Source: an uncultured virus (IMG/VR IMGVR_UViG_3300047552_001239)
Taxonomy: Duplodnaviria; Heunggongvirae; Uroviricota; Caudoviricetes
Length of the DNA stretch: 20,000 bases
Virus record (IMG/VR): IMGVR_UViG_3300047552_001239
Direction: 5' to 3' (one strand)
Position numbers and translations under genes: made by a program. The notes under the pieces are model-generated. The model was given only the letters and a program-made list of their open reading frames with translations. It was not told the DNA's origin and ran no database searches. Shown piece by piece: positions 1 to 20,000 of this stretch (positions are counted from its first letter, which is position 1; the number at the start of each line of letters is the position of its first letter).

Positions 1-219
1 TGTTTTATTGGTTGAATCGTATGTTACTATTCCATTCCCATCTGGAGAACCAGGAGCATCAATTAATGTAATTCCACTGATGCTATTAGATTGCCATGAT
101 AATGTTTTTGAATAAAGTGGGGTATTTGATTTAACTCCACCTAAACTAGAATTCGGAACTGTATTATCGGCCCCACCACTAAGATATAATTCTAAATACG
201 CAAGATTATTATCTACCAT
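1..219 (-). CDS. Putative phage structural protein, N-terminal part (continues beyond window start)
   Basis: Manual translation from ATG at 219: MVDNNLAYLELYLSGGADNTVPNSSLGGVKSN..., open to base 1. The LSGGxxNxxPNxSLGG motif resembles virion proteins. Not in the ORF track because it is truncated. Confidence 0.7.
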   Translation of the reverse strand, partial: MVDNNLAYLELYLSGGADNTVPNSSLGGVKSNTPLYSKTLSWQSNSISGITLIDAPGSPDGNGIVTYDSTNKT

Positions 220-237
220 GTTATTAAACCAATTTTA

Positions 238-966
238 TTAAACATTATAACGTTTTCTATGAACATTAAATTGCTGTTGAACTTGGGAAATTGTATGCTC
301 GATATTGTATATTTGACACATTGACATTGATCCATTAAAAAAATTGGATCCACTCCAATATCTTCCAAATGTTGTCATATTCCCAATATTCCAATTAACC
401 GCAGGTACATAACTATAATTTAAAACTCCATTTACATAAATATTTAAAGTCCCTCTTATTGCATTTGAAATTGTATAAGCTATATGTACCCATTCTCCAG
501 TATTTACACTTGTTCCATTACTAGTTGCAGTATACCAACCGGACGTATACCACATTAATTTAAGTTTACCACCGACTATTCCAAATGCCATAGTAGCAGG
601 ACCACCACTCCAATCACCAAAGAAATAGTTATCAGTAACTGAATTAAACTTTAACCAAAAATATGATGACCAATTATAAGTAGGAATTGCAATTGGATTG
701 TATACATTAGCTCCTTTATTTAGTCTAATTTCATCATTCGATCCATCAAATGAAAAATATCCAAAATTATTAGTACTAAATGTAGGACCGGTAATTGTAC
801 CTGTAACTGTACTGACTAGATCGTCGAGTGTAGAACCAGATCCAGGATAACTTAAATATCTAGCAGCATCAAATGCGAATATTAAATTATTAGATAATAA
901 TCCACTACGAGAATTAGAATCATTTAAATTGATCCAATTATCTGATACTCCTATACACTGTCCCAT
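238..966 (-). CDS. LamG/concanavalin A-like domain virion protein
   Basis: 242 aa with DAARYLSYPGSG, FSFDGSND, WVHIAYT, IYVNG and FFNGSMSMCQIYN...VQQQFN motifs typical of phage LamG-like proteins. Confidence 0.85.
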   Translation of the reverse strand: MGQCIGVSDNWINLNDSNSRSGLLSNNLIFAFDAARYLSYPGSGSTLDDLVSTVTGTITGPTFSTNNFGYFSFDGSNDEIRLNKGANVYNPIAIPTYNWSSYFWLKFNSVTDNYFFGDWSGGPATMAFGIVGGKLKLMWYTSGWYTATSNGTSVNTGEWVHIAYTISNAIRGTLNIYVNGVLNYSYVPAVNWNIGNMTTFGRYWSGSNFFNGSMSMCQIYNIEHTISQVQQQFNVHRKRYNV

Positions 967-981
967 ATCATTAAACCAATT

Positions 982-1404
982 TTATAATAATTTAAGAACA
1001 CCTTTTGTTAAATTCCAATTAATTTTTATATCCCCACCATTCGTACCTATAGCATATCCTCTATTTATTACAGCTAATAGTGGTGACTCAACATCATTAG
1101 GTGGACCATCTATATTAGTAACATCTAAATCTTTAAATAATATAAGACAAGAAATTGTTTGATTTGGAAGTATTGAATTAAATGTTAAAGAATCAGCAAA
1201 AAGTATTGAGTTAGAATAATCTCTATTAGTTAAACTTTTAATTGGTTGATTACCCAATAATATCCATGGTGAAATATCACCATAAAATTCATCTTGGTTA
1301 ATACTTAAATTATAGAAATTATTTATCAATGCAACTTTAATATTATCTTCTAACCAATTAATTTCAGCTTTAACTATTCTTAATTTGGCTTTAGTATATA
1401 TCAT
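982..1404 (-). CDS. Putative phage structural/minor tail protein
   Basis: INWLEDNIKVAL...Y and TNGGDIKINW motifs resemble a widespread small virion protein family. Start placed at ATG 1404, which overlaps the upstream TGA (ATGA), rather than at 1419. Confidence 0.65.
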   Translation of the reverse strand: MIYTKAKLRIVKAEINWLEDNIKVALINNFYNLSINQDEFYGDISPWILLGNQPIKSLTNRDYSNSILFADSLTFNSILPNQTISCLILFKDLDVTNIDGPPNDVESPLLAVINRGYAIGTNGGDIKINWNLTKGVLKLL

Positions 1405-2621
1405 TTTATTAAAATCCAATTATCATTATATACTTGTCGCTCAATAATAGGATAAATAAAATTTTCATCTTCTCCAAATATTGAAATAATTCCTCTATTA
1501 AGTTCCGTTAAAGGAATTAAATTTGTAACTATATTATTTAATTTAGTACTAATTTTATATTCTATATTTTCAGATAGGGTTATCTCATTATCAAAATAAA
1601 TTGATATAAACCCTGCTGTAATAATTGGAATATATTTAAACTTTACACCTAATAATAAATCTTCATAATAATGATGTAACTTAACAGATATATTGGTTAC
1701 TGTATTATTTAATGGTTTATAAAATTTAATACCTTTTAAAACTAAATCATAATTTGGAATAAAAATTAAACTTATTTCTTTTAAAATACCATCATTATTT
1801 ATATCTGGTATAGTATTTTCACTAGGTAATACATTATAATTTTGTATTGTTAACGGAGAAATATTAATAGAAGAAATAGAGGATTCAAAAAGTTTACCAT
1901 GAAATCTAACTATATCATATTTATTATAATTAACAGAATAATCCCATTCTCCTTTATAGAAACTTTTAGATTTTAATGATTCTAACCATTCTTGTTCTGT
2001 ACCAGAAAATCCATTTTGTATAGCTACGTCATAAGCAGATAATCCAGTTATAGGATTAGATATATCATCAGGATCAATCCAAATAGAATGATCTGGAGGA
2101 TTTAATGGTTCATTAGTTTGAACATATACTGGAACATTTAAAACTCTTAATGATTCTAACCATTCTTGTTCTGTACCAGAAAATCCATTTTGTATAGCTA
2201 TCTGATAAGCAGATAATCCACTAGGACCTAAACCACCCGCAGTACCATTACTACCGGCTGGACCAACAGGACCAATTGGACCAGGATCTCCTTTTGGACC
2301 TTCTAATAATTTTTCAAATTCTGTTAATTCATCTGTTGGATTTACTTTTATTTTTGTTATTACAGATAATACTGCATGACAATCAGCATCTATAATAATA
2401 TTATCATTTAATAATAAAAAATCTCCACCAGAATGGGCTCCATAATAATCATCCGAACGTAATTGCTGAACTTTTATGCTAATATTAACTGTTATAGTTT
2501 TACCGTTAGCTACGCAAATATCATTAATACCTGGAACTTTATATTCACCTGTTCCATTTATTTTAGTATTCCAAATATTTTCTGTCCAATTGTTATTAGA
2601 TTGAGCAAATAAAATTGCCAT
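1401..2621 (-). CDS. Collagen-repeat mosaic fibre/structural protein
   Basis: Gly-X-Y run (GPKGDPGPIGPVGPAGSNGTAGGLGPSG), two GLSAY(Q/D)(I/V)AIQNGFSGTEQEWLESL repeats, a YKGEW...Y..YDIV carbohydrate-binding-like motif, and a C-terminal region resembling DUF4082 (GIKFYKP). Confidence 0.8.
   Translation of the reverse strand: MAILFAQSNNNWTENIWNTKINGTGEYKVPGINDICVANGKTITVNISIKVQQLRSDDYYGAHSGGDFLLLNDNIIIDADCHAVLSVITKIKVNPTDELTEFEKLLEGPKGDPGPIGPVGPAGSNGTAGGLGPSGLSAYQIAIQNGFSGTEQEWLESLRVLNVPVYVQTNEPLNPPDHSIWIDPDDISNPITGLSAYDVAIQNGFSGTEQEWLESLKSKSFYKGEWDYSVNYNKYDIVRFHGKLFESSISSINISPLTIQNYNVLPSENTIPDINNDGILKEISLIFIPNYDLVLKGIKFYKPLNNTVTNISVKLHHYYEDLLLGVKFKYIPIITAGFISIYFDNEITLSENIEYKISTKLNNIVTNLIPLTELNRGIISIFGEDENFIYPIIERQVYNDNWILIK
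1973..2220. repeat. 74-bp direct repeat, two copies (1973-2046 and 2147-2220)
   Basis: Copies differ at only 3 of 74 positions (cgtc vs tctg) and encode the GLSAY..WLESL peptide repeat. Confidence 0.95.
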
Positions 2622-2624
2622 TTG

Positions 2625-3041
2625 TTAAATACCTTTGGCAAAAATATATTCTATTTTTATATCTCGTAATGATGTAGATGGAATTAAATTTCCATTTAAA
2701 TCTAAATTATAAGTACCATTTGCAATATCAATATTAATTGGATCTAAATCATTCATATAACAAAATTGTTTTGTTTTTATTATTAAAATTGTAGATATTT
2801 TTATTAAAAATAAATCATCACTGATAATTTCTATATAATTAACATCTTTAGCAAATGGAATAAAAGCATCTGTTTCTTTTGATATTATTAAAATACTATT
2901 ATGATATTCTTTTGGATTAGTTAAAATAATATTACTTTCTAATAATAAATCTTTTGTATTATTTTTCTCATATGTTGGATATGGAGGAAAAGCAGTATAA
3001 TTAATATATTTTATTTTAGTTTCTTTAATTATCTGTTGCAT
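2625..3041 (-). CDS. Hypothetical protein (structural module)
   Basis: 138-aa ORF tightly packed between neighbours. Confidence 0.7.
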   Translation of the reverse strand: MQQIIKETKIKYINYTAFPPYPTYEKNNTKDLLLESNIILTNPKEYHNSILIISKETDAFIPFAKDVNYIEIISDDLFLIKISTILIIKTKQFCYMNDLDPINIDIANGTYNLDLNGNLIPSTSLRDIKIEYIFAKGI

Positions 3042-3452
3042 TTATGTTTTAATTAATTTTGGAATATTACTTATTATTTTTTGTCCAGTAGGTATTAATG
3101 CAGATGAATTAGCATTAATAACAGGATTATTAATTGGATTATATTTATCATATGCTCCTTTAATAAGAGCATTAGTTCCCATAGATACAGCACCCAATCC
3201 ACCCAATCCTAATGCAATTTTACCTACATCCGCCCCTATAGATTGATTATTTTTTCTCGTTAATAATTGTCTATTTCTTTGTAAATTAACGGCGGTTCTT
3301 AATTTAGTTAAATGATTATATGCACTATCTGATAAAGCAGAAGCAGTATGTCTAGTTTTAGCAAGTGGATTTAAAGAACGGACTAATCCTTTCCCAACAT
3401 CTACTAAAGCAGAAACTTCTATTATTAAACTATCAATCTCGTTTAGTAACAT
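3042..3452 (-). CDS. Hypothetical protein with glycine-rich hydrophobic segment; possible internal head/ejection protein
   Basis: 136 aa, IALGLGGLGAVSMG segment, N-terminal MLLNEIDSLIIE leader. Confidence 0.65.
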   Translation of the reverse strand: MLLNEIDSLIIEVSALVDVGKGLVRSLNPLAKTRHTASALSDSAYNHLTKLRTAVNLQRNRQLLTRKNNQSIGADVGKIALGLGGLGAVSMGTNALIKGAYDKYNPINNPVINANSSALIPTGQKIISNIPKLIKT

Positions 3453-3630
3453 TGTGTTTTATTATTCCCTGATTTGGAAATTCATCTTTTGGCTTATCAT
3501 ATTCTTGATAAGGAATATCTTTTGATATTTTTGTTTCTTTAAAATCCTGATGGGGTTCTACTGCTTCTTTCCAAACCGATAATACATCTTCAGTTTCTGT
3601 AATTAATTTAGTTATATCATCAATAATCAT
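3433..3630 (-). CDS. Hypothetical protein
   Basis: 65 aa, N-terminal MIIDDITKLITE leader similar to neighbours. Confidence 0.6.
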   Translation of the reverse strand: MIIDDITKLITETEDVLSVWKEAVEPHQDFKETKISKDIPYQEYDKPKDEFPNQGIIKHNVTKRD

Positions 3631-3633
3631 ATA

Positions 3634-3834
3634 TTAATACCTTTCGAATCTATTATGAATATAAACTTGCGTTCCTGTTGCTTCTACTGAATACCCCTTA
3701 GAAAGTGCTTCTTTTGTAAAATTTTTAGTAGAAGTTATATGTTCAAATAAAACCATCAAATCGTTACAAATTGAACGCCTAATACCCTTGTAATCTTCAC
3801 ATATCTTTCTTAAAACTGGATCATCTATTAACAC
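3634..3834 (-). CDS. Hypothetical protein
   Basis: 66 aa, GTG start, packed in operon. Confidence 0.55.
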   Translation of the reverse strand: MLIDDPVLRKICEDYKGIRRSICNDLMVLFEHITSTKNFTKEALSKGYSVEATGTQVYIHNRFERY

Positions 3835-3851
3835 TGTATATAAATTAAAGT

Positions 3852-3890
3852 AAAAAAGGAACTAGTTATAATTTAAACTAGTTCCTTTAT
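3852..3890 (-). terminator. Intrinsic terminator (possibly bidirectional)
   Basis: 13-bp stem aaaggaactagtt (3855-3867) / aactagttccttt (3876-3888) with an A-tract on the left (U-tract on minus), directly downstream of the 3907-4386 gene. Confidence 0.85.
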
Positions 3891-3906
3891 ATTTTATTTT
3901 ATTTTA

Positions 3907-4386
3907 TTATACCAGAGGATCAACTGGAGGTTCTTCAGTAGGAACTGGTTCAACTGGAGGTTCCTCTACTGGTGGTTCCTCAGTAGGAACTGGTTCAACT
4001 GGAGGTTCCTCAACTGGTGGTTCCTCAACTGGTGGTTCAACTGGTGGTTCATCAACTGGAACTGGAATCGGTTCAACCGGAGTAATAATATCAGGAACAA
4101 TACCATCTAAAGATTGAGCAACGGTCTTCAATTCTTCAATAGCGGCTAATGCTTCAGCAGGAACATCTCCGGCAGAAACTAATGCCCCTTCTAAAACTTG
4201 AATCCGATCATATAACTCAACCTGCTTAGAAACAATCTCATCCTGAGCTTTTTTCAATTCAACAACCGCACCATTGATAATTGATGTTAATTCTGAAACT
4301 TTCATATCTACATACCTCTTTAATTTACGAAATTGTTCTTTTTCATAATTGAATATGACAATCTTACTTATATTTACCGAAGTCAA
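3907..4386 (-). CDS. Coiled-coil protein with Pro/Glu-rich repetitive C-terminal tail
   Basis: Helical core (ELKKAQDEI...ALAAIEELKTVAQSLDGIVPD) followed by EEPPVEP repeats. Two plausible starts: TTG 4386 (AAGGAGG) and ATG 4305 (GAGGT). Confidence 0.8.
   Translation of the reverse strand: MTSVNISKIVIFNYEKEQFRKLKRYVDMKVSELTSIINGAVVELKKAQDEIVSKQVELYDRIQVLEGALVSAGDVPAEALAAIEELKTVAQSLDGIVPDIITPVEPIPVPVDEPPVEPPVEEPPVEEPPVEPVPTEEPPVEEPPVEPVPTEEPPVDPLV
3913..4080. repeat. Coding tandem repeats (EEPPV/EPVPT)
   Basis: Repeated ggttcctcaactgg-like units. A 38-bp near-identical pair at 3929-3966 and 3974-4011 (45-bp period). Confidence 0.9.
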
Positions 4387-4418
4387 TAATTGTTTCCTCC
4401 TTTATTGATTTATTAATA

Positions 4419-4439
4419 TTATATAGATATTATATAATG
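4419..4439 (+). promoter_or_regulatory. Phage promoter-like motif TTATATAGATATTATATAATG
   Basis: Identical 21-mer also at 17853-17873 on minus. Contains TATAAT and lies upstream of RBS GAGGAG and ATG 4463. Confidence 0.75.
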
Positions 4440-4462
4440 TTTAAGATTGAGGAGATTTTTTT

Positions 4463-4906
4463 ATGTATTATGTAAAATGTTCTGAGTGTAACCAAAAAAC
4501 ATCGTTCCGAGGAACGGAGCGTGATTCTATTAATGGGTATAGTATATGTCTGAAATGTTCTTCTGTTGTTAACATTGTTAACGGTAAAAAAATAAATGAA
4601 GAAGAATGGGACAATTTACTCCCAGAACAAAAGGCCGCATTAGATAACTTCAAATCTTTTTTCTCAGAGCAATCTTTAAAAAAAAGAACTGAAGAATTAA
4701 GCCATTTAGTGATGAAACATCACCAAATGTTCAATGATAATTTTGAAGCAGCCCCTATCAAAAGTATCATTGAGAATATGGTAGTATTCTATCTTATGAT
4801 GGAACATCTTATGATGGAACCAGAAAAGAATACATTTATTAAAGTAATAGCTGGATTAGAAGTTTTGCAAACCATTCAAGAATCAATAGGACAAACAAAA
4901 AACTAA
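4463..4906 (+). CDS. Zn-ribbon protein, paralog 1
   Basis: CSEC...CLKC followed by KINEEEWDNL; strong RBS GAGGAG. Confidence 0.8.
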   Translation: MYYVKCSECNQKTSFRGTERDSINGYSICLKCSSVVNIVNGKKINEEEWDNLLPEQKAALDNFKSFFSEQSLKKRTEELSHLVMKHHQMFNDNFEAAPIKSIIENMVVFYLMMEHLMMEPEKNTFIKVIAGLEVLQTIQESIGQTKN

Positions 4907-5346
4907 TGACTATTATAACATGTTCATGCGGAACTAAAACGTCATATACGGTAGATGACATTATTGATGGATATGGTATTTGTGTAAAATGCCAATCCAT
5001 TAATAATGTAAATACAAATCAAAAGATATCAGACGAAGAATGGTTAGATCTAGATGTTGAATCTAGAAGTAAAATCAAAAGATTATTGGAAATATTCGAT
5101 GCATCTAAACGAAATGAAGAAATTCATAAGATAAAAGATCGGGCTTTAGAATATTTTGAATTATTTCAAAATGATTTTCTAAATTCTCCTGTCGAATTAA
5201 TTATGTCAAAATTAATAACATACTTCTATACTCATAAAGAAGAAATGAGTAAAAGCTATGAACACACTTTCATGATGACAATAGGAGCATTATTATTTTT
5301 AGAATCAATTCGAAAAAAAATGAATGATGAAGATAGAACTGATTAA
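4906..5346 (+). CDS. Zn-ribbon protein, paralog 2
   Basis: CSC...CVKC followed by KISDEEWLDL; TAATG coupling to paralog 1. Confidence 0.8.
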   Translation: MTIITCSCGTKTSYTVDDIIDGYGICVKCQSINNVNTNQKISDEEWLDLDVESRSKIKRLLEIFDASKRNEEIHKIKDRALEYFELFQNDFLNSPVELIMSKLITYFYTHKEEMSKSYEHTFMMTIGALLFLESIRKKMNDEDRTD

Positions 5347-5893
5347 TAAATTATTTCCTTATCTTTCTAAATATTACAATGAAGATTCAATATTAGATCA
5401 AATTGAAAAACGAGAAATCATTAGTTTTTCTCAATGTTTTATTATAACTGAAAAAATAATTTCTGCTATAATAAAAATCAATACTGAGGAGATCCAATAT
5501 ATAGATAACCCTTCTTTAAAACTTCAAAGATTAGCTATTAAAACTACTCCAGATTCTTTTCAATATTTTAGTAATAAATCTAGTTATGAAATAAAAAAAT
5601 TAGCTATTGTAGAATCGCCTTCTAATTTAAAGTATATTAAAAATCCAAGTCAAATTTTATGTCGTTTAGCAGTTTCGACTGGAGCATTTGCTATACAATA
5701 TATTGAAAACCCATCTATTGAATTACAACGATTGGCTGTTAGAAAACATCAAGTTATGATTCAATATATTAAAAATCCAGACTTTGAAATAATAATCGAT
5801 TGTATTAGGAGAGATAAAGGAATTATAAAGTTTATCAATTTATTAAATTTAACGGCAGAACAACTTGAAACCTTAAAGTTATTATCAATATGA
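5324..5893 (+). CDS. DUF4116-like helical repeat protein
   Basis: About five ~22-aa repeats of the type IQYI(D/E/K)NPSxxLQRLA(V/I). Confidence 0.7.
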   Translation: MMKIELINKLFPYLSKYYNEDSILDQIEKREIISFSQCFIITEKIISAIIKINTEEIQYIDNPSLKLQRLAIKTTPDSFQYFSNKSSYEIKKLAIVESPSNLKYIKNPSQILCRLAVSTGAFAIQYIENPSIELQRLAVRKHQVMIQYIKNPDFEIIIDCIRRDKGIIKFINLLNLTAEQLETLKLLSI

Positions 5894-6408
5894 ACAATAT
5901 CACCTGTCCTAAATGTAATTCGCCTATAAATTATAAAGAAAATGAAACCATACAAAATTTATATGTATGTATTTCATGTAAAGCAGTTATTAATGTAGTA
6001 GATAAAGAGGAGGTATCGGATAATGAATGGTTATATCTTAGCTCGAAAGAACGAGATGAGATCAATCATTTATTAAATTTGGTAGATGAAAAGAAATCAA
6101 TAGAAATGATCGATGAAATTCATAGGGATATAATTACCTTCAAAGAATTAATAGGATCTGATATTGATGGCGTTCCAATTACAGACATGCAAATTGATTT
6201 CTTCAAGTTTTATCTTTTAAACACATTGAAATTCTCAGAAAGAGAACACCTTTTATTCCGTTCGATTTTGGGCTTGATGGAATTTTTTAAGGATCTTAAA
6301 GAAACTCATCAAAAAATAAAAGAAATATTGGCGAAAGATAAAAATAAAGAATTAGATATCGTCGATATGATAAAAAATAAATACATATCTGATAAAAAAA
6401 TACATTAA
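5890..6408 (+). CDS. Zn-ribbon protein, paralog 3
   Basis: CPKC...CISC followed by EVSDNEWLYL; ATGA coupling. Confidence 0.8.
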   Translation: MNNITCPKCNSPINYKENETIQNLYVCISCKAVINVVDKEEVSDNEWLYLSSKERDEINHLLNLVDEKKSIEMIDEIHRDIITFKELIGSDIDGVPITDMQIDFFKFYLLNTLKFSEREHLLFRSILGLMEFFKDLKETHQKIKEILAKDKNKELDIVDMIKNKYISDKKIH

Positions 6409-6416
6409 TAATAGAA

Positions 6417-6452
6417 AAATAGGTACTATATAATAAAATATAGTACCTATTT
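6417..6452. terminator. Bidirectional terminator between convergent genes
   Basis: Perfect 15-bp stem aaataggtactatat / atatagtacctattt with a 6-nt loop. Confidence 0.85.
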
Positions 6453-6457
6453 AAATT

Positions 6458-6742
6458 TTATTTATTATATATTATTTCTAGTTCTTTTGATATAAGATAT
6501 AATCGATGATCGTCAAATTCTTCTAAATAACCATGCATCAGAGTATCTCTTTTACTATCTCTTAATACCTTTAGGCGTCTTAAAATAAAATAAAAATCTT
6601 TATTATAGAATTCTCGTTTTAAAACGCCTGAGGATATATGACATATATTACAATATGATGCAATTTCAGAAGAATAAGAAGAAGAATAAAATAAATTCGG
6701 AACAAACAAAATTAGAAATCTGGTTTGTTTAATCCATGACAT
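6458..6742 (-). CDS. Hypothetical protein
   Basis: 94 aa, abuts the stop codon of the upstream gene. Confidence 0.55.
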   Translation of the reverse strand: MSWIKQTRFLILFVPNLFYSSSYSSEIASYCNICHISSGVLKREFYNKDFYFILRRLKVLRDSKRDTLMHGYLEEFDDHRLYLISKELEIIYNK

Positions 6743-7087
6743 TTAAGCAAATGTTGAAAATTTTCTATCTTCTATTCGGGTTTGTTCATCACCATTATCA
6801 TCCAAATATGTTATTTCTCTTGGAGGATAAATACGATCATAAATTACTTTCTTATCAGGATTATTAAATATTTCACTAAATGTTCCTAATATCTCCAAGT
6901 TTTCTAATTGTTGTATTTTATTTAGATCATATACATCTACTCTAATTAAAGATAATGTTTCATTATCCTTTCGAATAGTTGGAGATTTTTCAATAATAAA
7001 TCGACCAGAATCTTCTCTATCTGGAAATTTTTCTTTTACTTCAGCTAATAAAGCCGCAGTATCTGCACAGTATGTTACTAAATCCAT
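6743..7087 (-). CDS. Small protein downstream of fibre genes; possible fibre assembly/accessory protein
   Basis: 114 aa (LEILG..IF..PDKK.IYDRIYP). Position after the fibre cluster is the main support. Confidence 0.6.
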   Translation of the reverse strand: MDLVTYCADTAALLAEVKEKFPDREDSGRFIIEKSPTIRKDNETLSLIRVDVYDLNKIQQLENLEILGTFSEIFNNPDKKVIYDRIYPPREITYLDDNGDEQTRIEDRKFSTFA

Positions 7088-7096
7088 ATTTAGACC

Positions 7097-8650
7097 TTAT
7101 AGTAATATAATATCTTCTTGATTTAATGCTCGTTTAAAAATTCTAAAACTAGAAATATGACCATTTAAAAATCCAGATGATATATTTCTACTAATATCTT
7201 CACCTTTATTACTGGATACACTTCCATGATGTCCAATATTAATATGAGTAGGGATTCCAGAATATGCTGGAACTGTAACATTTGTTTCTAATTTAATATC
7301 GCCATTTAAATAAGTCGATTGTACGTTAGAATCAAAAACAAAAGCAGCAGATAATGTATTATTAAATAAAGCTTCGGTTTCAGTTGTTTGATCTAATGGA
7401 CCAACATAAGAAGCCCAATCTCTATTATAATATGAAATTATATTCCCATCTTTTAATACAGATCCTAATTGATAATTAAATCCAGCTAATGAAAATAACC
7501 ATCTATAATCCATTCGTGTTAAATATGCATAATTATGAGATGTATTTAAAACGGTGGGATCATATTCTGTTAATTTAGTAGATGCAAAATGATATCTACC
7601 TAATAAATTAAAATTAACAATATAAGTAGTTTGCCCCTTATATGGGAATGGTACATTTAAATCAGCATTAGATATCCAACAATAATCTGCGTATCTTATT
7701 GGAGGAGAAGAAAAATTATTAGAATAAATATATGAAGTTGGATATGGCATTGGTTCTAATTGAGCACCCCAAACATATACCCCGGCTGTTGTACTGCCAG
7801 CATAACTCCAATTATCAATACTATCTGTAAAACCTAAAACTACTTTAAAATCACCAGAATCTGCACCAGTATAGAATGTTAATGAAATCCTATACCAAGA
7901 ATATTCATCAAATTCAAATTCCCCAACCCGAGAAATTTTTTTAATAGAACAATAAGGAGTAGAACCGGTATTTAAAAAGAAAGATGGTAAATCTGGAAAG
8001 GTAGAAGTATCAAAATTTTGAGAAAATGATAATATAGTACCTGCTTCCAAATCATAAACTACAGTTGCTCTATTTTGATTTGAACTATCTAAATATCTCA
8101 ATCTAACATATTTTCGTTCTGCTGCTCTTATAAAAGTACTGAATGTTAATACTTTATTTCTCGAAGGAGTTGAAGTAGAACCTAATGATTGGATTGGAAA
8201 AATTTGAGAATTAGCAACAAAATTTATATAATGTTCAGAAGTTGTATTTGTTTCCGTTATTTTTTGTACAGTAGATGTATTATCGGGTGCTACTAATCCA
8301 ACACTAGCCTGAATTAAAGCATTTACCCCTGTTCCAGTAAAATCTTCTGATTTTTTAATATAATTTAAAGATTGACTTTCAATCAACAATCCTTCTGATT
8401 CAATTTTAGGTTGATTCTTAACTGCTTTCTTTAAAATACCATCAATTCCAATATATGTCGAAACAGAATCTCGTTGAAAGTTAACTGTGCCGTTACCTCT
8501 AACAAATTCTATATCTCCACCAATAAAATTAACATCTAAATCTGAAATTGATGCTTTTGTTAATTGATCGAGATTTAATTGTTCAGCAGCTAAAACAGGA
8601 TCTGAATATATTTCTACTAATTTTTTAAGGGAAAGAATATTTTTACTCAT
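7097..8650 (-). CDS. Phage spike/fibre protein with LamG-like C-terminus, paralog 4
   Basis: FQRDSVSTY, GLLIESQSLN, WYRISLTF, WGAQLE...TSYI, NGHISSFRIF motifs. Confidence 0.8.
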   Translation of the reverse strand: MSKNILSLKKLVEIYSDPVLAAEQLNLDQLTKASISDLDVNFIGGDIEFVRGNGTVNFQRDSVSTYIGIDGILKKAVKNQPKIESEGLLIESQSLNYIKKSEDFTGTGVNALIQASVGLVAPDNTSTVQKITETNTTSEHYINFVANSQIFPIQSLGSTSTPSRNKVLTFSTFIRAAERKYVRLRYLDSSNQNRATVVYDLEAGTILSFSQNFDTSTFPDLPSFFLNTGSTPYCSIKKISRVGEFEFDEYSWYRISLTFYTGADSGDFKVVLGFTDSIDNWSYAGSTTAGVYVWGAQLEPMPYPTSYIYSNNFSSPPIRYADYCWISNADLNVPFPYKGQTTYIVNFNLLGRYHFASTKLTEYDPTVLNTSHNYAYLTRMDYRWLFSLAGFNYQLGSVLKDGNIISYYNRDWASYVGPLDQTTETEALFNNTLSAAFVFDSNVQSTYLNGDIKLETNVTVPAYSGIPTHINIGHHGSVSSNKGEDISRNISSGFLNGHISSFRIFKRALNQEDIILL

Positions 8651-8654
8651 AATA

Positions 8655-10001
8655 TTAAATATTACCTAATTCAGCTTCCGTTAATAATTCATTATAAATT
8701 TTAACAGAAGTTATATGCCCATTAAATCCATTAGAACCAAATTCTAATTTATAAGGAGTTAACTCATCAGGTAGTAAAATCAAAGAATTTACATTAATAG
8801 GATTTGAAAATTTAGTATTATTCAAAGAAGAATATATTTGATTATTAGGTTTATTATATACAAATGCAAATCTTTGTAATTCTTTATTATTTGGAATGTA
8901 ATCAAAATCTACTTCTTCTAGATCTCCTGAATTATTTGCCCAATAAGTTCCATATACCATTCTATTTTGTTCCCACCAATCCTTATCTACTAAAATATTA
9001 TTAATACCCATAGATATTTTTGATGTTCCTAATTGTATATCAAAAACTTTAGGATATCTAATAGTAGAATCTATAAAATCAAAATCTACTATTACACTAA
9101 ATGAAGAATTTGGTACTTTTGGAAAATTATATTCGAACGGCGCAAAGAATTCATCAGAATCCCTCAATACTGGGGAAGCTAATGTTGGAATATAAGAAGA
9201 CATATAAGGTAGCTTTTCTAATTGAGCTCCCCATAATAAAATACCATCACCAGATGCATAAGTGACACCTGAAGTTTTTATTAAATTAATTCTTATACCT
9301 GGATTTGTAGCTCCAGTACCAGAATTAAAAGTATAAGATATTCTCATCCAATTATTATTTATTACAGTAACGCTAGTTACTAAACCAGTAGAAATACTAG
9401 AGGATGTGAAAGTATTTGCATCAAAAATAGCAGATTGATTAGTATTGTCTTTATTAAATGATTCTACTTTAATTTTATTATATTTATTTGCTCTGACAAA
9501 TACTGAAAATGTATATAATGTATTAGAAATTAAAGCATTTGGTGAATTATTAGGGAATGTTAATTCAATATATGAAGTTGTATTAACATCTGCTCCTAAT
9601 TTTAATTCATCTACTGTTGCACCATTATCTGGAGCAATAGTAGTTAATAAATCTACAGCTACTGTACTATTTACATTACCCCATCTTTGAAATTGAGTAG
9701 AATATGGGATTAAATTAGTAGATGATTGATTCTCAACTAATAAACCATTTGCTTCGAATCTTGGTTCATCATATCTAGCATATCTTAATCTACCATAAAT
9801 ATCAATATAAGATGCAGTAGAATTTCTTCTAAAAACAATATTACCAACTCCATGCGTCATGATTATATTGTTTTTTGTTTGAACTGCGAACATTGGGTTT
9901 GCTAACTTCCCCAACATTCCTCGAGAACCAATATATAATTGTGCCTCTGTAGGCTCACTGTATCTTCTTTGTATTTCTTTAAATGATAGTGTTTTAGACA
10001 T
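8655..10001 (-). CDS. Phage spike/fibre protein with LamG-like C-terminus, paralog 3
   Basis: FRRNSTASY, DEPRFEANGLLVE, WMRISYTF, WGAQLE...SSYI, NGHITSVKIY motifs. Confidence 0.8.
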   Translation of the reverse strand: MSKTLSFKEIQRRYSEPTEAQLYIGSRGMLGKLANPMFAVQTKNNIIMTHGVGNIVFRRNSTASYIDIYGRLRYARYDEPRFEANGLLVENQSSTNLIPYSTQFQRWGNVNSTVAVDLLTTIAPDNGATVDELKLGADVNTTSYIELTFPNNSPNALISNTLYTFSVFVRANKYNKIKVESFNKDNTNQSAIFDANTFTSSSISTGLVTSVTVINNNWMRISYTFNSGTGATNPGIRINLIKTSGVTYASGDGILLWGAQLEKLPYMSSYIPTLASPVLRDSDEFFAPFEYNFPKVPNSSFSVIVDFDFIDSTIRYPKVFDIQLGTSKISMGINNILVDKDWWEQNRMVYGTYWANNSGDLEEVDFDYIPNNKELQRFAFVYNKPNNQIYSSLNNTKFSNPINVNSLILLPDELTPYKLEFGSNGFNGHITSVKIYNELLTEAELGNI

Positions 10002-10003
10002 AA

Positions 10004-11356
10004 TTAAACAATTCTAATCTCATCATCGGTTAAAGCCGTATCATAAATTCTAAAATTAGTAATATGGCCATTCAAAACATTTTGAGATAAATTAATAGAA
10101 CTACCTATATTAATTTTACCCGATGGGAAGGTAGCATGTTCAGGAGAAGATGTTTTAGAAATTGTTTTAAAACTATTTCTAAATAAAGTATAATTACCAT
10201 CATCATATCGTAAAGCAATACGATGTTGAGTAAAAGCTTCTAAGCTATCTTCCTCAGTAATACCTAATAAATCATAATATGCTATTAAATTACCATTAGA
10301 TGTAATTTTTAATGAATTATGTTTAAACCCATCTAAAGTAAATACATCTCTTGAAGAATTATGTTTAGTACCTAAAATATCAATATCTAATATATAGGTA
10401 TTTTCTGTTGTTGGATAATTAATAGTTGTATTTAAAATATCAATTTCCAACCAATCAGAAGTTCTTGTTACTGGAGATGATTCTGTAATAATATAAGAAG
10501 ATGCAAAATAATTTTCTTCTAATTGCGCTCCCCAAATAAATACAGTATTCCATAAATTATCTATACCTGCATAATTATCATTAAATGCATTATTAGTTCC
10601 TTCCTGAACTGTATTTATAGTAAATCGCAATGTAGGGAAAGTAGTGTTCGAAGCAGTAGTAATGGTGAAGGTCATTGATACTCTAAACCAACCTCCCCAC
10701 ATTTTTTGTACTGCATATGATGTATTTGAAAAAAAAGATGATCCAACTCTATTATTAAATAAAACTCCATTCTGTAAATCAACATTCACAGAATAAAAAT
10801 TATTTCCTACTATATTAGTAGGACTAACTCCAGATAAATCACTTACTGTTAATTTTGTAAATTGAGAATTATTTTGTTTAACAAATAAACTTATTGTATA
10901 ACTTGAAACGGTATTAATTGGTAATGCTAATGGGATATCTTGATATAAAGCATGTAAAGAAGTATTAGTATTATCTCTTAATTGAAAAAGTTTTCCTAAT
11001 ATTCCATTTGGAGCTGCTAAATCAGTATCTCCTTCACTAACAATAGATTGATAAGTTTTCCAATATTCTGTATTAGTAAATAATTCAGAATATCGTACTA
11101 AATTAGTAGAGGAACCTTCAATTAATAATCCATTCTTTTCAAATCTTGGTTCATCAATATTCGAATAAGATACTAATCCCATACGATCAATATAGGTTGC
11201 GACTGAACTTCTATTAAATGCAACTGTTCCTACGCCAGTCACAGGATTTAGATTATTCTGTAACGGCATATGTAAGATAGGAGCACTTAAAATTCCATAA
11301 TTAGGACTGTTTGTTTGATTTTGTAATGATCCTACTGAAGGGTAAATTCTAGCCAT
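10004..11356 (-). CDS. Phage spike/fibre protein with LamG-like C-terminus, paralog 2
   Basis: FNRSSVATY, DEPRFEKNGLLIEGSSTN, WFRVSMTF, WGAQLE...SSYI, NGHITNFRIY motifs. Confidence 0.8.
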   Translation of the reverse strand: MARIYPSVGSLQNQTNSPNYGILSAPILHMPLQNNLNPVTGVGTVAFNRSSVATYIDRMGLVSYSNIDEPRFEKNGLLIEGSSTNLVRYSELFTNTEYWKTYQSIVSEGDTDLAAPNGILGKLFQLRDNTNTSLHALYQDIPLALPINTVSSYTISLFVKQNNSQFTKLTVSDLSGVSPTNIVGNNFYSVNVDLQNGVLFNNRVGSSFFSNTSYAVQKMWGGWFRVSMTFTITTASNTTFPTLRFTINTVQEGTNNAFNDNYAGIDNLWNTVFIWGAQLEENYFASSYIITESSPVTRTSDWLEIDILNTTINYPTTENTYILDIDILGTKHNSSRDVFTLDGFKHNSLKITSNGNLIAYYDLLGITEEDSLEAFTQHRIALRYDDGNYTLFRNSFKTISKTSSPEHATFPSGKINIGSSINLSQNVLNGHITNFRIYDTALTDDEIRIV

Positions 11357-11363
11357 TTTTATA

Positions 11364-12707
11364 TTACACCATAATTATTTCATCTTTTGAAAAAGCTCTA
11401 TCATAAATCCTAAAATTACAAATATGCCCATCAAAATAAATATTATTAATAGGATCTTCACCAAAATGCAAATATGTATTTACCCCAGCAGTATATGGTT
11501 CATCTATTCCTGTTGTTTCGATTTTACCATCTGCAAAAGTATGAACTGTATTTGAACTTCTAGTATAACCAATTTTATGTTTTACTTTAAAATCAGTCAT
11601 TGCTGGAAGAATATGATCAATTGAAGTACTAGGATTAATAATAAATCCACCTTGATTATTATTTGCTTCTTGAGACCATTTAATAACCCGAGATTTTTCT
11701 CTATTTTCAGGTAACGAACCGTATAAGGAACCAGTCCAAAAAATACTATGGTCACCTATACGATACAAACCTCTTAACACTACTTCTAATAATAATGTAT
11801 GATCAAATGATTGATCAGGTAGATTTCTATCATTTTCTATTACTAATATATCAGAAGCTCTAGTTTCAGCTACACCAGAAGTTGGAATATAAGATGTTGA
11901 ATACCATTTTCGTTCTAATTGTGCACCATATACATTAATAGTTTTATTATTAATATTTGATCCATAAGTACCAATTATTAATCCATAATCATAAGTATGA
12001 GCTGGATTAATTACATCAAGAGATTCTATTGTAAATGTTACCCTATACCAACCATTTATCAATTCTTCAATTCTATAATCTGCAAATCGTGTAATATTTA
12101 AAGTATAAACTAAAGATGGATTAGGTAATATTTTACCAGTTCCATCAAAAGTAAATTGTACTCTTGACATTACATTTGTCGTAGCATTTCTAATATATAA
12201 ATTAAAGGCATCTGTTGAATTAGTTGTGCCTTTCTTTACAAATATAGATAATGTTAAAGCATTAACGCCAGCTTCTGTAAATTGTATTGAACGGGCGATA
12301 AGTTGATTAGATGTTGTACCGGCAGTTGTTAAAGTAGATGCGAACGCGTTACTTTTATTTGTTGGATCTAGAACGGAAGAAGTAGTGACTGCAACAGAAG
12401 ATTTTGTCCAACTAGCATGAGCAAAATTATTAGATATTGCTATATGATTTTTTGTTGAAGATTCTAAAAGAATGCCTTCATATTCGAATCTCGGTTCATC
12501 AACTGGAGCAAATATTAATTTCTTAGTTAATCTATCAACATAAGACGCAGTCGTAGAACGACCAAAAGTTAAACTTCCAAATCCATCATAAACCAAACTA
12601 TGTTCAAATGATGCGTTACACACTGGGAAAGCTATATCCGAAGCTAAACCCAAATAATTATTTACTGTTTCTAAATTTGTTTTAGTTTTAGTAGTTTTTC
12701 TAGACAT
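11364..12707 (-). CDS. Phage spike/fibre protein with LamG-like C-terminus, paralog 1
   Basis: FGRSTTASY, DEPRFEYEGILLESSTKN, WYRVTFT, YGAQLE...TSYI, DGHICNFRIY motifs. Confidence 0.8.
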   Translation of the reverse strand: MSRKTTKTKTNLETVNNYLGLASDIAFPVCNASFEHSLVYDGFGSLTFGRSTTASYVDRLTKKLIFAPVDEPRFEYEGILLESSTKNHIAISNNFAHASWTKSSVAVTTSSVLDPTNKSNAFASTLTTAGTTSNQLIARSIQFTEAGVNALTLSIFVKKGTTNSTDAFNLYIRNATTNVMSRVQFTFDGTGKILPNPSLVYTLNITRFADYRIEELINGWYRVTFTIESLDVINPAHTYDYGLIIGTYGSNINNKTINVYGAQLERKWYSTSYIPTSGVAETRASDILVIENDRNLPDQSFDHTLLLEVVLRGLYRIGDHSIFWTGSLYGSLPENREKSRVIKWSQEANNNQGGFIINPSTSIDHILPAMTDFKVKHKIGYTRSSNTVHTFADGKIETTGIDEPYTAGVNTYLHFGEDPINNIYFDGHICNFRIYDRAFSKDEIIMV

Positions 12708-12723
12708 ATTTATTTTAAATAAA

Positions 12724-12775
12724 TAAAAAAGAAAAACCTGTATTGAATACTAAATAAATAGTAAATAATACAGGT
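12724..12775 (-). terminator. Intrinsic terminator/attenuator hairpin
   Basis: acctgtatt (12736-12744) / aatacaggt (12767-12775) outer stem plus a tacta/tagta inner stem, followed on minus by TTTTCTTTTTT. Confidence 0.7.
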
Positions 12776-12782
12776 CGATGTT

Positions 12783-13169
12783 TTATTCTTTAAAGAACTT
12801 CTCTAACTGAACCATATCTAATGGTGTCAATTCAAGATTTTCAACTGAGTCTAATGAGATTGGAGAAAATTCAATTCTCAATTCTTCTTGTAATAATTCG
12901 TTATATTCCTTTACGAAATCTGGCATATTCTCAGTTGTTACTTTTATTTCTCCTGTTTCTTCAACGGCGGTTCCATATTTCCTAACTAAGTTCATCCTTT
13001 GTTCTTCGAGGAAACCTAATTCCTTAGAAATTTTTGTCAGACATTTCGATAATCGATATGAAACTTTTACCGGCAAACTTAGAGTTGTAATCTTTCTTAA
13101 AGATTCTTCGATAGATTTGAGTTCGCCTAAGGTAAAAATAAGAGTATCATTTTGAGTATTTTCAGACAT
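12783..13169 (-). CDS. DUF1617-like phage protein
   Basis: LPVKVSYRLSK...I..E...LEEQR..LV.KYG...F..E..ELL.EE pattern; RBS AAGGAG. Confidence 0.65.
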   Translation of the reverse strand: MSENTQNDTLIFTLGELKSIEESLRKITTLSLPVKVSYRLSKCLTKISKELGFLEEQRMNLVRKYGTAVEETGEIKVTTENMPDFVKEYNELLQEELRIEFSPISLDSVENLELTPLDMVQLEKFFKE

Positions 13170-13220
13170 AAAAAACAGATCTCCTTAATGTATAAGTCAA
13201 ATTGCGTAATTATTTATATA

Positions 13221-13250
13221 TAAAAAAGAATTTGGATTTTTGGCTCCAAA
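13221..13250 (-). terminator. Intrinsic terminator closing candidate ncRNA 1
   Basis: Minus strand TTTGGA-GCCAAAAA-TCCAAA followed by TTCTTTTTT. Confidence 0.55.
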
Positions 13251-13506
13251 CACTAAAATAAAGTTTAGGTTGGGATGATCATGTTGTATGACCATCCCTC
13301 CCTTAAAAAATTTTTAATTTTGCACTACCCAAATTTAGATAATATAATTATCTAAATACCGGTAAAGATAATGCTGCCGGAATTACTGCTGTCGCCGTCG
13401 ATGATGAAAATTACTTTGTTTTTACAATGATAAAGGACAACATTAAAATATACCCCTAAAAAAGTTTTGAAAATACATCCTTAACAGAATTTCTGTCTTA
13501 GATGTA
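13221..13506 (-). ncRNA. Candidate structured ncRNA 1 (~280 nt)
   Basis: Intergenic region with no ORF >=60 aa, bounded by the promoter motif and a terminator. Hairpins at 13272-13298 (fully paired with one G-U only on minus), 13333-13357, 13359-13380 and 13474-13506. Confidence 0.45.
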
Positions 13507-13525
13507 CTATATAATATCTATATCA
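13505..13525 (-). promoter_or_regulatory. Phage promoter-like motif (18/21 match)
   Basis: Minus strand TGATATAGATATTATATAGTA; 16-bp core ATATAGATATTATATA identical to the other copies. Confidence 0.7.
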
Positions 13526-13533
13526 AATAGTTA

Positions 13534-13734
13534 TTAATTTTTAGGAGTCAATGTAAAATTCTTTATAAACCATTCAGTTATTTCTTTAATCCCCATACCA
13601 TTTCTATAATCTGGAGATTTTAAAAGTTGTTTGGATATTTTTAATACTTGTAAATGTTCTTCTGCATCTTGATAATTATAAAATTCTTCTAAATCATCAT
13701 CGACTTTATATTTTGTTATCTGTATTATTTTCAT
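13534..13734 (-). CDS. Hypothetical protein
   Basis: 66-aa ORF in operon. Confidence 0.6.
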   Translation of the reverse strand: MKIIQITKYKVDDDLEEFYNYQDAEEHLQVLKISKQLLKSPDYRNGMGIKEITEWFIKNFTLTPKN

Positions 13735-14134
13735 TACTTGATAATTTTTTATTTCTTTTTGTAGTGATTGCTACCGGCAATTTATAAATAGTTGCGAAAC
13801 CATCTACAATAAATATAAAATGAGTATATTCTTTAGGATTTTGTTCATAAATAGATAAAACTGTAACTGGATTGGATTCTGTTTTTTCAATAGTTTTATC
13901 TTTTTTAAATCTTGTTGTGATTGTAACGGGAGGTATTTCTCCATACTTTCCTGTATTTTCATTTACTAGTATAACTCTATGAATCATTATTTGATGCGAT
14001 GCAACAGATGATTCATATGTAACGCTAATCGTATTAGATGAAAATTTGGATAATAATTTTTTAGTTTTAATCTCAATTATTTTTCCATTATGCTCATCGC
14101 AGAAATTTACCATTAAAGATTCTAGAATATTCAT
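13706..14134 (-). CDS. Hypothetical protein
   Basis: 142 aa, ATGA-coupled to sspB. Confidence 0.65.
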   Translation of the reverse strand: MNILESLMVNFCDEHNGKIIEIKTKKLLSKFSSNTISVTYESSVASHQIMIHRVILVNENTGKYGEIPPVTITTRFKKDKTIEKTESNPVTVLSIYEQNPKEYTHFIFIVDGFATIYKLPVAITTKRNKKLSSNENNTDNKI

Positions 14135-14577
14135 TTTTTATTTTTAAATAACGGCACAACATTATCATTACTTTCTTTTTGTTCTAATATTTTTTCTTTT
14201 TCTTTTTCTTTCTCTCTTTCTTTTTCTTCTAATATTTTAATCTTTTCTATATCAAATCCAGTTACAAATCCAATATTATTTTCTTTTGAAAACAAAGATA
14301 AAATATGATTAGTAGGAAATTCAACATATTGTGAACTACCTGAAAATCTTGCACGAAATGAAGTTAAATCATCCGTTATTTGTAAACCAACCGCAGCTAT
14401 TGGATTTATATTTAAAATAATTATTCCATCTTTATTTAAATATTGTTGGGGAATATACGGTTGATCTTTTCCATAAACTGCAATAAATGGTGTATAATTA
14501 TTATCCAAACACCAATTAAATGTGGCTAATAATTGATATGTTACTAAACTTCTATTTTTACTTTTAGGATTATTCAT
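14131..14577 (-). CDS. sspB: SspB, ClpXP protease specificity-enhancing adaptor homolog
   Basis: YQLLATFNWCLDNNYTPFI, DGIIILNINPIA, FRARFSG and ILSLFSKEN align by eye with E. coli SspB (YLLRAFYEWLLDNQLTPHL, DGQIVLNIAPRA, FNARFGG, VLAIYAREN). Confidence 0.92.
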   Translation of the reverse strand: MNNPKSKNRSLVTYQLLATFNWCLDNNYTPFIAVYGKDQPYIPQQYLNKDGIIILNINPIAAVGLQITDDLTSFRARFSGSSQYVEFPTNHILSLFSKENNIGFVTGFDIEKIKILEEKEREKEKEKEKILEQKESNDNVVPLFKNKK

Positions 14578-14750
14578 TTACATCGTGATTGTTTCCAAGA
14601 AGAAAAATATATATTATTTCTTGTTATTAAATATTTTTTATTATTCTTTTCAAATAGTACAAAAGCAGTATTTCTTATAAAATTACAATCTAATATCAAA
14701 CAATGTTTGCCGAATTCTGGGGAATCATAATATACTGATTTTTGTAGCAT
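14574..14750 (-). CDS. Small hypothetical protein (58 aa; below ORF-track cutoff)
   Basis: Manual translation MLQKSVYYDSPEFGKHCLILDCNFIRNTAFVLFEKNNKKYLITRNNIYFSSWKQSRCK*. It fills the gap and its TGA overlaps the sspB ATG. Confidence 0.65.
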   Translation of the reverse strand: MLQKSVYYDSPEFGKHCLILDCNFIRNTAFVLFEKNNKKYLITRNNIYFSSWKQSRCK

Positions 14751-14754
14751 ATCA

Positions 14755-14976
14755 CTAAGCTTTGTTCCCTCTTTTAATAAACCAATTTAATGCTTTTATT
14801 ATTAATCGATTATCCCACCAATTTGGAATTTCTCGCTTGGTTTTTTTATCTTTATAGAAAGTAGGACCTAAATATTTATGCCATTCCATAAATACATGAG
14901 ACCCATTATCTAATCGTAATTTATAAAATGGATTTATACAAACTATAGTATTATGAGCTAGTTTTATGCAAGTCAT
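14755..14976 (-). CDS. Hypothetical phage protein
   Basis: 73 aa (MEWHKYLGPTF), ATGA coupling. Confidence 0.7.
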   Translation of the reverse strand: MTCIKLAHNTIVCINPFYKLRLDNGSHVFMEWHKYLGPTFYKDKKTKREIPNWWDNRLIIKALNWFIKRGNKA

Positions 14977-15215
14977 TTTTTTAATACATCCGTTAAAAAT
15001 TCTTGTAGTTTTATAATAAGTTGGTTATTTACTTCATCAAAATTAGAATTTTTAAAATCAATTTCCGAAAGTTTTGATAATAAAAAATCTTTAGTTGATA
15101 AAACAGCACATATCCAACAATCTTGGAATTGTCTCGCCATCTGATAATTATAACGGTCATTTATTCCTTTATCAGTAGGAATACCGTTATTTTTTAACCA
15201 CTGTTCTAAATTCAT
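14973..15215 (-). CDS. Hypothetical protein
   Basis: 80 aa, ATGA coupling. Confidence 0.65.
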   Translation of the reverse strand: MNLEQWLKNNGIPTDKGINDRYNYQMARQFQDCWICAVLSTKDFLLSKLSEIDFKNSNFDEVNNQLIIKLQEFLTDVLKK

Positions 15216-16087
15216 TGGCGTATTATTTTATGTGATATATCATTTTTATGATGATTTTTAATTTTAAACATTTCTTTATCTGACATTTCTAGAATATCTT
15301 CAGCTAAATATTCCTTTTGAACTGAAGATAAATCAATAGAAACTAATCCAAAACTACATGTCATATTTAAATTAGAAAATTTAGTTTTTAATTTATTACT
15401 CATTCTTGATATTACTTCTTCAGAAAGTTCTGGACCTGTTTCTAATAATATTATTGCAAATTCATCTCCACCCATTCTAGCAACAATATCTATTTTTCTT
15501 ACAGATTGAGTTAATATATTAGAAAAGTTTTTTAATACTTTATCGGCAGATATATGACCAACTAAATGATTTACATTTTTAAAATTATCTATATCAAAAA
15601 ATACTACAGTTAGCCATTTTTTATATCTAGTACATCTCATTATTTCATAATTTAATAATTCAGTAAAATGTTTTGAATTATATAAATTGGTTAATGAATC
15701 CCGAATTCCAATCTCTTCTATTTTCTTAATATATTTATTTAATAATAAAAATATAAATGGAAAAATTGATAATGAAAAAAATGTTTGTACATCAAAAATT
15801 AATGGTAAATATTGCAAATCTTTCTCAATAGGATGATATAATACAATATAAAATTTTGATAAAAGAGATATAGCAGTAATAATTAATATATATTTACATT
15901 TTAAAGTAAAACATATTAATAAATATAATAAAACATATATAATACATGGTATTATATATTTTGTTGTAGTGTCAATATAAATTATAAAAAAGAAAAGAGA
16001 GAAAACTAATATTGATTTTATAAAAAAACTACAACATTGTCTTTTTGATTTACTTTTTCTAAAATTAATTTTCTGAGATTCTATCAT
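15212..16087 (-). CDS. Membrane-anchored GGDEF diguanylate cyclase
   Basis: About four hydrophobic N-terminal segments, then RDSLTNLYN, FFDIDNFKNVN..GH..AD, RxxD I-site (RKID) and an intact ARMGGDEF. Confidence 0.93.
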   Translation of the reverse strand: MIESQKINFRKSKSKRQCCSFFIKSILVFSLFFFIIYIDTTTKYIIPCIIYVLLYLLICFTLKCKYILIITAISLLSKFYIVLYHPIEKDLQYLPLIFDVQTFFSLSIFPFIFLLLNKYIKKIEEIGIRDSLTNLYNSKHFTELLNYEIMRCTRYKKWLTVVFFDIDNFKNVNHLVGHISADKVLKNFSNILTQSVRKIDIVARMGGDEFAIILLETGPELSEEVISRMSNKLKTKFSNLNMTCSFGLVSIDLSSVQKEYLAEDILEMSDKEMFKIKNHHKNDISHKIIRQ

Positions 16088-16247
16088 CCAACTCTTTTTT
16101 AATATTTGTATATTGACGCATTATTTGTAATATTTCAGTATCTGATAATATTAATTTTGGATTTATTATTTCTCCATCATTAAAAATCATCCAATAATTA
16201 TTTTGAGATCCTGTCTCACTAGTTACTAAAATATGTCTAATTTGCAT
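16065..16247 (-). CDS. Hypothetical protein
   Basis: 60-aa ORF in operon. Confidence 0.55.
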   Translation of the reverse strand: MQIRHILVTSETGSQNNYWMIFNDGEIINPKLILSDTEILQIMRQYTNIKKELDDRISEN

Positions 16248-16248
16248 A

Positions 16249-16566
16249 TTAATATTCTATATTTATTGAAATCCAATTAATTTGGGTTCCAATTTGTTTT
16301 GCTACTAAGATATCATCTTCTTGTTTAAATTCAATATTTTTATTTCTTACAACGGCAATTTCTCTTCGTAAAATTTCAGAAATTTTTAAAGCTAATTTTT
16401 CATTTACTATAACAGATATTAAATTTCCTTGAATATGTTCGGCTTTTGCAAGCCAATCAATAGGATCATATAAAACTTTAAATAATAATCTTGTTCGTGA
16501 TTCAGATTCAATAACGCGCCATTTAGATAATAAATCTATTGAAAAGTCATCTATTAAGTATAACAT
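16249..16566 (-). CDS. Hypothetical protein
   Basis: 105-aa ORF in operon. Confidence 0.65.
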   Translation of the reverse strand: MLYLIDDFSIDLLSKWRVIESESRTRLLFKVLYDPIDWLAKAEHIQGNLISVIVNEKLALKISEILRREIAVVRNKNIEFKQEDDILVAKQIGTQINWISINIEY

Positions 16567-16653
16567 TTACTTGATCCATATATAATCCAATTCTCAATAT
16601 ATCCTTCTCTATCTTTCAAATATAATTAGAAGTTTTTAAACTATTTGTTATAT

Positions 16654-16697
16654 TAAAAAAATTATACTACCGATACAAATGAATGTATCGGTAGTAT
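16654..16697 (-). terminator. Intrinsic terminator of the Nop/IS110-domain gene
   Basis: Perfect 14-bp stem atactaccgataca (16664-16677) / tgtatcggtagtat (16684-16697), with a U-tract following on minus. Confidence 0.88.
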
Positions 16698-16705
16698 TTA
16701 AATTC

Positions 16706-17776
16706 TTATTCTTCTTCTAAATCTTCTGGGGTGATTGGAAAAGTATTAAATTCTTCCATATCCTCATCAGAAGGATTCACTAAATCGTCAAGCTCACGCT
16801 CAACTTGATTAGTATCAGGATTTGCCTTACCAGCGAAAATTTCTTGTAGTGTTCTTCGCTGATGAGTGTATCCCAGTTTGGCTTGTTCATAACGGGGCTT
16901 AACTGGAAGACTTTCGTACTCTCTCCAATTAGTCCACATATCGGCCAAAAACTCTTTGACCATATATCGGACCGCCGCGTTATGTCGGTGTTTTGGAGTG
17001 GTGGTTTGCCACCTTGGCAACATTTCCAACCGTCGTTTATAATTTCGGTAGACCTGTTCATAAGGTCCACCAAGTTTAATAAAACCAGGTCCTAAAACCC
17101 CTACTAATTTTGTTTTTAAGAGAGGATTAAAAGTAATCCCTTTGGTTTCTTTTAATTCTCCTTTTTTATTAACATAGGTCTTTGGGACTAGGTGATGTTC
17201 TTTTCGACATCTACCTTCTCCTCGAACGAAGTTTCCCTCATCGTCATAGATAGGGACAACATCTAATCCGGCATATTTTTGTAATGCCGCTATCGAGTTG
17301 CATTTAGTAATATCTATCTCTGACATTATTATGCCAGCCATTCGAGGACCAACTCCTCGTATATTTGAGAGATAAAACCGATAAAAACCCTCTTTTTCGA
17401 GTTGTTTCTGAATTAACTGCTCGTAAACAGCTTCTGACTTCAACATGAAGTCAAATGCTTCAAATAGACGAACATCATCGTCTGTTTTTAGCAACTTGAT
17501 CTCACCATCAAAATCCTTGGGAAGTTTCACTTTCTTCTTCCCAAGAGCTGCAACAGCCTCACTAACTAACTTATATTCGATCTTCAGTCGATCGATCAAT
17601 TTTTTTGCAATTGATTCTTTCTTCTGCTTATCAGCAGAATCTAAGTCTTCTTGATTAATACCTAATGCATCTCTGAAGATTTGCACCAGGCGATTGCCAA
17701 TACTAATTCTGAGTTTTTGTTGGTCGTACAATGTACGAACCAGTGTACGGATAAAAGACTGCTGGCGTTCGGCCAT
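16706..17776 (-). CDS. RuvC-less IS110/Nop-fold protein (TasA-like candidate RNA-binding protein)
   Basis: Starts directly with the IS110-type coiled coil (IRTLVRTLYDQQKLRISIGNRL). Transposase_20/Nop-like core LSNIRGVGPRMAGIIMSEIDI...LQKYAGL...FNPLLK...YEQVY...KHRHNAAVRYMVKEFL..MW..WR...LPV..Y...LGY. No DEDD RuvC domain. Acidic tail. RBS AGAGG. Confidence 0.8.
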   Translation of the reverse strand: MAERQQSFIRTLVRTLYDQQKLRISIGNRLVQIFRDALGINQEDLDSADKQKKESIAKKLIDRLKIEYKLVSEAVAALGKKKVKLPKDFDGEIKLLKTDDDVRLFEAFDFMLKSEAVYEQLIQKQLEKEGFYRFYLSNIRGVGPRMAGIIMSEIDITKCNSIAALQKYAGLDVVPIYDDEGNFVRGEGRCRKEHHLVPKTYVNKKGELKETKGITFNPLLKTKLVGVLGPGFIKLGGPYEQVYRNYKRRLEMLPRWQTTTPKHRHNAAVRYMVKEFLADMWTNWREYESLPVKPRYEQAKLGYTHQRRTLQEIFAGKANPDTNQVERELDDLVNPSDEDMEEFNTFPITPEDLEEE

Positions 17777-17852
17777 GTGGATGTTTCCTCTATTGATGTT
17801 TCTAACATGATAAGAAAAAAGAAAATATAATATTCCTTTTTCTTTTTCTCAC

Positions 17853-17873
17853 CATTATATAATATCTATATAA
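17853..17873 (-). promoter_or_regulatory. Phage promoter-like motif TTATATAGATATTATATAATG
   Basis: 21/21 identical to 4419-4439; about 77 nt upstream of ATG 17776. Confidence 0.75.
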
Positions 17874-17889
17874 AAAATTAAAATAATAA

Positions 17890-18267
17890 TTATTCTATTA
17901 CTAAATCTAAATTAGAATGAGTTCCTATCATTCTCTCTCCATTCTCACTCCAAGTTAAATAATCTTCATTATCTACAACGCCAGCTAATATAGATTTATT
18001 ATCTTTTAATCTAAATTCGGTTAATTGGGTTACTATTTTTCCACTTTTTGTTTTAATTATAACATCACCAGATAGAGCTTTATTTTTATCAAATTTTAAA
18101 GTAAAATTATCTATTGAATCTATTAATTTTACAAGTTTATCTAATATAATTAAACCAAATGCAACACCATCTGATGTTTGCCACCATCCATTTTCATCAT
18201 CTATTTCCGTTTTATCAATACCATTTAATATATTGAATAATTGTTTCTTAAAATGTTCTTTAGTCAT
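17890..18267 (-). CDS. Hypothetical phage protein, probably two fused modules
   Basis: N-terminal GIDKTE...GWWQTSDG segment plus a C-terminal FDKNKALSG...TKSG...W..NG...LDL module that I recall from small phage proteins. Confidence 0.7.
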   Translation of the reverse strand: MTKEHFKKQLFNILNGIDKTEIDDENGWWQTSDGVAFGLIILDKLVKLIDSIDNFTLKFDKNKALSGDVIIKTKSGKIVTQLTEFRLKDNKSILAGVVDNEDYLTWSENGERMIGTHSNLDLVIE

Positions 18268-18294
18268 AATAATACTCTAGTGGAAAGGCAATCG

Positions 18295-18337
18295 AAAAAA
18301 TAAACCAGATTAGAAGAAGAAAACTCTAATCTGGTTT
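18295..18337 (-). terminator. Intrinsic terminator closing candidate ncRNA 2
   Basis: 13-bp stem aaaccagattaga (18302-18314) / tctaatctggttt (18325-18337), followed on minus by ATTTTTT. Confidence 0.8.
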
Positions 18338-18455
18338 GACGGGATATCTTGAATTTAGTTGATGTTACAATTTTGTTAAACTATGAACAGGAGGAGAACT
18401 GTTATATTTAACATCCAAAAGAAATACTAAATTCGTCCGTCTAGTGTGTTATTTG
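18295..18455 (-). ncRNA. Candidate structured ncRNA 2 (~150-160 nt rod plus terminator)
   Basis: Four nested stems between 18338 and 18441: gacgg/ccgtc, gaatttagt/actaaattc, gatgtta/taacatc and aacag/ctgtt. Partial promoter motif at 18471-18481. No ORF. Confidence 0.6.
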
Positions 18456-18487
18456 TTAACTTGATAAATTATATCTATATATAATTT

Positions 18488-18796
18488 CTAAAACCCCAAA
18501 TCGTCTAAAGATAAAATATGTTTTGTTATTACATCATATGGAAAAGAAGTAGTTCTATATTTTCCATTTGTATATTCAGGAATAATAGAAATTAATATTT
18601 CTATTTTTGTAGAAGTATAATAATTGATACCTAAATAAGTAGAATTTTCACTAAAATTTTTTTTAACATATTTTTTAGCGGCATTTATAATTTCTTTAAA
18701 AGGAATATCATTTAATGTTTTTGGGAGATCATATATTGGTTGTCTTGTTGGTTGTTCTGGAACGGCAAAAAATAATAAATGTGAAATATCTATCAT
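18488..18796 (-). CDS. Hypothetical protein
   Basis: 102-aa ORF. Confidence 0.65.
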   Translation of the reverse strand: MIDISHLLFFAVPEQPTRQPIYDLPKTLNDIPFKEIINAAKKYVKKNFSENSTYLGINYYTSTKIEILISIIPEYTNGKYRTTSFPYDVITKHILSLDDLGF

Positions 18797-18799
18797 ATA

Positions 18800-19243
18800 T
18801 TAATCTTCATCAATTTGTTTTCCACTTTCTTTTAATTTTCTTCTAATGAATTTTTTATTTGCGGAAGATCGTCCAATAAGTGATCCTCCCATTCCTCCTA
18901 ATGCTGCTCCTAAATATCCTCCACTAAGTGTATTTATTATTTTACCTTGTGGATCATTTGGATTACCGGGTATCAATACACCTAATCCTGTTCCAATAAG
19001 ACTACCTAATCCAGTACCTACTATTCCTCCTACAAATCCTTTTTTAGCTCTTTTCGAAGCTAATTCATCTAATTCGTCAGAAGAAATTTTTATTCCATCT
19101 TCTTTTAATCTATTACGAATATATTTATTTGTAACAGGTTGTGAGGCTTCATGATCTCCAAGATTATGAAGATCTGATTTAACAGTATTCCAAATTTCTC
19201 CTTCATTTAATAAATTATTAATATCTTGAAGTATTGTATTCAT
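18800..19243 (-). CDS. Glycine-zipper membrane-type protein; possible internal head/ejection protein
   Basis: Two GxxxG-rich hydrophobic segments (GFVGGIVGTGLGSLIGTGLG; GGYLGAALGGMGGSLIG); N-terminal MNTILQDINNLLNE leader. Confidence 0.7.
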   Translation of the reverse strand: MNTILQDINNLLNEGEIWNTVKSDLHNLGDHEASQPVTNKYIRNRLKEDGIKISSDELDELASKRAKKGFVGGIVGTGLGSLIGTGLGVLIPGNPNDPQGKIINTLSGGYLGAALGGMGGSLIGRSSANKKFIRRKLKESGKQIDED

Positions 19244-19248
19244 AATAT

Positions 19249-20000
19249 TTAAGACTCATGTTTATAACCATATGGAAAAAGATAATCCACTAATACCATT
19301 GATTCTTTACATCTAGTAATTGCGGTATACAACCATTTATCACTATATTCTTTAAAGAATAATGATTCATTAAGGATTAAACACTTATTTGCTTCACTGC
19401 CTTGTGCTTTATGTACTGTCAATGCTCTACCAAAAGAAACTTCCGTTATTTTTTGAAAAGGGTAACTTTCCCAATTAATTTTATACTTTCTTAAAAATTC
19501 CATTTGAGGGTAATTAAATTTTGGGGCTTTACCTCTTACTCTAAATCTTTTTATAGTAGATTGACATGACATTAATATTTGATATTCATCTTCATCTTGT
19601 TTAGATAAATAATGTTTAAATACTGGTTTTATTATTAATGATTCTCCATCTTCATTTTTTACAAATATAGATGGAATATTTAACCAATCAATTTTTTTAT
19701 TTAAATGATATGAAGAATAATCATCTTGTACAATTAAAATATCTGAATTATAAATATCTAAATCATAATTGTTTTTCCAAACAATTAAAGTTTCATCTTT
19801 AACTGGAAATCTACTAGTATTATAATTTTTTAATCTTCTATAATAATCATTTATTCGTTTTACGCTTCTATTTGAACCGCATAAAATAAGATCTGAATTT
19901 ATTACTAAATCTTCTCTAAAATTTTCCAATTGAATCGATTTTAGATATTTATAATTAGGTACTTGATTACTATCAAAATAATTTAATTTACCACCAGTTC
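19249..20000 (-). CDS. RecD/Dda-like SF1B helicase, C-terminal part (5' end outside window)
   Basis: FGRALTVHKAQGSE (motif V) and WLYTAITR (motif VI). The frame stays open from 19929 up to 20000 (TGGKLNYFDSNQVPNYKYLKSIQL). Confidence 0.9.
   Translation of the reverse strand, partial: TGGKLNYFDSNQVPNYKYLKSIQLENFREDLVINSDLILCGSNRSVKRINDYYRRLKNYNTSRFPVKDETLIVWKNNYDLDIYNSDILIVQDDYSSYHLNKKIDWLNIPSIFVKNEDGESLIIKPVFKHYLSKQDEDEYQILMSCQSTIKRFRVRGKAPKFNYPQMEFLRKYKINWESYPFQKITEVSFGRALTVHKAQGSEANKCLILNESLFFKEYSDKWLYTAITRCKESMVLVDYLFPYGYKHES

Follow-up and report, generated by a model that had tools for sequence, protein, structure and literature searches.

The systems closest to the locus analysed here are the TIGR-Tas systems. 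TasA, the Tas protein that has no nuclease, has been reported to bind 36-nt RNAs (Faure 2025, PMC12045711), and guide-dependent repression of transcription without cleavage has been reported for a TasA of the stem-loop type (Xu 2026 preprint, 10.64898/2026.09.09.750476). A role of TasA in RNA-guided binding and repression has already been published (PMC12045711; Xu 2026 preprint). SpTasH is described as cleaving its pre-tigRNA with residues Y289 and H296 (PMC13421893). According to the preprint, this Tyr/His pair is kept in dual-repeat systems and is missing from the stem-loop clades (Xu 2026 preprint, 10.64898/2026.09.09.750476). The same preprint gives arrays as detected at 6,685 of 20,096 tas loci, so that a tas gene with no detected array is common in the literature and is not in itself new.

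We have found a tasA gene in an uncultured phage whose DNA was analysed over a stretch of 20,000 nucleotides (the window). The coding sequence occupies positions 16706..17776 on the minus strand, stop included; it opens with ATG and encodes 356 aa (356 codons, as checked in the window sequence). The ORF, the NF052498 match, phmmer against PDB sequences and Foldseek all bear on its assignment. An earlier note on this DNA had placed the same ATG-initiated ORF of 356 aa on the same strand and at the same coordinates, and had described the product as a TasA-like protein without a RuvC domain. This description is borne out. The NCBIfam model NF052498 (TIGR_Tas_endo, ‘TIGR-Tas system RNA-guided endonuclease’) matches the protein over the whole profile (1-215 of 215) with 112.3 bits against a cut-off of 100, and a Pfam search finds no DEDD/RuvC-type domain. 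With the single sequence as query, phmmer matches SpTasH (3.9e-12) and TaTasR (7.4e-9) and no other among the PDB sequences; with a 63-member family profile, the PDB matches are TaTasR (4e-29) and SpTasH (1e-21), and nothing further.

The predicted structure agrees with the sequence matches. The AlphaFold model, built from the query and 62 of 66 homologues, has a pLDDT of 85.1 and a pTM of 0.77. In a Foldseek search with this model the top 10 hits consist of TasH and TasR chains alone (3.5e-9 to 3.1e-7; best per protein 3.5e-9 for TasH and 1.9e-7 for TasR), followed by the IS621 and ISCro4 recombinases at E ∼0.02 and by Nop56/58 at E 1.2. The earlier note had proposed that profiles and structure prediction be compared among Tas, IS110 and Nop5. 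The outcome is that the Tas model passes, that the IS110 model stays at 22.1 bits against a cut-off of 140, and that a Nop-like fold is present, with clear matches to TasH and TasR and a faint one to Nop56/58.

The rival to be weighed against these matches is a truncated or decayed transposase of the IS110 family that has lost its DEDD domain. It has some apparent backing in domain and product labels: Pfam shows a single domain, Transposase_20 (PF02371, residues 136-192), with a marginal 22.9 bits against a cut-off of 21.3; PHROG 4285, which matches the protein at 3.3e-31, is labelled ‘transposase’, and the RefSeq record of phage phiRSL1 labels such a protein in the same way. Against it stand, besides the failing IS110 model, several observations. 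None of the 66 homologues (195-623 aa, the length range searched) has a DEDD domain recorded in the precomputed Pfam column, so that no homologue with an intact RuvC domain, from which this gene could be a truncation, came up among them. The protein and its homologues begin in the same way: the AlphaFold model starts with a coiled-coil helix (residues 2-38) with no nuclease domain before it, 27 aligned homologues have the same starting helix with at most about 40 additional N-terminal residues, and the 62 homologues of a second alignment also begin there. No flanking inverted repeats or IS ends were found around the gene, as the earlier note had remarked, and in phiRSL1 the so-called transposase gene is followed by a 1.4-kb TIGR array. 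We regard a decayed transposase as scarcely credible. Because of the NF052498, PDB and Foldseek matches, the shared coiled-coil start and the lack of a DEDD domain in the homologues, the protein is, on the combined reading of sequence and model, a TasA: a Tas protein with neither an HNH nor a RuvC nuclease domain, and not an IS110 recombinase.

Three regions can be distinguished in the protein. The N-terminal coiled-coil region, which probably serves dimerization, comprises residues 1-126 (17399..17776, minus strand), with AlphaFold helices at 2-38, 50-77 and 99-126. The predicted Nop-like RNA-binding core comprises residues 136-305 (16862..17371, minus strand); it is delimited by the Transposase_20 match and by the alignment with SpTasH residues 145-298, and is modelled with pLDDT >90. 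The C-terminal tail, residues 306-356 (16709..16861, minus strand), has pLDDT values of 50-65. It is missing or different in other aligned homologues, among which its acidic distal part occurs otherwise only in one, P0001, 95% identical to the window protein. The core contains a beta-hairpin insertion (residues 173-213). The earlier note had pointed to the loop after YAGLD (VVPIYDDEGNFVRGEGRCRK...), where no Ser-Gly is found, as a distinguishing mark; the loop is there in the translation, but the insertion is common to the homologues and belongs to normal Tas anatomy. Likewise, the suggestion of a ‘domesticated’ new stand-alone system finds no support; the protein is an ordinary member of the Tas family.

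The Tyr/His pair in a C-terminal loop, by which the dual-repeat clade is recognized, is present as Y296 and H305. In the phmmer alignment Y296 is aligned with Y289 of SpTasH. H305 belongs to a KLGxxH motif and lies a few residues away from the position of the SpTasH His; from its conservation in the family, not from structure, it is likely to be the counterpart of H296. Both residues are ≥90% conserved in 111 array-bearing relatives. Of the 89 columns with ≥90% conservation in these relatives, 68 are retained in the window protein, Y296, K300, L301, G302 and H305 among them. At 12 positions it differs where all seven closest array-bearing relatives keep the family residue (K37A, H256W and K259T are examples). 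The closest homologues are P0001 and P0002 (95 and 57% identical, respectively), and in a tree of 143 sequences the window protein groups with these two with support 1.0. The stem of this group measures 0.59 substitutions per site, and the group nests, with support 0.92, within a clade whose members have 37-nt arrays. The root-to-tip distance of the window protein, 1.49, is the longest in the tree (median 0.86).

On its upstream side tasA is flanked by 2.2 kb of the window and on its downstream side by 16.7 kb, and in the 20 kb there is not one unit of a TIGR array. Four array detectors, validated on loci L001, L002, L003, L013, L015, L022 and L168, were used. The stacked-period detector gives 10 and 15 conserved columns at period 36 for the controls phiRSL1 and SpTasH, and at most seven in the window, at period 57. 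The position weight matrix (PWM) of the repeat1-repeat2-repeat1 family unit scores 23.7-42.4 bits at four control loci and at best 0.6 bits in the window (in 20 shuffles the maximum varied between −4.1 and 16.0). Repeat1-repeat1 pairs reach 6.9 bits in the window versus 20-26 in real arrays. The universal repeat core RCGAGYCA has no exact occurrence in the window and 10 with one mismatch, versus 11.5 expected by chance; repeat 2 of the sister clade is likewise at chance level in the window (eight matches, 9.4 expected), and nothing array-like was seen among its intergenic repeat pairs. Since the scans took in both strands and the coding regions, an intragenic array unit is excluded as well. 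Within the window, then, tas is not associated with an array, the association by which a TIGR-Tas locus is recognized, and the observation of the earlier note that the 20 kb hold no array is confirmed by methods that do detect known arrays. This is not true of every tool. Tandem Repeats Finder (TRF) and a seed-based repeat finder saw no array in the window, but TRF also missed the phiRSL1 control array, so that ‘no array seen’ is weak evidence when it comes from generic repeat tools. With a sliding autocorrelation the phiRSL1 array hardly stood out from noise, and the method was dropped as a test. A strict RYGAGYCA-N26-30-RYGAGYCA pattern returned zero in five IMG/VR records, one known array included, and was replaced by the PWM scans. 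One candidate, a k-mer cluster at 3813-4060, turned out to be a Pro/Glu-rich repeat encoded in the terminal part of ORF 3907-4386. No tRNA genes were found in the window.

The guide could in principle be a non-array RNA, as the earlier note had proposed, and be encoded in the window, for example in the leader at 13.2-13.5 kb or as tigRNAs of the stem-loop kind hidden in or near the gene. Stem-loop tigRNAs are described in the Xu 2026 preprint as sitting at flexible positions, even within tas, and the 341-nt leader (13170-13510, minus strand) has an unusual degree of structure (fold z-score −5.8). Yet the window protein has retained the Y/H loop, a feature missing from the stem-loop clades according to the same preprint, and it nests in the clade with 37-nt dual-repeat arrays; the hairpin loops of the leader and of the flanks are 3-8 nt long, versus the ∼30 nt needed for two spacers, and scans of both strands, with the coding regions, turned up no family repeat. 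An Rfam search of the window in E-value mode gave a lone sub-threshold match (33.8 bits versus a gathering score of 70), to the leu/phe leader on the strand opposite to tas, which we take to be a chance match. A non-array guide is therefore not supported by the Y/H loop or by the phylogenetic position of the protein, and we consider it very improbable.

To place the missing array in context, we compared the loci of the best 80 of 259 IMG/VR relatives and the best 80 of at least 279 metagenome relatives; the contigs of P0001 (7.1 kb) and P0002 (159 kb) were not among them. Arrays of period 36 or 37 were seen by the stacked-period detector in most of the loci compared (best 80 plus best 80). A strong period-36 stack was present in 63 of these best-listed loci, and 61 of the 63 share one unit consensus, A[AG]CGAG[CT]CA-N9-AGA[CA]A[AC]CCA-N8/9, the remaining two being unrelated repeats picked up by the detector. 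The sister clade, 45-51% identical to the window protein, has a 37-nt unit, TAGCGAGCCA...CAGAAACA, with which tas is often flanked on both sides. Repeat 1 (AGCGAGYCA) is near-identical across relatives that are 35-50% identical in protein.

For a census, the 160 loci (best 80 plus best 80) were reduced to 141 unique tas sequences, and a locus was called array-bearing if at least one of three automated criteria applied. This was the case for 123 of the 141 unique best-listed loci. Among the best-listed loci with at least 500 nt on each side of tas, 84 of 88 carry a 36/37-nt TIGR array. The median distance between tas and array in the census of best-listed loci is 36 nt, with two loci at 1.1 and 2.1 kb, and array chains occur on the tas strand only (no minus-strand chain in 162 loci). 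The four exceptions could all be accounted for. L016 and L063 have short degenerate arrays adjoining tas, as seen by eye; PWM scans of the whole IMG/VR contigs revealed, on the tas strand, a five-unit array ∼2 kb downstream in L071 and an array of about nine units ∼24 kb away in L033. All 88 best-listed relatives with usable flanks thus carry an array, adjacent to tas or elsewhere on the contig. An array lies >1 kb from tas in about four of the 88 best-listed loci, and in only one of them would it be beyond the reach of our window.

Since every one of these relatives carries an array, the likeliest reading is that the window encodes a TIGR-TasA effector of the standard dual-repeat type and that the array belonging to it is situated outside the window, and we hold this reading with somewhat better than even confidence. 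Two TasA copies would dimerize via the N-terminal coiled coil, and the Nop-like core would bind a tigRNA of 36/37 nt, released from the precursor array by the Y296/H305 loop. The two spacers of the tigRNA, ∼9 nt each, would pair with both target DNA strands, and the complex, once bound, would be expected to block transcription or replication sterically, with no cleavage. By analogy with two relatives, the array itself would be in another part of the phage genome, at >2.2 kb on the upstream side of tasA or >16.7 kb on the downstream side. Counting against the remote array are that no array was seen, that remote arrays are rare, and that the protein has 12 changed positions and the longest branch.

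The way in which tasA is embedded in the phage bears on the question. The gene is a transcription unit of its own, a single-gene cassette bounded by a promoter motif and a terminator, and all three expression signals named in the earlier note (promoter motif, ribosome-binding site and strong terminator) could be located. A 15-mer, TATAGATATTATATA, lies 80 nt upstream of the tasA start, at 17856..17870 on the minus strand. It has three exact copies in the window, at 4422-4436 (plus strand), 13508-13522 (minus strand) and 17856-17870 (minus strand), each of them intergenic and in the same orientation as the next gene; it looks like a phage promoter. A putative ribosome-binding site read from the sequence, AGAGGAAA (GAGG), is at 17784..17791 (minus strand), 10 nt before the ATG. 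An intrinsic terminator with a 14-bp stem, a 6-nt loop and a T-run is at 16664..16697 (minus strand), 9 nt past the stop; the 2.2-kb region scanned has four terminator-like sites versus 0.7 expected from shuffles.

The composition of the gene sets it apart. The surrounding phage is AT-rich (about 27% GC), and the GC content of tasA is 39.2% while the other 29 ORFs average 27.0% (z 2.9), which upholds the remark in the earlier note that the gene is richer in GC than its flanks. At third codon positions the figures are 32.8% versus 13.1% (z 3.5), the highest value among the 30 ORFs. As the phages of the relatives have 36-64% GC, it is reasonable to infer from these values that tasA, foreign in composition to the phage, was transferred fairly recently. 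Given the foreign composition and the single-gene promoter-terminator layout, it could have been captured without an array.

The other genes in the window include four tandem paralogues of a tail protein, a fragment of a Dda-like helicase, a GGDEF protein and an SspB-like protein. No close relatives of the helicase and tail genes were found in the phage collection (identities ≤31%), no phage related by the neighbour genes was found in IMG/VR, and neither a single-protein scan of IMG/VR nor a scan of GTDB genomes for the closest relatives gave a match. The window sequence occurs in DNA runs labelled as freshwater or aquatic metagenomes, of which X1 and X2 contain 95% of its sampled words; no RNA run is listed as containing it.

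Variants of the locus hint at strain-level cassette turnover around tasA. A contig of a co-occurring variant from run X1 matches the window from 17856 upward and diverges on the tas side, and the break coincides exactly with the promoter motif (17856); in another variant, at depth 44, the ORF at 18800-19243 is missing. Promoter/stem-loop (PeSL) cassettes are said to shuffle genes in T4-type phages (PMC2839356, PMC4122927). The layout of the tasA cassette recalls these PeSL cassettes as described there; the comparison is our own.

These features are what a true orphan would lead one to expect: tasA would have been captured alone as a promoter-gene-terminator cassette by a phage without its own array. 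In that case the protein would load foreign tigRNAs, or have drifted to a guide-independent role, or be decaying; the source of foreign tigRNAs would be a co-infecting phage, a prophage or a plasmid with repeats of the AGCGAGYCA type. Zero array units in 19 kb of flanks, a GC3 at the top of all ORFs, the promoter motif and terminator belonging to tasA itself, the contig break at 17856 with its hint of an exchangeable cassette, and the long branch with 12 lineage-specific changes at otherwise fixed positions all point in this direction. Cross-loading is conceivable, since repeat 1 is nearly constant across relatives of 35-50% protein identity. On the other side, none of the 88 best-listed relatives with usable flanks was array-less once whole contigs were checked. 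Arguing against decay in particular are the intact ORF, the retained processing dyad (Y296/H305), the 68 of 89 conserved columns and the presence of the gene in at least two further lineages. All told, we judge an orphan tasA to be possible but rather unlikely. A bolder variant, in which an array-less phage uses a bare captured tasA in trans on the tigRNAs of its rivals, is improbable in our estimation. If true, the bare tasA would repurpose the guides of a rival, or soak them up and poison the TasA dimers of the rival: a protein-only counter-measure or hijack in RNA-guided conflict between phages.

The TasA itself is ordinary: the family has been described since 2025 and a curated NCBI model exists, and the phage protein of the window is one more member. 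Within this subfamily tas is almost invariably linked to an array (88 of 88 usable-flank relatives among the best-listed loci). A tasA whose 19 kb of flanks contain no array consequently represents either the rare architecture with a remote array, which we favour, or a genuine orphan. Furthermore, the conservation of repeat 1 (AGCGAGYCA) across proteins that are 35-50% identical raises the prospect of cross-reaction between Tas proteins and arrays of different phages, which bears on how TIGR-Tas works in conflicts between mobile elements.

Among known systems, there is a distant likeness to Nop5/Nop56/58. An evolutionary link between Tas and these proteins has been published (PMC12045711). The core fold of the window protein has a likeness to 3nvi_A (E 1.2, probability 0.25) and 3id5_A (E 1.3) that is not significant alone, and the fibrillarin-binding N-terminal domain characteristic of that family is absent. 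The IS110 bridge-RNA recombinases IS621 and ISCro4 have in common with the window protein the coiled coil and the Transposase_20/Nop-like core (Foldseek E ∼0.02), whereas the window protein has neither the DEDD domain nor the catalytic Ser-Gly loop and its gene has no element ends, so that the features that define IS110 are lacking.

The best solved relatives, in sequence as well as in fold, are SpTasH of Salicola phage CGphi29 (PDB 9w03/9w04/21kl) and TaTasR (PDB 9mty). The array repeats of SpTasH, AAGCGAGYCA and AAGACAACCA, are of the same type as the family consensus. SpTasH and TaTasR cut DNA and have an HNH or RuvC nuclease domain at the N terminus; the window protein has neither domain, and its His is three residues past KLG (KLGxxH) instead of directly adjoining it (KLGH). 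ORF034 of the Ralstonia jumbo phage phiRSL1 (annotated as ‘transposase’), with 35% identity over residues 9-307, is likewise a Tas protein of a large phage and lacks a nuclease; it differs in that a TIGR array of 1.4 kb, unannotated and made up of degenerate AGTSNNCC repeats, lies directly 3′ of the gene. L033 and L071 resemble the window in having unrelated genes around tasA and no array adjoining it, but their arrays were seen on the contigs, ∼24 kb and ∼2 kb off, and the window is only part of a genome. Finally, a close counterpart is the dual-repeat TIGR-TasA of phages, for example FpTasA (Faure 2025, PMC12045711). The window locus departs from it in having no array in the 2.2 kb before or the 16.7 kb after the gene, in the additional tail (residues 306-356), in the foreign composition and in the longest branch. 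Its protein has the same solo coiled-coil and Nop-like domain with no nuclease, is phage-borne, passes NF052498 and keeps the Y/H loop, and the arrays of its relatives are of the 36/37-nt kind on the tas strand.

The 15-mer TATAGATATTATATA occurs in the window as three exact copies (4422-4436 on the plus strand, 13508-13522 and 17856-17870 on the minus strand), all of them intergenic and each co-oriented with its downstream gene. A near-copy is located at 18465-18479 (minus strand); looser matches were found at chance level (15 observed versus 14 expected). The 15-mer is probably a promoter belonging to the phage itself.

The copy at 17856-17870 stands 80 nt upstream of the start of tasA, the gene at 16706-17776 (minus strand) for a nuclease-free TIGR-Tas protein. 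In X1, a freshwater metagenome DNA run containing the window sequence, one contig follows the window from 17856 upward. On the tas side of that position its sequence is unlike that of the window, and the switch falls exactly at the edge of the promoter motif. This junction hints at a co-occurring variant in which a different cassette would occupy the tas side of 17856. Another X1 contig (depth 44) joins position 18796 to 19249, with two other letters in between, and thus the ORF for a Gly-rich protein at 18800-19243 is missing from a co-occurring variant.

In the 5' leader of tasA (17780-17802, minus strand), two copies of a direct repeat, GAAACATC, are spaced 15 nt apart around the ribosome-binding site. 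A similar sequence, AACATC.AC, precedes the ORF at 17890-18267.

A leader of 341 nt (13170-13510, minus strand) lies between the promoter motif and the ORF at 12783-13169. This leader is unusually structured, with a fold z of −5.8 and none of 100 shuffles equally stable; its first element is a terminator-like hairpin directly behind the promoter, and one stretch within the leader is locally rich in GC. An Rfam search returned no match for it.

Among the minus-strand genes of the window are one for a GGDEF protein (15212-16087; Pfam, 1.5e-33), a putative diguanylate cyclase whose N-terminal half is hydrophobic and membrane-like, situated 0.6 kb downstream of tasA, and one for an SspB-like protein (14131-14577; Pfam SspB, 3.2e-15), a putative ClpXP adaptor. 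Four tandem paralogous tail proteins of 517, 448, 450 and 447 aa (7097-12707; PHROG 5939) are encoded on this strand as well, at least two of which end C-terminally in a concanavalin-A-like lectin domain. The 73-aa ORF at 14755-14976 (minus strand; PHROG 7990, 9.5e-31) is 73.5% identical at the DNA level to Klebsiella phage 05F01 over 182 nt, the only nucleotide-level match in the phage collection to a 7-kb query (13000-20000).

The single periodic signal detected in the window, a 15/45-nt repeat at 3920-4060 (minus strand), is coding: it corresponds to the Pro/Glu-rich (EPPVE) C-terminal repeat of the ORF at 3907-4386. One positive control for guide-RNA arrays was a locus of Ralstonia phage phiRSL1 (NC_010811.2, at about 14.2-15.6 kb of the record), where ORF034, annotated as 'transposase', is a TasA. 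Tandem Repeats Finder did not report the phiRSL1 TIGR array; the 1.4-kb unannotated gap following ORF034 is a degenerate array of this type, with AGTSNNCC repeats at intervals of ∼18 nt.
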